64,000 bases of DNA from the NCBI GenBank assembly GCA_963790025.1, contig CAWBMP010000004.1:1568001-1632000 (forward strand), read 5' to 3'. Every line of letters starts with the position of its first letter. The stretch's first letter is position 1. The notes under the pieces were generated by a model. The model made no database searches. It worked only from the letters and a program-made list of their open reading frames with translations, and had not been told where the DNA came from. The DNA comes from Nitrospirota bacterium (GTDB lineage: Bacteria; Nitrospirota; Thermodesulfovibrionia; Thermodesulfovibrionales; Dissulfurispiraceae). Both the position numbers and the translations under genes were made by a program. Shown here one piece after another: positions 1-64,000 of this stretch.

Positions 1-30
1 GCTTAAATCCTGAGGTACCATGGGTTTTTT

Positions 31-44
31 TGTTCTTTGAAAAC
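31..44 (+). promoter_or_regulatory. rrn leader boxA-like antitermination site (a second copy lies in the spacer at 1657-1669)
   Basis: TGTTCTTTGAAAAC just before the 16S processing stem; TGATCTTTGACAA in the spacer. Confidence 0.6.
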
Positions 45-84
45 TAGAGGTAGATTCTGTCAATGATTATTTGAGTTTAGGAAA

Positions 85-1610
<1,526 letters not shown>

Positions 1611-1691
1611 TAAGGAAAGAGAGACAGAATCTACCTTTTAGTTTTATAGATGATTATGATCTTTGACAATGCAGGGGAAGAGAAGTAAAGA

Positions 1692-4721
<3,030 letters not shown>

Positions 4722-4786
4722 CTTCTTATTCTCTCTCCCTTGCTTGTCAAATTGTCTATCTTACATAGTGCACGCTTTCGCTGTAT

Positions 4787-4831
4787 AATTAAAGAAAGGG
4801 TATTATTATAATGCCCTTTCTTTAATTTTTT
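4787..4831 (+). terminator. Hairpin plus T tract after 23S (probable rrn terminator; overlaps TATAAT hexamers upstream of the sigma gene)
   Basis: AATTAAAGAAAGGGTATT-ATTAT-AATGCCCTTTCTTTAATT followed by TTTT. Confidence 0.65.
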
Positions 4832-4861
4832 GTGCTAAAGGTTGTTAAAGGGGTTCAATGA

Positions 4862-6283
4862 ATGAAAGAAAGAGATATATTTGAAGAAATAATAAACCTT
4901 GGCAAGCGGCGCGGTGTCCTCACATATGACGAGATTAATGAGGCGCTTCCATCTGAATTTTTCTCCCCTGACGAGCTGGAAGATCTTATGGATGTCCTCA
5001 GTGATATGGGGGTTAAGGTCGTTGATTATGAAGAGTCGATTCTTGGCGAGGAGGAAGCCGAAGAGGAAGTTGAAGAGTATGAGAGAGCTGAAGATCTGGT
5101 CCAGGCCTATTTTAACTCAATGGGAGATATATCCATTCTCACGAAAGATGAGGAAACAGACCTCGCAAAGAAACTTGAAGAAGGCAGAGATATCATAAGC
5201 AGGATCATATCGACACTCCCCATTTTTGACAAAATAAAGAATACTATCGATATAGAGGATGAAGAAGGCCTTACAACAGATGAAGAAAGGGCCGATGAGG
5301 CACTTATAAAAACGCTTTCGAGACTAGAGGAATTAATAGAGACAGCCGGCAGAACAGATTTGAAGATAAAGAGGTATGGCGCCCTCAAAGATTTCAGGGC
5401 GTTTATAAACGAGAAGAAGAAAAAGGGCCAAAACACAAAGCGGTATGACGTACTGCTTAAAGAGACACTGGCGGATTACAAGAAAATAGAATCAGAGATC
5501 GGGATAAGAGTTGACGTGTTGAAAGATCTCTGGCATAAGATATCCAAGGCAAGACATCTTGTAATGGAGGCAAAAAACGAGCTCATCACAAGAAACCTGA
5601 GGCTGGTTGTTAATATCGCTAAAAACTACGTGGGCAGGGGGTTGCCGTTGCTGGATCTGATCCAGGAAGGGAACATCGGCCTAATGAAGGCCGTCGACAA
5701 ATTCAAATATGAAAAAGGATTTAAATTCAGTACCTATGCGACATGGTGGATACGCCAGGCGATAACAAGGGCGTTAATAGATCAGACAAAGACAATTCGT
5801 GTTCCTGTTCACATGATGGAATTTTACAACCGCGTTACAAAGGCGTCGAGAGAGCTCACCCAGCAACTCGGACGCGAGCCGACAAATGAGGAAATTGCAA
5901 AAAAACTTGTTGTCCCTGTCAGAAAGGTTGAAGAGGTATTCAGGGCCATACAGGACCCGATAGCACTACAAACGCCCATTGGCGATGAAGATACGGAACT
6001 TGAAGATTTTATCGGCGATAAGACAAGCCCATCGCCTTATTCGGATGCCGAACGTATCGAGACCTCAGAGCAGATACAAAGAGTGCTCAGAACGCTCACT
6101 CCCAAAGAGGAAACTGTGATAAGGATGCGATTCGGCATAGGCGTCGACAGGGACCATACACTTGAAGAGGTAGGCAGGTATCTCTCAATAACGAGAGAGC
6201 GCGTACGCCAGATAGAGGCAAAAGCCCTCAGAAAATTAAAACACCCGAGCAGATTAAGAGCGCTGAAAATACTCACCAGTTAA
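4862..6283 (+). CDS. rpoD: RNA polymerase sigma-70, group 1 (RpoD-like)
   Basis: region 1.1 (GKRRGVLTYDEIN), DLIQEGNIGLMKAVDKF, FSTYATWWIRQAI, TRERVRQIEAKALRKL. Confidence 0.85.
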   Translation: MKERDIFEEIINLGKRRGVLTYDEINEALPSEFFSPDELEDLMDVLSDMGVKVVDYEESILGEEEAEEEVEEYERAEDLVQAYFNSMGDISILTKDEETDLAKKLEEGRDIISRIISTLPIFDKIKNTIDIEDEEGLTTDEERADEALIKTLSRLEELIETAGRTDLKIKRYGALKDFRAFINEKKKKGQNTKRYDVLLKETLADYKKIESEIGIRVDVLKDLWHKISKARHLVMEAKNELITRNLRLVVNIAKNYVGRGLPLLDLIQEGNIGLMKAVDKFKYEKGFKFSTYATWWIRQAITRALIDQTKTIRVPVHMMEFYNRVTKASRELTQQLGREPTNEEIAKKLVVPVRKVEEVFRAIQDPIALQTPIGDEDTELEDFIGDKTSPSPYSDAERIETSEQIQRVLRTLTPKEETVIRMRFGIGVDRDHTLEEVGRYLSITRERVRQIEAKALRKLKHPSRLRALKILTS

Positions 6284-6329
6284 AACATCAGGCAAAAGGC
6301 AACTGGCTAAAGGCAAAAGGTTGAGGCCT

Positions 6330-7688
6330 TTAGCCAGTTGCCGCAATTATAGAATCTTTGACCAGATCCATCAAGCTTTCAAGCAACTCAGTGCTTATAC
6401 CTATTGGGGGCATAATAACAATAACGTTACCCAAAGGCCTTATTAAAACACCTTTAGTCCTTGACTCGTATGCGACTCGCCAACCGATTCTTTCTTCCCA
6501 GGAGTAAGGTTCTTTAGATGATTTGTCCCTTACCAGTTCTATCCCCGCCATGAGACCCTTGTTTCTCACATTGCCGACATGAGGCAGTTCTGCAATATCT
6601 TTTAGTTTGGTATCCAGAAGCGCAATTTTATCTGTGGCTCCCTGCAATGTGTGTTCATTATCAAAAACCTCGAGACATGCAACCGCAGCAGCACATGCCA
6701 ATGGATTGCCGGTGTAAGAATGGCCGTGAAAGAAGGTTTTCAATTCACTGAATTCCCCCAAAAAGGAATTAAAGACTTCCCCGGTAGTCAAGGTCGCAGC
6801 GAGAGGCAGATACCCGTTGGTTATACCTTTCGAGAGGCACATTATATCGGGAACTACAGACTCATGCTCGCACGCAAACATCCTGCCGGTCCTTCCGAAA
6901 CCGGTAGCAACTTCATCCGCAACCAAAAGTACATTGTAGCGATCGCAAAGCGACCTTACCCCTGATAGATATCCTTCGGGCCAAACAATCATTCCCCCGG
7001 CAGCCTGTACAATCGGTTCAATCACAACTGCAGCAATCTCTGCAGAATGATTTTCAAGAATACTTCCCATCTCTTTAAGACATTCCTGACCACACGACCC
7101 GCACGTGCTTCCAAACTGACATCTGTAGCAATAAGGAGAAGACGCTTTGTATGTTTTAAAAAGAAGAGGGCTGAATGTATGATGGAAGATATCTATGCCT
7201 CCCACGCTGACCGCCCCAAGGGTATCTCCGTGGTAACCGTATTTCAACGAGACGAAGGAGTTCTTGCCGCTTTCTCCTTTATGTATCCAGTATTGATATG
7301 CCATTTTGAGGGCCACCTCTACCGCAGTTGAACCATTGTCGGAATAAAAGACCTTGGTTAAAGCCTTGGGCGCAATATGCACAAGCTTTTCAGCAAGCTG
7401 TATAGAAGGCACATTCCCGAGACCGAGGAGTGTAGAGTGCGCTAATTTATCGAGCTGCGTCCTGATCGCATCATCAATTTCCTTTTTCCTGTGGCCGTGG
7501 ATATTGACCCACATAGACGATACGCCGTCAATATACCATTTCCCGTAAACATCCTTTAGAAAACAGTCCTTGCCCTCGGCAATAATAATCTGGTCCTCTT
7601 CAACCCAGCCTTTCATCTGGGTAAAGGGATGCCAGATATACCTTTTATCGGCTTCTTCGAGCTGTTTTATTTCATCAAAATAACTCAT
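6330..7688 (-). CDS. bioA: Adenosylmethionine-8-amino-7-oxononanoate aminotransferase
   Basis: IWHPFTQM, SDNGSTAVEVALKMA, YHGDT, DEVATGFGRTG, CLSKG, FFHGHSYTGNPLAC; start placed at MSYFDE. Confidence 0.93.
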   Translation of the reverse strand: MSYFDEIKQLEEADKRYIWHPFTQMKGWVEEDQIIIAEGKDCFLKDVYGKWYIDGVSSMWVNIHGHRKKEIDDAIRTQLDKLAHSTLLGLGNVPSIQLAEKLVHIAPKALTKVFYSDNGSTAVEVALKMAYQYWIHKGESGKNSFVSLKYGYHGDTLGAVSVGGIDIFHHTFSPLLFKTYKASSPYCYRCQFGSTCGSCGQECLKEMGSILENHSAEIAAVVIEPIVQAAGGMIVWPEGYLSGVRSLCDRYNVLLVADEVATGFGRTGRMFACEHESVVPDIMCLSKGITNGYLPLAATLTTGEVFNSFLGEFSELKTFFHGHSYTGNPLACAAAVACLEVFDNEHTLQGATDKIALLDTKLKDIAELPHVGNVRNKGLMAGIELVRDKSSKEPYSWEERIGWRVAYESRTKGVLIRPLGNVIVIMPPIGISTELLESLMDLVKDSIIAATG

Positions 7689-7835
7689 GGCAACTGTTTG
7701 GTTAATAGATTTATTAGTATACCACAACATTCCGCAGGGGCTACGCTGTTAACGGGACCCGATTTGATTAACAAAACCTTAACGCTGGCTTAATACTCCT
7801 GTAACACTTCCGCTGCTAATATGTTTATTAACCGA

Positions 7836-8783
7836 ATGAAAAAAATCCTGTTCATTTGCGGCTCTCTCAATCAGACAACTCAGATGCACCAGATAGCTCG
7901 CCACCTTGCCGATTATGACTGTTACTTCACTCCTTTTTACGGGGATGGGGTCATAAGAACGCTCTCGAAAAAAGGTTGGCTGGACTTCACTGTTCTGGGT
8001 GGCTCGTTCAGGCAAACAACTATGCGATACCTCCGGGAAAATGGATGCAGAATCGATCATGAGGGTAAAGGTAACAGCTACGATCTGGTCCTGACATGCA
8101 GCGATCTGATCATGCAGAAAAACATACTGAAAAAGAAAGTCGTTCTCATTCAGGAAGGAATGACCGACCCGGAAAATTTCATCTATCACATGGTCAGGGC
8201 CCTTGGACTGCCCCGCTATCTGGCGAGCACGTCGATGACAGGGCTTTCCCATGCCTATGAGAAATTCTGTGTCGCGTCCGAGGGCTACCGTGACCTGTTT
8301 GTCGGGAAAGGGGTGGAGCCAGAAAAGATCGTGGTAACAGGCATCCCGAATTTCGATAACGTTCGGCAATATCTGGATAACGATTTCCCCTACAGTAAGT
8401 ATGTGCTTGTCGCCACCTCAGATACACGCGAGACCTTCAAATTCGACGATAGAAAGACGTTCTTAAAAAAAGTTGTGCAAATCGCGGGCAGCAGGAGATT
8501 GATATTTAAGCTTCATCCGAATGAGAATGCCCGGCGGTCTATAAAAGAGATAGGCTCAGTCGCGCCGCAGGCCCTTGTTTTCACTGACGGCAACGCGCAT
8601 CACATGGTCGCCAACTGTGATGTCCTTATCACCCAGTATTCCTCTCTCGCCTTCACAGGTGTTGCATTGGGAAAAGAGGTGCACTCCTATTTTGATATCG
8701 ATATGCTCAAGAGATTGAAGCCTGTGCAGAATGACGGCAGTTCAGGCCGGCAAATTGCCGAAGTATGCAGGAGATGCCTGTGA
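7836..8783 (+). CDS. Hypothetical protein, GT-B-like (possible sugar transferase or epimerase-like)
   Basis: KIVVTGIPNFD, LIFKLHPNE, CDVLITQYSS motifs typical of GT-B / CDP-glycerol-transferase-like folds; first gene of the coupled cluster. Confidence 0.5.
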   Translation: MKKILFICGSLNQTTQMHQIARHLADYDCYFTPFYGDGVIRTLSKKGWLDFTVLGGSFRQTTMRYLRENGCRIDHEGKGNSYDLVLTCSDLIMQKNILKKKVVLIQEGMTDPENFIYHMVRALGLPRYLASTSMTGLSHAYEKFCVASEGYRDLFVGKGVEPEKIVVTGIPNFDNVRQYLDNDFPYSKYVLVATSDTRETFKFDDRKTFLKKVVQIAGSRRLIFKLHPNENARRSIKEIGSVAPQALVFTDGNAHHMVANCDVLITQYSSLAFTGVALGKEVHSYFDIDMLKRLKPVQNDGSSGRQIAEVCRRCL

Positions 8784-9595
8784 ATATAATCACCCTCATC
8801 CAGACAAGGACAGGCTCGACGAGACTCCCCGCCAAAGTGCTGTTGCCGCTGGGAGGCAAGCCGCTTTTTATACGTATGGTGGAGCGGGTCAGACAGGCAT
8901 CATTTTCAGGCAAGGTTGTCATCGCCACCACCTATGATGCCAATGATGACATCATCGAGCAGATCTGCAGCACGGAAGCCATTCCGTGCTTCAGAGGACA
9001 CCCTCTCGATCTGCTCGACCGCCACTACCAGGCCGCTGTCAGATACGGTGCTGACGCTGTTGTAAAAATCCCCTCCGACTGTCCGCTTATCGATGTACAG
9101 GCTATCGACAGGGTGCTCGCTTTTTTCATCACCCATATAGAACGGTTTGATTATGTGAGCAACCTGCACCCTGCCACATACCCCGACGGAAACGATGTTG
9201 AAGTGTTCACCATTGATGCGCTGAAAACAGCGTGGACATATGCCCGCAGGTGGTTGGAGAGAGAGCACACTACCCCATATATGTGGGAGAACCCGGAGCG
9301 TTTCCGGATAGGTAATGTGCATTGGGAAACCGGACTTGACTATTCCATGTCGCATCGCTGGGTGCTGGATTATAAAGAAGATTACGAATTAATACAGGCG
9401 GTGTATAACGCGCTGGCAGATAACGACCAATGCTTCAGTATCGGGGCGATTCTCAGCTTTTTGGAGAAAAACCCGTCAATACGGAAACTTAACGAAAGGT
9501 ATGCCGGCGTGAACTGGTACCGGCACCATCTTGACGAATTAAAGACTATCAACCCTGAGCAAACACGAATAAAGGCGAAACTGGGGGCGGCATGA
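8774..9595 (+). CDS. SpsF-like cytidylyltransferase family protein
   Basis: IQTRTGSTRLPAKVL, SDCPLID, PDGNDVEVF, REHTTPY. Confidence 0.85.
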   Translation: MPVNIITLIQTRTGSTRLPAKVLLPLGGKPLFIRMVERVRQASFSGKVVIATTYDANDDIIEQICSTEAIPCFRGHPLDLLDRHYQAAVRYGADAVVKIPSDCPLIDVQAIDRVLAFFITHIERFDYVSNLHPATYPDGNDVEVFTIDALKTAWTYARRWLEREHTTPYMWENPERFRIGNVHWETGLDYSMSHRWVLDYKEDYELIQAVYNALADNDQCFSIGAILSFLEKNPSIRKLNERYAGVNWYRHHLDELKTINPEQTRIKAKLGAA

Positions 9596-10428
9596 AGGAG
9601 GAGCAACTTTTTCGATTACGGCAGATGGCACTGAAGGTGCGGGAACGTTGCATAAGAATGTCGTGTTACGGAGGGGCATTTACAGGTTCTTCCCTGTCAT
9701 GCACCGATCTGCTTGTTTATCTATATGGCAAATATCTCTCATTAGGCTCGGGCAATACCAACCGCGACTATTGTTTTTTATCGAAAGGCCATGCAGTCCC
9801 GGCACTATATGGCACCCTGGCAGAGATAGGCTTGTTATCGGAAGAAAGATTCGCGGCACATCTGTCGACCAGTGATGATATTTACTGGCACCCCAACAGG
9901 AATGTGCCGGGCGTCGATTTCCATTCGGGCTCACTGGGTCATCTCCTTTCGGTAGCTGCAGGTGTTGCCCTTGACATCAAATTGGAAGGACAGGAGAGCA
10001 AGGTGGCTGTTATCCTTGGGGACGGTGAACTCAACGAAGGGTCTAACTGGGAGGCTTCCCTGGTAGCAAGCTCTTACAAGCTCGACAACCTTGTCGTTAT
10101 TATTGACCGGAATGGGTTCCAGGCAAACAGGAAAACCGAAGACCTGCTCCCCCTGGAACCTCTTGATGCAAAATTCGGGGCCTTTGGGCTCGCTCCGGAA
10201 ACAGTGGATGGCCATGATTTCGAAAAATTGGACGAGCTATTTTCGCGCATACCGTTCAAGCATGGCCGTCCCAACGTGGTCATTGCCGATACTTTAAGGG
10301 GTAAAGGGCTTCCCAGCATCGAATCACGAGCCGACCGCTGGTTTTGCAATTTTTCTCCTGATGAGTTGGAGGGGCTTATTAAAGAACTGCATGATGCCGT
10401 ACTACCAAAAAGCGGGGCCGCGGTATGA
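9592..10428 (+). CDS. Transketolase-like protein, N-terminal (TPP-binding) subunit
   Basis: LSKGHA, GSLGH, GDGELNEGSNWEA, IDRN. Confidence 0.9.
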   Translation: MKEEQLFRLRQMALKVRERCIRMSCYGGAFTGSSLSCTDLLVYLYGKYLSLGSGNTNRDYCFLSKGHAVPALYGTLAEIGLLSEERFAAHLSTSDDIYWHPNRNVPGVDFHSGSLGHLLSVAAGVALDIKLEGQESKVAVILGDGELNEGSNWEASLVASSYKLDNLVVIIDRNGFQANRKTEDLLPLEPLDAKFGAFGLAPETVDGHDFEKLDELFSRIPFKHGRPNVVIADTLRGKGLPSIESRADRWFCNFSPDELEGLIKELHDAVLPKSGAAV

Positions 10429-11336
10429 CGACCTATCAGGAATTGCTCAGGGACATTGCACTTTCGGATGAACGAATCGTCGTGATGACTGCTGAAAACC
10501 TCGCCTCGATACGTAACATTCCCGGGGACCTCGGCAAACGCTTCATCGACACAGGCATTGCGGAACAGTCCCTTGTAGGGATGGCGGCAGGACTCGCTCT
10601 CCGCGGACGGATTCCGGTCGTGCATGCGCTCAGCGCGTTCCTGAGCATGAGGGCATTCGAGTTTATCCGGACCGATGTCGGCATCGGCAACTTACCCGTG
10701 AAACTCTGCGGAGGCGTTCCGGGTTTTCTTTCCGAAGCCAACGGACCGACCCATCAGGCAATCGAAGATATCGCACTCATGCGCATTATCCCTCCCATGG
10801 GTATATTCTGCCCATCCGACGAACAGGACCTCACTCTTGGACTAAGGCAGGTCCTGGAGCACCCTGGACCCTTTTACATCCGCCTGAACCACGCCAAACC
10901 TGTCATCCAACATTTATCAGATTTTGAAATCGGCAAAGCCGAAGTCATATATGACGGTTTCGATATCGCAATCCTCGTTTACGGATTTCTCTTGGCTGAA
11001 ACGGTCAAAGCCAGAGAGATTTTGAAAGCAAAAGGGCTATCTGTCCGCCTGGTCAATCTCCGCACTCTTAAACCTGTCGATGAAGAAGCTATTATGGCAT
11101 CCGTACGCCGCAAATCACTTCTGGTGACCGTCGAAGACCATTTTATTACCGGCGGACTGTATTCAATTTTATGCGAAATACTGATCAGAAGACATGCGAA
11201 ATGCCAGGTGCTGCCGATCAGTCTCGAAAACAGATGGTTCAGGCCGTCCCTTCTTCCAGGAGTTCTTGACTACGAAGGCTTCACAGGAGAAAAAATAGCT
11301 GAAAAAATATTGAAAAAATATAATGGAGGGCGTTGA
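10425..11336 (+). CDS. Transketolase-like protein, C-terminal subunit
   Basis: DTGIAEQSLVGMAAGLA, GPTHQAIEDIA, VEDH..GG. Confidence 0.9.
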   Translation: MTTYQELLRDIALSDERIVVMTAENLASIRNIPGDLGKRFIDTGIAEQSLVGMAAGLALRGRIPVVHALSAFLSMRAFEFIRTDVGIGNLPVKLCGGVPGFLSEANGPTHQAIEDIALMRIIPPMGIFCPSDEQDLTLGLRQVLEHPGPFYIRLNHAKPVIQHLSDFEIGKAEVIYDGFDIAILVYGFLLAETVKAREILKAKGLSVRLVNLRTLKPVDEEAIMASVRRKSLLVTVEDHFITGGLYSILCEILIRRHAKCQVLPISLENRWFRPSLLPGVLDYEGFTGEKIAEKILKKYNGGR

Positions 11337-11337
11337 T

Positions 11338-12660
11338 ATGCTGCAGTATCCAGTCATTGCCGAATCTGACAAACTCTATGCCCGCGCCCTGGGACTCATA
11401 CCCAATGTAACACAGACACTTGCAAAGGGACCGGGACAGTACATTAAAGGTGTCGCACCCAAGTATCTCAAGGAGGGCAAGGGCTCTCATGTATGGGATG
11501 CAGACGGAAACGAATACATCGATTTCACCATGGCAGTAGGCCCCCTTTCCCTGGGCTACTGTTATCCGCGTGTCGACGAAGCAATACGGGACCAATTAAA
11601 ACACGGCATAACGTTTTCGATGATGCATCCACTGGAGGTCGAGACAGCCGAACTGATTCGTTCCGTTATTCCCTCAGCCGAAGCTATCCGCTTCAGCAAG
11701 ACCGGAGCTGATGTGACATCAGCAGCGGTCCGTCTTGCGCGGGCGTACACCAAACGTGACAAGGTGCTCTGCTGCGGATACCACGGCTGGCATGACTGGT
11801 ATATCGGCGTGACCGACAGAAACAACGGCGTGCCGGGGGCCGTCAAGGACCTGACCTTTACCTTTAACTATAATGACATTGACTCCGTGGAAGCTTCTAT
11901 CGACGATGATACGGCTTGCATTATACTCGAACCCGTTGTGTTCGAAGAACCCCGGGACAATTTTTTGAGCAAGGTGCGTGACCTCTGTGACCAGCAGGGG
12001 ATAGTTTTGATCTTCGACGAAATGTGGACCGGATTCAGGCTGGCCCTGGGAGGCGCTCAGGAGTATTTCGAGATAGATGCAGATCTGGTCTGCTACTCCA
12101 AAGCAATAGCCAATGGGATGCCTCTGTCTGTGCTGGCAGGGAAAAAAGCAATAATGGAACTGCTGGAGAAGGACGTATTTTTCTTCACGACCTTCGGCGG
12201 CGAGGCATTGTCGCTCGCAGCAGCATGCGCAACAATCATGGAGCTGCAAGAGAAGGATGTACCACGAAATCTGGCACGGCAGGGAGAGAAAATAAAAAAT
12301 ACTTATAATGCCATGGCTGCAGGTCTCGGCATTGAATACACAAAATGCGTGGGCCTGCCCTGCCGCACACTTGTCACCTTTGATCCAAAAGCAGGCGATC
12401 CTCTCGTGATGAAATCTTATGTGCAGCAGGAACTGTTCCGGATGGGTATTCTATGGTCGGGTTTTCATACCGTCAGCTTCTCACATACCGACAGCGACAT
12501 TCAGCGCCTTTCAGAGGCATATGAAGAGGTGCTCCCGCTCCTGAAGACAGCGGTCGCTGAAGGAAACATATATGAACTCCTGCGGGGAGAGCCTGTGCAA
12601 CCGGTGTTCAGAAGGACAGGCAACTTCAATACCAAACCAAAACAGGCTGCCAGACAATGA
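11338..12660 (+). CDS. Class-III PLP aminotransferase (GSA-aminomutase-like)
   Basis: KTGADVTSAAVRLARA, GYHGWHDW, FDEMWTGFR, SKAIANG; GGAGG SD at 11325. Confidence 0.88.
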   Translation: MLQYPVIAESDKLYARALGLIPNVTQTLAKGPGQYIKGVAPKYLKEGKGSHVWDADGNEYIDFTMAVGPLSLGYCYPRVDEAIRDQLKHGITFSMMHPLEVETAELIRSVIPSAEAIRFSKTGADVTSAAVRLARAYTKRDKVLCCGYHGWHDWYIGVTDRNNGVPGAVKDLTFTFNYNDIDSVEASIDDDTACIILEPVVFEEPRDNFLSKVRDLCDQQGIVLIFDEMWTGFRLALGGAQEYFEIDADLVCYSKAIANGMPLSVLAGKKAIMELLEKDVFFFTTFGGEALSLAAACATIMELQEKDVPRNLARQGEKIKNTYNAMAAGLGIEYTKCVGLPCRTLVTFDPKAGDPLVMKSYVQQELFRMGILWSGFHTVSFSHTDSDIQRLSEAYEEVLPLLKTAVAEGNIYELLRGEPVQPVFRRTGNFNTKPKQAARQ

Positions 12661-13460
12661 ACATGTTTTCACTGAAACACATGGTAGCCATTGTCACCGG
12701 AGCACTCGGACTGCTCGGCAAAGAGCACTGCCGCGCCCTTGCAGGGGCAGGGGCGCACGTCGTCGTCAGTGACCTGAATGAAGAAAGATGCCGGGAATTT
12801 GCCCTCACTCTGACACCTGATGCACTCGGAGCAGGGACAGACGTATCCGATGCCGCCTCTGTAAGCAGCCTGCTTCATAAGACAATGGAGCGCTTTGGCC
12901 GTATCGATATCCTTGTAAACAACGCCGCAGTCAATGAGAAGTTCGAAGACCCTCTCCAGCACCTGAAAATGTCTCAGTTTGAAAATTTCCCCCTCGAAGT
13001 ATGGAAAAAAATAATGGATGTCAATGTTACCGGGGTCTTTATCTGTTCACAGATCATAGGCTCAGTTATGGCTGAAAAGGGCAAAGGCAGCATCATTAAC
13101 ATAGCATCCACCTATGGAGTCGTTGCCCCCGATCAGTCGATCTATAAAACTCCCGACGGACAGCAGGCCTTTTTCAAATCGCCTGCCTACCCGGTCAGTA
13201 AAGGAGCGGTAATTGCTTTCACAAAGTTCCTCGCTGCCTATTGGGGCCATCGCGGCGTCAGGGCCAACACGCTCTCTCCCGGAGGAGTTGAAAATGCTCA
13301 GGACGATTTTTTTGTTAGAAACTATTCCGCTAAAACCCTTCTGGGCAGAATGGCACAGCCCTCGGATTACAAAGGTGCCATAGTGTTCCTGGCGAGCGAC
13401 GCATCCTGTTACATGACCGGAGCGAACTTGATCGTGGACGGGGGGTGGACCGCTATATGA
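12657..13460 (+). CDS. SDR family oxidoreductase
   Basis: TGALGLLG, NNAA, YPVSK, GANLIVDGG. Confidence 0.92.
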   Translation: MNMFSLKHMVAIVTGALGLLGKEHCRALAGAGAHVVVSDLNEERCREFALTLTPDALGAGTDVSDAASVSSLLHKTMERFGRIDILVNNAAVNEKFEDPLQHLKMSQFENFPLEVWKKIMDVNVTGVFICSQIIGSVMAEKGKGSIINIASTYGVVAPDQSIYKTPDGQQAFFKSPAYPVSKGAVIAFTKFLAAYWGHRGVRANTLSPGGVENAQDDFFVRNYSAKTLLGRMAQPSDYKGAIVFLASDASCYMTGANLIVDGGWTAI

Positions 13461-14020
13461 GGACAGTGAAGCCCGCAACAGCAACGGTCAGGAACAAGGC
13501 CCGAAACATACGGTTGCTGCTCACTGATGTCGATGGCGTGCTTACAGACACGGGTGTGTATTATTCGGACAAAGGAGAAGCGCTTAAGAGATTTTCAATT
13601 CGTGACGGCATGGGAGTGGAGCGACTCCGCTTACTGGTAAACGTCGATACCGGCATTATCACCGGCGAGAAGTCGGCATCCATCAAAAAGAGGGCTGAAA
13701 AGCTCCAGATAATGGAATTGCATCAGGGTATTAAGGAAAAAGTGGGACTGCTGGATGAAATTGCGGCAAGAACTTCACTCAGCCGGCAGCAGATCGCCTA
13801 TATCGGCGACGATATGAACGACATCGAAATCATTAATGCGGTGGGGCTTTCCGCTTGTCCTGGCGACGCATTTCCTTTAGTAAAAAAAGCCGCCGATTTC
13901 ATCTGCCGCGCTCATGGAGGACACGGTGCATTCAGAGAATTCGTGGAGTTCATCATCGACTCTAAACTCAGCAGTAACAACGGCCGCAAGAGCCGCAAAA
14001 AAAGGAGGGACTCTCAATGA
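13457..14020 (+). CDS. KdsC-family HAD phosphatase (KDO-8-P / KDN-9-P phosphatase-like)
   Basis: TDVDGVLTD, RDGMG, IGDDMND, GGHGAFRE. Confidence 0.9.
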   Translation: MRTVKPATATVRNKARNIRLLLTDVDGVLTDTGVYYSDKGEALKRFSIRDGMGVERLRLLVNVDTGIITGEKSASIKKRAEKLQIMELHQGIKEKVGLLDEIAARTSLSRQQIAYIGDDMNDIEIINAVGLSACPGDAFPLVKKAADFICRAHGGHGAFREFVEFIIDSKLSSNNGRKSRKKRRDSQ

Positions 14021-14925
14021 AACCAATCAGGAAGGTTCATCTAAGGGAACACAGTATAGGAGAAGGCGAACCCGTCTATATCATTGCTGAAGTCGGAATC
14101 AATCATAACGGTTCGTTGGCGATCGCCAAGAAAATCATCGACGGAGCTGTTTTTGCCGGGTGCGATGCCGTAAAATTTCAGAAACGGACCCCTGAACTCT
14201 GCGTTCCAAAGGACCAGTGGTATATAGAGCGCGATACCCCGTGGGGCAGAATGACTTATATTGAATACCGCAGAAGGGTGGAGTTCGACGTCGAGGATTA
14301 CAGTGAGATAAACCGTTACAGCAAGGAGAGGGGCATTGTCTGGTTTTCCTCCTGCTGGGACGAGGAATCAGTTGATTTCATGGAGCAGTTCAATCCTTCA
14401 GTTTATAAAGTCCCTTCGGCCTCGCTGACGGACCACGACCTTCTCCGAAAGATAAAGTCAACCGGCAAAGCGATTATGCTCTCCACCGGGATGTCAACAA
14501 TGCAGGAAATAGAAGATGCGGTGAGTGTAGTCGGCAATGACAATTTACTGATAGCCCATTCAACTTCAACCTATCCATGCAAGGTGCCTGAGCTTAATCT
14601 CAGGATGATACCAGTGCTGATGGAAAAATACCCTGGTATTCCTGTCGGGTACTCAGGCCACGAAACAGGCCTGGCGCCAACGTGGGCCGCGGTCGCCCTT
14701 GGCGCCTCTTTCATTGAGCGCCACGTCACCATAGACCGGGCAATGTGGGGGACCGACCAGGCTGCATCGGTCGAGATAATCGGTATGCACAACCTTGTCA
14801 GGAACGTCCGCGACATCGAGAAGTCCATAGGTGACGGCATCAAAAGGGTCTATGACAGTGAAAAGGAAGCGCGTAAAAAGCTCCGCCGCGTCCGCAGTGC
14901 AGACGACGCAATTGCTGTTGCGTGA
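14017..14925 (+). CDS. NeuB-family nonulosonate synthase lacking the C-terminal SAF domain
   Basis: IAEVGINHNG, DAVKFQKR, LSTGMS, GYSGHE, IERHVT; only 302 aa. Confidence 0.9.
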   Translation: MKPIRKVHLREHSIGEGEPVYIIAEVGINHNGSLAIAKKIIDGAVFAGCDAVKFQKRTPELCVPKDQWYIERDTPWGRMTYIEYRRRVEFDVEDYSEINRYSKERGIVWFSSCWDEESVDFMEQFNPSVYKVPSASLTDHDLLRKIKSTGKAIMLSTGMSTMQEIEDAVSVVGNDNLLIAHSTSTYPCKVPELNLRMIPVLMEKYPGIPVGYSGHETGLAPTWAAVALGASFIERHVTIDRAMWGTDQAASVEIIGMHNLVRNVRDIEKSIGDGIKRVYDSEKEARKKLRRVRSADDAIAVA

Positions 14926-15254
14926 GGCTGTCTTTGCACTGGATATATATCCTGATAGCCGGGATATTTGAGATTGGGTGGATCTTCAGCCTCAAATCGA
15001 CCCATGGATTCACCCGGTTCATGCCTATGATTACTTATGCCATCTGCGGGTTCGGAGCGGCCTTTTTCCTTTCACAGGCCATGAAGTCCCTGCCGATGGG
15101 CACAAGCTATGCAGTCTGGGTCGGGATCGCTATAGTCGGCAGCAATGTCCTCGGCATGGCCTATATGGGGGAACCTTATAGCCTGCCGAGGATCACATTT
15201 ATACTCTTCATAACAGTGGGAGTAATAGGGCTAAAGCTGTCGTCATCAAGTTAG
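14922..15254 (+). CDS. SMR/DMT family small multidrug transporter (SugE/Gdx-like)
   Basis: WIYILIAGIFEIGW with membrane Glu, PMGTSYAVWVGI, GVIGLKL; 4 hydrophobic segments. Confidence 0.88.
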   Translation: MRLSLHWIYILIAGIFEIGWIFSLKSTHGFTRFMPMITYAICGFGAAFFLSQAMKSLPMGTSYAVWVGIAIVGSNVLGMAYMGEPYSLPRITFILFITVGVIGLKLSSSS

Positions 15255-16973
15255 CTGGGCTTCTCCGGGATTCTTCCATATAAACTCGAAATTGCAGATA
15301 ATCACCAGCGGGCTGCCGGTAGCGTTTTTCACTAATTCGCCGTTGCTGTCAATGGCCAGGAGCAGGTCATTGGGCTTCAATAACGATCCATCATAGCCGG
15401 CATTCCTGAGATTCTCTTTTACCTTCTCTACCATCATACGGAATTGTGACTCATCGATAAGGCCGCGATAGACAGCCTTGGGAAGATCTATTGGGACATG
15501 CAGCGGCCCGGTTTGTTGGGCAACCCAACGGTCCGGCCCGTTATAATAGCCCCGGATGGTAATGTAATTATGATTTTCCTGCAGGATAGGATTGCCTTCC
15601 GGATCCAGGATATTTTTGTGTGATTCATATCTTCTAAGGTCCGCTGATGCCTCTACTTTGGTGCTGCCCGTCATATAAATAGCCCTCACGTACACGCAGG
15701 GGATGCCGAGTTGCGTCAACTTTTGGGCAATGGCAAATTCTTCAAAAGGACTATTGATGCCGAATTCACGTATCCTGAAAGAATATTCTTCCTCGCTCTC
15801 ATTCGGAAGCTCGCCGACGCGGGACGTTTCCCAGACAAGATGAATGTTGTCCTTGGTGATGGTATAGAATATGTCCTTGGGTTCGGACAACCTGATAGAA
15901 GGTGTTTTCCTCCACCGTTCAGGGAGAAAATAGTCGAATAAGCGGGCATTCTTTCCTACCACCCAAAGATGTCCGCCCGTACTTTCAGCGTGCCCATATA
16001 TGTAAGGCACGCCGAAGATCTCCATGACGGATAAATGGGCGGGCAGGGAAGTCGGGATAAACCGATCACGCTGATCATCCAGATAGGTATGTCTTTTGAA
16101 GTGTTTCACTTGGTCTTCGTGCTCGGCAGTGCGCAGCAGCAACTCATAATCAACCACTGAATACCTGCCCTGATTTACAAGTTGATAAATGTAGTCTATC
16201 TGGTCTTTCGAGGGATCAATTGCCCTGGTACAGCCGATCTCTTCAATGCGTTTTGTGTCTTCTCCGCCGATAATGACATGCTCAGGTTTCATGTCAGCCA
16301 CCAGATACCCCTTCTGATTAAGGTCCGACATCGCGTGGGAATTTATTTTTGTCAGGTGATGGATTTTTTCCTCAGTATTGATATCAACATGTCCGAAAAC
16401 TTCCTTTATATTGCGTCCTTCTATCCATTCGTAAATGAGCTTATATTGTTTGAGAATATCGACGTCTATGCCGGGATGCTTGGCTCGGATGCGGTTGATT
16501 CTCGCCTTGGACCTGCCGCTCTGCCACATCTGCATCTTTTCAGGCGGGACATAGATTGCAAGAGGACGCTGGGTCTTTATTTTCAGATCTCTCGGCCCGT
16601 GCCCGCCTTCCCTCATCTCCATAACCAGGGAGAACTCTTCCCAGGGGCTGTTAAATTCTGCGTCGCAAAACTCCTGCAGGGTATGGGTATTGAAAGGCAC
16701 ATCTTCACCGACGCGGCAATTCTTGACAACAAGATCGAGGCTTTTGCCGTCGACCTCTCTTGTAGGTAAGCGGTAGACAGATCCAGTGCCTTCAAGCCTG
16801 ACCTTATATGTATTGAACCAGCTTCTTTCATACCAGTTATACGAATCCAAATGCTCCTGGTATTGCTCAGCAAAGCGGGTCAAATAAAGGTCGCCGCCAT
16901 CAGAGGTTTTCACGTGTGCATACACGACCCCTAATACATTAACAAGAGTTTTTTTAGCGGTCTTTGTATGCAT
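15246..16973 (-). CDS. Hypothetical protein with two tandem protein-kinase-like (RIO/Kdo-like) domains
   Basis: internal duplication RVGE..NSP[WF]EEF..AIY; first copy has LVVK, DMKPEH, VVDYE. Confidence 0.6.
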   Translation of the reverse strand: MHTKTAKKTLVNVLGVVYAHVKTSDGGDLYLTRFAEQYQEHLDSYNWYERSWFNTYKVRLEGTGSVYRLPTREVDGKSLDLVVKNCRVGEDVPFNTHTLQEFCDAEFNSPWEEFSLVMEMREGGHGPRDLKIKTQRPLAIYVPPEKMQMWQSGRSKARINRIRAKHPGIDVDILKQYKLIYEWIEGRNIKEVFGHVDINTEEKIHHLTKINSHAMSDLNQKGYLVADMKPEHVIIGGEDTKRIEEIGCTRAIDPSKDQIDYIYQLVNQGRYSVVDYELLLRTAEHEDQVKHFKRHTYLDDQRDRFIPTSLPAHLSVMEIFGVPYIYGHAESTGGHLWVVGKNARLFDYFLPERWRKTPSIRLSEPKDIFYTITKDNIHLVWETSRVGELPNESEEEYSFRIREFGINSPFEEFAIAQKLTQLGIPCVYVRAIYMTGSTKVEASADLRRYESHKNILDPEGNPILQENHNYITIRGYYNGPDRWVAQQTGPLHVPIDLPKAVYRGLIDESQFRMMVEKVKENLRNAGYDGSLLKPNDLLLAIDSNGELVKNATGSPLVIICNFEFIWKNPGEAQLT

Positions 16974-16991
16974 ATGCCCAGCAGGGACATC

Positions 16992-18791
16992 TCATCCGAG
17001 CCGCTTGACGAATTCCTGAAACTGCCTTCTCAGTCTTTCCGGCATGTGATCACCGAACGTTGCAAAGTGATTTTCGATATCAGGAATTTCAGCCTTCCAC
17101 GCAACGGTATCTATGCTCATCAGCTCTTTCATGTCCTCATGAGGCAAAGCAAGCCCGGTCAGATCAAGGTCTCCCTCATTGGGCAACAGACCTATCGGGG
17201 TTTTCACTGCCCCCACTTTGCCTTCGACTCGCTCACACATCCACTTAAGAACTCGGCTGTTGTCACTGAACCCTGGCCACAAAAATTTGCCCTGGGCGCC
17301 CTTCCTGAACCAGTTTACATAAAAAATCCTCGGGGCCTTAGTGCCAAGCCGGTCACCCATAGCAAGCCAGTGCCCGAAATAGTCACCCATGTTGTAGCCG
17401 CAAAACGGCTTCATGGCGAAAGGATCGCGTCTGACATTGCCCACAGCACCGATATTGGCGGCAGTCGTCTCCGAGGCTGCTGTAGCGCCGACGAAAACCC
17501 CGTGGTCCCAGTTATAGGCCTCGTACACAAGCGGCACAACACCGGCGCGGCGGCCTCCGAATATAAAAATATCTATGGGCACCCCTTCCGGGTTTTCCCA
17601 ATCTTTAGACATTGCCGGGCACTGGGCAGCAGGGGCTGTAAAGCGTGCATTCGGATGGGCGGCGTCAGAAGTGCTTTGGGGCGTCCAGTCGTTTCCCTTC
17701 CAATCGATTGCATGCACAGGCTCGTCTCCGTCCATGCCCTCCCACCAGATATCGCCATCGTCAGTCAGGGCACAGTTGGTAAAAATAACATTGTTTTTCA
17801 ACGTATCCATTGCAGCGGGATTGGTGCTGTATGATGTGCCTGGAGCCACACCGAAAAAACCGTTTTCAGGGTTAATGGCATAAAGACGCCCGTCAGGCCC
17901 TATCTTCAGCCAGGCGATGTCGTCTCCAAAACATTCGCATTTCCACCCGGAAATCGAGGGGAGCATCATAGCAAGATTAGTTTTGCCGCAGGCAGAAGGA
18001 AATGCAGCTGCAATATGGTACTGTTTTCCCTCCGGATTGGTCAGACGGAGAATCAGCATATGCTCTGCCATCCAGCCTTCGCGTTTGGCCATGGCAGAGG
18101 CGATACGAAGCGCAAGACACTTCTTTCCGAGCAGGGCATTGCCGCCGTAGCCGGAACCGTATGACCAGATCAAATTCTCTTCAGGGAAATGGCTGATGTA
18201 TTTTTGCTCTATAGGAGCGCAGGGCCACAAGCTGTCTTTCTGCCCTTCGGTGATAGGGGCACCGACAGAATGCAGACAGGGGATAAATTCTCCTTCAGTC
18301 CCGAGCAGGTCCAAAATCCGTGAACTGACACGGGTCATGACATGCATGTTGATGACTACATAGGGACTGTCGGTCACCTCAATGCCTATCTTTGAAATAG
18401 GAGAGCCAATAGGCCCCATCGAAAAAGGGATAACATACATGGTACGACCCTTCATACATCCTTTATAGAGATCCAGCATCGTTTTTTTCAGTTCACCGGG
18501 GGCCACCCAATTGTTTGTAGGGCCCGCTTCTTCCCTGGAAGAAGTGCTGATATAAGTACGGTCTTCAATGCGGGCCACATCGCTAGGGTCGGTCCTGAAC
18601 AGAAAACTGTTGACGCGTTTCTTAAGCGGAATGGCAATACCGCTCTTCAGCAGCATTCCAACCATCTGATCATATTCCTCTTTAGATCCATTGCACACAT
18701 AAATACCTTCGGGTTGGCAAAGGTCCGCAACTTCCTTTATCCATCTGCCCAGTTTTTCATTCTTCATCAGCGCATTCATATTTTTTGACAT
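16992..18791 (-). CDS. pckG: Phosphoenolpyruvate carboxykinase (GTP)
   Basis: [56 protein letters not shown]. Confidence 0.97.
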
Positions 18792-18858
18792 ACTCTTTGG
18801 TATCCCCTTTTCTATTTGAAATAGCCTTTACTGCAACCCGCACTGCCGGCGTTACCCG

Positions 18859-19590
18859 CTAGAGGTTTCCACATGCCGGGCATTGGGGGTCGCCATATGA
18901 TTTATATTGATTAAACTCCATGTTTTTACCATCCCAGACGAGAATCCTGCCCTTCAGATTTTTTCCGATGCCGGTTAAGTATTTAATGGCCTCGAGCGCC
19001 TGAAGCGATCCGATAATTCCCGGGGTTGCGCCCACTACCGGAAACACCTCTGAAGGGGGGGCCTCAGGAAACATACATTTAAGACACGGGGTCTCAGGAG
19101 GACTGAGAAAACTGAGCTGTCCCTCCATGCCCCAGATGCTTCCGAAGACCATGGGTATTCTCTTTCGTATTGCAGATTCATTCAGGAGATACCGTGTCGG
19201 GAAGTTATCCATGCAATCGACGATCAATGCCGCATCACCAACAAGATCATCAACATTTTCAGCCACAATTTTATCGGTGATGGCTGTAACGGTGATGTGC
19301 GGATTCAGTTCATTCAGCGTCTGTTTTGCTGAAAGTGCCTTGTTAGTGCCGATTCTGTTATGGTTGTGCAAGATCTGCCTGTTAAGGTTTGACCAGTCAG
19401 GGGAATCGAAATCGCATATCCTGATGTTTCCTATGCCGGCCACCGCGAGGTAAATCGAAACCGGCGAACCGAGGCCGCCGGCGCCGGCAATAAAGACCGT
19501 AGAGGTCTTAAGCCTCTGCTGCGTTTCCTTCCCCCATTTATCCATGATCATTTGACGGGCATAACGCTTTAATTCTTCTTCAGACAACAT
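18859..19590 (-). CDS. HesA/MoeB/ThiF family adenylyltransferase
   Basis: RYARQ, GAGGLGS, SNLNRQ, CLKC...CPAC. Confidence 0.92.
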   Translation of the reverse strand: MLSEEELKRYARQMIMDKWGKETQQRLKTSTVFIAGAGGLGSPVSIYLAVAGIGNIRICDFDSPDWSNLNRQILHNHNRIGTNKALSAKQTLNELNPHITVTAITDKIVAENVDDLVGDAALIVDCMDNFPTRYLLNESAIRKRIPMVFGSIWGMEGQLSFLSPPETPCLKCMFPEAPPSEVFPVVGATPGIIGSLQALEAIKYLTGIGKNLKGRILVWDGKNMEFNQYKSYGDPQCPACGNL

Positions 19591-19599
19591 CGCTTCCCC

Positions 19600-20589
19600 C
19601 TATACCAATCCCATGATTTTTCTGACAACCTTCATCGTCTCTTCTGCCTCGTGCCGCGCCTTTTCAGCGCCTTTTTCCGCTATTTCAAACAACATATCCG
19701 GCCGCTTGACCAGTTCATTGCGTTTATTCCAAATAGGCTCAAGATAGGCAAAAATATTTTTTATGAGTATTTTTTTGCAGTCTATGCAGCCGATTTCAGC
19801 AGTCCGGCACCCATGAACGACATATTCCATTTCATCTTTCGTGGAGAAGATCTTATGCAGCTGGAACACAGGGGACAACTCGGGCTCACCTTTATCGCTC
19901 CTCCTTTTTCTCGCAGGGTCGGTCATCATAGTCCGGATTTTCTTATCAACAATATCAGGTGGATCGCTCAAATAAATGGCGTTGTCATAGCTCTTCGACA
20001 TCTTTCTGCCGTCGAGCCCCACTACCTTGGGGAACTCCGTAAGCAGCCCTTCAGGCTCGGGGAATACATCCGTTGAATAGAGATAGTTGAATCTCCGGGT
20101 AATTTCTCTTGAAATTTCGAGGTGCGGCATTTGGTCAACACCGACAGGCACATGTTTCGCCCTGTATACAATAATGTCGGCTGTCTGAAGCACAGGATAG
20201 CCCAAAAAACCATAGGTTGCAAGATCCTTTTCTTGCAATTGCTCCTGCTTCTCCTTATAAGTAGGCACTCTTTCGAGCCAGCCAAGAGGAGTAATCATGG
20301 ATAAAAGCAAATGCAATTCCGCGTGCTGGGGGACCATAGATTGGATAAATATGGTGGATTTGTCAGGATCAATCCCAGCTGCAATAAAATTTACCAGCAG
20401 GTCTGCCGTGCTGTCCTTTATTGATGAGGGGTCTGCATAGCCGGTGGTAAGAGCGTGCCAATCAGCAACAAAGTAGAAACAGTCGTATCTGTCCTGAAGG
20501 CTTACCCAGTTTTTCAGTGCGCCTACAAGGTTGCCCAGGTGAAGCTTCCCGCTCGCCTGCATCCCGCTCAAAACTCGCTCTTTACTCAT
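19600..20589 (-). CDS. trpS: Tryptophan--tRNA ligase
   Basis: HLGN, YPVLQTADI, VPVGVDQ, KMSKS. Confidence 0.97.
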   Translation of the reverse strand: MSKERVLSGMQASGKLHLGNLVGALKNWVSLQDRYDCFYFVADWHALTTGYADPSSIKDSTADLLVNFIAAGIDPDKSTIFIQSMVPQHAELHLLLSMITPLGWLERVPTYKEKQEQLQEKDLATYGFLGYPVLQTADIIVYRAKHVPVGVDQMPHLEISREITRRFNYLYSTDVFPEPEGLLTEFPKVVGLDGRKMSKSYDNAIYLSDPPDIVDKKIRTMMTDPARKRRSDKGEPELSPVFQLHKIFSTKDEMEYVVHGCRTAEIGCIDCKKILIKNIFAYLEPIWNKRNELVKRPDMLFEIAEKGAEKARHEAEETMKVVRKIMGLV

Positions 20590-20597
20590 AAAATCTC

Positions 20598-21266
20598 CTA
20601 CACCATCCCGACGAGGGCCAGGAGCAGATTTATCAAAGGCATTATTACAGCACTGGCCATGCCGGTCATTACAAGTACGAGGACAATGACCATCCCGAAA
20701 GGTTCGAGTTTGCCTAATATATGTGCCTGTCTGTCAGGCAGAAATCCCATCAGCACCCTGCCGCCGTCCAGCGGCGGAATTGGAATCAAATTAAATGCAG
20801 CAAGAACGACATTTATCAGTATGCTTGCGTTCAGCATCATAGCCATCGGTTTAAGAAATTTTCCAACTACTTCTGCCGATGCACTATCCGCAAACGGCAC
20901 CACTATATGCTTTAAAACTATTACACTGAGAAGCGCAATCAAAAGATTCATCACAGGACCGCCGGCAGCTGAAATGGCCATATCGCGTTTGGGGTTCCTG
21001 AAATTATAGGGATTGATCGGGACGGGTTTTGCATAACCGAAAACGAACTGCCCGTGGGTGGAAACAAGCAGAAGCAAAGGCATGATGATAGTGCCGAATA
21101 AATCAATGTGAGCAACAGGATTCAACGTCAACCTGCCCATCATCTTTGCCGTGGGATCGCCCAATCTGTATGCAACAAGCCCATGCGACACCTCATGCAA
21201 TATGATTGCTACAAGAATCGGGACAGCTGATATAATGATCTGCCTTATAATATATTCAGGTTCCAT
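20598..21266 (-). CDS. Site-2 protease (M50) family
   Basis: HEVSH, FNLIPIPPLDG. Confidence 0.93.
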   Translation of the reverse strand: MEPEYIIRQIIISAVPILVAIILHEVSHGLVAYRLGDPTAKMMGRLTLNPVAHIDLFGTIIMPLLLLVSTHGQFVFGYAKPVPINPYNFRNPKRDMAISAAGGPVMNLLIALLSVIVLKHIVVPFADSASAEVVGKFLKPMAMMLNASILINVVLAAFNLIPIPPLDGGRVLMGFLPDRQAHILGKLEPFGMVIVLVLVMTGMASAVIMPLINLLLALVGMV

Positions 21267-21441
21267 TTCGCCAGGCTCCAGTTAGAAGTCAAATCAGTCA
21301 AGCAAAACCCGCTGTCAATCTTGGGGTGCGGTTAGGCAGAATGTACTAATGCTTACAGTGCGTTATCCGCAGTTTAGACCATTACAACAGGAGTGCTATT
21401 ATGTCATATTAAATTGTAAAAGGTAAAGAGAAACCGAACGT

Positions 21442-21759
21442 TTATTCTCTGCTTTCCTGGAAAAACCCGATGATGAAAATAACTATCATGACAATGCCTG
21501 ACAAGGCATAAACTACCAGGCCCCAGGTTGTATTGCCGAGACGGTCGATAAAATACTCTCTGTTTGATATAAAGCCCCAATAAAAGACAAAGCAATAAGT
21601 AATCAGCAGCCCTAACTTGTGTCTGCCGAACAAGAGGCAGAATGAATTAATCACAACAAAAAGCATTACCTGTCCAAAGGGGAGCGCCAACAAATCTTTT
21701 TCAGAAACAAACTCTGAAATAAACGCCGCTACAGCATTAAAGAAATGCCCGGTCCCCAT
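21442..21759 (-). CDS. Hypothetical membrane protein
   Basis: 105-aa ORF with three hydrophobic segments. Confidence 0.6.
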   Translation of the reverse strand: MGTGHFFNAVAAFISEFVSEKDLLALPFGQVMLFVVINSFCLLFGRHKLGLLITYCFVFYWGFISNREYFIDRLGNTTWGLVVYALSGIVMIVIFIIGFFQESRE

Positions 21760-21814
21760 ACGATAAATGTCTCACACCCTGCCCCGGCTTGTCAACCCGT
21801 TAACAGGCGATAGG

Positions 21815-23923
21815 CTATTTCAGCAGCCTTGAAGAATTCATAAAAACCAGCACATCAGGCATCACGTGGGCAACCGCAGCCATTGCAGGAGATAGTATCC
21901 CGGCTGATGCAAGACTGATCCCCACTATGTTGAAAAGAATTCCTGCCGTCAGGTTCTGTCTTATCACTCTTAAAGTATCTCTTCCTATTCTGACCGCCTC
22001 AGGGACCTGCTTCCATTCGTCGCGCATCAGCGCAACATCAGACGCCTCGATTGCCGCACCCGAACCCATGGCCCCCATAGCCACGCCGACGTGCGCCTGT
22101 GCAAGGGCAGGGGCATCATTGATTCCATCGCCAATCATGAGAATAATTTTCCCCTGGGACGCCAGCTCTTTTATCTTTTTCACCTTATCTTCCGGTAATA
22201 ACCGGGCCATAACATTCTTTATTCCGAGTGTTGAGGCAATAACCTGTGCTGTGCGCTCGTTGTCACCGGTCATCATAATAGGGTCATCAAACCCCAGCCT
22301 CTTCAGATCATTGATAGCCTCGACTGTCCCTTCCCTGATAACGTCAGCAATGCTTATTACGCCGCAAACCGTATTGTCGTGCGCGACGATGAGGACAGTC
22401 TTTCCCTCATCCTCCCTGTCTCTGATATAGTGTTCGATATCTTTCGAAATGAGGACCTTCCTGCTGAACAGGATTTCCCTGCTGCCCAGTAGTATCGAAG
22501 CGCCCTCAATGCCGGCCTCTATTCCCATGCCGGGGACCACACTGCAATGGTCCGGCTCCGGAACGGCAATGTTCATTTCCGATGCCTTCTTGATTATCGC
22601 TCTGGCAAGAGGATGCTCGGAATACCGTTCGGCCGCAGCGGTATATGCCATTACCCGGTCATCATTGTACCCGCCGAAACCTTTGATATCAGTGACTACA
22701 GGGTCTCCAAGCGTAAGCGTTCCCGTCTTGTCCATTACCAGCGTATCCACCTTTGCCAGTGTCTCAAGGTAAAGACCGCCTTTTATGATAATCCCCTTCT
22801 TTGCCGCCTTCCCCATACTGGCGACCATGGCGAGTGGAGTTGCGATAGCCACAGTACAGGGACACGCTACCACAACCACTGCAATAGCATTTGTTATTTT
22901 CCATGTTAGAAGAAACACCAGGACAGCGATAGCGAGAATAGAGGGGGTGAAGTACAGAGCAAACCTGTCGGCGACCTTCTGCACCCGTGACTTGGATGAT
23001 TCCGCTTCTTCCACTAGCCTGATTATCCGTGAGTAAGTCGTATCAGCGCCTGTATGTGTGACCTTTACAAAAAGGATGCCGAGATGGTTAATCGTGGCCG
23101 CATATACGTGGTCGCCCTCTTTTTTCTCGACCGGCAAAGATTCACCGGTAATCGGCGACTGATTCACCGCACTTTTCCCGGAAATAATGACCCCTTCGAC
23201 AGGTATCTTCTCTCCCGGCCTGATCACAGCTATATCGCCGGGCGTGACCTCGTCAACAGGTATTTCCACCTCTGTATCGCCCCGTTTTACCCGCGCAGTT
23301 TTCGGCGCCATCCCGATAAGTTCCTTTATCGCACCCCTCGATCTCTCCAGGGTAAAGGAATCAAGAAGCTCGGCAATAAGCATAAAAAACGCGATAATTG
23401 CAGCAGAACGGAATTCTCCGATTGCCGCTGCAGCCGACAATCCCAAAGCCATGAAGACATCTGCAGTAATCGCTTTCTCCCTGAGATCGGCAAACGCATG
23501 CCTGATAAGCGGATAACCTCCGATGGCAATGGCGACGATCGAAACCAGGTCTGCAGTGACTCCGAGAACCGTTTCCTTTTTCCGGATATAGCTGAGTATG
23601 ATAAGAAAAAACACAATACCTATCCTGGAAAGCTCAAACATCCAGGTATGTTCCGCAATTAACCTCTCAGTCCATGCTTTTCCTGATCCGGCATCATTTG
23701 GGGGAACTTTGAAGCCAAGTCCGTCAATAGCGTCAAGGATCTTTTTTTCTGTAGTCGCAGAGGGATCGAACCGCACTTCTATCTTCATTGTGCTCAGGTA
23801 AATGGCAACGCCGTGCACCCCTTCATATCGCATCAATGTTCTCTCTATCTTTTCCGCGCACGCAGCGCAATCAAGTCCGCCAACTTCGATGCTCAGTAGT
23901 TGTGTATTCAATGGTTCCTTCAT
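21815..23923 (-). CDS. Heavy-metal P1B-type ATPase
   Basis: GLDCAAC HMA domain, [24 protein letters not shown]. Confidence 0.95.
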
Positions 23924-23963
23924 AGTGTTCAATTATACATCTAAAAATGCGTATAATAAACTT

Positions 23964-24548
23964 ATGAAGAACATTGTCCTTGCAATCACAGGCGCAAGCG
24001 GCGCTCCCCTCGGCGTGAGGGTGCTGAAAGAACTTCTGAAGACAGCTTCGGTCCACCTAATCATATCTTCAAATACTTTTCCCATTATTGCCGATGAAAC
24101 CGGCCTTAATTTTACACCTGGCCCCGAAAGCAAAATCAAAAACCATTTCGCTACGAACAATCTGTTTTTTTATGAAGACAGGCAGATGGAAGCGCCCATA
24201 GCAAGCGGTTCTTTTAAAACCGATGGCATGCTGATTGTGCCATGTTCCATGAAGACCCTGGCAGGCATTGCAAATGGCTATGCAAACAATCTGATTGAGA
24301 GGGCCGCTGACGTTACGATAAAGGAAGGCCGGCATCTTCTCCTTGCCCCCCGTGAAATGCCCTTCAGTGCAATCCACCTGGAAAACATGCTGAAGCTTTC
24401 ACGGCTCGGTGTCACCATTGCCCCGCCTGTTCTTGCATTTTATCATCACCCTGAAAATCTTGACGCAATGATCGATTTCATCACCGGGAAGATCCTGGAC
24501 AGTTTCGGTATCGAACATGCACTATTCAAAAGGTGGGGCAATGTTTGA
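23964..24548 (+). CDS. ubiX: Flavin prenyltransferase
   Basis: ITGASG, APIASGS, PCSMKT, RAADVTIKE, PREMP; start placed at MKNIVL. Confidence 0.93.
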   Translation: MKNIVLAITGASGAPLGVRVLKELLKTASVHLIISSNTFPIIADETGLNFTPGPESKIKNHFATNNLFFYEDRQMEAPIASGSFKTDGMLIVPCSMKTLAGIANGYANNLIERAADVTIKEGRHLLLAPREMPFSAIHLENMLKLSRLGVTIAPPVLAFYHHPENLDAMIDFITGKILDSFGIEHALFKRWGNV

Positions 24549-24592
24549 CTTATGTCAAAGACGGCAAAAATGTTTTTTGATAGACTAAAATC

Positions 24593-24862
24593 ATGAAAGA
24601 GAGCTGCCCAGGAAGCAAGGAAATAACAAGGCCATACCCGGAAGAATTGATCTGTGCCTACTGCACGCACAAAAACGAGATCTGGACGGACGAGCCCGAC
24701 ATGATCTGCAGAGGGTGCGGTAAGACTATAACCCGGGACATGATCCCCTCGTGTATTCAGTGGTGTCCGGCTGCAAGGGAATGCATCGGCCACGCGAAGT
24801 ATGAAAGGCTCATGAAAAAGCTGAACGAGCAGGAAAAGTTAGCAGACGCCTCAAAAAAATGA
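24593..24862 (+). CDS. Small Cys-rich (zinc-ribbon-like) protein
   Basis: CPG..CxxC..EIWTDE..CxxC..SCIQWC..AREC. Confidence 0.7.
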   Translation: MKESCPGSKEITRPYPEELICAYCTHKNEIWTDEPDMICRGCGKTITRDMIPSCIQWCPAARECIGHAKYERLMKKLNEQEKLADASKK

Positions 24863-24864
24863 TT

Positions 24865-25065
24865 CTATAATTTTCTGCCTGCTCCCTCTGCGGCCATTAC
24901 AACGGTGCACATAAGGGCCGACGCCCATATAGTATCTGAACGTGAAAGCTGATATTCGCAGGTCGAGTCGAAAAACAGGTCCACCTTTGCTGGGAATTCC
25001 TCATCTTCGAGCCATAACACCAGCGTTATCGGGACCCGCGGCAGCGGGTAGAGCCTGAGACAGGA
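24865..25065 (-). pseudogene. 3' remnant of a DUF3786-like gene
   Basis: reads LRLYPLPRVPITLVLWLEDEEFPAKVDLFFDSTC...; in-frame stop at 25084-25086 and no start codon before the conserved block. Confidence 0.6.
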
Positions 25066-25100
25066 ATGACAAACAGACGGAGTTTATGAACAGACACTAG

Positions 25101-25667
25101 TTAGCGGTCAAATGCAGTAATATCAGCAGGGTAGGTTATTGATTTATTGGCTACCTTGGCCCAAGGCGTGAGCGTATGGTCTTTGATGGAATGTGCATTT
25201 ATTATGTGTCTGACCTGGATTCCCCGAATCAGGAGCGCATCGCCTATCAGTGACCGATGGCATCGCCATGGTACAGCCTCTGCACACATGACCGCCGTTG
25301 TCTTTTCTTCCGATATCCTGATCAGGTTTTCGATATTCTCTTTAAACTCTTCAGTCTGCATGTAATCGGCGAATCCCCGAAAGGACGCATTTTTCCATGC
25401 CGTGTTCTGAGAGTCTTTAAGTGGATGGCGTAATCCGCCAAGTCCTTTAAGATGCAGGTATTCAATCCCAGCTTCTTTCAAACTTTTCTCCAGCACGTCC
25501 CCGTTAAATTGAGGGTTATGACGTGATTTCGGGATTGTCCTGATATCCACCACATTTTTTATCTCATAGCACTTCAGGAGTTCTAAGAATTCAGGGGTCT
25601 GCCTTGTAGAATGGCCCACGGTAAATATAACTGTCTTCCGGGCTAATTTAGAAGAAGAGGAACGCAT
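25101..25667 (-). CDS. DUF488 family protein
   Basis: FTVGHS, VDIRTIPKSR.NPQF, LGG.R, MCAEAVPWRCHR. Confidence 0.9.
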   Translation of the reverse strand: MRSSSSKLARKTVIFTVGHSTRQTPEFLELLKCYEIKNVVDIRTIPKSRHNPQFNGDVLEKSLKEAGIEYLHLKGLGGLRHPLKDSQNTAWKNASFRGFADYMQTEEFKENIENLIRISEEKTTAVMCAEAVPWRCHRSLIGDALLIRGIQVRHIINAHSIKDHTLTPWAKVANKSITYPADITAFDR

Positions 25668-25801
25668 TGTGCTTACATTATACTGCAAAAAAAGCCTCCC
25701 GGAAGCAATTAGAAGCCTAATATATACCTTATTTCCCGTATACGCATTGCTGGCTCCAAATTCGAATGTGGTACAATGATACCGGGCAGGTAAAGCTGAT
25801 A

Positions 25802-26326
25802 ATGGTTTACATTATTATGGGTGTTTCAGGTTCCGGAAAGACGACTATAGGCAGGATGCTTGCGCACAAGCTGGCAATGAAATTCTATGATGCCGATGAT
25901 TACCATCCAAAGAACAATCTGAATAAAATGAAAAACCTTGTTGCGCTGGACGATGAGGACAGGATTCCATGGCTCTTGGACATGGCTGCACATATCGCTC
26001 AGTGGGACCGGGATAACGGAGCTGTACTTGCCTGTTCCGCACTGAAAGAGAAGTACCGCCGGATACTGTCACGGGACGGGAACCAACAGGTGACCTTTAT
26101 TTATCTTGAATGCGACAAGAATACCATCCTTGAACGGATGAAAATGAGACGGGGACATTTTTTCCCTTCGGAACTGCTGGAAAGCCAATTTGATGCCCTG
26201 GAAGTGCCTCTGGCCGGTATCCTTGTAAAAAATGATGGAACTCCAGACCTGGTCTGCATGGAAATAATCGATAAAATTACCGGCAACCGGCCGGCAGCCG
26301 GATTGTGCCGGGGCAATGAAATTTAA
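25802..26326 (+). CDS. Gluconokinase (GntK/IdnK type)
   Basis: MGVSGSGKTT, DADDYHP, DEDRIPWL, ACSALK, LLESQF. Confidence 0.9.
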   Translation: MVYIIMGVSGSGKTTIGRMLAHKLAMKFYDADDYHPKNNLNKMKNLVALDDEDRIPWLLDMAAHIAQWDRDNGAVLACSALKEKYRRILSRDGNQQVTFIYLECDKNTILERMKMRRGHFFPSELLESQFDALEVPLAGILVKNDGTPDLVCMEIIDKITGNRPAAGLCRGNEI

Positions 26327-26961
26327 TGAAATTTTATGACATATCCCTGCCGATTTCGAAGGACCTGCCTGTCTGGCCGGGCGACCCGGCAGTTTCATTA
26401 ACGCCGGCACAGTCAATTCTGAAAGGCGATCAATCCAACGTAACCAGCATACAAATGGGGGCCCACACCGGGACGCACATCGATGCACCCTATCATTTTC
26501 TAGAACATGGAGCGACCGTAGACAAAGTCCCGATCGAAACTCTCATCGGCCCATGTCTCGTAATCGGGTCTGACGCCCAAAGCCTCGTGAGGAAAGAGGA
26601 CATCAGAAAATATAATCTTGATCGCTATTCGAGGATTCTTATCAAGACAAAAAATTCTGAAATGTGGGCCGGCAATAGCAGATCGTTTAACGCCAATTAC
26701 GTGTCCCTGTCATACGATGCCGCTGAACATCTCGTCGAAATGAATACTATTCTTGTCGGAATAGACTACCTGTCAATCGAGGCTTTCCGCTCCGATAATT
26801 CCCGGGTACACAAATTATTGCTCGAAAATAGTATCGTGATTGTGGAAGGTTTGAATTTATACGGAGTCCAGCCGGGTGAGTATGAGCTCATATGCATGCC
26901 TCTGAAATTGCAAGGATGCGAAGGCGCCCCGGCACGGGTAGTATTGCGAGAGGCAGGTTAA
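26326..26961 (+). CDS. Cyclase family protein (KynB-like metal hydrolase)
   Basis: WPGDP, HTGTHIDAPYH, GIDYLS, GAPARV. Confidence 0.9.
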   Translation: MKFYDISLPISKDLPVWPGDPAVSLTPAQSILKGDQSNVTSIQMGAHTGTHIDAPYHFLEHGATVDKVPIETLIGPCLVIGSDAQSLVRKEDIRKYNLDRYSRILIKTKNSEMWAGNSRSFNANYVSLSYDAAEHLVEMNTILVGIDYLSIEAFRSDNSRVHKLLLENSIVIVEGLNLYGVQPGEYELICMPLKLQGCEGAPARVVLREAG

Positions 26962-26975
26962 CGCTTTCCAGCCAC

Positions 26976-28349
26976 CTAATTCTTAAAGCTGTGGACAGGC
27001 GCCGGAATCCTGCCGCCGAGATTTATGAAACCTGCCGACCCTCCGTCTTCCGGAACGTTTATAATCGCAGCTTCTCCGAGCAGCCCTCCGAAGGATGCCC
27101 GGTCGCCCGCCTTCTTTCCTGGGACAGGAATCAGCCGCGCCGCCGTGGACTTATTGTTTATAACGCCAATGGCCATTTCATCCGCAATGATCCCGGCAAT
27201 CGTTTCGGCAGAAGTGCTGCCGGGGATCGCGACCATATCGAGTCCGACCGAGCAAACACTTGTCATTGCCTCCAGCTTCTCGATCGTGAGATGCCCTTTT
27301 CCCGCCGCCTCAGCGATGTTAAGGTCCTCGCTTACAGGAATGAATGCACCGCTAAGACCTCCGACATATGAACTGGCGAAGATGCCTCCTTTCTTCACCG
27401 CATCGTTCAGCATTGCCAGGACAGCGGTCGATCCCGGATTCCCAATGCTTTTAAGGCCCAGGCTCTGAAATATTTCTCCGACGCTGTCACCTACGTTGGG
27501 GGTCGGCGCAAGCGAAAGATCTGCAACACCAAACGGAACTCCAAGCTTAGCGGCAACCTGACGACCGATAAGCTCTCCGACACGTGTAACTCTGAATGCC
27601 GTATGCTTGATAGTCTCCGACAGCTTGCCCAGATCGAGGGTCGGGTCTGCGGCACGCGCCCGGTCTATCGCCTTTTTCACAACTCCCGGGCCGCTGACTC
27701 CCACATTGATCACAGCATCGGGCTCTCCCACGCCTAGATAAGCACCAGCCATGAATGGAACATCCTGCGGGATATTGGCAAAGACCACCAGCTTTGCGCA
27801 GCCTATACCGTCACGATCGGCGGTCATTTCAGAGGCGCGCTTGATTGTCCTTCCCATTAATGCAACAGCGTCCATGTTGATGCCTGCGTGGGTCGATGCC
27901 ACATTCACCGATGAGCATACCCGCTCTGTCTTTGAGAGGGCTTCGGGAATGGCCTCTATCAGCGCCAGATCGCCCCTGGTAAAACCCTTTTCAACAAGAG
28001 CGCCGAAACCGCCGATAAAATCGATCCTTAATCGGCGGGCTATGTCATCAAGTGCAGCAGCTATTTCGCACATGTCCTTTGGCGGAAAACTGCAGGCAGC
28101 GACAGCGATCGGGCTTACGGCTATCCGTTTGTTCACCACGGGAATATCGTATCTGATTCCGACCTCATCACAGACATCGACAAGATTTCCGGCAAGGCGC
28201 GTGATCTTGTTCTTTATGTTCTCAATAAAACGCCCCGGATCATGACTGGCGCAATCGAAGAGACTGATGCCCAGTGTGACGGTGCGAACATCGAGATTTT
28301 CGCTTCTCAGCATTTCAAGAGTCCTTATAATTTCACGTTCTGTCAGCAT
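26976..28349 (-). CDS. PFL-like family protein (DUF711/UPF0210)
   Basis: NLDVRTVTLGISL, VNKRIAVSP, GGLSGAFIPVSED, SVCSVGLDM; start placed at MLTERE. Confidence 0.9.
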   Translation of the reverse strand: MLTEREIIRTLEMLRSENLDVRTVTLGISLFDCASHDPGRFIENIKNKITRLAGNLVDVCDEVGIRYDIPVVNKRIAVSPIAVAACSFPPKDMCEIAAALDDIARRLRIDFIGGFGALVEKGFTRGDLALIEAIPEALSKTERVCSSVNVASTHAGINMDAVALMGRTIKRASEMTADRDGIGCAKLVVFANIPQDVPFMAGAYLGVGEPDAVINVGVSGPGVVKKAIDRARAADPTLDLGKLSETIKHTAFRVTRVGELIGRQVAAKLGVPFGVADLSLAPTPNVGDSVGEIFQSLGLKSIGNPGSTAVLAMLNDAVKKGGIFASSYVGGLSGAFIPVSEDLNIAEAAGKGHLTIEKLEAMTSVCSVGLDMVAIPGSTSAETIAGIIADEMAIGVINNKSTAARLIPVPGKKAGDRASFGGLLGEAAIINVPEDGGSAGFINLGGRIPAPVHSFKN

Positions 28350-28353
28350 ATTT

Positions 28354-28899
28354 TTACACCCGATGGATTTGTTCGAAGATATCTCTGTGCTGGAGGCTGA
28401 TTTCCAGTCCCAACTGCCCTGCCCGCTTGTACAGGGCGGACCTGAAGGCATGCTGGTCGATCGCCACAGGGATGTCGACTTCGTAAAACATGACATAATG
28501 CCGCGGGCCGGATCTGAAAGCCGCTTTAAGATTTGTGATATTGACCTCATATTGTGCCAGTATGCCGGTGATCCCTGCCACCAGCCCCGGCTTGTCGGGC
28601 CCGAAAGTGGTGATTACAAAGGACTCGCTCAGGGGCTGTCGCATTTTATCGTCGGCCTTCATCGGGTCCACATGCACAAAAAGGCCCAGCGGCGCGAGAT
28701 GTGCCTGCAACTCGGATATTATCATATCCTTATTCTTCCCCTCGCTCATTGAAGCGACAAAGATGCCGACAAACACTGACTGGAGAATAGTCTGGCTGAC
28801 ATCTTCGAGATTGCAGCCCTGCTCGAAAAGGGTCTTCGAGACGGCAGCTATAATCCCCGGCCTGTCGGGCCCAAAAACAAAGACTACTATCTTTTCCAT
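28354..28899 (-). CDS. ACT-domain protein (GcvR-like), usual partner of DUF711
   Basis: two ACT repeats GPDRPGII and GPDKPGLV; C-terminal QHRDIFEQIHRV. Confidence 0.88.
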   Translation of the reverse strand: MEKIVVFVFGPDRPGIIAAVSKTLFEQGCNLEDVSQTILQSVFVGIFVASMSEGKNKDMIISELQAHLAPLGLFVHVDPMKADDKMRQPLSESFVITTFGPDKPGLVAGITGILAQYEVNITNLKAAFRSGPRHYVMFYEVDIPVAIDQHAFRSALYKRAGQLGLEISLQHRDIFEQIHRV

Positions 28900-29005
28900 A
28901 TCCTCTCTCCGCGATTTCTACAAATGGGTCAGCTTATGCCTCACTTTAACCTACATAGAATATCATACTATTCCAGGTCCATGGAAACGGGGGAAGGAGA
29001 TCAGC

Positions 29006-30445
29006 TCACACAATCGGTTTGAATTGTTTCATCATAGCTGGTTTCTTATCCAATATTTCAGAGATCAGCCATATAGTGACTTCGTTCTGAAACTTTTGAA
29101 TCTTACAACCCTTTTCGTAAGGCATTTTAAGGTCGCCATTGTACTGGACATTATTCGCCGGGCACAATCCGCCACAGAGATACCTGGACCAGCAACTGAT
29201 GCACTCCTCACACTGGAACACAAAACCCCTCAACTGTTGACATAACCTGTTCTGTTTGTCAATCTTGAGACCGGTGTCGACGTCCCCTAGCTTGTATTCC
29301 TCGATGCCGACAAAGCCCATGCATGGGTAAAGATCTCCTGATCCTGAGACGCAAAGGCTATTGATTCCTGCACCGCAGGGCGTGGTTTTTGGAGTTTCAT
29401 AATACACCTTGGCTATGTTATTGCTCATCACGACATCGGTTGCATTGTCCTTTTCCAACAACTCCTTCAAATAGAAGTGTGCAAACCTCAGATATTCTTT
29501 CTTCATGTCCTCTAAATCTTCGTCAGAAATGACAAAGTTGCCGTTTCCATTAAAGAGCTTGCTTGCCTCATTTGCAAATCCGACCTCGACATCGGGAAAG
29601 CCCATGTTTTCGAGGAATTTGTAAACCTCCAGTTTTTTCAAATTTGGCGGCGCAAGAGTCGCTTTAATGGATACCCCGACTTCATTGGTGTCCATTACCC
29701 TTAAAACATTCGAAATGACAGTATTCCAGCTTCCCCTTCCATCCTGATACGGGCGATTGAAATTGTGGTTTTCTTTGGGCCCATCGAGGCTTACACCTAT
29801 ACTCAGCCTCCTGGACCTCAAAAACTCGATGATCTCATCGTTCATTACCGTCCCGTTAGTTGTGAGCTTGTAGTCAAACTTTCGAATGCCCCGGTCTTTT
29901 ATTTGATTGCAATAGTCTATGGTAGACTTTATAACCTCGAAATTCAGAAACGGTTCTCCGCCGTAAAAGTCCACCGTGATTTCGTCGTTCTCAGTTGAGT
30001 GCTGCACGAGAAAGTCAATCGCCTTTATCGCGGTCTCTTTGCTCATTTTCCCTTCACTTTTTCTGACGTATTTACCGCCGTCGTTCCAGCAGTATCTGCA
30101 ATGCAGATTGCATCCGGCGATCAAGTTCAAGGTGAAAGTTACAATCCGTGTCTTGAAGTGTATGTTTTCCGGCGGGAAGTAAGAATGTTTGGTTTTTTGA
30201 AACAGCACCCCTCTTCGTTCCAAATCCCGAATTTCTGCCATGGCGTCTTTAACCGCCACTTTCGGGTATTTACCGTGAAGCTTCTGCAGGATATCGGAAT
30301 CTGAGTTAATGTTCCACAATTCAAGGACATCTCTTGCCACGGCATCGATCCTGAAAAACTTCGCGCTCTCGACATCAAAAAGCAGCGTCGTGCCCTCAAT
30401 ATCAAAGATATGCACCTGCTTGTCTTTTAAAGTCTGCATCATCAT
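29006..30445 (-). CDS. Radical SAM/SPASM peptide maturase with N-terminal RRE (ranthipeptide-synthase-like)
   Basis: N-terminal wHTH/RRE-like segment (LLFDVES..FFRID...EIRDLERRGVL), CNLHCRYC, FYGGEP, TTNG, SLDG, SPASM CGAG..LYPC..CISC..LCGGLC; ATG overlaps the upstream stop (ATGA at 30445-30442). Confidence 0.93.
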   Translation of the reverse strand: MMMQTLKDKQVHIFDIEGTTLLFDVESAKFFRIDAVARDVLELWNINSDSDILQKLHGKYPKVAVKDAMAEIRDLERRGVLFQKTKHSYFPPENIHFKTRIVTFTLNLIAGCNLHCRYCWNDGGKYVRKSEGKMSKETAIKAIDFLVQHSTENDEITVDFYGGEPFLNFEVIKSTIDYCNQIKDRGIRKFDYKLTTNGTVMNDEIIEFLRSRRLSIGVSLDGPKENHNFNRPYQDGRGSWNTVISNVLRVMDTNEVGVSIKATLAPPNLKKLEVYKFLENMGFPDVEVGFANEASKLFNGNGNFVISDEDLEDMKKEYLRFAHFYLKELLEKDNATDVVMSNNIAKVYYETPKTTPCGAGINSLCVSGSGDLYPCMGFVGIEEYKLGDVDTGLKIDKQNRLCQQLRGFVFQCEECISCWSRYLCGGLCPANNVQYNGDLKMPYEKGCKIQKFQNEVTIWLISEILDKKPAMMKQFKPIV

Positions 30446-31860
30446 TGTTTCTGAAGCGAAGAGGTGCACTTCTTTATTTGAAGCGCTATGGTGCACTTAT
30501 CAAACTCGGCAGAATTCCTGCATTTGTTTGTCTTCTGCTTATCAGAAGTGCACTTATTTACCTGGATTTCAATGGTGCAATTGTCTAACTTTTCAGCAAC
30601 TGTGCACTTGTTATCTATCTGGGCATTGGAAGTGCACTTATCTACTTGTGTTGTATTGTCGCATTTATCCCATTGCGCCGCATACGTGCACTTATTGTAT
30701 TGTTCAGCTGCGCCGCATCGATTATTCTGCAGTTCAATAGTGCACTTGTTGAACTGTGCGTCTATAGTGCATTTATTGTATTGCGCCTGATTGGTGCACT
30801 TGTTTACGTTTTCTTCCGCAACACATTTATCAATTTGCGCTGCCGTAGTGCACTTATCAAGCTGGTACGCAACCGTGCATCTGTTGGTCTCGGCAGGAGT
30901 CGTGCATTCGTTCGTTCTCTGCTTATCTGATGAGCACTTGTTCACTTGTATTTCCGCTGTGCATTTGTCGATTTGAGCATCAGAAGTGCACTTATCAATC
31001 TGGTACGCAACCGTGCACCTGTCGAGCTCGGCGGCTGTCGTGCATTTCTTTGTTTTCTGGTTACCGGATGTGCACCTGTCTACTTGTGCCTCTGTTGTGC
31101 ATTTGTCGATTCGTGCCTCGACAGTGCACTTATCAAGCTGATACGCAACTGTGCAGTTGTCGACCTCGGGAGGAGACTGGCACTTGTTTGTTTTCTGGGT
31201 ATCGGAAGTGCACCTGTTTACTTGTCCCTCTATCGTGCACCTGTCAATTTGCGCTGCAACCGTGCACTTGTTGATCAGCTCATCCACGGTACATCTGTCA
31301 AATTGCGCTGCAACCGTGCACTTATTGAATTGTTCGTTCATAGTGCATCTATTGTACTGTGCCGCACCGGTGCATTTATTTATATGTGCCGGCATGGTAC
31401 ATTTGTCCAGCTGTGAATCTCTGCTGCAATTATTGAACTGATACGCAATCGTGCACCTGTCAATATCGGCAGCACTCTCGCACTTGTTTATTTTCTGGTT
31501 AGCGGAAGTGCATTTGCCTACTAGTCCCTCTACAGTGCATCTGTCAAATTGCGCTGAAATCTTGCACTTATTGAATTGTGACTCAATTGTACATCTGTCA
31601 TGTTGCGTATTTGAATTGCACTTGTTGATCTGTTCCGGTATAGTGCATTGATCACGTTGTGTATCAGTGATGCATGGCCTTTCTTGTGTCTCTAATTTGA
31701 ATTCCTGCAGATTTTCTCTCCGGGTTGCAGCAGTTATTTTCCCGTCAGTTTCAGATTCGTGACTGCCGGCGCTGTGACCTTCCGCATCAATGTTTGACAA
31801 AGGCACGATATGTTTCGATTTAGAAACAACTTTCCCTTTTTTTATTCCCTTTGTTTTCAT
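30442..31860 (-). CDS. Cys-repeat protein: 62-aa leader plus 45 Cys-initiated 9/10-aa repeats; putative giant RiPP precursor
   Basis: 472-aa ORF, AAGGGGGAG SD, strict Cys periodicity, coupled to the rSAM/SPASM gene. Confidence 0.85.
   Translation of the reverse strand: MKTKGIKKGKVVSKSKHIVPLSNIDAEGHSAGSHESETDGKITAATRRENLQEFKLETQERPCITDTQRDQCTIPEQINKCNSNTQHDRCTIESQFNKCKISAQFDRCTVEGLVGKCTSANQKINKCESAADIDRCTIAYQFNNCSRDSQLDKCTMPAHINKCTGAAQYNRCTMNEQFNKCTVAAQFDRCTVDELINKCTVAAQIDRCTIEGQVNRCTSDTQKTNKCQSPPEVDNCTVAYQLDKCTVEARIDKCTTEAQVDRCTSGNQKTKKCTTAAELDRCTVAYQIDKCTSDAQIDKCTAEIQVNKCSSDKQRTNECTTPAETNRCTVAYQLDKCTTAAQIDKCVAEENVNKCTNQAQYNKCTIDAQFNKCTIELQNNRCGAAEQYNKCTYAAQWDKCDNTTQVDKCTSNAQIDNKCTVAEKLDNCTIEIQVNKCTSDKQKTNKCRNSAEFDKCTIALQIKKCTSSLQKQ
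30445..31674 (-). repeat. Degenerate 27/30-bp coding tandem repeat array (45 units)
   Basis: recurring plus-strand GTGCAC(T/C)T motifs; protein consensus C-T-x-x-x-Q-x-[DN]-[KR]. Confidence 0.95.
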
Positions 31861-31991
31861 GATGTGCTCCCCCTTTCATATAGTTACAGTCGAACGGAAA
31901 CCAGTCTATACAGCAATGTCGGCTAAACATATCGCGCGCCTTACTGCGGGTTCGCTGCTCATATCACGGTCCAGAGATGTATCAGTTTTCA

Positions 31992-32007
31992 CGCAAAAAA
32001 AATGCCT
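31992..32007 (-). promoter_or_regulatory. Possible sigma-54 (-24/-12) promoter of the repeat-protein/rSAM operon
   Basis: minus-strand AGGCATTTTTTTTGCG (GG-N10-GC); IHF-like AATCAACGACTT about 80 bp further upstream. Confidence 0.4.
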
Positions 32008-32151
32008 TGGTTTTGCACTTGTTAAAGCATATCCCATTTATCTGCCTGTGGCAAGTTAATTTTTTTGAAGCATTACAATCTCTAAAGTCGTTGATTTTTA
32101 TAAAAAACTAAAGCGGTCAGGTCCTGGGGCTTGTAATAGTGGAATAATTAT

Positions 32152-32673
32152 TTATCTGATGACCCGGTCCGTGCCTGATAAAGCTTGTTCGATTTCCTGG
32201 AGAATGTCCTGTTTGAGCTTTGGCAGTTCTTTCCTAAGCAAATCGGCGGACGTGATTTCCTTGGGTATGGCCTCAAATCTTTTGCTGACGGCGTCCAGCA
32301 AAAGATCTCTTTCCTGCCTGCTCTGTTCATTTGAGGACCGGGAAGGAACTGCGGCCTTAACAAGCTGGGCCAGCTGGTCGTTGCTGAGGGCAAGCCTCGC
32401 ATCGATCGAGGCGAGCACGTTGAGCACCTGGTCGAGTTTGTCAACAGTCTGCCTGGATGAAACAGCAGAGAGCTGGGCTATATCTATCATTTGTCCCTGG
32501 CAAGAACCGGGCAGAGAAATATCCGTCGGCCTCACCCATCTGCCGAGACAGACCTGTGGCCCGCCAGGGCCGTTTATGACCGTATATTCGTCAATTACCA
32601 GAGACCAGACAGGCGCTGCACCGGAGAGGACAAAAATCAAACAAATTGCAGTAGCACAAACCAGCTTCTTCAT
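32152..32673 (-). CDS. Hypothetical exported protein with coiled-coil C-terminus
   Basis: signal-peptide-like MKKLVCATAICLIFVLSGAAPVWS; GGAGGAG SD. Confidence 0.75.
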   Translation of the reverse strand: MKKLVCATAICLIFVLSGAAPVWSLVIDEYTVINGPGGPQVCLGRWVRPTDISLPGSCQGQMIDIAQLSAVSSRQTVDKLDQVLNVLASIDARLALSNDQLAQLVKAAVPSRSSNEQSRQERDLLLDAVSKRFEAIPKEITSADLLRKELPKLKQDILQEIEQALSGTDRVIR

Positions 32674-32789
32674 GGCTCCTCCATTTCTTTTGCTTCTTAT
32701 TCAATGAGCAGATTGCAGTTATAGTGCATATTATACAACTAAAATCGTTATATGAAGAGAAAACCAGCTGGAAGTAAGGTAAAATATAA

Positions 32790-33062
32790 ATGGGGACAGA
32801 TTTAATGAATCATCAGCTTATTATTGAGGAAGAGAAGAAGATGCAGAGGCTGAAATGGGTCGTAGACCTCACTGCGGCTATCTTGATGCAGTCCGACATG
32901 ACGCTGCATGAATCGCTTGCGCTGATGGACAATACAAAGAAAGCGGTGCTCAGCCTTTTCCCTGATAAAGAGTTCCTATACGACCTGATATATACACCTC
33001 GCTTCCGGAGAATACTTGACGAACGCTTCACGGTCCCGGACACTTACTCGGGCAAGAACTGA
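32790..33062 (+). CDS. Small hypothetical helical protein
   Basis: 90-aa ORF with LFPDKEFLYDLIYTPRFRRIL. Confidence 0.65.
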   Translation: MGTDLMNHQLIIEEEKKMQRLKWVVDLTAAILMQSDMTLHESLALMDNTKKAVLSLFPDKEFLYDLIYTPRFRRILDERFTVPDTYSGKN

Positions 33063-33102
33063 CCCTAAAAATTCAAGCGCGTAAACAATAGGACAGAGCC
33101 AC

Positions 33103-33606
33103 CTACAGTTCCTTAATCAAAACCTCGGCAATTCCTTTCCGATGAGACGTTCTGTTTCCAGCAGTCGGATGACCCACGGCTACGACAGCCATTAATTCCA
33201 TTTCCGGAGGCAAGCCGAGGAACACCCGGACGTTGTCCGCATTTTTCAGTATCTCTCCAAGCCAGACTGCCCCAAGCCCAAGGGCATGTGCCGCAAGCAG
33301 CATATTCTGAATGCATGCTCCTATTGACTGATGGTCTTTGGTATCATTGTACATTGCCCGCCTGTCGGCGAATACTGCAATACACGCCGGGGCGCTCTCG
33401 ATGATCTTCCGGTATTTCGTGAACTCTGCCAGTCGTAACCGGGCCTCTTTCCCGATTATGATGACAAAACGCCAGGGCTGGTTATTCTGGCCGGACGGCG
33501 CCCAGGTCCCGGCCTTGATCATATCGATCAATCGCTCTCTCGCAACCGGCTCGTCGGTATATTGCCTGACGCTCCGCCGCGTATAAATACCATCAAGCAG
33601 ATCCAT
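33103..33606 (-). CDS. Nitroreductase family protein
   Basis: RRSVRQY, APSGQNNQPW, QNMLLAAHALGLG. Confidence 0.93.
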   Translation of the reverse strand: MDLLDGIYTRRSVRQYTDEPVARERLIDMIKAGTWAPSGQNNQPWRFVIIIGKEARLRLAEFTKYRKIIESAPACIAVFADRRAMYNDTKDHQSIGACIQNMLLAAHALGLGAVWLGEILKNADNVRVFLGLPPEMELMAVVAVGHPTAGNRTSHRKGIAEVLIKEL

Positions 33607-33898
33607 GGCACCTCCATAAAAATATCTTAGCGTTTTTTGTTATGCCCCGCCTATTGTCCTTACCTGACTTTTCTTCTTAAGTTTCTTGTATGCCTCATCA
33701 TCATTACGTTTACCTGCGACGCTTAAACGCAAAGTGTCTCCCATTACGTCTGTTTCATAATTACGCCCCTCAGCTAAAATAGCTTGTTTAGCTATAATGT
33801 ACTGTTGGGCATATTTACTGTCAAGATCCTAAACTTTTTATATTGAATCGAGGTATATTTAATGTAGGTATGGAATAGTGGCATAAGGGGGAGCACAA

Positions 33899-34249
33899 AT
33901 GGGATCACATCAGTGGGTGCAGGAATTTCCCGGGGCTGTCACGGTTTGTGGACCGGACGGAACTATCCTTGAGATGAATGATACGGCAGTCAGAACATTT
34001 CAAAAATGGGGAGGCAAAAAGTTATTGGGGACAAATCTGTTCGACTGCCACCCGGAGCCTGCACGTGCAAAACTTACACAACTAATGGAAGAGCAGCAAA
34101 TCAATATTTACACTATCGAGAAAAAAGGTACCAGGTATTTGGTCTATCAGACCCCATGGCGCGCGGACGCTCAATACCGTGGTTTTGTGGAAATAGTGAT
34201 AGAATTGCCGGCGTCTATTCCGCACTTTCAACGAGATGCCCAAAAATAA
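33899..34249 (+). CDS. Stand-alone PAS domain protein
   Basis: VTVCGPDGTILEMN, LLGTNLFDCHP, YTIEKKG; SD GGGGGAG. Confidence 0.8.
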   Translation: MGSHQWVQEFPGAVTVCGPDGTILEMNDTAVRTFQKWGGKKLLGTNLFDCHPEPARAKLTQLMEEQQINIYTIEKKGTRYLVYQTPWRADAQYRGFVEIVIELPASIPHFQRDAQK

Positions 34250-34269
34250 AACCGCAGAAGGAGAGAAAA

Positions 34270-34878
34270 ATGGAATATGATTTTCTCATAGACACTTATG
34301 ATACAGAACGACTGAAAACCCTTAGCGTTTGGAGCACGTTCATTGATGATGATCTTCGAATTCGCCCTCATCCATTGGATAAGAGAGACAGAAATGCCCT
34401 TGAACACATGGTGCATCAGTGTTTGAGTGAAAACAAGTGGTTTTGCAATATGTTCGGCATTGATGTCGGAGCACCTCCCTTGCCGGATCAGGAGACACGC
34501 ATCGAGTTTATAAAGCGGTATGCTGAAGATAGTGAAAAACGGCTTGTCGCTCTTAGGAAAAAGGATAAAGCCTGGTGGGAAAATGAGGTGTCCTTTTTCG
34601 ATGTTATCAAAACCAGGGCCTGGATCATGCTCAGAAGGATATCTCACACAGCGCATCACAGGGCAGAACAGGGAGTTTTGCTCAGGATGTTAGGAAGAAA
34701 AGTTTACAGTGTATATGGACCGTCGATCGATTCAGGATGTTTATCTGAAAACGGAGCAGTCACCATATACCCATATCCTGACATTAAATCTCTTATCGAA
34801 GGCGAGTCATCAGGCGGAAAGAAAGCGAAATTACCGGGACCTGGAGTCAAGCCATGCACAGAGCGTCCAGATTGCTGA
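34270..34878 (+). CDS. DinB family protein
   Basis: EHMVHQC, RRISHTAHHR, VYGPS. Confidence 0.8.
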   Translation: MEYDFLIDTYDTERLKTLSVWSTFIDDDLRIRPHPLDKRDRNALEHMVHQCLSENKWFCNMFGIDVGAPPLPDQETRIEFIKRYAEDSEKRLVALRKKDKAWWENEVSFFDVIKTRAWIMLRRISHTAHHRAEQGVLLRMLGRKVYSVYGPSIDSGCLSENGAVTIYPYPDIKSLIEGESSGGKKAKLPGPGVKPCTERPDC

Positions 34879-35115
34879 GGGAGTATGGGTTTTCTTAAAA
34901 AGTGAAAATCTCCGGAATGTTTTCCGTGAGGCGCACTATCGGCGCATTGAGAAAAACGAGCTTTCTCTTGAAAAGAAACAGTCTGTGATTGAAAAATTGA
35001 TAATGATTTATGTTAAGATTTGGGCAAATTGGTTAAACACCTTTTATATGATGCACTCATGAAAGAAATAAGTGATGGCAGATAATATTTTATCAGTATC
35101 GGAGATAGTAGTATT

Positions 35116-37626
35116 ATGACAGTCTTCCCCAACGCTTCGAAATCAACAATAGCGCCGGACGTCTTTTTCAAGCTTCTTGCGTCAGGTGTACTGGTGATTA
35201 CTTTGTTAGTCTTCGTGCTGGCAGGGCTGTCGCTTCGCCGTAGTCGGATCCACCATGAACAGGTGGCTTTTGTTACAGCCCAGAATTTTGCTCAGGTGAT
35301 CGGACAGTCTATCGGCGATCTTATCGACAAGATCGATGTGGTCTTGCTCACGGTAAAAGATGAAGCTGAGAAAGATTTAGCCACCGGCCATATCGAGAAG
35401 CAAAAAATGGATATATTTATCGCCAACCAGCTTGCGCGCATCCCGGAGCTTCAAGATATTCGGATATCCAATAAACAGGGCGAGATTGTCTACGGAATCT
35501 TTGAGAAAGACGGGAGAGGGAGAGGTATAAGCATCATCGACCGCGATTACTTTCTTCGCTTGCAGGGCGATCCGAAATCAGGGCTGGTAATACCCAAACC
35601 TCTGGTTGGGCGTATCAGAGGAAAATGGGCACTTGTCTTCGCCCGGCGTATAAACCTACCGGACGGATCTTTCGCAGGCATACTTTGGGGAGCGATTTCT
35701 CTGGAGACTTTCAGCAAGCTTCTTGCATCTGTCGATATCGGTCCACACGGTGGAATCAGCTTGCGTGATAGGGAAATGGGCATCATTGCACGCCACCCTG
35801 CACCGAAAGATATTGGCAGCATTATCGGCAACAAGACGTTGTCACCCGAATTGCGAAAACTCTTTGAAGCAGGCCAAACATCCGGCACATTTTTTACGCC
35901 GGCCAGTTGGGACAATATCGCCAAAGTGGTCTCTTACCGAAAGATAGCTAACTACCCTCTTTACGTCAACGTGGGCATTGCCACGGAAGACTATCTTGCC
36001 GAATGGCGGGACGAAATTGCAAAAATGTTTATTCTTGTGGCACTGTTTTTCCTGGTTGTGCTCTGTTTGGCATGGTTGCTCTACCGTTACATCACCGAGC
36101 GCAAGCAGGCGGAAGAGGAGTTGCGTCAGCGGACGGAGGAACTGGAAATGCTGATGGAGACAACGCCTGCAACGATCTGGATCGCCCGCGACCCGCTCTG
36201 CCGCGAGATAAGAGGCAACAAAACGGCCTATGAGCTTTTGCGGCTCCCCCCTGGCACTAACGTCTCTAAAAGCGCACCTGAGGGGCAGAAGCCGCTTAAT
36301 TTTGAAGCTTGCAATGAGAATGGGGTGATCCCCTCTGACGACCTGCCAATGCAGCGGTCCGCCCGCACCGGTGAGGCTGTAAAGGGTGCGGAATTCGAAT
36401 TCCGGTTCACAGACGGTCGCTCTGTATGGATATACGGGAATGCCGTGCCGCTGCGCGATGCCAAAGGAGCAGTTCGGGGCTCGGTGGGGGCCTTCGTGGA
36501 CATCACCGAGCGCAAGAAAGCTGAAGAGATTCTCCGAGAGAACGAGTCAAGATTCAGGACTGCTATTGAAAGTATTCCTTTTGATTTCTGGATGATGGGT
36601 AAAGACGGCCGATATATAATGCTAAACTCCACTTGTATAAAAAATTGGGGCTATATTATCGGAAAACGGCCGGAAGAGATTAATATGGACGCTGATGTCC
36701 TGTCGCTATTGCAGGAAAATAACAGGAAAGCCTTTGCCGGTGAAACAGTATATGGTGATGTAATGTTTATCGTCGGGGGTGAAGAAAGGTTCTTCCACAA
36801 CATAATCTCTCCCATTTATGATGATAAAACAATCCAGGGAATTTTAGGGATTAATATTGATATCACCGAGCGCAAGAAGATGGAAGAAGCGCTTAGAAAA
36901 TGGAATGAGGCCTTGGAATTGCGGGTTTTTGAACGGACCTCGGAATTAAAAACGGCACATGACAGGTTGCGTAATCTTGCGTTGCATTTACAGACTATCA
37001 GGGAAGAGGAGAGAACTAAGATGGCCCGCGATATACATGATGAACTTGGTCAGGTACTAACAGCTATGAAGATGGATTTAAGCTGGTTTCGAGACAATTA
37101 CCGGGACCATAAATCACTCTTTAACAGGACTGATGCGATGTTGGACAGACTTAATTCAACTATTCTGTCGGTGAGAAGCATCTGCACTGAGTTGAGACCC
37201 TCCATACTGGATGATTTCGGGCTCGTTGCTGCAATGGAATGGCAGGCGCATGAATTCGAGAAGCGTACAGGGATTGGGTGTATATTCAGTTCACAGCCTA
37301 ATGATATCGAACTGGATAAAGAGCGAAGCACAATACTTTTCAGGATATTCCAGGAAGCGCTGACAAATGTAATGAAACATGCGAAGGCGACAAAAGTGAT
37401 GTCCAGCCTGAAAAAAGATGACGAACGGATAGTGCTGGAAGTTATTGATAATGGTAAAGGCATAATAGAAGAAGAGCTTTCGAAGGCTCAATCCTTTGGC
37501 CTGATAGGTATGCGTGAGCGTGTTTTTCCATGGGGAGGAGAAGTGGAGATTTTAGGTACCGAAGGAGTAGGCACAACGGTAAAAGCATTTTTACCTCTTT
37601 CCCCCTCAGAGCAATCGAAAAACTAA
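35116..37626 (+). CDS. Sensor histidine kinase (periplasmic Cache-like domain, two PAS, HisKA_3)
   Basis: two TM segments, DITERK linkers, ARDIHDELGQ, QEALTNVMKHA, DNGKG, GLIGMRER. Confidence 0.93.
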   Translation: MTVFPNASKSTIAPDVFFKLLASGVLVITLLVFVLAGLSLRRSRIHHEQVAFVTAQNFAQVIGQSIGDLIDKIDVVLLTVKDEAEKDLATGHIEKQKMDIFIANQLARIPELQDIRISNKQGEIVYGIFEKDGRGRGISIIDRDYFLRLQGDPKSGLVIPKPLVGRIRGKWALVFARRINLPDGSFAGILWGAISLETFSKLLASVDIGPHGGISLRDREMGIIARHPAPKDIGSIIGNKTLSPELRKLFEAGQTSGTFFTPASWDNIAKVVSYRKIANYPLYVNVGIATEDYLAEWRDEIAKMFILVALFFLVVLCLAWLLYRYITERKQAEEELRQRTEELEMLMETTPATIWIARDPLCREIRGNKTAYELLRLPPGTNVSKSAPEGQKPLNFEACNENGVIPSDDLPMQRSARTGEAVKGAEFEFRFTDGRSVWIYGNAVPLRDAKGAVRGSVGAFVDITERKKAEEILRENESRFRTAIESIPFDFWMMGKDGRYIMLNSTCIKNWGYIIGKRPEEINMDADVLSLLQENNRKAFAGETVYGDVMFIVGGEERFFHNIISPIYDDKTIQGILGINIDITERKKMEEALRKWNEALELRVFERTSELKTAHDRLRNLALHLQTIREEERTKMARDIHDELGQVLTAMKMDLSWFRDNYRDHKSLFNRTDAMLDRLNSTILSVRSICTELRPSILDDFGLVAAMEWQAHEFEKRTGIGCIFSSQPNDIELDKERSTILFRIFQEALTNVMKHAKATKVMSSLKKDDERIVLEVIDNGKGIIEEELSKAQSFGLIGMRERVFPWGGEVEILGTEGVGTTVKAFLPLSPSEQSKN

Positions 37627-37662
37627 CGTCCGAAGCACGTAATTTTTACGAAACCGGGGATG

Positions 37663-38412
37663 TTACTTAGAATAGTCCGAAACATAGCTGGGAGGCTTCT
37701 GAATAACTTCAAGAGATGAGAGCCAGGAGGTCGAACTCTCCGCTGTGTTGTCAGAGTTATTCATGAAAGAGATACCTGCAGTTTCGGGCGGCACCTTCCC
37801 AAAGGCCTTTTTGTAATCATTTACTATATTTATTTCTTCATCGCGCCATCTTCCGATCTGTTCCTCTCCAGCCTCAAGCACTATGTATCTGAGCTGCTCA
37901 AAACTCGGGCTCGGGATTATCCTGTTTTTGTGTGGTTTGTTTGCCCAGATATAGCAGAGGGCGCTTTCAGGCGGATACCGCCCGTATATCTGTTTCGCAA
38001 GCAAATATTTTACCCTTGTGAAGAAACCGGCTTTTTGGGGATCATATTTGAACATGATAAAGAGGCGTGCAGGAGAGTCGCTCCTTTCCTTCTTCCGGAT
38101 GTCACCCTTCTTGTAAACATTGCTGACCTTCCATCTCCATTTTACAATGGGGTATTGGTAAACGTCGAATTCCTTGTTACAAAGAAGGGCCGAGGCTGAA
38201 CGGTCGCTCTGTGCTTTCAGGCAGGTGATACCGTTATCCACCGTCGCTTCGTAGGTCGTCTCCTTCCTGGTCTTATAAAAGCATAGCGGTTTCCAATCAT
38301 TCAGATTCTCGAAATTCTCCTGGATTATCGCAGTACTGTTCTCAGCCAGGACCATGGGAGTGACCCATGGCGAAATAATGAGAATTGCACATACGCAAAT
38401 TGATTTCCACAT
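37663..38412 (-). CDS. DUF3047 family exported protein
   Basis: signal-like N-terminus, WRWKVSN, DSPAR, LCYIWAN, DYKKAFG, NSDNT. Confidence 0.82.
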   Translation of the reverse strand: MWKSICVCAILIISPWVTPMVLAENSTAIIQENFENLNDWKPLCFYKTRKETTYEATVDNGITCLKAQSDRSASALLCNKEFDVYQYPIVKWRWKVSNVYKKGDIRKKERSDSPARLFIMFKYDPQKAGFFTRVKYLLAKQIYGRYPPESALCYIWANKPHKNRIIPSPSFEQLRYIVLEAGEEQIGRWRDEEINIVNDYKKAFGKVPPETAGISFMNNSDNTAESSTSWLSSLEVIQKPPSYVSDYSK

Positions 38413-38557
38413 AGACCTATGCCCATATTCTACAACATGAAAAAGCAAATGGCCACCCTGCGGTCCATTTTTGCAGTTATGCAAAAGAAACGTCCCCTTT
38501 TGCAATTATGCCAAAGATTGATGGATTAAACCCTTTGAAAATCAACCCATTCATCAT

Positions 38558-38573
38558 TGGCATGAGGAATGCA
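38558..38573 (+). promoter_or_regulatory. Sigma-54 (-24/-12) promoter candidate
   Basis: TGGCATGAGGAATGCA, 50 bp upstream of the 38623 start. Confidence 0.6.
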
Positions 38574-38622
38574 TATATAAAGGTAAGATGCAGACAAGAG
38601 TACAAGAAGGAGGTACAAAGAG

Positions 38623-38949
38623 ATGAAAAAGGGTGAGATGGCAAAAAAGGGATTATATACCGGAGCAGGAGCAGGATTGGTCTTATTTGCACTTATGGGG
38701 TTGCTGCCCGGGTCATTTATAGGCGGCGTCATCGGGATCAACATAGCGGGCAGTATTTTTGGGCTGCCGTTGGAAGCAACGGTGCTGCCGAGGATCATAG
38801 TTGGAGCATCTATGGTAATGGGAGTGATGCTGGCCGGGGTGGTATTTGTTGTGGGCAGTGCATTGATCGGCTGGCTCATAGGTCATGCTGTTGATGTTGT
38901 TAGGGAAGGCAGGACCGTTGTCGTGGAACATACAATTAAAAGCGAATAA
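38623..38949 (+). CDS. Gly-rich small membrane protein (paralog 1)
   Basis: AGGAGG SD; MAKKGLYTGAGAGLVLFALMGLLPGSFIGG. Confidence 0.85.
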   Translation: MKKGEMAKKGLYTGAGAGLVLFALMGLLPGSFIGGVIGINIAGSIFGLPLEATVLPRIIVGASMVMGVMLAGVVFVVGSALIGWLIGHAVDVVREGRTVVVEHTIKSE

Positions 38950-38981
38950 TAAAATACAACACAATAAAGGAGGAAAATAAA

Positions 38982-39329
38982 ATGTCAACCAGCAGCAGGC
39001 ACGGAAGCGAGAATGAGATGGCAAAAAAGGGATTGTATATAGGTACAGGAATGGGACTGATACTGTTTGTCCTGGTGGGACTGCTTCCTGGAATATTTAT
39101 CGGGGGCATGGGCGGATTGAAGATTGGGGAGATACTGTTCGGGGCCGTATCAGCCGGGGCGATAATGCCGAGACTGATTGTTGCCTTTTCCATGATACTG
39201 GGGCTGCTTATGTCGGCGGTTGTTTTTATTGTCGGGTCCGGAGTGCTGGGCTGGACAGTGGGTTTTATAGCAGATGCGGTCAAGACCGGCAAGGTTACGG
39301 TGACAGAGACTGCTGAAAAGAATGCCTGA
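38982..39329 (+). CDS. Gly-rich small membrane protein (paralog 2)
   Basis: AGGAGG SD; MAKKGLYIGTGMGLILFVLVGLLPGIFIGG. Confidence 0.85.
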   Translation: MSTSSRHGSENEMAKKGLYIGTGMGLILFVLVGLLPGIFIGGMGGLKIGEILFGAVSAGAIMPRLIVAFSMILGLLMSAVVFIVGSGVLGWTVGFIADAVKTGKVTVTETAEKNA

Positions 39330-40044
39330 ATGATGCGGGAAGAGGGTATGAATAATTGTACTTTCTTGCTCGACTGCAAAGTCACTGCTGTGCGAGAATA
39401 TACCTCGTTATAGTAGCTGTTTACAGTCGCTTTTTTTTGAATTTCTCCATTTAGCCAAATTAATGATATCGCATCAGTGTCTATAATTACAATGTGCGGA
39501 CACCGATTCCTGACCATTGCTGACAGTTTTTGATTCCTCACGGAAATCAACACCTGGCAGCGATCATTCAAGAGCGAAGGTTTCTTTTTACAATCAACGC
39601 TCGCAGGCCCAAGAGGCAACATTGAAGAAGCAGCGCAAAAACCAGACATTTCTATTTTGGTAAAAACAGGATTAACAGACCTTTCAAAATTTAACTTGAC
39701 ATTCACCCCCATTAGAGATAGAGTTGAATCAGAGGACAGGATTGCAGTGCTTGTCTATGGAATTTAGCCATAGGATCAACTACAGTAAGAGAGCGGGTGT
39801 CTGTTGCGGTGTGCAAGCCCTCAGCAGCGAGAGGGAAGCCTAAAGCATCAGCCGAAGCCTCAAACTAAGAGAAAAAGACTATGGAAAGCCATGGAGAGCA
39901 TTGCAAATAATTATAGTGGAAGAGCTGTGCGGTGTGTTAATCAAGTAAAACGCAAATCACCGTATGGCTCTTTTTATGTTTGTTAAAGCCGTCTCAAGAA
40001 AGGTGAGGTAGTCCCCAATTGAAGGACTACTCCAGCTCGGCATT

Positions 40045-40794
40045 CTAATTATTCCCGATCTGGTTCATTGCTTTATTCAGGACTGTTATCCACTGTCTAT
40101 AACCGCTAGAACTAGGGTGGATGCCATCATCGAGAAAATATTGTTGAATTATCCGGCCGTTAGAATCCGCAAGAACATTCCAAGTGTCCACAAAAATGCA
40201 ATTACTACGCCTTTCGCACAAAGACTTTATAGTGCGATTAGCCTCTGTAATATCTGATTCTTTCATTTTCATCCACCCCCCATTAGTTTTGACAGGCATT
40301 ACTGAACTCCATATCAACGGCCTGTCTTTAGGGAGCGCGTCGAGTATTTTACTATACCTTTCTGGCAAGCCCTGCTGTCGGCCCTGCCATATGTCATTTA
40401 TCCCTATGGCCAAAACAATCGCTCTTGCTCTGTGCAACGACTTGTAATACGGAAGCGCGTCTATCAACTCTGCGGTAATCTCCCCGCCAATTCCATAGTT
40501 GACAGAATAGGGGGCAACCGCAGCCGTAGCCAAGCCCTGCGTAATGCTATCACCAAGGAAGACAACTGATTTCTCGGGGACAAACTCGTCCATCCACTTA
40601 TGGTATGTTAACATCTCTTTATAATGCTGATAATCAGGTGGAAGTGGCCTGGCAGTGTAAGGATTTAAGCCAAACTTGTCCTTAAACTTTGGAATGAAAT
40701 CTGTTTTTACAATCAATATACCAACAAAAAGATGGAGACAAATGATGTAGATAACTACCGGCCAGCGCCATCCCTTGTGCTGTTTGTTAATCAT
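40045..40794 (-). CDS. SGNH/GDSL hydrolase with N-terminal membrane anchor
   Basis: FLGDSIT, GIGG, GIND, DGIHP. Confidence 0.9.
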   Translation of the reverse strand: MINKQHKGWRWPVVIYIICLHLFVGILIVKTDFIPKFKDKFGLNPYTARPLPPDYQHYKEMLTYHKWMDEFVPEKSVVFLGDSITQGLATAAVAPYSVNYGIGGEITAELIDALPYYKSLHRARAIVLAIGINDIWQGRQQGLPERYSKILDALPKDRPLIWSSVMPVKTNGGWMKMKESDITEANRTIKSLCERRSNCIFVDTWNVLADSNGRIIQQYFLDDGIHPSSSGYRQWITVLNKAMNQIGNN

Positions 40795-40827
40795 GATTGT
40801 TGCCTCGCTTCCAAATACAATCTTACC

Positions 40828-40947
40828 TCAAATCCCAAGGAATGTTTCACGGTCAGCGTCATCACTGAAAATTGACTTCTTCTCGTTTCCACGAGAAGTA
40901 ACATGATATACAGCGCCAGGATACTTTATCCGCAACGGTCGAGCCAT
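40828..40947 (-). pseudogene. 5' fragment of a REP-associated tyrosine (Y1, RAYT/IS200-like) transposase
   Basis: MARPLRIKYPGAVYHVTSRGNEKKSIFSDDADRETFL then stop; REP-like AGACCTGACCCC at 40992-41003. Confidence 0.8.
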
Positions 40948-41012
40948 AACAGCCAATTTATCATATTCATCATGAACATGTAAAACATTATAGACCTGAC
41001 CCCATCTCCCCC

Positions 41013-41738
41013 GTTTTCTGAGCCGCGCAGACGTGGTACAAATCACCGGGAAAAGTTACCGGCTCAAAGATAGTGCTTGCAAAAACAAAAATGAAAATGG
41101 TAAATAAAACAGGAAAGAGGTATAAGCAAAGTGGAGAGAGGAAATCTGCCGCAGGTGACTAGTAACGACCAACCAATTTTTGTCTTGCGCTATCGTCGTT
41201 GTGCGATAATATTGCACTGGTTTTTATGTTTGCTTCTGATTCCCGCAATGTTTTATGGCATATTCTTGGATCCGATTAGTAAGCCTATTATTGAGGAGGT
41301 CATTCGCAGAATGGCAAGGGCATTTGTTTTTATCGTTTCTATTGACCTGTTGTTCAATTTATTGTTTTTTAAAGAAGTCAGACTATACTCAGACAGAATC
41401 TCTAAGGTGTGGCATTTGTTTGGATCAAGGGATATCCCACTACGAGATGCAATGTTAAAAGGACGGAACTTTTATGCGAGACCGCGTAGAATCTATGACT
41501 TAAGAAAGAACCCATTTCTAAGATTTCTTAGTGGTATATTTTATAGGGAGGACATGGCAAGTAAAACAGATTATAGAAAAATGACGAGCTTATTAGCAGA
41601 ATTGTCAGGCAGGAGCGTCCAAGAATTTGAACAATCTAAATTTAGTTTTAAAAGACTAATCATGGTAAAAAAATAGAACCTTATATTGGCGGGTTTTAAA
41701 CCGCCCCTACCTGGCTGGTTTTAATCCGACCGCTGACA
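41013..41738 (+). mobile_element. IS21-family right-end relic: istB 3' fragment, passenger gene, terminal repeat
   Basis: RFLSRADVVQITGKSYRLK (IstB C-terminus) at ~41013-41107; end 41687-41738 reads TGTCAGCGGTCGGATTAAAACCAGCCA..GGTTTAAAACCCGCCA on the minus strand. Confidence 0.7.
41131..41676 (+). CDS. Hypothetical 2-TM protein (passenger within the IS21 relic)
   Basis: 181-aa ORF, GAGG SD, two hydrophobic segments. Confidence 0.7.
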   Translation: MERGNLPQVTSNDQPIFVLRYRRCAIILHWFLCLLLIPAMFYGIFLDPISKPIIEEVIRRMARAFVFIVSIDLLFNLLFFKEVRLYSDRISKVWHLFGSRDIPLRDAMLKGRNFYARPRRIYDLRKNPFLRFLSGIFYREDMASKTDYRKMTSLLAELSGRSVQEFEQSKFSFKRLIMVKK

Positions 41739-41745
41739 GTCATTA

Positions 41746-41865
41746 TTTGGCTTCGCTCCAGAGAAGTATTATTCAGGCAAAAGAATTTGCGTTACCGGAA
41801 CTATAAAAAGTTATCGTGGGACACCGGAGATTATAGTGAACGATCCATCTCAGATAAAAGAATGA
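41746..41865 (+). pseudogene. C-terminal OB-fold-like gene fragment truncated by the IS21 end
   Basis: FGFAPEKYYSGKRICVTGTIKSYRGTPEIIVNDPSQIKE*, no start. Confidence 0.55.
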
Positions 41866-41944
41866 GTGCTTAAGAAGCATCACAAAATAAGGAGCATTTG
41901 CTGGCATTTTCTAATTCATAGTGGCACAATGGACCGGGGATAGG

Positions 41945-42646
41945 TCAATCATAAAGTACTTTTTTGATCTGTTCGTAATTACTTTGTGCTATCTCATTCT
42001 CGCGCAGTTTCTGTAGTATCACTTCGCGGCCGAATTTAAATTTACTTCCTTCCTCATCTTGGACATAATTTTGATTCTTGGCCGCCGCATCCAGACAGAC
42101 TAAATCCATCCTTATTTTTTCGGGCTTCCTTAGTCCATATTCCTTTGCCAAGCCAAGTAACTTATCAAAATTAGTTGTTGTAAACCTTTTTTTTGTATCC
42201 CAAGAAGATAAAAGAGATTGACCGAGTTCATAATAATATTCATTTGAAAATTCCATATTTTTTATCAGAGCTTCAACATCACTTTTTTTCATTCTACTGC
42301 TAGTGCGTTCATTATATTCCTTGAGGACACCTTTCAGGTCTGCAATATCGTTTTCGGTTAGCGCCTCGACTTGAGCTTTTGAGAATATTCTAGAAGTTAT
42401 ATCGATTTCATTTGTAGTGAGCTTGGGATAATCAGTTGGTTCAGTCGTTGGTTTACCAGCAAACACGTAGTAGGGCCATACGACCGCTTTAGCTGTAGCG
42501 ACAATCTCTCCAAAAAACACCCATTTTACGACACCATTCTCTCGTGCATAGCGCCAATTATATATAGGAATAAATATTAATGAAGCTATAGCAAAATATA
42601 TTACTAAAAGCCCAATCGCGATTTTACCTAAAGGATTGTTATTCAT
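41945..42646 (-). CDS. Hypothetical membrane-anchored protein
   Basis: 233-aa ORF, AAGGAG SD, N-terminal TM segments. Confidence 0.75.
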   Translation of the reverse strand: MNNNPLGKIAIGLLVIYFAIASLIFIPIYNWRYARENGVVKWVFFGEIVATAKAVVWPYYVFAGKPTTEPTDYPKLTTNEIDITSRIFSKAQVEALTENDIADLKGVLKEYNERTSSRMKKSDVEALIKNMEFSNEYYYELGQSLLSSWDTKKRFTTTNFDKLLGLAKEYGLRKPEKIRMDLVCLDAAAKNQNYVQDEEGSKFKFGREVILQKLRENEIAQSNYEQIKKVLYD

Positions 42647-42680
42647 ATTTATCTCCTTATCTCAAGTTACTGACAGGTTG

Positions 42681-43052
42681 TTATTTTCTACTAAAGAAAT
42701 AAAGAAATACAAATACAGCTATGATCAGTAGATAGCCGCTGCCCTTTGCCCATGAAATATACGGGTCAATATCTGAGTCATCTTTTCCGCGTGTTGGGAA
42801 GTGAAAAAACCACGCACCACATCCAATAATAATCCCCATCCCCAGGATAGGATTTAGAATATCGTTTAATGTGAGCTGTGCAAGTGGAATATCGCCAATG
42901 CTGCGAGGATTAGGATTTACAAAGTTGTAGCCGACATAGCCAAGTGTAGCAATGAAAAGCGCCCTGAAAATCATTCCCCATATGTGCTGAGCTTTTACAA
43001 TGAAACTATCCCAAGAGAATTTTGTCTTTCTTTCCGTTCCGTTCTCAGACAT
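42681..43052 (-). CDS. Hypothetical 3-TM protein
   Basis: 123-aa ORF, three hydrophobic segments. Confidence 0.7.
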   Translation of the reverse strand: MSENGTERKTKFSWDSFIVKAQHIWGMIFRALFIATLGYVGYNFVNPNPRSIGDIPLAQLTLNDILNPILGMGIIIGCGAWFFHFPTRGKDDSDIDPYISWAKGSGYLLIIAVFVFLYFFSRK

Positions 43053-43680
43053 TCTCTTTGCCCCGCTATGGTTATGATGCTAACAGCATACATTCCCGGA
43101 AAAATTATTGCAAGGCTTTTTCTCATAGATACTGGGCAGAGTATTTCATAGATACCCCCGCTCAAAATGACGGTGTAAGAGCCATCCTTGTTTTATCATC
43201 TCCGGAAAAGCATACTTGTGTTAAAATGGCTCATCTGCTTACTATTCCTCGTTCCCTCTCTTATTCATATAGCACTCTCTATTCAAAAGCGCAACAGTTT
43301 AGCAAAGGGCTCCTGCGCCGTGTCCACCGTGATACTAGCATCCCTGTCGTCGGAACGATAGGCGACAATACTTCCATCGTGCAGTCGCTCAATAATAATA
43401 CTGTGGGCGCGGCATCTAGCCTGAAACGTATAGGAGTTATGCGTGTATTCGAGGATTAACCGGAGATTTTCGAGCATCATAGACATGGGGGAATATTATA
43501 TAACCAGGTTTGATTTCCTGTAAAGGTCGCTCTATCAACTGCTCCTCACAGGAACACGCACGGGGCGGCGATAATTCGACACTGAATATTTCTACCGGCA
43601 ATCAGCGTCGGCCGATACCTATCAGCAGTAGCAGTCTCGTGGCAAACATGATAGAATTGATCCCACTGGTCCCGTAAGCA

Positions 43681-44559
43681 TTACAATTTTCCATAGGCGT
43701 GAAGTAGACGTGCTGTGTCCTGACCATCAATTATGAGGAAGTGAGCTTTCTTGCCTGTTACATGGAGGGCAGAAACCTTTCCTTGTACGTCCGTAATAAG
43801 CGCATCTGCTATAGGTCCAACATATTGTACGACGAAAAGGTCCGCTGGCGCTGTGAAGAGACGTATGATCTGGTCACCGTTCTTTCCACAGTCGGCAATC
43901 GTCATCTCCTTTTGTCCAATACCCGGCCCCTTTAGCAGAAAGGCGGTAGCACGTCTGGCGCCAGCAACCACGACGTTTGCAGTGTAAAGGTCATTAATTT
44001 CACCACCCCAGTCTTTCTTGTGGAAAGGAACGCCAAGTATTTCCTCCAAAGCTCGCTGCACTTGGTCTTCAGACAAACGAACGAAGCCATTTTTTAGCAA
44101 TCCAAAAACTAAAGCGGGGTTCACGTCCCTGACTTTCTGAAAGCTATCGATGTCCTCAACATAAAGACGATCTTGAATTGGGAGGTCCGTATACTGCTGT
44201 AGTGAAGTCTTTCTTATTGTCTCTAGCCCGCGAATATAGTGGCCGCATTTACGTAACATGCTATTATATTTGTACTCTGCTATTGTTACTCCCCTTACGG
44301 CTCCAAGGGGAATATCTGGATTACGAAATAAATTTACTTCAAGTTCTGAAGGGAAAATAGACGTCAATTTGGCAATTATTTCTTCCATCCATTGGGAAAT
44401 CAATTCTTCGTACCGTAAGTAATCGATGCTTTCGCTGTAGTCTCCGGTTTGTTGTTTCACTGCATAATCTTTTTCGATTTCTATTTTTAAGGCATATCCG
44501 CGGTTAATTAATGTAACAATGTCTTCATTTGCCGACACCATTGGCATTTTGAGTCTCAC
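43681..44559 (-). CDS. Hypothetical protein with C-terminal PD-(D/E)xK nuclease-like domain
   Basis: SEDQVQ..KDWGGEINDLYT..AFLLKGPG..GKNGDQI..LIIDG; AAGGAG SD before GTG. Confidence 0.55.
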   Translation of the reverse strand: MRLKMPMVSANEDIVTLINRGYALKIEIEKDYAVKQQTGDYSESIDYLRYEELISQWMEEIIAKLTSIFPSELEVNLFRNPDIPLGAVRGVTIAEYKYNSMLRKCGHYIRGLETIRKTSLQQYTDLPIQDRLYVEDIDSFQKVRDVNPALVFGLLKNGFVRLSEDQVQRALEEILGVPFHKKDWGGEINDLYTANVVVAGARRATAFLLKGPGIGQKEMTIADCGKNGDQIIRLFTAPADLFVVQYVGPIADALITDVQGKVSALHVTGKKAHFLIIDGQDTARLLHAYGKL

Positions 44560-44969
44560 GCTTACTCTCCTTCATAAGGCTATGGATTAGCGCCTAAATG
44601 GGTATTCACAATAAGTATAACCCCTAATCAGCAGAATTTTCTTCCACCTTTTTGAGTACTCGTAGGTTAAGGCTTCTGCCGAAGAGTCCGCTTCGTTTAG
44701 AAAACTTCTATATGCTATGCACAAGTTGATTTTCTCACTTACGAATGGAAAGTCGCGGAGAGCAGTTTCCAAGAAGAGTCGCTCTCTAATAGCCCCAAGT
44801 CCTCACAGGAACAAACGCCTCAAAGCGTCTCTAGGATTCTGCGGAGTACAACAGATAATTGCTTGAGAAGCGACCACGATCCTTACATGCTGTAAAGATA
44901 TTCCTTAATCTGAGAAGTGTCCCTGAGTTTCTCTCTTTATGGACAAGCCGCCAACATAGCACTCTTGCT

Positions 44970-45467
44970 TCAGTACCATAAAACAACGGCGGCGATTGCA
45001 GTTGCTATTTTCTTAACCTCATGTTCAACTGAAACGCTCATGATAGAGGCAACAGCTTCACGGCGCATCTTCATGGCCTCCTGAGCCATCCGTTGTGTGA
45101 TGCGTTCAATATCCTGTTTCCTTCCTCGTGAGGAATATTCCATGATGACTCCTGGTTTGCTCTTATCTTGTGGCAAAGCAACAGCTACGGCTGCAGAAAT
45201 AAATTCATGTTCTAAGTCGGATGTAATCGCAGCATAGGCTACAGGTACCAATGCGCCATAGGGCAATCTAATAGGTTTGACCTCACAGCAATTGGGCGGG
45301 ATTATACTGCTTATTTTGACAAGGTTTGAATTACCAATCCCTGCATTTAATAAGGCTCCATCGAAAGAATTGAGTTCCGTGTAACCTTCAGCGCTACCAA
45401 CTACCATAAAGAATTTGTTTGGTGTTCCATAAATGACTCCTTCAAGAGAATTGCCTATTTTTTTCAT
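44970..45467 (-). CDS. Pyruvoyl-dependent arginine decarboxylase
   Basis: LNSFDGALLNAGIGNSNLVKISSIIPP (Ser-Ser autocleavage site), GVIMEY. Confidence 0.9.
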   Translation of the reverse strand: MKKIGNSLEGVIYGTPNKFFMVVGSAEGYTELNSFDGALLNAGIGNSNLVKISSIIPPNCCEVKPIRLPYGALVPVAYAAITSDLEHEFISAAVAVALPQDKSKPGVIMEYSSRGRKQDIERITQRMAQEAMKMRREAVASIMSVSVEHEVKKIATAIAAVVLWY

Positions 45468-45490
45468 GAAGTCACCTAATCAAATAACCT

Positions 45491-47095
45491 TCAAAATTTA
45501 TTCAGCTTAGGACGTATCTCTTCTTTGCTTATCGTCAAAGCATATATGGGATAGATATTCTCACCAAAGCGCTCATCAGCAACATGTTTAAATCCAAAAT
45601 ACTTACATAATCTCACTCCAACTTCCGTGATCGGAGAAGTAGCTACATACTTGGCATGTTCGAGCAGATAGTTTCCAACAGATCTGATTAAGAAACTACC
45701 CGCCCGCGAAGCGCCCCGTGAAGGGATAGTTGCAACAACTTCCAGAAAGAAATAATCCGTATCCTCATCTCTCAAAACCCCTAATTCAGAAAGATCAATA
45801 TCTGCAGATACGTCGCTGATAGAACTAATTACTCCTGCTAAAATGCGTTCAAATAGTGCCTTTTTAATGGGAACCAATGTCGCATAACCTAAGACCCAAT
45901 TTTTTTCGTCGCGAATTACCCAAAACACCCGCGGGTTATATGCATACCATCGTTTTAAGCTAGCAACAGAGAACACATGCCCATAGCCCGGGAAATTCCC
46001 CCATTCAATTTGCAGAATGCTTGATAATTCATCCTCACGAGCTAAATCAAAAGTGAGTTCACCGTGTATTTCGCGGTCTAATTTACTATATTCATGGTAG
46101 AGATAATCAGTGCCATGATCTTTTTCAATCTCGCAACTGAGAGGGCACCCTCCTCCACAGCGATCAAAATCATTACAAATCTTGCACCTTCCCGGCAAAT
46201 ATTCTCTATTTCTAAATGATTCGAGTATCTCAGAAGTATTCCAAATCTCCAGAAGCGGCCGTTCCAAAATATTGCCCAAACGATATCGTGGATCAGCCCC
46301 ACAACGAGAAAGAGCTCCTTCTATATTTACTGACGCAATTGATATACCCCACTTGCAGGGCGTCATATATTTCTTTAGTTCATTAGGAAGAATGCATAAT
46401 GGAAAGGGGTCTTCAACGGTTATTCTTATTCCAAGTTCTTTGTCAATTCTTTTGATGTCATTTAAAGACTGCTCTGCTTGTTGCCTTGTTAGCGTGAAAT
46501 TTGATGAGCCCGCTGCTCTGCCGAATGGAACTATTCTTTGCACAATGATGTAATTCAATTTCACTTTCTCTACGTTGACAATCCTATTAACTAAATCGAA
46601 GATTTTATCACTGATAGTGGGGAGAATATTAATAGCTATTCCTGTTTCCCGCCCAAGTCCTGACAATCTTTTCAATCTACCAATCACTGCCTGATATGCC
46701 CCCTCCCGGCGACAAAACTGATCATGGAGTCTGGGCTCGACATGGTGAATAGTGGTCTCAAATGCCGAGATATATTTTGCCGCCTCCTCTAAGGAAGAAT
46801 TTGGAAACAGTAAGGTATTTGATAAAATCGACACACGAATGCCATACGATTCAACAGCATACTTGGCGAGTTCTACGGCATGAGGATAGGCGCCAGGATC
46901 GCCGCCAAGCAACATAATGTTTTTGACTTTAGCAGAGCCGAGGGCGTCTACAACCTTTGTCGCTTTTTCTAGTGGAGGATGCTTCGGCTTGGCGGAAACA
47001 TCGTCGCCCGCATAACAAAAGGGACATTGATGAGAACAGACATAGGTAACGTGGAAGGCGACCGTATCAACGTGGTATTTATAGTCATCGGCCAT
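45491..47095 (-). CDS. Radical SAM/SPASM protein fused to a C-terminal GNAT-like domain
   Basis: CSHQCPFC, LGGDP, C..G..RC..CKIC..CGGGC; tail with VLGYATLVP..FFLEVVA..TEVGVRLCKYFGF. Confidence 0.82.
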   Translation of the reverse strand: MADDYKYHVDTVAFHVTYVCSHQCPFCYAGDDVSAKPKHPPLEKATKVVDALGSAKVKNIMLLGGDPGAYPHAVELAKYAVESYGIRVSILSNTLLFPNSSLEEAAKYISAFETTIHHVEPRLHDQFCRREGAYQAVIGRLKRLSGLGRETGIAINILPTISDKIFDLVNRIVNVEKVKLNYIIVQRIVPFGRAAGSSNFTLTRQQAEQSLNDIKRIDKELGIRITVEDPFPLCILPNELKKYMTPCKWGISIASVNIEGALSRCGADPRYRLGNILERPLLEIWNTSEILESFRNREYLPGRCKICNDFDRCGGGCPLSCEIEKDHGTDYLYHEYSKLDREIHGELTFDLAREDELSSILQIEWGNFPGYGHVFSVASLKRWYAYNPRVFWVIRDEKNWVLGYATLVPIKKALFERILAGVISSISDVSADIDLSELGVLRDEDTDYFFLEVVATIPSRGASRAGSFLIRSVGNYLLEHAKYVATSPITEVGVRLCKYFGFKHVADERFGENIYPIYALTISKEEIRPKLNKF

Positions 47096-47107
47096 GCTTT
47101 ATATCCT

Positions 47108-47677
47108 TTATACGCCAGTCGGCTTATTGAGCAATTTAATGACTTCTTTTAAACTCAGTACGATAAACGCACTCGTGATAATCCACAATATAATAACTCC
47201 GCTAATCGGTTGTGCACTGAATCGCCAAAATCCTATCAATGCTAAAAATAGACCCATTACGTCATAAATGATGATCGATGTTATTCGGTTTTCTTTAGGA
47301 ATAAAAATCAGATCCCAAAGTATGAAGATACAGTGCATAACGATGAAACCAGTGTAGAACAGCTGTATAGTCCCAGAAGTTTTTAGTCCATCCATTAAGC
47401 TCTTATAGGATAAAAATAAAAAAAATAGAACTATCAAATCAGAAATAAAAAGCTTATATGTGTAAACGCTCTTGGAAACATATGTGTACATATAGTCAAG
47501 GGAAAAGTTAACAACAATACCTACTGAAGCGATCACATAAATAACTTTACCAAGACCTTCACCAATATGAGAAAAATCATCTAAAAGGTTGTAAAATAAC
47601 GTACCAAGGATGGCTGGATATAGCAGAGACGTCATTAAGATATACGGCATTGAATTGCATTGATTTGAATTATTCAT
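47108..47677 (-). CDS. Hypothetical multi-pass membrane protein
   Basis: about six hydrophobic segments; 12 bp from the rSAM gene. Confidence 0.75.
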   Translation of the reverse strand: MNNSNQCNSMPYILMTSLLYPAILGTLFYNLLDDFSHIGEGLGKVIYVIASVGIVVNFSLDYMYTYVSKSVYTYKLFISDLIVLFFLFLSYKSLMDGLKTSGTIQLFYTGFIVMHCIFILWDLIFIPKENRITSIIIYDVMGLFLALIGFWRFSAQPISGVIILWIITSAFIVLSLKEVIKLLNKPTGV

Positions 47678-47752
47678 AGTACTGATAGGGAGTATTCTAA
47701 TCTTCTACTCTGAGCTTAGAAAGCACCTCCTCAGAATGATACAGCATACTTG

Positions 47753-48316
47753 TCATTCACTGCTAAGCGCTTCATAAAGTTTATTGGCTGATTTCTTACA
47801 ACTTGTTAAAATTTCTGGAAAGTTTGAAATTAAATCATCCTTGTTTAGGCAACCCTTCGCAGTCACAATATCAACAATATCAATTCCGGCATTTTCGCAG
47901 AAATATTTTACAGAATCAGCCGCCAATTTAATACTTTCGGCTTCTTCGCCTTCAGTTTGTCCTACAGCAAAAATGATAGCTTTTTTTCCCTTTAATGTTT
48001 GAGGTGCTGCCAAAGGATTTAAGCGATCAAAAAAGACTTTCAATTCCCCAGAAAGCAAGCTCCATCTCGCTGGCGTGCCAAAAATAAAAGCATCCGCCCG
48101 AGCCACGTCTGGTAAAAGCTCACGCATATCATCATCTTTTACACATTTGCCTTCGGCGTCACACTCTAGACACCCATCGCATACTTCCAATTTGACATCC
48201 CGTAAATGAATTAATTCAACATCACAATCTTTTGCTGTCAGCTCATGAGTTGCTGCTTCCACCATTGCGTATGTATTACCCCTTCTTGAGCTACCTACAA
48301 TTGCCAATACTCTCAT
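47753..48316 (-). CDS. Flavodoxin-fold iron-sulfur flavoprotein (Isf / FMN-reductase family)
   Basis: GSSRRGNT, CDGCLEC.....C..DDDM, GTP. Confidence 0.88.
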   Translation of the reverse strand: MRVLAIVGSSRRGNTYAMVEAATHELTAKDCDVELIHLRDVKLEVCDGCLECDAEGKCVKDDDMRELLPDVARADAFIFGTPARWSLLSGELKVFFDRLNPLAAPQTLKGKKAIIFAVGQTEGEEAESIKLAADSVKYFCENAGIDIVDIVTAKGCLNKDDLISNFPEILTSCKKSANKLYEALSSE

Positions 48317-48480
48317 TTTGCCCCCCTATAGTAAAGGACTGTTAAACATCTTGTATTGATTCAATATTATAGGTTAATGTCAGGTTAATGCAATAGCTGG
48401 GCAAACCCCTGGGAAACACTATATTAAATGCTCCACCCTGTTCAGCATTCGTATATTTCTCTCCCATTAAGATTTGGAAG

Positions 48481-49032
48481 TCAAACCGTTATCTTCTTCC
48501 TGTCAAAGTTTCTTAAAAATGGGTGCATATATTTATTATTGGATTTATCTTTTATCAAGACTTTCCAATCATTACCTGTAATAAACTTACGACAATTCTT
48601 ATTTTTGCATTTACAACGCATTTCAAATTTTGGATTTGATTCTATAAGACCATAGTCATAAGTTAACTCTTCGCCTTTTTTAATGTTTTTAATTGCAATA
48701 AAGTCCCCATTATTATTAAATCCGAGGTTACCCTCGCATGAGTGGTTAAAATACCATTCAATTGATAACTTATTGAAATCTAAGTTTTCTGGCGGGATAA
48801 ATCCTTCAGGAGTTCCAACACAAAAAGCCATTACTTTATTTTTAACGGCACTATCTAAATGAACATATTCTTTCCAGGACATCAGATGGTTAAAGTCATT
48901 TACTTTCAACCCTTCAGCAACCTTTTGCCCTTTTTTAATATTAGTAACCGCAAAAACGCCAACGCCACCTTTATGAATAAGAGAAGGCTTTAATTCGAGT
49001 AACACTTTAACAATGTTTCTTTGATTTTCCAT
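48481..49032 (-). CDS. SET-domain protein with post-SET Cys motif
   Basis: GVGVFA, YFNHSCEGN, IKKGEELTYDY, CKCKNKNCR. Confidence 0.92.
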   Translation of the reverse strand: MENQRNIVKVLLELKPSLIHKGGVGVFAVTNIKKGQKVAEGLKVNDFNHLMSWKEYVHLDSAVKNKVMAFCVGTPEGFIPPENLDFNKLSIEWYFNHSCEGNLGFNNNGDFIAIKNIKKGEELTYDYGLIESNPKFEMRCKCKNKNCRKFITGNDWKVLIKDKSNNKYMHPFLRNFDRKKITV

Positions 49033-49684
49033 AACACTCAGATTTCTTAAATTTTTCTATTTCGTTATCAAATTTCTTTTCTATATCCCACATGCTCTCC
49101 AAAGAATGCTCTTTCTTTTCTTTTCGGAGACGAAACTCGATTGGTAATAATTCGTCATACATATCTTGAATATCCTCATATAACGTCTTATCGTCACCCC
49201 ACTTTTTTCTGATTTCTCGAATTGCTTCGTTAGTATAGTGATAATATCGCATAACGTACCATCCGATAGTTGCCCACACAAGCTCTTCTTTTAATACTCC
49301 ATTTTCATAATAGGAGGCTATCCTTTCTAGAAATTCTATAACTCGCTCAACTTTATTTAAATTATCATCGCTGAAACTCGTCATAGGCAGAACTGAACAC
49401 AACTCACATCTGGCGTTTCTCATGTCTTCACTGTTCCACTCTTTGTATAATTCTGTCAAAGTTTGTAATTCTAATTGTTTTTGAAGCTGTTTTCCCTGCC
49501 ACACAATTACTGCTGCAGTAATAAGCGTCAACAATAAGGTCGCCCACGCAGCATAGTCTACATCTAACTTTCGATTGATAAGTGCAGACCTCACTAGAAA
49601 ACCGATTATAAAGCCAGATCCCGACAAACAAAGCCAGATGACCCAATTGTGAAATGTTTTTATCTTATAAATAAAAAGTTTCAT
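49007..49684 (-). CDS. Hypothetical protein, 2 TM plus soluble helical domain (DUF4760-like)
   Basis: VIEFLERIASYYENGVL; overlaps the SET gene. Confidence 0.7.
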   Translation of the reverse strand: MKLFIYKIKTFHNWVIWLCLSGSGFIIGFLVRSALINRKLDVDYAAWATLLLTLITAAVIVWQGKQLQKQLELQTLTELYKEWNSEDMRNARCELCSVLPMTSFSDDNLNKVERVIEFLERIASYYENGVLKEELVWATIGWYVMRYYHYTNEAIREIRKKWGDDKTLYEDIQDMYDELLPIEFRLRKEKKEHSLESMWDIEKKFDNEIEKFKKSECYGKSKKHC

Positions 49685-49942
49685 ACTGCGCGGATCTTTC
49701 CTATTGCGGTTTTATCATTTATCACAAATTCTCCTGATAATATACACCTTTATAAAGCAATATGAAAGAGTTCGTTGCATGAAGGACTGGAAATGACCAA
49801 GGCTGCATGCACGACGCACGGTTATAACCGGTAACCAATGGTGTTGCTGAGATGTCCGAGGTGTTTAGTATCAGGTGGACCCCGGATCGGAACCGATAGG
49901 TTCCCCATGCTATATTAGATGCCACAGATAATTGATTCAAAC

Positions 49943-49979
49943 AAAAAAAGGGTTGCCCCGATTTCAGAAGCAACCCCTT
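49943..49979 (-). terminator. Intrinsic-terminator-like hairpin downstream of gyrB
   Basis: minus strand AAGGGGTTGC-loop-GCAACCCTTTTTTT. Confidence 0.65.
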
Positions 49980-49982
49980 AAC

Positions 49983-50040
49983 AAAACTTTACTGCACGAA
50001 ATGCAAAACTTTATTGCACAATTCTAAAACTTTACTGCAT
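49983..50040. repeat. Three 15-bp direct repeats AAAACTTTA(C/T)TGCA(C/T), period 21-22 bp
   Basis: copies at 49983, 50005, 50026. Confidence 0.9.
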
Positions 50041-50047
50041 CCTACAC

Positions 50048-52465
<2,418 letters not shown>

Positions 52466-52468
52466 TTA

Positions 52469-52589
52469 TTAAAGAAAGTAAGTAGTAAGCAGCAAAAGAA
52501 AAAATGACTTATAAGTCTTTTCTACTTGTCCACTACTGCCTACTGCTTATTGCCTACTGTTTCTGTTTAGTCTTTCTGCCTACTGTCTT
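52469..52589. repeat. Heptamer-based (CTACTGC-like) imperfect palindromic intergenic element
   Basis: AGTAAGTAGTAAGCAG... opposite ...CTACTGCCTACTGCTTATTGCCTACTG. Confidence 0.6.
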
Positions 52590-53693
52590 TTACAGCCTCA
52601 TCGGCATAACTACATATTTGTAATCGTTATTTTCGTTTTCCATGATGAGCGTAGGACTCAGCGGCTCATTAAGTTTAATCAAAATACTATCGGTGCTCAT
52701 AACGGTCAAGGCATCAAGAATGTATCGTGCGTTAAATGCCAAAGTGATCGGGTCTCCTGCATATTCCATTGACAGCTCATCCTTTGCTTCTCCGATGTCG
52801 GGATTGGAAGCGGATATCCCCATGGTATTGGGCCCAATATCGACTTTTACTGCGCTGCTCCTCTCTTTGCTCATTATGGAGACCCTTCGCAGCGATTTCA
52901 TAAGTGCTATCCTGTCTATGACAATGGTCTTCTCACAGGCAGCCGGGATGACCTGCTCGTAATTGGGGTATGTCCCCTCTATAAGTCTCGTGAGGAATTG
53001 TATCTTGTCGATTTCGAACAGGATATGGTTCTTCCCCAGCATCATCTTGACCTGTTTAGCTTCGTCATCAAGGAATCTGCGCAGTTCAGACAGCGACTTT
53101 CTGGAAAAAATTATCTTTTTCTCTTCTTTTAGTTTTGAACCCATTGCCTTCTGGGAAAGTGCAAGCCTGTGGCCGTCAGTGCCGACAACAGTAAGTGTAC
53201 CATCCGGCTTTATATTAAAAAGAAGGCCGTTCAAAACATACCGCGTATCCGACTCCCCGGCCGAATAGAGGGTTTTATCAATCATCTCGAGGAGCAGCAG
53301 GGAATCTATTTCCATCTTTTCAGTATCTTCCGACAGCGCCGGCCAGACCGGAAATTCATTATGAGAGAGGCAGGCGAGGCGAAAGTGGCTTTTCCCGCTT
53401 TTTACTTTAAGCCATTTTTCATCGCTCGATTCAAGTACTATATTGCCGTCCACCTCCCGCACAATCTCAAATAGTTTTTTTGCAGGAATGCAGAGCTTGC
53501 CCTCAGTCTCGACGGTGAGCGTGAGCGGTTCTTTAAAGGCAGTTTCAAGGTCCGTGGCCGTTATGTATGCTTCTCCCTTCTCGGCCGACAGAAGAAAATG
53601 GCTCAAGATAGGCATAGTATTTTTTTTCTCAACTATGTTCTGAATGTTTGCGAGCTTTTTCTGCAATTCATTCTTATCTACCGTTACCTTCAT
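52590..53693 (-). CDS. dnaN: DNA polymerase III beta clamp
   Basis: MPILSH, ATDLE, TDGHRL, LIEGTYPNY, VVMPMRL. Confidence 0.98.
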   Translation of the reverse strand: MKVTVDKNELQKKLANIQNIVEKKNTMPILSHFLLSAEKGEAYITATDLETAFKEPLTLTVETEGKLCIPAKKLFEIVREVDGNIVLESSDEKWLKVKSGKSHFRLACLSHNEFPVWPALSEDTEKMEIDSLLLLEMIDKTLYSAGESDTRYVLNGLLFNIKPDGTLTVVGTDGHRLALSQKAMGSKLKEEKKIIFSRKSLSELRRFLDDEAKQVKMMLGKNHILFEIDKIQFLTRLIEGTYPNYEQVIPAACEKTIVIDRIALMKSLRRVSIMSKERSSAVKVDIGPNTMGISASNPDIGEAKDELSMEYAGDPITLAFNARYILDALTVMSTDSILIKLNEPLSPTLIMENENNDYKYVVMPMRL

Positions 53694-53779
53694 CGATCCC
53701 CTCCATTAGTTCCGGCTTAACCGGTTGTTAAGCTGCCGGTAATACTTGCCGAAAGCACAAGTTGTTTATTCGCAACTCC

Positions 53780-55114
53780 TTATACCCCGGTAATCCTCCG
53801 TACTATATTATCAATGCTTTTATTGAGATTGTCATCCTTTCCGCGCTTTTCTTCAATCTGCTTGCAGGCATAAATCACCGTCGCATGGTCTTTCCCGCCA
53901 AAATATCTTCCGATTTCACTAAGCGACAGATTGGTATTGCGCTTTGCTATATACATGGCTATCTGCCGCGCATTCGCTATTTCCTTTGTCCTCTTCCTTG
54001 CCTTTATATCCTGAATTTTCAAGCCGAAAAAATCGCATACGATCTTCTGTATCAATTCAACGGTAATGGGCCTCTCATCGTCCACTATAAGATCTTTAAG
54101 CACAACTTTTGCCATGGCCGTATCAATCGGCATGGCCGTCAGCGATGAATGTGCCCACAGCTTTATAAGACACCCCTCGAGTTCTCTTATATTGGACTTT
54201 ATTTTGGTCGCGATAAAATAGGCCACCTCTTCCGGTATGTTCATTTTTTCTACTGCCGCTTTTTTATAAATAATCGCGATCTTTGTTTCAACTTCAGGAG
54301 GCTGTATATCGGCTATAAGCCCCATGCTGAACCGCGACCTGAGCCTGTCTGTTATATCGGATATCTCCAAAGGCGCCCTGTCACTCGATACAACGATCTG
54401 GCGCTGCTTTTCATAAAGTGCATTAAAGGTGTGGAAAAATTCTTCCTGAGTTGTGGTTTTATTTGCGATAAACTGAATGTCATCGATAAGCATGACATCG
54501 ACATTCCTGAATTTGTCCTTAAACTCCGCCATCTTTTCATGCCGCAAGGCAGAAATGACTTCATTGGTAAACTGCTCGGCAGAAACATAACAGACTATTT
54601 TATCGGGATATTTATCGACTATCATATTCCCTATGGCATTCATGAGATGCGTCTTGCCGAGTCCTACACCTCCGTAAATAAATAACGGATTATATGCAAC
54701 CCCGGGGTTCTCTGCGATCCTCCTGGAGGCTGCATGAGCAAACTGGTTCGACGGGCCCACAACAAAGGTATCAAAAATATACTTCGGACTTAAATAAATT
54801 CCCCTGCTTGCCAGCTTGATCTTTCTGGTCTCAAGTTTAGTATCATGCTTTTTGAGTGCAGCGTCCTCTTTCTCTATTATTTTATATTTAACGGACACCG
54901 GGTATCCCACAATCCCTTCCAGTGTTTCGTTAATAATTACAGGATAATAATCCTCAATCCATTCTCTGAAAAACCTGTTGGGAATGCCGATGGTTATGAC
55001 CTTGTCTTTAAGACCGATGAATCTCATCGGCTTGAACCACAGTTCAAAAAGACTATCACCAACTTTTTTAGCAATCTCGAGAAGATTTTTATTCCATATC
55101 TCTTCTATATTCAC
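53780..55114 (-). CDS. dnaA: Chromosomal replication initiator
   Basis: YNPLFIYGGVGLGKTHL, DDIQF, QEEFFHTFN, GGKDHATV; probable GTG start (MNIEEIW). Confidence 0.98.
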   Translation of the reverse strand: MNIEEIWNKNLLEIAKKVGDSLFELWFKPMRFIGLKDKVITIGIPNRFFREWIEDYYPVIINETLEGIVGYPVSVKYKIIEKEDAALKKHDTKLETRKIKLASRGIYLSPKYIFDTFVVGPSNQFAHAASRRIAENPGVAYNPLFIYGGVGLGKTHLMNAIGNMIVDKYPDKIVCYVSAEQFTNEVISALRHEKMAEFKDKFRNVDVMLIDDIQFIANKTTTQEEFFHTFNALYEKQRQIVVSSDRAPLEISDITDRLRSRFSMGLIADIQPPEVETKIAIIYKKAAVEKMNIPEEVAYFIATKIKSNIRELEGCLIKLWAHSSLTAMPIDTAMAKVVLKDLIVDDERPITVELIQKIVCDFFGLKIQDIKARKRTKEIANARQIAMYIAKRNTNLSLSEIGRYFGGKDHATVIYACKQIEEKRGKDDNLNKSIDNIVRRITGV

Positions 55115-55199
55115 TCTTCCGCTATCCCCATGACCCAAAACTTTATAAAAAACATAGATATTACGGGGCCCATGCAAAAACCGGATTTATCAGATCATT

Positions 55200-55505
55200 G
55201 CGAGGGCCCCACTATAAAAAACATAAATAAAGCGCCGTTATTAACATGATATTCACAATTGTTAATAATTCTCCGGCCTTAGCACAGTCATTATATCCTA
55301 TCCGTTAAAACAAGGGCAATAAATTGTTGATTGAACTGTGCAAAAAAAAAGTCCTTCTTATTTGTTCAAAACGCATAAAAAGGTATTCAACTTATTTCCG
55401 TTCAAACTACTTGCCATTCCATAGCTTTAAGCCATTATTAACAATTCAACACTGCTTACTACTACTACTATTCAATAAATCTAAAAGAGCAGAAGAAAGA
55501 AAAAT
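55200..55505. other. oriC: Replication origin oriC (DnaA boxes, DnaA-trios, AT-rich)
   Basis: TTATTAACA at 55238 and 55435, ATATTCACA at 55249, TGTTAATAA at 55260; TACTACTACTACTA at 55457-55470 followed by AT-rich DNA. Confidence 0.75.
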
Positions 55506-55509
55506 TTTA

Positions 55510-56617
55510 TTATAGGGCCGTATTCCAGTTCAAATACCCCTTTATGAAAATATCTATATCTCCATCCAGGACGGCATTTATATTACCGGTTTCACTGCCT
55601 GTTCTATGGTCTTTTACAAGCTGGTATGGCTGTAATACATATGACCTTATCTGATTACCCCAGGATATGCCTTTTTTATCTCCTATAATCGTATCCATTT
55701 TTTTTTCTCTTTCTCTGACAGACATATCATAAAGTCTTGACTTAAGAATTCTCATCGCCAGCTCTTTGTTTCTGTGCTGAGAGCGTTCAGTCTGGCATGC
55801 AACTATCATCCCAGACGGCGCATGGGTAATCCTCACCGCCGAAGACACCTTATTTACATGCTGTCCTCCCGCACCCGAGGCCCTGAATGTATCGATTTTT
55901 AGGTCCTCCTCTCTGATTTCAACAGGAACATCATCTTCTATTTCAGGATAAACAAGCACAGCTGAGAAAGAAGTATGCCTTCTTTTATTTGCATCAAAAG
56001 GGGATATTCTTACAAGGCGGTGAATCCCTGCTTCTCCTTTAAGGTAACCGTAAGTATAATTACCAACGACGGTAAATGTTGCATCTTTAATCCCTGCCTC
56101 GTCGCCAGGCTGCACATCTGCCATCACAATTTTGAAACCATGACGTTCTGCCCAGCGTACATACATACGCATAAGCATTTGCGCCCAATCCTGGCTTTCG
56201 GTACCTCCTGCCCCGGGATGAATAGTAATTATCGCATTATTCTTGTCCAGTTCCCCCGAAAGAAGAATTCTTAACTCAGTGTCATCAAGCTCTTGCTTAA
56301 GGGTATCCAGTTCCTTTTTGAACTCTTCAAGGAATATTTCACCACCCTCTTCATTTAAAAGGCCTGCTGACTCTTCAAGATAATGGACCTTATCAAGAGC
56401 AGATTCAACGGGCCGGATAGATTCGAGTATTTCCGATTTTGTCTTGTGTAGTTTTTTGATTTTATCAGGCGAAGCCCATACTTCCTCTGATAACAGTTCT
56501 TTTTCTATAAGTAATAAATCAGCTTTCAGTTTATCGACATCAAAGATAACCTCTTAAAGAAAGAACTTTTTCCTTCAAACGCGAGAGCCCCTCCACCAAA
56601 TCACTCTGTAACAGCAT
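55510..56617 (-). CDS. prfB: Peptide chain release factor 2 with programmed +1 frameshift
   Basis: ATG 56617; internal SD AGAGGT-TAT-CTT-TGA at 56545-56540 (codons 25/26); SPF and GGQ motifs in the +1 frame. Confidence 0.96.
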
Positions 56618-56710
56618 ACAATCCCTCCCTTTTAGAAACAGTGTCAGTGATTTGTGTCAGTTAAATAAATATAAATATTTTTTACTGACACTGATACTAA
56701 TCTCTGCCTT

Positions 56711-58267
56711 TCAGTATCTGTTCCTCTTTCTTATTATCATGAGCAGAGTACATATTATGCTCAAATACGACAAGATATCTCCGTATTTTGTGTAGAGCGA
56801 CAAAGTCCTGTCGGTCCTTACAGCAGACACCAGATAGGTCCTGCTGAAAATATTTGTTTTACCGAGAATTCTGCCGCAGCTATCGATAAATCCTGATATC
56901 CCGGTATTTGCCGCCCTTATCACCGGTTTTCTGTTCTCTATGGCCCTGAACACAGCCATACTAAAATGCTGATAAGGACCCGGCGTTCTCCCGAACCAGG
57001 CATCATTAGTAATCGTTACGATAAAATCTCCTCCGGTTGTATAAAACTTTCGCACCAAACCGGGGAATATAATCTCGTAACAGATAACAGTTCCGAACCT
57101 TCCAAATGGCGTTACTGCCTTTGTATAACCTTCTCCTGGAAGAAAATCTCCAATTGCACCGGTCAAATCAACAAAAGACAAAAGTGGTCTCATCGGAAGA
57201 TACTCCCCAAAGGCAACCAAATGTATTTTATCATAAAAATATGTAATATTTCCATTTTTATCAAGGAGTATGGCGCTATTGGCATAACGGGTCCCGGATG
57301 GTTTAGACCCTGTATTCCGGGCCTTTACCGTTACGCTCCCAAAAAGCAGATACGAATTGAATTGCCGCTGGAAGGAAACCATGTTTGCCGTACGCTCTTT
57401 GTCAGCCCCAAAAAAAAACGGCACGGCAGTTTCAGGCCAGACTATCAGTTCCGGTGTTTCGCGCGCGGCTGCAAAAGAGATATCTCTATATGCAGAAATA
57501 ACCGACTGCTGGTAAGCAGGGTCCCATTTTTTATCCTGTTCTATATTTCCCTGAACAACTGCAACTTTTATCATTGAACCGGGGCGGACCTGATGCAAGC
57601 GGTAAAATCCGTAGCCCAGTGTAAAGACGATAATAAGAGCAAGGGCTGCAAAGCCGGCCGTTGTCGGCAGGTATGAAGCGAGCGGTCGTTCCCTGAACCT
57701 TTGTTTGAACAGGAATATATCCACCAATGCTCCATTTACCGCAACGATAAGAAAAGAAACCCCATATACCCCTGTAATATCGGCGATCTGTATAATGGGG
57801 AGAAACTCATATTGGCTGTAGCCCAAACTTGACCATGGGAAACCGCTCAGGGCATAAGAACGGAGAAATTCCAGAGCAGTCCAAATAAGCGGCGCCACAA
57901 TAAGAGAGGGCATATCGCTCCTCTTGATATTTTCCGCATAGAGGAAAGCAAACACTGCCGGATAAAGACTGAAGTATAGGCATAAAACAAAAACCAGCAG
58001 GATACTCGGCACGAAAGGGACAGCGCCATAGTAATGAATTGAATAATATATCCAATAAAGGGTGCCGAAAAAATAGACAAGCCCGAAAAAAAAGCCTGCG
58101 ACAAAGGCGGTCCCCGGGTCTTTGTAACGGATAAACAACAACAGGGGAACAAGGGCTATCCATGCAAGAGGAAAGAAGTTCACTGTGGGGAAACAAAGGA
58201 CCAGAAGCAACCCTGAAAGAAGGGCAGGCCCATACAGCCGTTCGGAAAGCGCTTTCAAGGTGTTCAT
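56711..58267 (-). CDS. lnt: Apolipoprotein N-acyltransferase
   Basis: GFPW..LGYSQ, QGNI, WPE, K.HLV.FGEY, ICYE, TNDAWFG, RAANTGIS. Confidence 0.95.
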   Translation of the reverse strand: MNTLKALSERLYGPALLSGLLLVLCFPTVNFFPLAWIALVPLLLFIRYKDPGTAFVAGFFFGLVYFFGTLYWIYYSIHYYGAVPFVPSILLVFVLCLYFSLYPAVFAFLYAENIKRSDMPSLIVAPLIWTALEFLRSYALSGFPWSSLGYSQYEFLPIIQIADITGVYGVSFLIVAVNGALVDIFLFKQRFRERPLASYLPTTAGFAALALIIVFTLGYGFYRLHQVRPGSMIKVAVVQGNIEQDKKWDPAYQQSVISAYRDISFAAARETPELIVWPETAVPFFFGADKERTANMVSFQRQFNSYLLFGSVTVKARNTGSKPSGTRYANSAILLDKNGNITYFYDKIHLVAFGEYLPMRPLLSFVDLTGAIGDFLPGEGYTKAVTPFGRFGTVICYEIIFPGLVRKFYTTGGDFIVTITNDAWFGRTPGPYQHFSMAVFRAIENRKPVIRAANTGISGFIDSCGRILGKTNIFSRTYLVSAVRTDRTLSLYTKYGDILSYLSIICTLLMIIRKRNRY

Positions 58268-58386
58268 AATGAGCACACTATTGAATTCGCAAAAAAGCAG
58301 GACATATATTTCTTGCCTATCAATTTCATGCAGTTATTTTGTAAACTAATCACGTCAAATAAAACTATGTTATCATAAAAAAAGAG

Positions 58387-60803
<2,417 letters not shown>

Positions 60804-60819
60804 GTAGTGGGTAAGTTGT

Positions 60820-62250
60820 TCAAGCGGCAATTCCCAGGAGACGTAGCCCGTTCCGTATAAGGCGGGTGTACCTCCACAGCGGAGGCCTGATCCCGAAGGT
60901 GTATCCTAAACGTTGGATAGCCGGAAGGTAAGGTAATTCCAAAGAGTCTGAGCATACAAAATTCATATGGGTCGCGAGGGTCTTTCTCATATGAAGCAGC
61001 AACCATGAATAAGATAGTTCAGGGGAAACATAAAAGACCGGTTCGAGCATCTCTTTATGAGAGAGTGAAAGCCTGCCCTGTTTTCTGGCTACAAGTTCGA
61101 GCTCTGTCCCGGGATAAATGCGTATGCCAAGGTTAAAGTAAGCAACATCGTTTTTGCGTATGCGGGTTTCTGCAAAACGGAGAGTTTCTTTAACGGTTTC
61201 CTCTGTTTCACCCGGTCCTCCAAGCATGAATATCCAGAGACATGGAAGGCCATGGCGTCCTACAACTTCCGCTGCATTATAGACTTCGCGGGCAGAATAA
61301 TTTTTGCCCAGACCCTCCAAAGCAGTATCCGAAGCGCTCTCAACAGTAATTCCTATGCTGTTGAACCCGGCCTTTCCCATTGCACGCAGGAGTGCATCAT
61401 CAATGAAAAGGGGGTTCAGCTCCATGCTTTGCAACCTGGCATGGGATGATGAGCGGGCCATTTCTTCACAAACCTCCATTGCATGGTCATACGGCGAGTT
61501 AAATACATTATCAACAATTTCAATGTCTTTAAGACCCTGAGAGACAAGATATTCGACGGCATATCGCGCGCTTTCAGGAGTGCAGAGGCTGTAGGCACCC
61601 CCTTCAATCTGGCGATAAGTGCAGTAGACGCATTTAAAGCGGCAGCCGAGCTTGGTCTGCAGAGGCGCGGTCGTATGGAGCGAACGATACGCATTTACAT
61701 TGATCCAACGGCGGTAGTCCGGAACAGGGCAGGAGGTTCTAATAATTGCCGGGGGTGCGCAGGGGTTCATTAGTACCTTCCCGTTTTCGAGCCATGCCGC
61801 GCCGGCGACTGTTTCAATCCGGCGATCATGCGCTATCGATTCAAGTATGCGCGGAAAAACTCGTTCACCGTCACCCAGCACCGCATAAGGCGCTCCTGTA
61901 AAAGTAATAATTTCCTCGGGCATTACTGCCACTGCAGCACCTCCGAGAATAACAGGGGCCTGAGACAACCTGCGGATCGTATGAAGAAGCGGCAGCAGTT
62001 CTTTAATAAAAAAAACAGGATTCTGCATATCGTTGCCGTCAATATTACGCACCGACAAGCCTATTGCATCCGGCGGGAATCTGGTCAACTCAAGTTCAAG
62101 CGCCTGAAGGGGGATTTTTTCGAACATAAGATCAAGAAAACGTACCGTATGTCCTGCCAGGGATGCGGCATCTGCAACGAGGCAGGCCCCTGCGGGCATA
62201 ACCGCCGCCGGCGAGGTATGTGAATTGGTGTTTATAACGAGGACATTCAT
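60820..62250 (-). CDS. Cobalamin-binding radical SAM protein
   Basis: N-terminal B12-binding-like domain (GLSVRNID, ILGG, GDGE), GCRFKCVYC, GGPGET. Confidence 0.9.
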   Translation of the reverse strand: MNVLVINTNSHTSPAAVMPAGACLVADAASLAGHTVRFLDLMFEKIPLQALELELTRFPPDAIGLSVRNIDGNDMQNPVFFIKELLPLLHTIRRLSQAPVILGGAAVAVMPEEIITFTGAPYAVLGDGERVFPRILESIAHDRRIETVAGAAWLENGKVLMNPCAPPAIIRTSCPVPDYRRWINVNAYRSLHTTAPLQTKLGCRFKCVYCTYRQIEGGAYSLCTPESARYAVEYLVSQGLKDIEIVDNVFNSPYDHAMEVCEEMARSSSHARLQSMELNPLFIDDALLRAMGKAGFNSIGITVESASDTALEGLGKNYSAREVYNAAEVVGRHGLPCLWIFMLGGPGETEETVKETLRFAETRIRKNDVAYFNLGIRIYPGTELELVARKQGRLSLSHKEMLEPVFYVSPELSYSWLLLHMRKTLATHMNFVCSDSLELPYLPAIQRLGYTFGIRPPLWRYTRLIRNGLRLLGIAA

Positions 62251-62336
62251 TGTTACGCTTTAATTGTAACATATGGTTAGTTGCCCTTCCCTGGAAATCA
62301 TGATACTATATTGCCGTTGGAGGAAAAATATTATTT

Positions 62337-64000
62337 GTGGCCGGCACATCTTCTGATAAAGAAAATTTGATTGAAAAACTCAAAAGTCCTCAGTGGCGGA
62401 TGGCGATCGCTTTTTTGCTTATTATCGCCATCATGTTCATATGGGACCAATTTTTCGGACTCCTCGGACCAAAAATTGAAGAGCAATATCCTGTAAATTA
62501 CAGCCAGTTTATACAACAACTAGATGCCGGCAATATACGGTCGGTCACAATAAAAGGCTTGGAGGTAAGTGGAGATTTCAGCAAGGAGATTATAGTTCAG
62601 CTTCCGGGTGAGAAGAAAAATACCGAGGTCAAGAATTTCCAAACTACCTTGCCTTCTTTTCAGGGAGAAGGACTTATGGCGAAGCTTCAGGAAAAGAAGG
62701 TCATTATCAACGTCACTCCGCCGGCAAAGGCGTCATTTTGGGCGCAATTCCTTATCGGGCTGCTGCCTCTCGCGCTCATAGTGGGCTTCTGGGTGCTGCT
62801 GATGAGGCGCACCCAACAGATGCAGGGGGGCCCTGGCGGCCTTTTCAGTTTCGGCGCGAGCAAGGCGAAACTCTATGACGCGAAGAAGCCGAAAATCACG
62901 TTTAAAGACGTCGCAGGAATGGACAATGTCAAGCAGGACCTGCAGGAAACCATAGAGTTTCTGAAAAATCCCGAAAAATATAAAAGGCTTGGCGCTAAAA
63001 TCCCGAGGGGTGTACTTCTGGCCGGGTATCCGGGCACCGGGAAGACACTGTTGGCGCGTGCTGTAGCAGGTGAAGCCGGAGTCCCCTTTTTCAGCATCAG
63101 CGCTTCGGAGTTTATAGAGATGTTTGTCGGTGTGGGGGCCTCCAGGGTCAGGGACATGTTCAAGAAGGCAAAAGAGTCGCAGCCCAGTATCATTTTTATT
63201 GACGAGATCGATGCTGTGGGCCGTACCCGTGGGGCCGGGTTTGGAGGAGGTCACGATGAGAGAGAGCAGACGCTCAATCAGCTCCTTAGCGAAATGGACG
63301 GGTTCGAGACGCATGAGGAGGTAATTGTTATTGCGGCGACCAACCGTCCCGATGTACTGGACCCCGCACTGCTTCGCCCCGGCAGGTTTGACCGCCGTAT
63401 TATGATTGACCGTCCGGGGTTAAAGGAGCGCATGGGGATACTCGAAGTGCATGTGCGGGGGAAAATATTGGCCGGTGATGTTGACCTTCAGAGTGTTGCC
63501 AGGGGCACGCCCGGCATGACAGGAGCAGATCTGGAAAACCTGGCGAACGAGGCTGCGCTGTTGGCAATAAGAAAGGACCATGACAGTATTACCATGGCTG
63601 ATTTTGAAGAGGCGAGGGACGTTGTACTGATGGGCGCGATAAGAGGGGAAACGATCAGTGAAATGGAAAAGCGCATTACCGCCTGCCATGAAGCGGGGCA
63701 TACGCTCGTTGCCTGGGAACTACCCGGCACAGATCCAATTCATAAAGTCAGCATTATTCCCAGGGGAATGGCAATGGGAGTAACGCAGTTGCTGCCGGAG
63801 GAGGACAGGCACTATTATCCTAAAACCTATCTGGTAAACAGGCTGAGCGTGGCACTTGCCGGAATGGTTGCTGAGCGGATCGTCTTTAACGATACGAGCA
63901 GCGGTTCACAGAACGATCTGAAGGAAGCTACAGCTCTTGCAGAAAAGATGGTGGCGCAGTGGGGAATGAGTGACAAGGTCGGTCCTGTGTCGCTCGGCAG
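62337..64000 (+). CDS. ftsH: ATP-dependent zinc metalloprotease FtsH (runs off the window end)
   Basis: two TM segments, [42 protein letters not shown]; start approximate (GTG after GGAGG). Confidence 0.93.

Follow-up and report, generated by a model that had tools for sequence, protein, structure and literature searches.

A conserved gene pair encoding a Cys-every-ninth repeat protein and an RRE/radical SAM/SPASM enzyme, its putative maturase

The gene pair

Is a bacterial protein with a cysteine at nearly every ninth position the substrate of the radical SAM enzyme encoded just after it, and what would then be made of it? This question is raised by two overlapping genes of a Nitrospirota bacterium, found in the stretch of 64,000 nucleotides that we have analyzed (the window from here on). 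The genes and their expression signals are the following.

30442..31860, reverse strand: gene for the 472-aa Cys-every-ninth repeat protein, putative substrate (ORF list, unit counts)
29006..30445, reverse strand: gene for the 479-aa RRE / radical SAM / SPASM enzyme, putative maturase (ORF, profile and PDB matches)
30442..30445, reverse strand: ATGA stop/start overlap from the repeat-protein gene to the enzyme gene (TGA 30444-30442, ATG 30445-30443)
31867..31873, reverse strand: strong Shine-Dalgarno sequence GGGGGAG, 6 nt before the ATG at 31860 (direct reading)
32026..32054, reverse strand: promoter-like site TTGCCA-17-TATGCT (9/12 consensus match) in the 291-bp upstream intergenic region

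The overlap between stop and start codons had been pointed out in a preliminary description of the locus, and the ATGA can be read directly. Repeat protein and enzyme are translated from one transcript through this overlap. An alternative GTG start located upstream would lengthen the enzyme to 496 aa; its closest homologue has 478 aa and aligns at 100% coverage. The promoter-like site is at best a weak candidate, a consensus match in a 291-bp region that holds fewer such sites than its own shuffles.

The repeat protein

We recounted the protein from its translation, and the Cys-free N-terminus of 62 aa, the 45 units and all the residue counts given before were reproduced exactly. It is organized as follows.

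31675..31860, reverse strand: Cys-free charged N-terminal region, codons 1-62, putative leader or recognition region (recount)
30445..31674, reverse strand: 45 Cys-led units, codons 63-472, consensus C-T-[IVT]-x-x-Q-hydrophobic-[DN]-[KR]
30824..31269, reverse strand: super-repeat of 138 bp, or five units (46 aa), present in 3.2 copies with 77% identity (Tandem Repeats Finder)

The first of the 45 Cys is residue 63. Consecutive Cys are spaced by nine residues in 38 cases and by ten in six, and the final unit has 8 aa. Thr follows the Cys in 34/45 units and Gln is found at +5 in the same number, while the next Cys is preceded by Asp/Asn at -2 in 41/44 and directly, at -1, by Lys/Arg in 39/44. 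Counting the 38 nine-residue units only, Gln is at +5 in 27, a hydrophobic residue at +6 in 34, Asp/Asn at +7 in 36 and Lys/Arg at +8 in 34. Cys is the sole invariant residue of every unit, and Thr/Ser and Gln are conserved as well as Asp/Asn. When residues 63-472 were shuffled 20000 times, the commonest Cys spacing never exceeded 15 occurrences versus the 38 observed, and the periodicity is far above chance.

At the DNA level the repeats are diverged (only 59% matches at the 27-bp period), which indicates that the array is not a fresh minisatellite. The 138-bp super-repeat is a recent block duplication inside the array, each block being headed by the ten-residue unit CTSxxQKTNK, and it is because of this five-unit duplication that the window protein has 45 units against the 31-33 of its relatives. 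The protein had no match in Pfam or NCBIfam, including the metal-binding families and the NCBIfam precursor models (0 families). AlphaFold2 did not fold the unmodified protein with any confidence (pLDDT 40.0, pTM 0.17), which, from an alignment of only 7 rows, fits a substrate that would be structured through crosslinks.

The enzyme and its kinship

An RRE-like segment, a CxxxCxxC motif and a SPASM domain had been noticed in the enzyme, and our analysis locates all three.

30146..30418, reverse strand: RRE-like (PqqD-like) domain, enzyme residues ~10-100, by alignment with CteB residues 6-~95 (5wgg/5why)
30089..30112, reverse strand: radical SAM cluster motif C112-x3-C116-x2-C119, invariant in 21/21 alignment rows
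29105..29377, reverse strand: SPASM domain, residues 357-447, with seven conserved Cys (alignment of 21 rows)

The SPASM pattern is C357, G370-x4-C375, C415-x2-C418-x5-C424-x3-C428, C447. Across the 21 rows C357, C375, C415 and C418 are invariant, and C424, C428 and C447 are conserved in at least 90%. Pfam recognized Radical_SAM in all 21 family members and SPASM in 15 of them at E<=1. The RRE-like domain is suggested by the CteB alignment; the PqqD/RRE match is weak in the window enzyme (E 0.082, residues 21-80) and appears at E<=1 in 9/21 members, always weakly (best 0.0012). Within the family no other part of the enzyme has diverged as much as this N-terminal segment, with 26-37% identity versus 42-54% elsewhere (complete rows, members outside the subclade of the window).

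In the PDB search CteB was found at E 8.9e-65 over residues 10-462, a full-length alignment that takes in the N-terminal domain, versus E 7e-16 and the core only for the anaerobic sulfatase maturase anSME. The best NCBIfam scores were those of SCIFF (278.6 bits), QhpD (274.1) and PapB (257.9), the top models being either these thioether-forming maturases or a nif11-class maturase, all at 258-279 bits. Lower values were obtained with the RumMC sactisynthase (133.8), anSME (113.7) and the cyclophane formers (71-87). The enzyme stays below the curated cutoff of each named family, so that function can be transferred by similarity only. In the tree, the 21 rows form a monophyletic clade (support 100/100; 100 SH-aLRT in a quick tree) apart from the SCIFF, QhpD and CcpM maturases.

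Several named families were tried and rejected. For the SCIFF maturase (TIGR03974) the cutoff is 425 bits, and true SCIFF maturases score 461-785 bits in a separate clade; for QhpD (TIGR03906) the cutoff is 453, with bona fide rows at 509-628 bits, also in a clade of their own. The PapB family (NF047865) has its cutoff at 340, and the Crp-type maturase (TIGR04463) at 525, versus 99 bits for the window enzyme and 75.8 for the enzyme of the relative L003. The anaerobic sulfatase maturase (TIGR03942, cutoff 349.45) was discarded by its score, by the PDB match restricted to the core and by the C-x-[PA]-x-R motif, found at 0/45 Cys of the window array. A grouping with these sulfatase maturases, which the preliminary description had set against its own proposal, was not what we found; the enzyme goes with the thioether formers of the CteB/QhpD/PapB type.

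The same two genes could also carry out another chemistry, such as a C-C or C-O crosslink via Thr, Gln or Asn, a sactionine, an epimerization or the oxidation of Cys. SPASM enzymes make C-C, C-O and C-S links, methylations and epimerizations, according to PMC13692751, and an enzyme that falls under every family cutoff and forms its own clade, with Thr/Ser and Gln conserved as well as Asp/Asn in the substrate, would be compatible with any of these. However, Cys is the one invariant residue per unit, the top models and the closest structure are those of thioether formers, well above RumMC and the cyclophane enzymes, and anSME-type motifs are absent from the 45 Cys; we consider such a chemistry unlikely.

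Conservation of the pair in relatives

We analyzed the genome loci of the enzyme's own clade. In 5/5 of them a Cys-every-ninth protein of 31-33 units (356-361 aa) is encoded directly upstream on the same strand, versus 0/74 of more distant rSAM loci with such a neighbour. This count covers one of three subclades plus the window, with P0001, P0003, P0004 (the subclade of the window) and P0005/P0006 outside it. The gaps between both genes in the five loci (L001-L005) go from -29 to +25 bp; the -29 (L002) comes from an unrefined enzyme start, with +10 to +25 in the remaining four loci. Repeat protein and enzyme are a conserved, dedicated module, and the gene pair proposed before has passed the test of co-occurrence.

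The relatives belong to Krumholzibacteriota, Eisenbacteria and unclassified MAGs; of the five MAGs with orthologues, four are placed in two other phyla or unclassified. The window protein aligns in register with the five upstream proteins at 28-34% identity, with invariant Cys columns and a similar C-terminal end. The units are positionally orthologous between species, and repeat protein, enzyme and a third gene diverge in step. The dN/dS of the repeat protein was 0.25-0.49 in the four pairs computed, and these proteins are under purifying selection.

These conservation data refute the idea that the array is a translated tandem DNA repeat devoid of function and located beside the rSAM gene by chance. 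It is true that the matches which the repeat protein drew from the representative library were mostly near-perfect 9-aa repeats in unrelated long proteins. Yet here the DNA has diverged while C, Q and D/N were kept, the gene has a strong Shine-Dalgarno sequence and ATGA coupling, and its orthologues in five MAGs have dN/dS below 0.5, which leaves this explanation with a vanishingly small probability.

Export signal and surface partner

The motif RRxF[LI] is found at the N-terminus of the relatives' repeat proteins in 5/5 loci and in P0132, together with a hydrophobic stretch (maximum Kyte-Doolittle 1.47-1.83) and, mostly, AxA-like sites recognized by eye. These N-termini had no match in the NCBIfam or Pfam scans, including Tat-signal models if those libraries contain any. 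Judged at the level of the motif, the whole repeat protein of the relatives is probably exported via a Tat-like signal. Their third gene, located after the enzyme, codes for a T9SS-sorted CARDB/PPC surface protein, all-beta, and this pairing suggests a function at the cell envelope. The Tat-like start and the T9SS-sorted partner in the relatives are new here; the combination of rSAM maturation, Tat export and type IX secretion was not found in the literature searched.

The window copy is different. Its N-terminal 62 aa reach a maximum 15-residue Kyte-Doolittle mean of only 0.23 and show neither a hydrophobic stretch nor an RR or RRxF[LI] motif, the marks by which we recognized Tat export in the relatives, in agreement with the charged leader without hydrophobic signal peptide described before. 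No similarity to the N-termini of the relatives was detectable (profile score -1.8 bits), and with N-termini so unlike each other a shared recognition motif could not be established. The window also lacks the T9SS/CARDB/PPC partner and carries the extra five-unit duplications.

Tat substrates typically carry cofactors. This would suit an explanation in which the Cys stay free, for metal or cluster binding or as a redox buffer, with the rSAM enzyme leaving most or all of them unmodified or serving as a chaperone. Single Cys nine residues apart are, to our knowledge, unlike the Cys patterns of ferredoxins or metallothioneins, and the repeat protein lacks any Pfam or NCBIfam metal-binding match. 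Besides, if the repeat protein were not acted on catalytically, its strict and exclusive pairing with a complete rSAM/SPASM enzyme, conserved motifs intact, would be difficult to account for. Even though metal binding is predicted for most Cys-rich proteins of archaea, and a metal-related role has been suggested for CrpA itself (PMC13692751), we find this explanation very unlikely for the present proteins.

Proposed mechanism and product

The best explanation as a whole, to which we give slightly better than even chances, is that of a dedicated substrate-maturase module that puts many thioether rings on a whole protein. The enzyme, in the cytoplasm, would use its RRE-like domain to dock on the N-terminal region that is free of Cys, move along the array and abstract, from one nine-residue unit after another, a hydrogen atom bound to a side-chain carbon. 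This carbon would then be joined to the Cys sulfur of the unit in a ranthionine-type thioether, at -2 Da per ring and up to ~45 rings. Docking and thioether chemistry are suggested by the architecture of the enzyme and its kinship to CteB, QhpD and PapB; the thioether type, the acceptor residue, the number of rings and the function of the putative module are inferred as well.

As for the acceptor, Asp/Asn, Gln and Thr had all been proposed, and the units of odd length help to choose among them. Of the 30 units of greater length (10-13 aa), only 2/30 have Asp/Asn at +7, so a fixed ring to that position fits poorly, while Gln keeps its place at +5 in 20/30 and Asp/Asn/Glu its place at -2 of the next Cys in 21/30. 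From this behaviour of the motif, the most likely rings would be Cys(i) to Gln(i+5), or Asp/Asn/Glu(i-2) to Cys(i). PapB-type enzymes are so far reported to crosslink only carboxylate side chains C-terminal to Cys (PMC12373016). Among the best-conserved acceptor candidates here there are amides (Gln, Asn), which counts against the proposed mechanism.

The alternative product, a multi-core RiPP, had also been put forward: ~45 cores, each cyclized, would be freed by cleavage after the Lys/Arg that precedes Cys. Multi-core precursors occur in other RiPP classes, the window array has Lys/Arg ahead of the next Cys in 39/44 cases and the unit sequences vary. In the five relatives, however, Lys/Arg is at +8 in only 38/124 units. 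Neither a protease nor an exporter (nor any qhp gene) was found among the window ORFs scanned, none lies beside the genes of the relatives, and no peptidase domain was detected in their third-gene product. Units that are positionally orthologous and under purifying selection, and an export-type signal on the whole protein, do not favour a library of peptides either, and we regard it as quite unlikely. The product of the thioether-forming module would rather be the intact protein, as a chain of small macrocycles. In the relatives the modified protein would be exported via the Tat-like signal and work in the cell envelope; the window copy, with another N-terminus and without signal or partner, may stay cytoplasmic or take another route.

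A more specific version is tentative and, in our opinion, on the improbable side. One rSAM enzyme would turn 31-45 nine-residue units into rings. In the FCB-type lineages its RRE would read the Tat-like N-terminus itself, M-x-RR-x-F-L-x-x-x-P-L-W-x-I-G-S-G, which is conserved to an unusual degree, and hold export until the protein is crosslinked, and Tat would then deliver it to the T9SS-anchored CARDB/PPC partner. The organism of the window would have a leader-swapped, expanded and signal-less version. The envelope product of this specific version might be, for example, a rigid, protease-proof fibre or a binding scaffold, and it might represent an undescribed class of protein-scale "poly-macrocycle" products.

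If the thioether reading is true, this would be the densest array of enzyme-installed thioethers on one polypeptide, with a ring for every nine residues along a stretch of 410, and a single enzyme would have to work at sites distant from where it docks, either processively or in repeated rounds. The newly opened field of RiPP-like crosslinking of whole proteins, as in CrpA and QhpC, would extend to bacteria of several phyla, and in the relatives maturation by an rSAM enzyme would be tied to Tat export and to type IX secretion. The pair would also be a clean two-gene system to study how dozens of sites are dealt with by an rSAM enzyme anchored through its RRE, and the regular unit C-x4-Q-x-[DN] is attractive as a scaffold in the engineering of polycyclic proteins.

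Comparison with known systems

QhpC, SCIFF and freyrasin are known to carry three to six links, and 31-45 would be far more. SCIFF (CteA/CteB) provides the closest solved structure and the top HMM, with a full-length match that includes the RRE-like domain and two auxiliary clusters; however, the enzyme is below the SCIFF cutoff and in a separate clade with 100/100 support. The SCIFF precursor has ~45 aa and six Cys versus 472 aa and 45 Cys here. The Cys-every-fifth system CefA/CefB (NF038107) and the CXXX-repeat family (TIGR04115), Haft's repeat-target families, also pair a periodic-Cys precursor with an rSAM/SPASM maturase, but their periodicity differs and our enzyme scores far under them (114.9 bits, cutoff 600, and 121.1 bits, cutoff 350). 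Of the features of the ranthipeptide-type class, the CX3CX2C motif, the SPASM Cys set and an adjacent precursor with a putative N-terminal leader and with Cys and acceptor motifs (Asp/Glu/Thr/Asn/Gln) are present. A short precursor with leader removal to a small product was not found, the proteins having 472 aa (356-361 in the relatives) without a neighbouring protease.

Freyrasin is a short peptide with six C-x3-D rings. Its maturase PapB resembles the present case by the repeated Cys...acidic motifs with one small thioether ring each, and differs by the score under its cutoff and by its acceptors, which as reported so far are carboxylates, while here Gln and Asn are prominent; PapB tolerates varied thiol-acceptor spacing (PMC12373016). 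QhpD, the RRE-bearing rSAM enzyme of quinohemoprotein amine dehydrogenase and second-best HMM, links Cys to Asp/Glu on a protein subunit via an RRE-bound leader, and this subunit is periplasmic after being modified in the cytoplasm (PMC13692751). QhpC, however, is an enzyme subunit with three links, and the QhpD clade is separate.

In the preliminary description no family with this periodicity and size was known. The family is indeed covered by no Pfam or NCBIfam model and by none of the papers found, but something comparable has been published with CrpA/CrpC of Methanococcus voltae (PMC13692751, 2026), where an rSAM enzyme makes thioethers on a large Cys-rich repeat protein. An RRE + rSAM + SPASM enzyme is encoded there beside a large Cys-rich protein, with a Cys-free N-terminal recognition region and C-terminal repeated Cys motifs with Gln/Asp, the modified protein itself is the product, and the AlphaFold confidence of the repeat region is low, all as seen or proposed in our case. 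CrpC puts ranthionine links on the 28.8-kDa CrpA, with the Cys preceding the acceptor in a C-x-x-Q/D motif. The names of the taxa that we looked for were absent from two supplementary files of the article. The differences are also clear: CrpC belongs to another enzyme family (TIGR04463), CrpA is an archaeal protein with a 17-residue motif repeated 10 times and ~10% Cys versus nine residues repeated 31-45 times in bacteria, and here a CrpB-like paralogue is absent while the relatives add the Tat-like signal and the T9SS surface protein. CrpA/CrpC is the closest precedent for the pair described here, reached with an unrelated rSAM family.

A repeat protein with a cysteine every nine residues

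We recounted the putative precursor and its partner gene, which are encoded on the same strand and are arranged as follows.

30442 to 31860, minus strand: repeat-protein gene, an ORF of 472 residues
30824 to 31269, minus strand: within it, a 138-bp block of five units in 3.2 copies at 77% identity
29006 to 30445, minus strand: radical SAM (rSAM)/SPASM enzyme gene, 479-aa product

The first Cys of the repeat protein is residue 63, and a total of 45 were found, with spacings of 9 (38 times) and 10 (6 times) and a last unit of 8 residues. Thr follows Cys in 34 of the 45 units and Gln is at +5 also in 34/45. Counting from the next Cys, Asp/Asn is found at -2 in 41/44 and Lys/Arg at -1 in 39/44. 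Every unit and spacing figure of the preliminary description was reproduced by this recount. Among the 38 nine-residue units, position +6 is hydrophobic in 34, +7 is Asp/Asn in 36 and +8 is Lys/Arg in 34, so that the unit reads Thr +1, Gln +5, hydrophobic +6, Asp/Asn +7 and Lys/Arg +8. When residues 63-472 were shuffled 20000 times, the commonest Cys spacing occurred at most 15 times, against the 38 observed. At the DNA level the 27-bp period is matched at only 59%, indicating that the periodicity is maintained at the protein level. The array is longer than those of the relatives described below because the 138-bp five-unit block was duplicated.

The putative leader (residues 1-62) is charged and lacks any hydrophobic stretch, its highest Kyte-Doolittle mean over 15 residues being 0.23. 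A GGGGGAG Shine-Dalgarno sequence lies 6 nt 5' of the ATG, and the stop codon overlaps the start of the enzyme gene (ATGA). AlphaFold2 gave no confident fold for the unmodified protein (pLDDT 40.0, pTM 0.17, from a 7-row alignment), which is compatible with, and weak evidence for, a substrate that would be structured by crosslinks. No second periodic-Cys ORF was found elsewhere in the 64-kb window. Opposite-strand ORFs of 94-160 aa within the repeat gene (30279-31438, plus strand), Cys- or His-rich, are by-products of the repeat and not genes. The gene directly upstream on that strand (32152-32673, minus strand) encodes a 173-aa protein whose start resembles a signal peptide; neither Pfam nor NCBIfam matched it, and the five related loci (L001-L005) lack a counterpart.

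The enzyme forms a clade of its own

The enzyme carries the CX3CX2C motif (C112, C116, C119) and the canonical seven-Cys SPASM pattern (C357, G370-x4-C375, C415-x2-C418-x5-C424-x3-C428, C447). Its closest solved structure was 5wgg/5why (E 8.9e-65), aligned over residues 10-462 with the N-terminal domain included; 5WHY is CteB (PMC13692751), from the SCIFF system. The match of the N-terminal domain to PqqD is weak (E 0.082); at E<=1, PqqD was detected in 9 of the 21 members of the family. We compared the enzyme with NCBIfam and 77 models matched, none of them at its curated cutoff. The best score was that of the SCIFF maturase (278.6 bits, cutoff 425), followed by QhpD (274.1, cutoff 453), the nif11-class maturase (265.4, cutoff 518.7) and PapB (257.9, cutoff 340). 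Lower values were obtained for the CXXX-repeat maturase (121.1 bits), the Cys-every-fifth maturase (114.9) and the Crp-type family TIGR04463 (99). The preliminary description had considered a grouping with the anaerobic sulfatase maturases (anSME) as evidence against its reading. We did not find it: that model scored 113.7 bits, the anSME structure aligned over the core only (E 7e-16), and the sulfatase-type motif C-x-[PA]-x-R occurs at 0 of the 45 Cys of the repeat protein.

A protein search with the enzyme recovered 387 relatives at E<=1e-30 among 6363 candidates. Of these, 21 clusters were 41-99% identical to the enzyme, and the next dropped to 33% or less. We built an unrooted maximum-likelihood tree of 51 rows, leaving out the long-branch P0032, P0044 and P0118; SCIFF, QhpD and CcpM rows were labelled by NCBIfam cutoffs, with 45 of the 120 listed proteins scanned. 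A branch supported at 100/100 separated all 21 enzyme-family rows from the others, and SCIFF (9 rows), QhpD (5) and CcpM (2) formed separate groups. A quick tree of 54 rows agreed. Within the family, the window enzyme groups (4 rows, 100/100) with its closest relatives P0001, P0003 and P0004, three sequences from a metagenome collection at 73-77% identity. The most diverged part of the enzyme is residues 1-100, with 26-37% identity against 42-54% elsewhere (complete rows of the family alignment outside the window's subclade). This fits a recognition domain that would have changed together with the leader.

The pair is found together in other genomes

We scanned 185,579 species genomes with the family alignment. 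A total of 234 stretches matched, 195 of them encoding a relative, and the best 80 corresponded to 79 loci. Five of these encode enzymes at 41-44% identity: two Krumholzibacteriota, one Eisenbacteria and two unclassified MAGs. In all five, an ORF with nine-spaced Cys (356-361 aa, 31-33 Cys) lies directly upstream on the same strand, and no such ORF was found at the other 74 of the best 79 loci, nor any upstream Cys-rich repeat protein at the 21 sister-clade loci examined. The gene neighborhoods cover one of the three enzyme subclades plus the window. Repeat-protein homologues occurring mostly without an rSAM neighbor, which the preliminary description had listed among the findings that would refute its reading, were not seen within this sample, where 5/5 clade loci are paired.

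The relatives' repeat proteins are 28-34% identical to that of the window and align with it in register; the Cys columns are invariant and the C-terminal ends resemble each other. Among the relatives divergence runs in parallel, with identities of 36-60% for the repeat protein, 58-77% for the enzyme and 36-71% for the product of a third gene, of about 630-680 aa, located directly after the enzyme in 5/5 loci.

L001, 6509 to 8470: third gene
L002, 3854 to 5752: third gene
L003, 7469 to 9391: third gene
L004, 7474 to 9393: third gene
L005, 7344 to 9392: third gene

Among the more distant loci, small ORFs were found just upstream of enzymes about 30% identical, at L006 (5597-5752) and L014 (2522-2602), from Planctomycetia and Omnitrophota MAGs. 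They share the C-terminal tail ...F-C-x-C-x-R-V-L-W and are candidate short precursors for a large sister group of unclassified maturases.

Putative export signal and third gene of the relatives

The repeat proteins of the relatives begin with M-x-R-R-x-F-[LI]-x-x-x-P-L-W-x-I-G. A moderately hydrophobic stretch comes next (maximum Kyte-Doolittle 1.47-1.83), then a site that by eye is mostly AxA-like, and after it H-[IMV]-x-[ML]-[IV]-G, which is conserved. This layout appears in 5/5 loci and in P0132, a fragment from the protein searches. We read it as a putative twin-arginine (Tat) signal, a call that stays at the motif level because NCBIfam and Pfam scans of these N-termini gave no match, be it to a Tat-signal model (if these libraries include one) or to any other.

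The third protein, 34-71% identical among the five loci, has a signal-like start and matches to CARDB, PPC and FlgD-Ig; its N-terminal third also resembles CARDB arrays, and the model was all-beta (pLDDT 57.6). A type IX secretion (T9SS) C-terminal sorting domain was detected (TIGR04183, 40.9 and 39.8 bits in the two proteins scanned, cutoff 23; Pfam Por_Secre_tail, E<=1.1e-4 in all four examined with Pfam). The scans revealed no peptidase domain in it.

The RR motif is absent from the window repeat protein. A leader motif shared by the window protein and its relatives, either H-I-x-x-[IL]-[GS] (spotted visually) or P-L-x-x-I (from MAFFT), was ruled out, since the profile of the relatives' N-termini scored -1.8 bits against the window leader, which is unrelated to them. 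Neither the third gene (best tblastn E 0.33) nor the other flanking genes tested (best E 0.093) have a homologue in the 64-kb window, where the next gene downstream of the enzyme belongs to an ACT-domain/DUF711 pair.

A probable intact protein and candidate rings

The preliminary description had left two products open, a polymer of rings on one protein or a library of cores released at Lys/Arg-Cys bonds. Five findings speak for the intact modified protein. The Lys/Arg position on which the library relied is not conserved in the family, since among the 124 nine-residue units of the five relatives only 38 have Lys/Arg at +8. None of the ORFs scanned around the pair in the window encodes a protease or exporter, and neither do the adjacent genes of the relatives. 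Units correspond by position between species, with odd-length ones at the same places in all five relatives, and selection on them is purifying (for four pairs the repeat-gene dN/dS was 0.25-0.49, at a dS close to saturation). Besides, the apparent export signal of the relatives sits on the whole repeat protein.

Better kept in those 124 units were Ser/Thr at +2 (88), Gln at +5 (73) and Asp/Asn at +7 (77, or 90 with Glu). The longer units, of 10-13 residues (n=30 across six repeat proteins), separate these positions: Gln is still found at +5 in 20/30 and the residue at -2 of the next Cys is still an acid or amide in 21/30, with Asp/Asn at +7 in only 2/30. The extra residues are thus inserted between a C-x4-Q module and a [DNE]-x-C module. 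From this pattern we infer Cys(i)-Gln(i+5) or, alternatively, [Asp/Asn/Glu](i-2)-Cys(i) as the candidate rings, and not a ring fixed between Cys and residue +7. Of the acceptors proposed previously, Gln and the Asp/Asn at -2 stay as candidates, and the fixed +7 ring loses ground with the longer units. In CrpA the Cys precedes the acceptor, with motif C-x-x-Q/D (PMC13692751). PapB requires an acceptor on the C-terminal side of the Cys, so far a carboxylate, with free spacing (PMC12373016). These precedents would slightly favor Cys-to-Gln(+5) or Cys-to-Asp(+7) over an upstream acceptor.

Searches for further repeat proteins

In a word-indexed search of 5.8 billion proteins, 3861 candidates between 259 and 826 aa long were compared with the repeat protein, and none was a relative at E<=0.001. 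With the profile of the repeat-protein alignment the sole match was P0132, itself a row of that alignment. Because this search depends on 5-residue words in common, it can easily overlook diverged repeats. An exhaustive representative library (1.84 billion) gave 32 matches at E<=0.001, of which only P0132 and P0140, both fragments, were true relatives. The remaining matches inspected were rejected as homologues, being near-perfect 9-aa repeats in unrelated proteins or having no periodic Cys. P0121, P0122, P0138 and other top matches are long predicted proteins of eukaryote-like character, whose 9-aa repeats contain Cys and are near-perfect; they look like translated 27-bp minisatellites, a trap for sequence searches of this family. 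The ESM Atlas gave no usable match. Judged by these two true matches, the family may be rare in protein databases, but such searches handle repeat proteins poorly and could understate its numbers.

Genomic context

The window is chromosomal and origin-proximal, with dnaA, dnaN and gyrB at 50048-55174 and an rRNA operon at 85-4722.

85 to 1609: complete 16S rRNA
1694 to 4722: 23S rRNA

A second, unrelated rSAM and SPASM protein of 533 aa (45491-47092, minus strand) is far under every NCBIfam cutoff (best NirJ2, 89.9 bits against 500). Its neighbors code for a pyruvoyl arginine decarboxylase (44970-45464) and an FMN reductase (47753-48313), and the gene lies in a low-GC stretch (0.37-0.39 at 46-50 kb) that is possibly an island.

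Comparison with known systems

Crosslinking of a large, Cys-rich repeat protein by an RRE/rSAM/SPASM enzyme has a precedent, established in 2026 with CrpA/CrpC from Methanococcus voltae. There the mass fell by 2 Da per site, alkylatable thiols were lost and the fragmentation was of the ranthionine type (PMC13692751). An older case at the protein level is QhpD/QhpC. For the pair described here we infer the crosslink chemistry by analogy. Full-text literature searches, which did not cover the 2019 ranthipeptide survey, found no description of a nine-residue Cys-repeat family and no link of rSAM enzymes to Tat or T9SS; the taxon names searched are absent from two supplementary files of the Crp paper (PMC13692751). 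The substrate has no Pfam or NCBIfam model, and the enzyme family lies outside every named family because every NCBIfam cutoff was missed. Compared with the named families, this one differs in its periodicity of 9 residues, its 31-45 sites and its phyletic range, and the relatives add an apparent coupling to Tat export and T9SS cargo.

Follow-up and report, generated by a model that had tools for sequence, protein, structure and literature searches.

The window analysed here, a stretch of 64,000 nucleotides in all, contains two overlapping genes on its minus strand. The first (30442..31860; delimited by an ORF recount, with homologs found by phmmer) encodes a repeat protein of 472 aa with a Cys at about every ninth residue, the putative substrate of the enzyme encoded next to it, and a Shine-Dalgarno-like purine run (31867..31875) lies 6 nt 5' of its ATG. 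Its stop overlaps, as ATGA, the start codon (ATG, 30445) of an ORF of 479 aa (29006..30445), which was recognised as an RRE-radical SAM-SPASM enzyme by HMMs, structure and alignment. The repeat protein is composed of a Cys-free leader of 62 aa (31675..31860) and a core (aa 63-472; 30445..31674) of 45 Cys-initiated units of the type C-T-x-x-x-Q-hydrophobic-[DN]-[KR], and 9.5% of its residues are Cys. Our recount reproduced the figures of the preliminary description: the first Cys at residue 63; 38 units of 9 aa and six of 10 aa, the series closing with one of 8 aa; Thr directly after Cys and Gln at +5 in 34 of the 45 units each; Asp/Asn at -2 in 41/44 and Lys/Arg at -1 in 39/44. In agreement with the preliminary description, which saw no hydrophobic signal peptide, the leader lacks any hydrophobic segment (the highest hydropathy over 15 residues is 0.23), and unlike the homologs it has no twin-arginine motif; since an in-frame stop lies directly upstream of the ATG, the ORF could not be extended to include a signal peptide. 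A promoter scan of the locus gave nothing above shuffles.

The regularity of this Cys ladder is far from random, with 44 consecutive spacings of 9 or 10 residues against a maximum of 4 in 10,000 shuffles, and it is unique among the 8,280 open frames of at least 100 aa in the window's genome, the runner-up being a run of six. Because the units are diverse (37 distinct sequences among 38 nine-mers) and pN (0.17-0.21) is below pS (0.34-0.51) in duplicated 46-aa blocks within the ladder, it appears to be a protein under selection and not a translated minisatellite. These five-unit blocks, present in three tandem copies that are 63-65% identical (30853..31266; TRF period 138, 3.2 copies), are, judged by their sequence, a recent internal expansion. 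Neither Pfam nor NCBIfam matched the repeat protein at E<=0.1, and the precursor models for CXXX-repeat and Cys-every-fifth peptides did not match it either; AlphaFold2 gave no fold (pLDDT 36), and an Atlas search with it returned no usable match.

The enzyme carries an RRE domain (aa 11-77; 30215..30415), a CxxxCxxC motif (C112/C116/C119; 30089..30112) that is invariant in 21/21 aligned clade members, and a SPASM domain with seven Cys conserved in the alignment (357, 375, 415, 418, 424, 428 and 447; 29105..29377). The RRE-like segment noted earlier matched Pfam weakly (PqqD, E 0.082) and was clear in the AlphaFold2 model, with three strands (11-33), three helices (35-77) and pLDDT of 91-97 for the blocks of residues 11-80; it also aligned to the N-terminus of CteB. 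No NCBIfam cut-off was passed by the enzyme: the best scores were 278.6 bits for SCIFF (TIGR03974; cut-off 425), 274.1 for QhpD (TIGR03906; 453), 265.4 for nif11 and 257.9 for PapB (NF047865; 340), against 113.7 for anaerobic sulfatase maturases (anSME; TIGR03942; 349), and the models for CXXX-repeat (TIGR04115), Cys-every-fifth (NF038107) and CrpC-type (TIGR04463, rSAM_vs_C_rich) maturases gave 121.1, 114.9 and 99 bits against cut-offs of 350, 600 and 525, respectively. CteB/ScfB (PDB 5WGG) was the best match in both sequence and fold (PDB search, E 9e-65 vs 7e-16 for anSME; Foldseek TM 0.79 vs 0.62), and the two agree in the order of their domains and in the pattern of their SPASM Cys. Thus, the proposed grouping with the thioether-forming CteB/QhpD/PapB set rather than with the sulfatase maturases holds by NCBIfam, PDB and Foldseek comparisons. 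In a quick tree, which had no anSME or PapB row, the enzyme fell in a clade of its own, separate from the SCIFF maturases, and none of 12 clade members scanned passed the TIGR03974 cut-off. The SPASM loop after C375 reads C-[MIL]-G-F in this clade in place of the C-H-Q-F of CteB and the SCIFF maturases, so the chemistry may differ from theirs. At the catalytic-proximity positions taken from PMC10288494 the enzyme has W/Y/T/S/M/G vs F/F/T/S/H/Q in CteB, four of six being CteB-like.

The ladder gene and the gene for an enzyme of this one distinct clade travel together, and in the window they are translationally coupled. A ladder homolog is found directly upstream of the enzyme in all six other in-clade loci with DNA, on the same strand and within about 40 nt (3-24 nt in five of them), and no Cys-every-ninth gene occurred beside out-of-clade radical SAM enzymes (0/81 loci). 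The co-occurrence of the pair, on which the preliminary description had staked its claim, was therefore observed in 7/7 in-clade loci, the window included, from at least three phylum-level groups; this count covers loci with DNA, and outside it fall most of the 20 further enzymes found in databases at 41% or higher, the three nearest (P0001, P0003 and P0004) among them. In a set of 208 genomes of the phylum, both genes were present in the same four genomes, which had also served to build the profiles, and neither was present in the other 204. Distances between precursors and between enzymes among the six homolog pairs were not correlated (rho 0.23, p 0.41). The two-gene module is rare; viral contigs gave 62 loci with a best identity of 29%, none of them in the enzyme clade, and the matches to 107 plasmid records all lay under 60% identity (about 26-28% among the 40 matches listed). 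Two candidates were discarded: L087 (41% over 232 residues, no ladder), considered as a counter-example, belongs to an Omnitrophota clade (76% to L085), and the G194 match comes from a Pro/Ala linker read in a shadow frame.

The six homologs of the repeat protein (350-361 aa; phmmer E 1e-23 to 3e-31) are mutually only 36-60% identical, and their 30-31 units keep a near-fixed Cys register (spacing 13, 12, 9x7, 10, 9x15, 12, 9x3, 13, with small deviations only in 6/6), identity being 0.32 in the same register vs 0.17 off-register. Unit-order shuffles of the register between the window copy and the homologs, equalled in 2 to 63 of 200, give weak evidence only. Position +2 is Ser/Thr/Asp/Asn in 161/187 homolog units (background 0.35), Pro is found at +3 in 25/187 (background 0.03) and Gln at +5 in 110/187. 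This Gln goes with the Cys before it, since in long units it stands at +5 in 22/35 and at -4 in 1/35, and it is present in six of the seven terminal units. Thr at +1 is specific to the window (52/187 in homologs vs 34/45). An Atlas model of a homolog was poor (pLDDT 0.38), and its match to an ALTTAQ solenoid (TM 0.57) is a lead only, as are the PF27846 clusters that were its nearest Atlas feature matches (0.78). With regard to database searches, a single-sequence search at 259-826 aa (0/3,861 candidates) and a profile search at 30-191 aa (0/1,715) were both blank, which reflects the word filter, because phmmer detects the homologs directly. A profile search of 1.84 billion representatives, in which the best 150 of 155 matches were examined, contained at least four family members among the matches listed, P0035, P0038 and P0041 (fragments) and the more distant P0147. 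The other 146 were set aside as near-identical translations of minisatellites or as Cys-9 repeats of another kind (median identity between units, 0.63), and P0040 was rejected as a member by a within-unit shuffle test (86/200).

The homologs differ from the window copy in their N-terminal signal and their surroundings. All six, and three further proteins, have a twin-arginine-like motif, RRx[FAL][ILMV], together with an uncharged stretch of at least 12 residues; the Tat model TIGR01409 matched 0/6 homologs and was passed by P0147 alone, and TatC is present in 4/5 homolog genomes, which are incomplete. Common to the homolog loci is a downstream gene for a secreted acidic protein of CARDB/PPC/FlgD type; tblastn with this protein gave no match in the genome of the window. 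The window copy has been expanded to 45 units and has neither signal nor partner gene.

Within the leader, the motif KHIVPL (aa 16-21; 31798..31815) is the putative RRE-binding site; its His is invariant in 8/8 aligned leaders, where the motif is H-[IVM]-x-x-[ILM], and QhpC leaders, which start MKHLKPINN and MKHLTPAN (K-H-L-x-P), resemble it. Co-folding of leader and RRE scored 0.37 vs 0.02 for the best of three controls, a weak indication given that a like complex (CteB-CteA) had already been solved and that the mark, reached by 116/157 solved and 2/215 mismatched pairs, is reached at scores of 0.60 or below by only 18/157 solved pairs yet by both mismatched ones. The runs agreed in at least 80% of contacts, with a partner pLDDT of at least 49.

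Several known systems resemble the module. One is CrpA of Methanococcus voltae, a protein of 298 aa with ten 17-residue Cys motifs that is ranthionine-crosslinked by CrpC, as shown by MS (PMC13692751, Dieter et al. 2026). Here too a large Cys-repeat protein lies beside an RRE-radical SAM-SPASM enzyme with a seven-Cys SPASM, and the assumption that substrates of such enzymes are usually well under about 100 aa is thereby outdated. CrpA and its relatives (a 34-row BLAST table) are mostly rich in Ala/Gly, with a Cys about every 5-6 residues, whereas the window family is polar and strictly 9-periodic, with 31-45 Cys, and a short leader motif, to which the homologs add a signal of Tat-like type and a partner that is secreted. 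Substrates of the SCIFF type (six Cys, about 45 aa) differ from the window ladder, ScfA having about 49 aa as compared with 350-472 aa in the ladder family. QhpC of quinohemoprotein amine dehydrogenase, like the ladder protein as proposed here, receives its thioethers without being cut up, but its links number three within about 108 aa, it lacks a repeat, and no qhp genes lie nearby. PapB, in the case of freyrasin, forms serial Cys thioethers on one chain and tolerates distance from the leader (PMC9413430). It requires an acidic acceptor (PMC8172795), in Cys-X3-Asp/Glu; in the window, +4 is Asp, Asn, Glu or Gln in only 8/45 units. CXXX-repeat (TIGR04115, PF27846) and Cys-every-fifth (NF038107) peptides are likewise periodic-Cys targets of radical SAM/SPASM maturases, with periods of 4 and 5 instead of 9. 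Two attributes of a ranthipeptide-type (radical SAM non-alpha thioether) system are present, namely an RRE-radical SAM-SPASM enzyme related to CteB, PapB and QhpD and an adjacent Cys-containing putative substrate with a Cys-free leader that is conserved with the enzyme. From its sequence, the module looks like an undescribed relative of the recently described enzyme-crosslinked proteins; it is not a wholly new category, because large Cys-repeat substrates are already known from CrpA/CrpC.

We consider it reasonably probable that the enzyme takes hold of its substrate by the KHIVPL leader, which resembles that of QhpC, and forms many Cys thioethers along a single protein that stays uncut. By what is known of the enzyme family, the RRE would bind the leader motif, the seven-Cys SPASM would, like that of CteB, keep one auxiliary iron available to a Cys of the substrate, and the 5'-deoxyadenosyl radical would take a hydrogen from a side-chain carbon near this Cys, so that a non-alpha thioether closes. 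Repeated along the chain, the cycle would yield one multiply stapled protein and not a pool of peptides. The acceptor may tentatively be placed at +2, by analogy with CteB, which joins Cys32 to Thr34 (PMC8172795); Gln at +5 is a weaker candidate, Asp/Asn/Glu at -2 has about the same modest chance, and some other residue is less likely still. Each unit may be a short capped helix, with Ser/Thr/Asp/Asn at +2, an excess of Pro at +3, then Gln at +5 and a hydrophobic residue at +6, in which case the product would most likely be a rod of stapled mini-helices. This capping fits the homologs better than the window copy, in which +2 is Ser/Thr/Asp/Asn in only 19/45 units (background 0.36). Once modified, the proteins of the six homolog loci would exit via Tat and act extracellularly with their partner, probably serving as tough elements for structure or for binding, whereas the copy in the window would remain cytoplasmic or leave by another route. 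In the fullest version, the residues to which almost all Cys are stapled would be non-acidic (Ser/Thr/Asn or Gln), and the resulting rod of 31-45 mini-helices, each locked by a thioether, would in the homologs be exported by Tat and assemble with the acidic surface protein; this version is speculative and on balance unlikely.

Among other explanations, it is fairly unlikely, though conceivable, that the enzyme modifies only a few of the Cys, leaving most free, or that its product is of a different type (a sactionine, a C-C link, a thioaldehyde or an oxidation of the formylglycine type). The changed active-site loop and the Trp/Tyr in place of Phe/Phe would suit this, as would the fact that no acceptor residue is invariant (the highest conservation of any non-Cys position is about 86%); modification of CrpA is mixed and partial, being shown at up to four of six Cys in one fragment only (PMC13692751), and whole-length similarity can mispredict chemistry (PMC10288494). 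Against this, every unit retains its Cys in register even as the other positions vary, and the SPASM Cys pattern is that of CteB and CrpC. It is improbable that the ladder serves disulfides or metal/Fe-S binding, as a solenoid or metal sponge, with the enzyme only maturing the leader or aiding metal loading. The 30-45 regularly spaced thiols and the Tat-like signals of the homologs, which are typical of cofactor-loaded proteins, agree with such a role, and metal binding was proposed by the CrpA authors (PMC13692751). However, the ladder has no CxxC-type pairs, its Cys numbers are odd (45, 31), the lag profile of the homologs is flat, with no period-2 pattern, DsbB and VKOR were each found in 0/5 of the incomplete homolog genomes, and the window copy has no export signal. 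A slim chance is left for a combinatorial precursor, as suggested in the preliminary description, in which about 45 cyclised cores would be released at Lys/Arg-Cys bonds as a peptide library. It would explain the basic residue before Cys and the diversity of the window units, and the partner matches PPC (pre-peptidase) weakly. But Lys/Arg stands at -1 in only 54/181 homolog units, the register there is fixed, the partner shows no catalytic peptidase domain and gave no tblastn match in the genome of the window, and no protease or exporter was seen among the neighbour genes scanned. Finally, it is very improbable that the two genes are unrelated neighbours and the enzyme a sulfatase maturase or active elsewhere: the window enzyme is the anSME model's best match in the genome, but at 114 bits it is far under the cut-off of 349, it has an RRE, and adjacency holds in every in-clade locus with DNA.

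If many thioethers are indeed formed, whole-protein radical SAM chemistry, as in QhpC and CrpA, would extend to a second, unrelated substrate type with its own enzyme clade, and the fixed register, helix-capping pattern, export-like signal and partner would be first hints of a role for stapled proteins. The fully stapled rod would contain far more radical SAM links than any characterised case found, in a structural protein whose length is tuned by repeat expansion, as in the 45 units of the window. An enzyme that can set staples by the dozen, with no need for an acidic acceptor, would be a useful tool for protein engineering, and the two-gene copy in the window offers a simple test system. Its neighbours there are ACT, DUF711 and nitroreductase genes, and the flanking ACT-DUF711 pair has a different context in G007. 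No RNA data set was among the sequencing runs listed as containing the sequence. Contig pieces of sample X1 match the window without differences, and X1 may be the source sample.

The gene at 30442..31860 (-) encodes the ladder protein, a 472-aa product in which a 62-aa leader without Cys precedes 45 Cys-initiated units (38 of 9 aa, six of 10 aa and one of 8 aa), and its stop codon overlaps the ATG of the 479-aa radical SAM (rSAM) enzyme gene at 29006..30445 (-). Our recount agreed with the preliminary description on every count given there. In total, 44 consecutive spacings measured 9-10 residues, against a maximum of 4 across 10,000 shuffles, and none of the genome's other long frames (8,280 in all) contained such a ladder. 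A 138-bp block occurred in about three copies within the gene, and amino-acid changes among them were fewer than silent changes (pN 0.17-0.21 vs pS 0.34-0.51). GC content was 44.7% for each of the two genes and 47.4% for the genome, in which dsrA and TatC were both detected. Ladder proteins had no convincing match among Pfam and NCBIfam models, and structure prediction of the repeat protein gave no fold.

The enzyme matched Radical_SAM and, weakly, PqqD in Pfam. The N-terminal RRE suggested earlier was also present in the AlphaFold2 model of the enzyme (pLDDT 87), with three strands and three helices. None of the 25 NCBIfam models listed among 76 matches passed its cut-off; the top bits/cut-off values among those listed were SCIFF 278.6/425, QhpD 274.1/453, nif11 265.4/518.7 and PapB 257.9/340, with anSME (113.7/349) and TIGR04463 (99/525) weaker, and the enzyme belonged to no curated family tested. 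CteB, rather than anSME, was the nearest solved relative by sequence (E 9e-65, vs 7e-16 for anSME) and also by fold (TM 0.79 vs 0.62). Seven SPASM Cys were conserved in every clade sequence covering those positions, which is the CteB pattern leaving one auxiliary iron open (PMC6231123). At six CteB proximity positions defined in PMC10288494, the clade had W/Y/T/S/[MIL]/G vs F/F/T/S/H/Q.

Of the 33 proteins that a search with the enzyme retrieved (E<=1e-60), 21 had an identity of at least 41%. P0002, a 99% identical copy of the window enzyme with a frame shift in the SPASM region, was excluded from the alignment; it is probably an assembly error, because the window version aligned over its full length with all relatives. 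A quick, midpoint-rooted IQ-TREE analysis (59 rows) placed the window enzyme together with 26 other rows (including some duplicates, the group having been picked by identity prior to the tree) on the same side of a branch (SH-aLRT 97), separate from the SCIFF and QhpD rows (100 each).

Scans of contigs gave 79 rSAM loci from GTDB and 80 from JGI. Among 163 loci, Cys ladders were found solely in the window's own locus and in L005-L009 and L084 from other contigs, whose enzymes scored at least 776 bits with the clade profile (next loci, at most 402). Enzyme and ladder are thus linked, with a ladder in 6/6 other in-clade loci and 0/81 out-of-clade loci. L005 and L006 were labelled Krumholzibacteriota, L007 and L009 came from the same phylum set and L008 was labelled Eisenbacteria. 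Within this 208-genome set, both genes occurred in the same 4 genomes, which had also served in building the profiles, and in 0/204 others. In the window's phylum, the enzyme was found in 1/401 genomes and the ladder likewise, after removal of one shadow-frame match. The module is rare and patchily distributed, and we infer that it was gained horizontally.

The six homologous ladder proteins (350-361 aa, 36-60% identical) had one common Cys register with small deviations, and units were more alike at the same position (0.32) than out of register (0.17), which fits a single folded protein. Lys/Arg at -1 (before the next Cys) fell to 54/181 units and Thr at +1 (after the unit's Cys) to 52/187. 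The features retained were, among 187 units, S/T/D/N at +2 in 161, Pro at +3 in 25, Gln at +5 in 110 and a hydrophobic residue at +6 in 114, together with D/N/E at -2 in 130/181. The +2/+3/+5 pattern matches the helix N-cap and capping-box signature, and therefore Gln at +5 may be structural rather than an acceptor. The window copy fitted this pattern less well (+2 S/T/D/N in 19/45 units; 37/45 with Ile/Val added). Downstream in 6/6 homolog loci was a 632-682-aa protein with CARDB and FlgD/sorting-type matches; the four compared were strongly acidic and 34-46% identical, and tblastn of these four found no match in the window's genome.

At the N-terminus, each of the six homologs combined RRxF[ILV] with a hydrophobic stretch as a Tat-like signal, after which came H-[IVM]-x-[ML]-I-G; the Tat model TIGR01409 matched none of them. 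The database protein P0147 had a TIGR01409-positive signal and then KHIVPI, the window leader contained KHIVPL, and QhpC leaders from two plasmids started with MKHLTPAN and MKHLKPINN. The co-fold of leader residues 11-40 with enzyme residues 1-98 gave weak support for binding, scoring 0.37 where three controls reached 0.02 at best; at least 80% of contacts agreed between runs, and the partner had a pLDDT of 49 or more. The co-fold mark was reached by 116/157 solved and 2/215 mismatched pairs, at <=0.60 in 18 of the 157 and in both mismatches, and a like complex has already been solved. In five incomplete homolog genomes, TatC was found in four, and DsbB and VKOR in none. A Tat-like signal would suit a substrate modified before export by a cytoplasmic, oxygen-sensitive enzyme.

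The linkage and coupling of the two genes, the class of the enzyme, and the conservation of register and motifs are shown by these results. In its mode of action the module is a candidate ranthisynthase-like system. On balance, we favor a model in which the RRE would bind the leader His motif, and radical H-abstraction followed by Cys thioether closure would repeat along the chain to give one stapled protein. PapB tolerates leader distance and in-line motifs (PMC9413430). CteB joins Cys32 to Thr34 on co-expression (PMC8172795), so that +2 ranks first as candidate acceptor. Against stapling count the lack of a predicted fold, the differing active-site loop and the finding that no acceptor position in the ladder units was invariant. 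The preliminary description knew of no family with this periodicity and size. The family is real and, as far as searched, undescribed, but giant Cys-repeat substrates are already a known kind, since Dieter et al. 2026 (PMC13692751) showed that the repeat protein CrpA (298 aa) carries ranthionines. No 9-periodic Gln/Asx-unit protein was among the entries examined in its table, and no paper on this ladder family was found in full-text literature, a coverage mostly outside subscription journals.

Several other features were noted. In the window, a 173-aa protein at 32152-32673 (-), 290 nt upstream of the ladder gene on the same strand, had a signal-peptide-like start, a coiled-coil-like C-terminus and only sub-threshold family matches, and two small, hydrophobic paralogs in tandem at 38623-39329 (+), ORFs of 108 and 115 aa that both begin near MAKKGLY, had no Pfam match at E<=0.001. 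Among the hits of the ladder profile search, P0040 (686 aa, membrane-anchored-looking) contained 28 consecutive Cys-9 units of the type C-x-S-x-x-x-P-x-N; a shuffle test ruled it out as a ladder homolog. P0136 (510 aa, RRTFLK) had Cys repeats of 9-10 residues rich in Pro/Asp. A separate rSAM/SPASM clade (L010, L012-L016, L018, L085 and L086; labelled Omnitrophota or Planctomycetota) had a C-T-[AS]-F loop, and the members scanned passed no NCBIfam cut-off; directly upstream of the rSAM gene in 9/9 loci checked was a conserved 26-28-aa ORF ending FC(R/G)C(G/S)RVLW, likely a small RiPP precursor family. In G031, a genome of the host's family, another unclassified rSAM/SPASM gene was immediately followed by a 105-aa ORF (L002:370-687 (-)) that has five Cys, a hydrophobic region and the sequence RRSFLKK, a second Tat-like, Cys-rich candidate substrate. 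Finally, a 210-aa, 15-Cys ORF with an RRELLRR-type start lay upstream of a PapB-like rSAM gene (L092:1486-2118 (+)).
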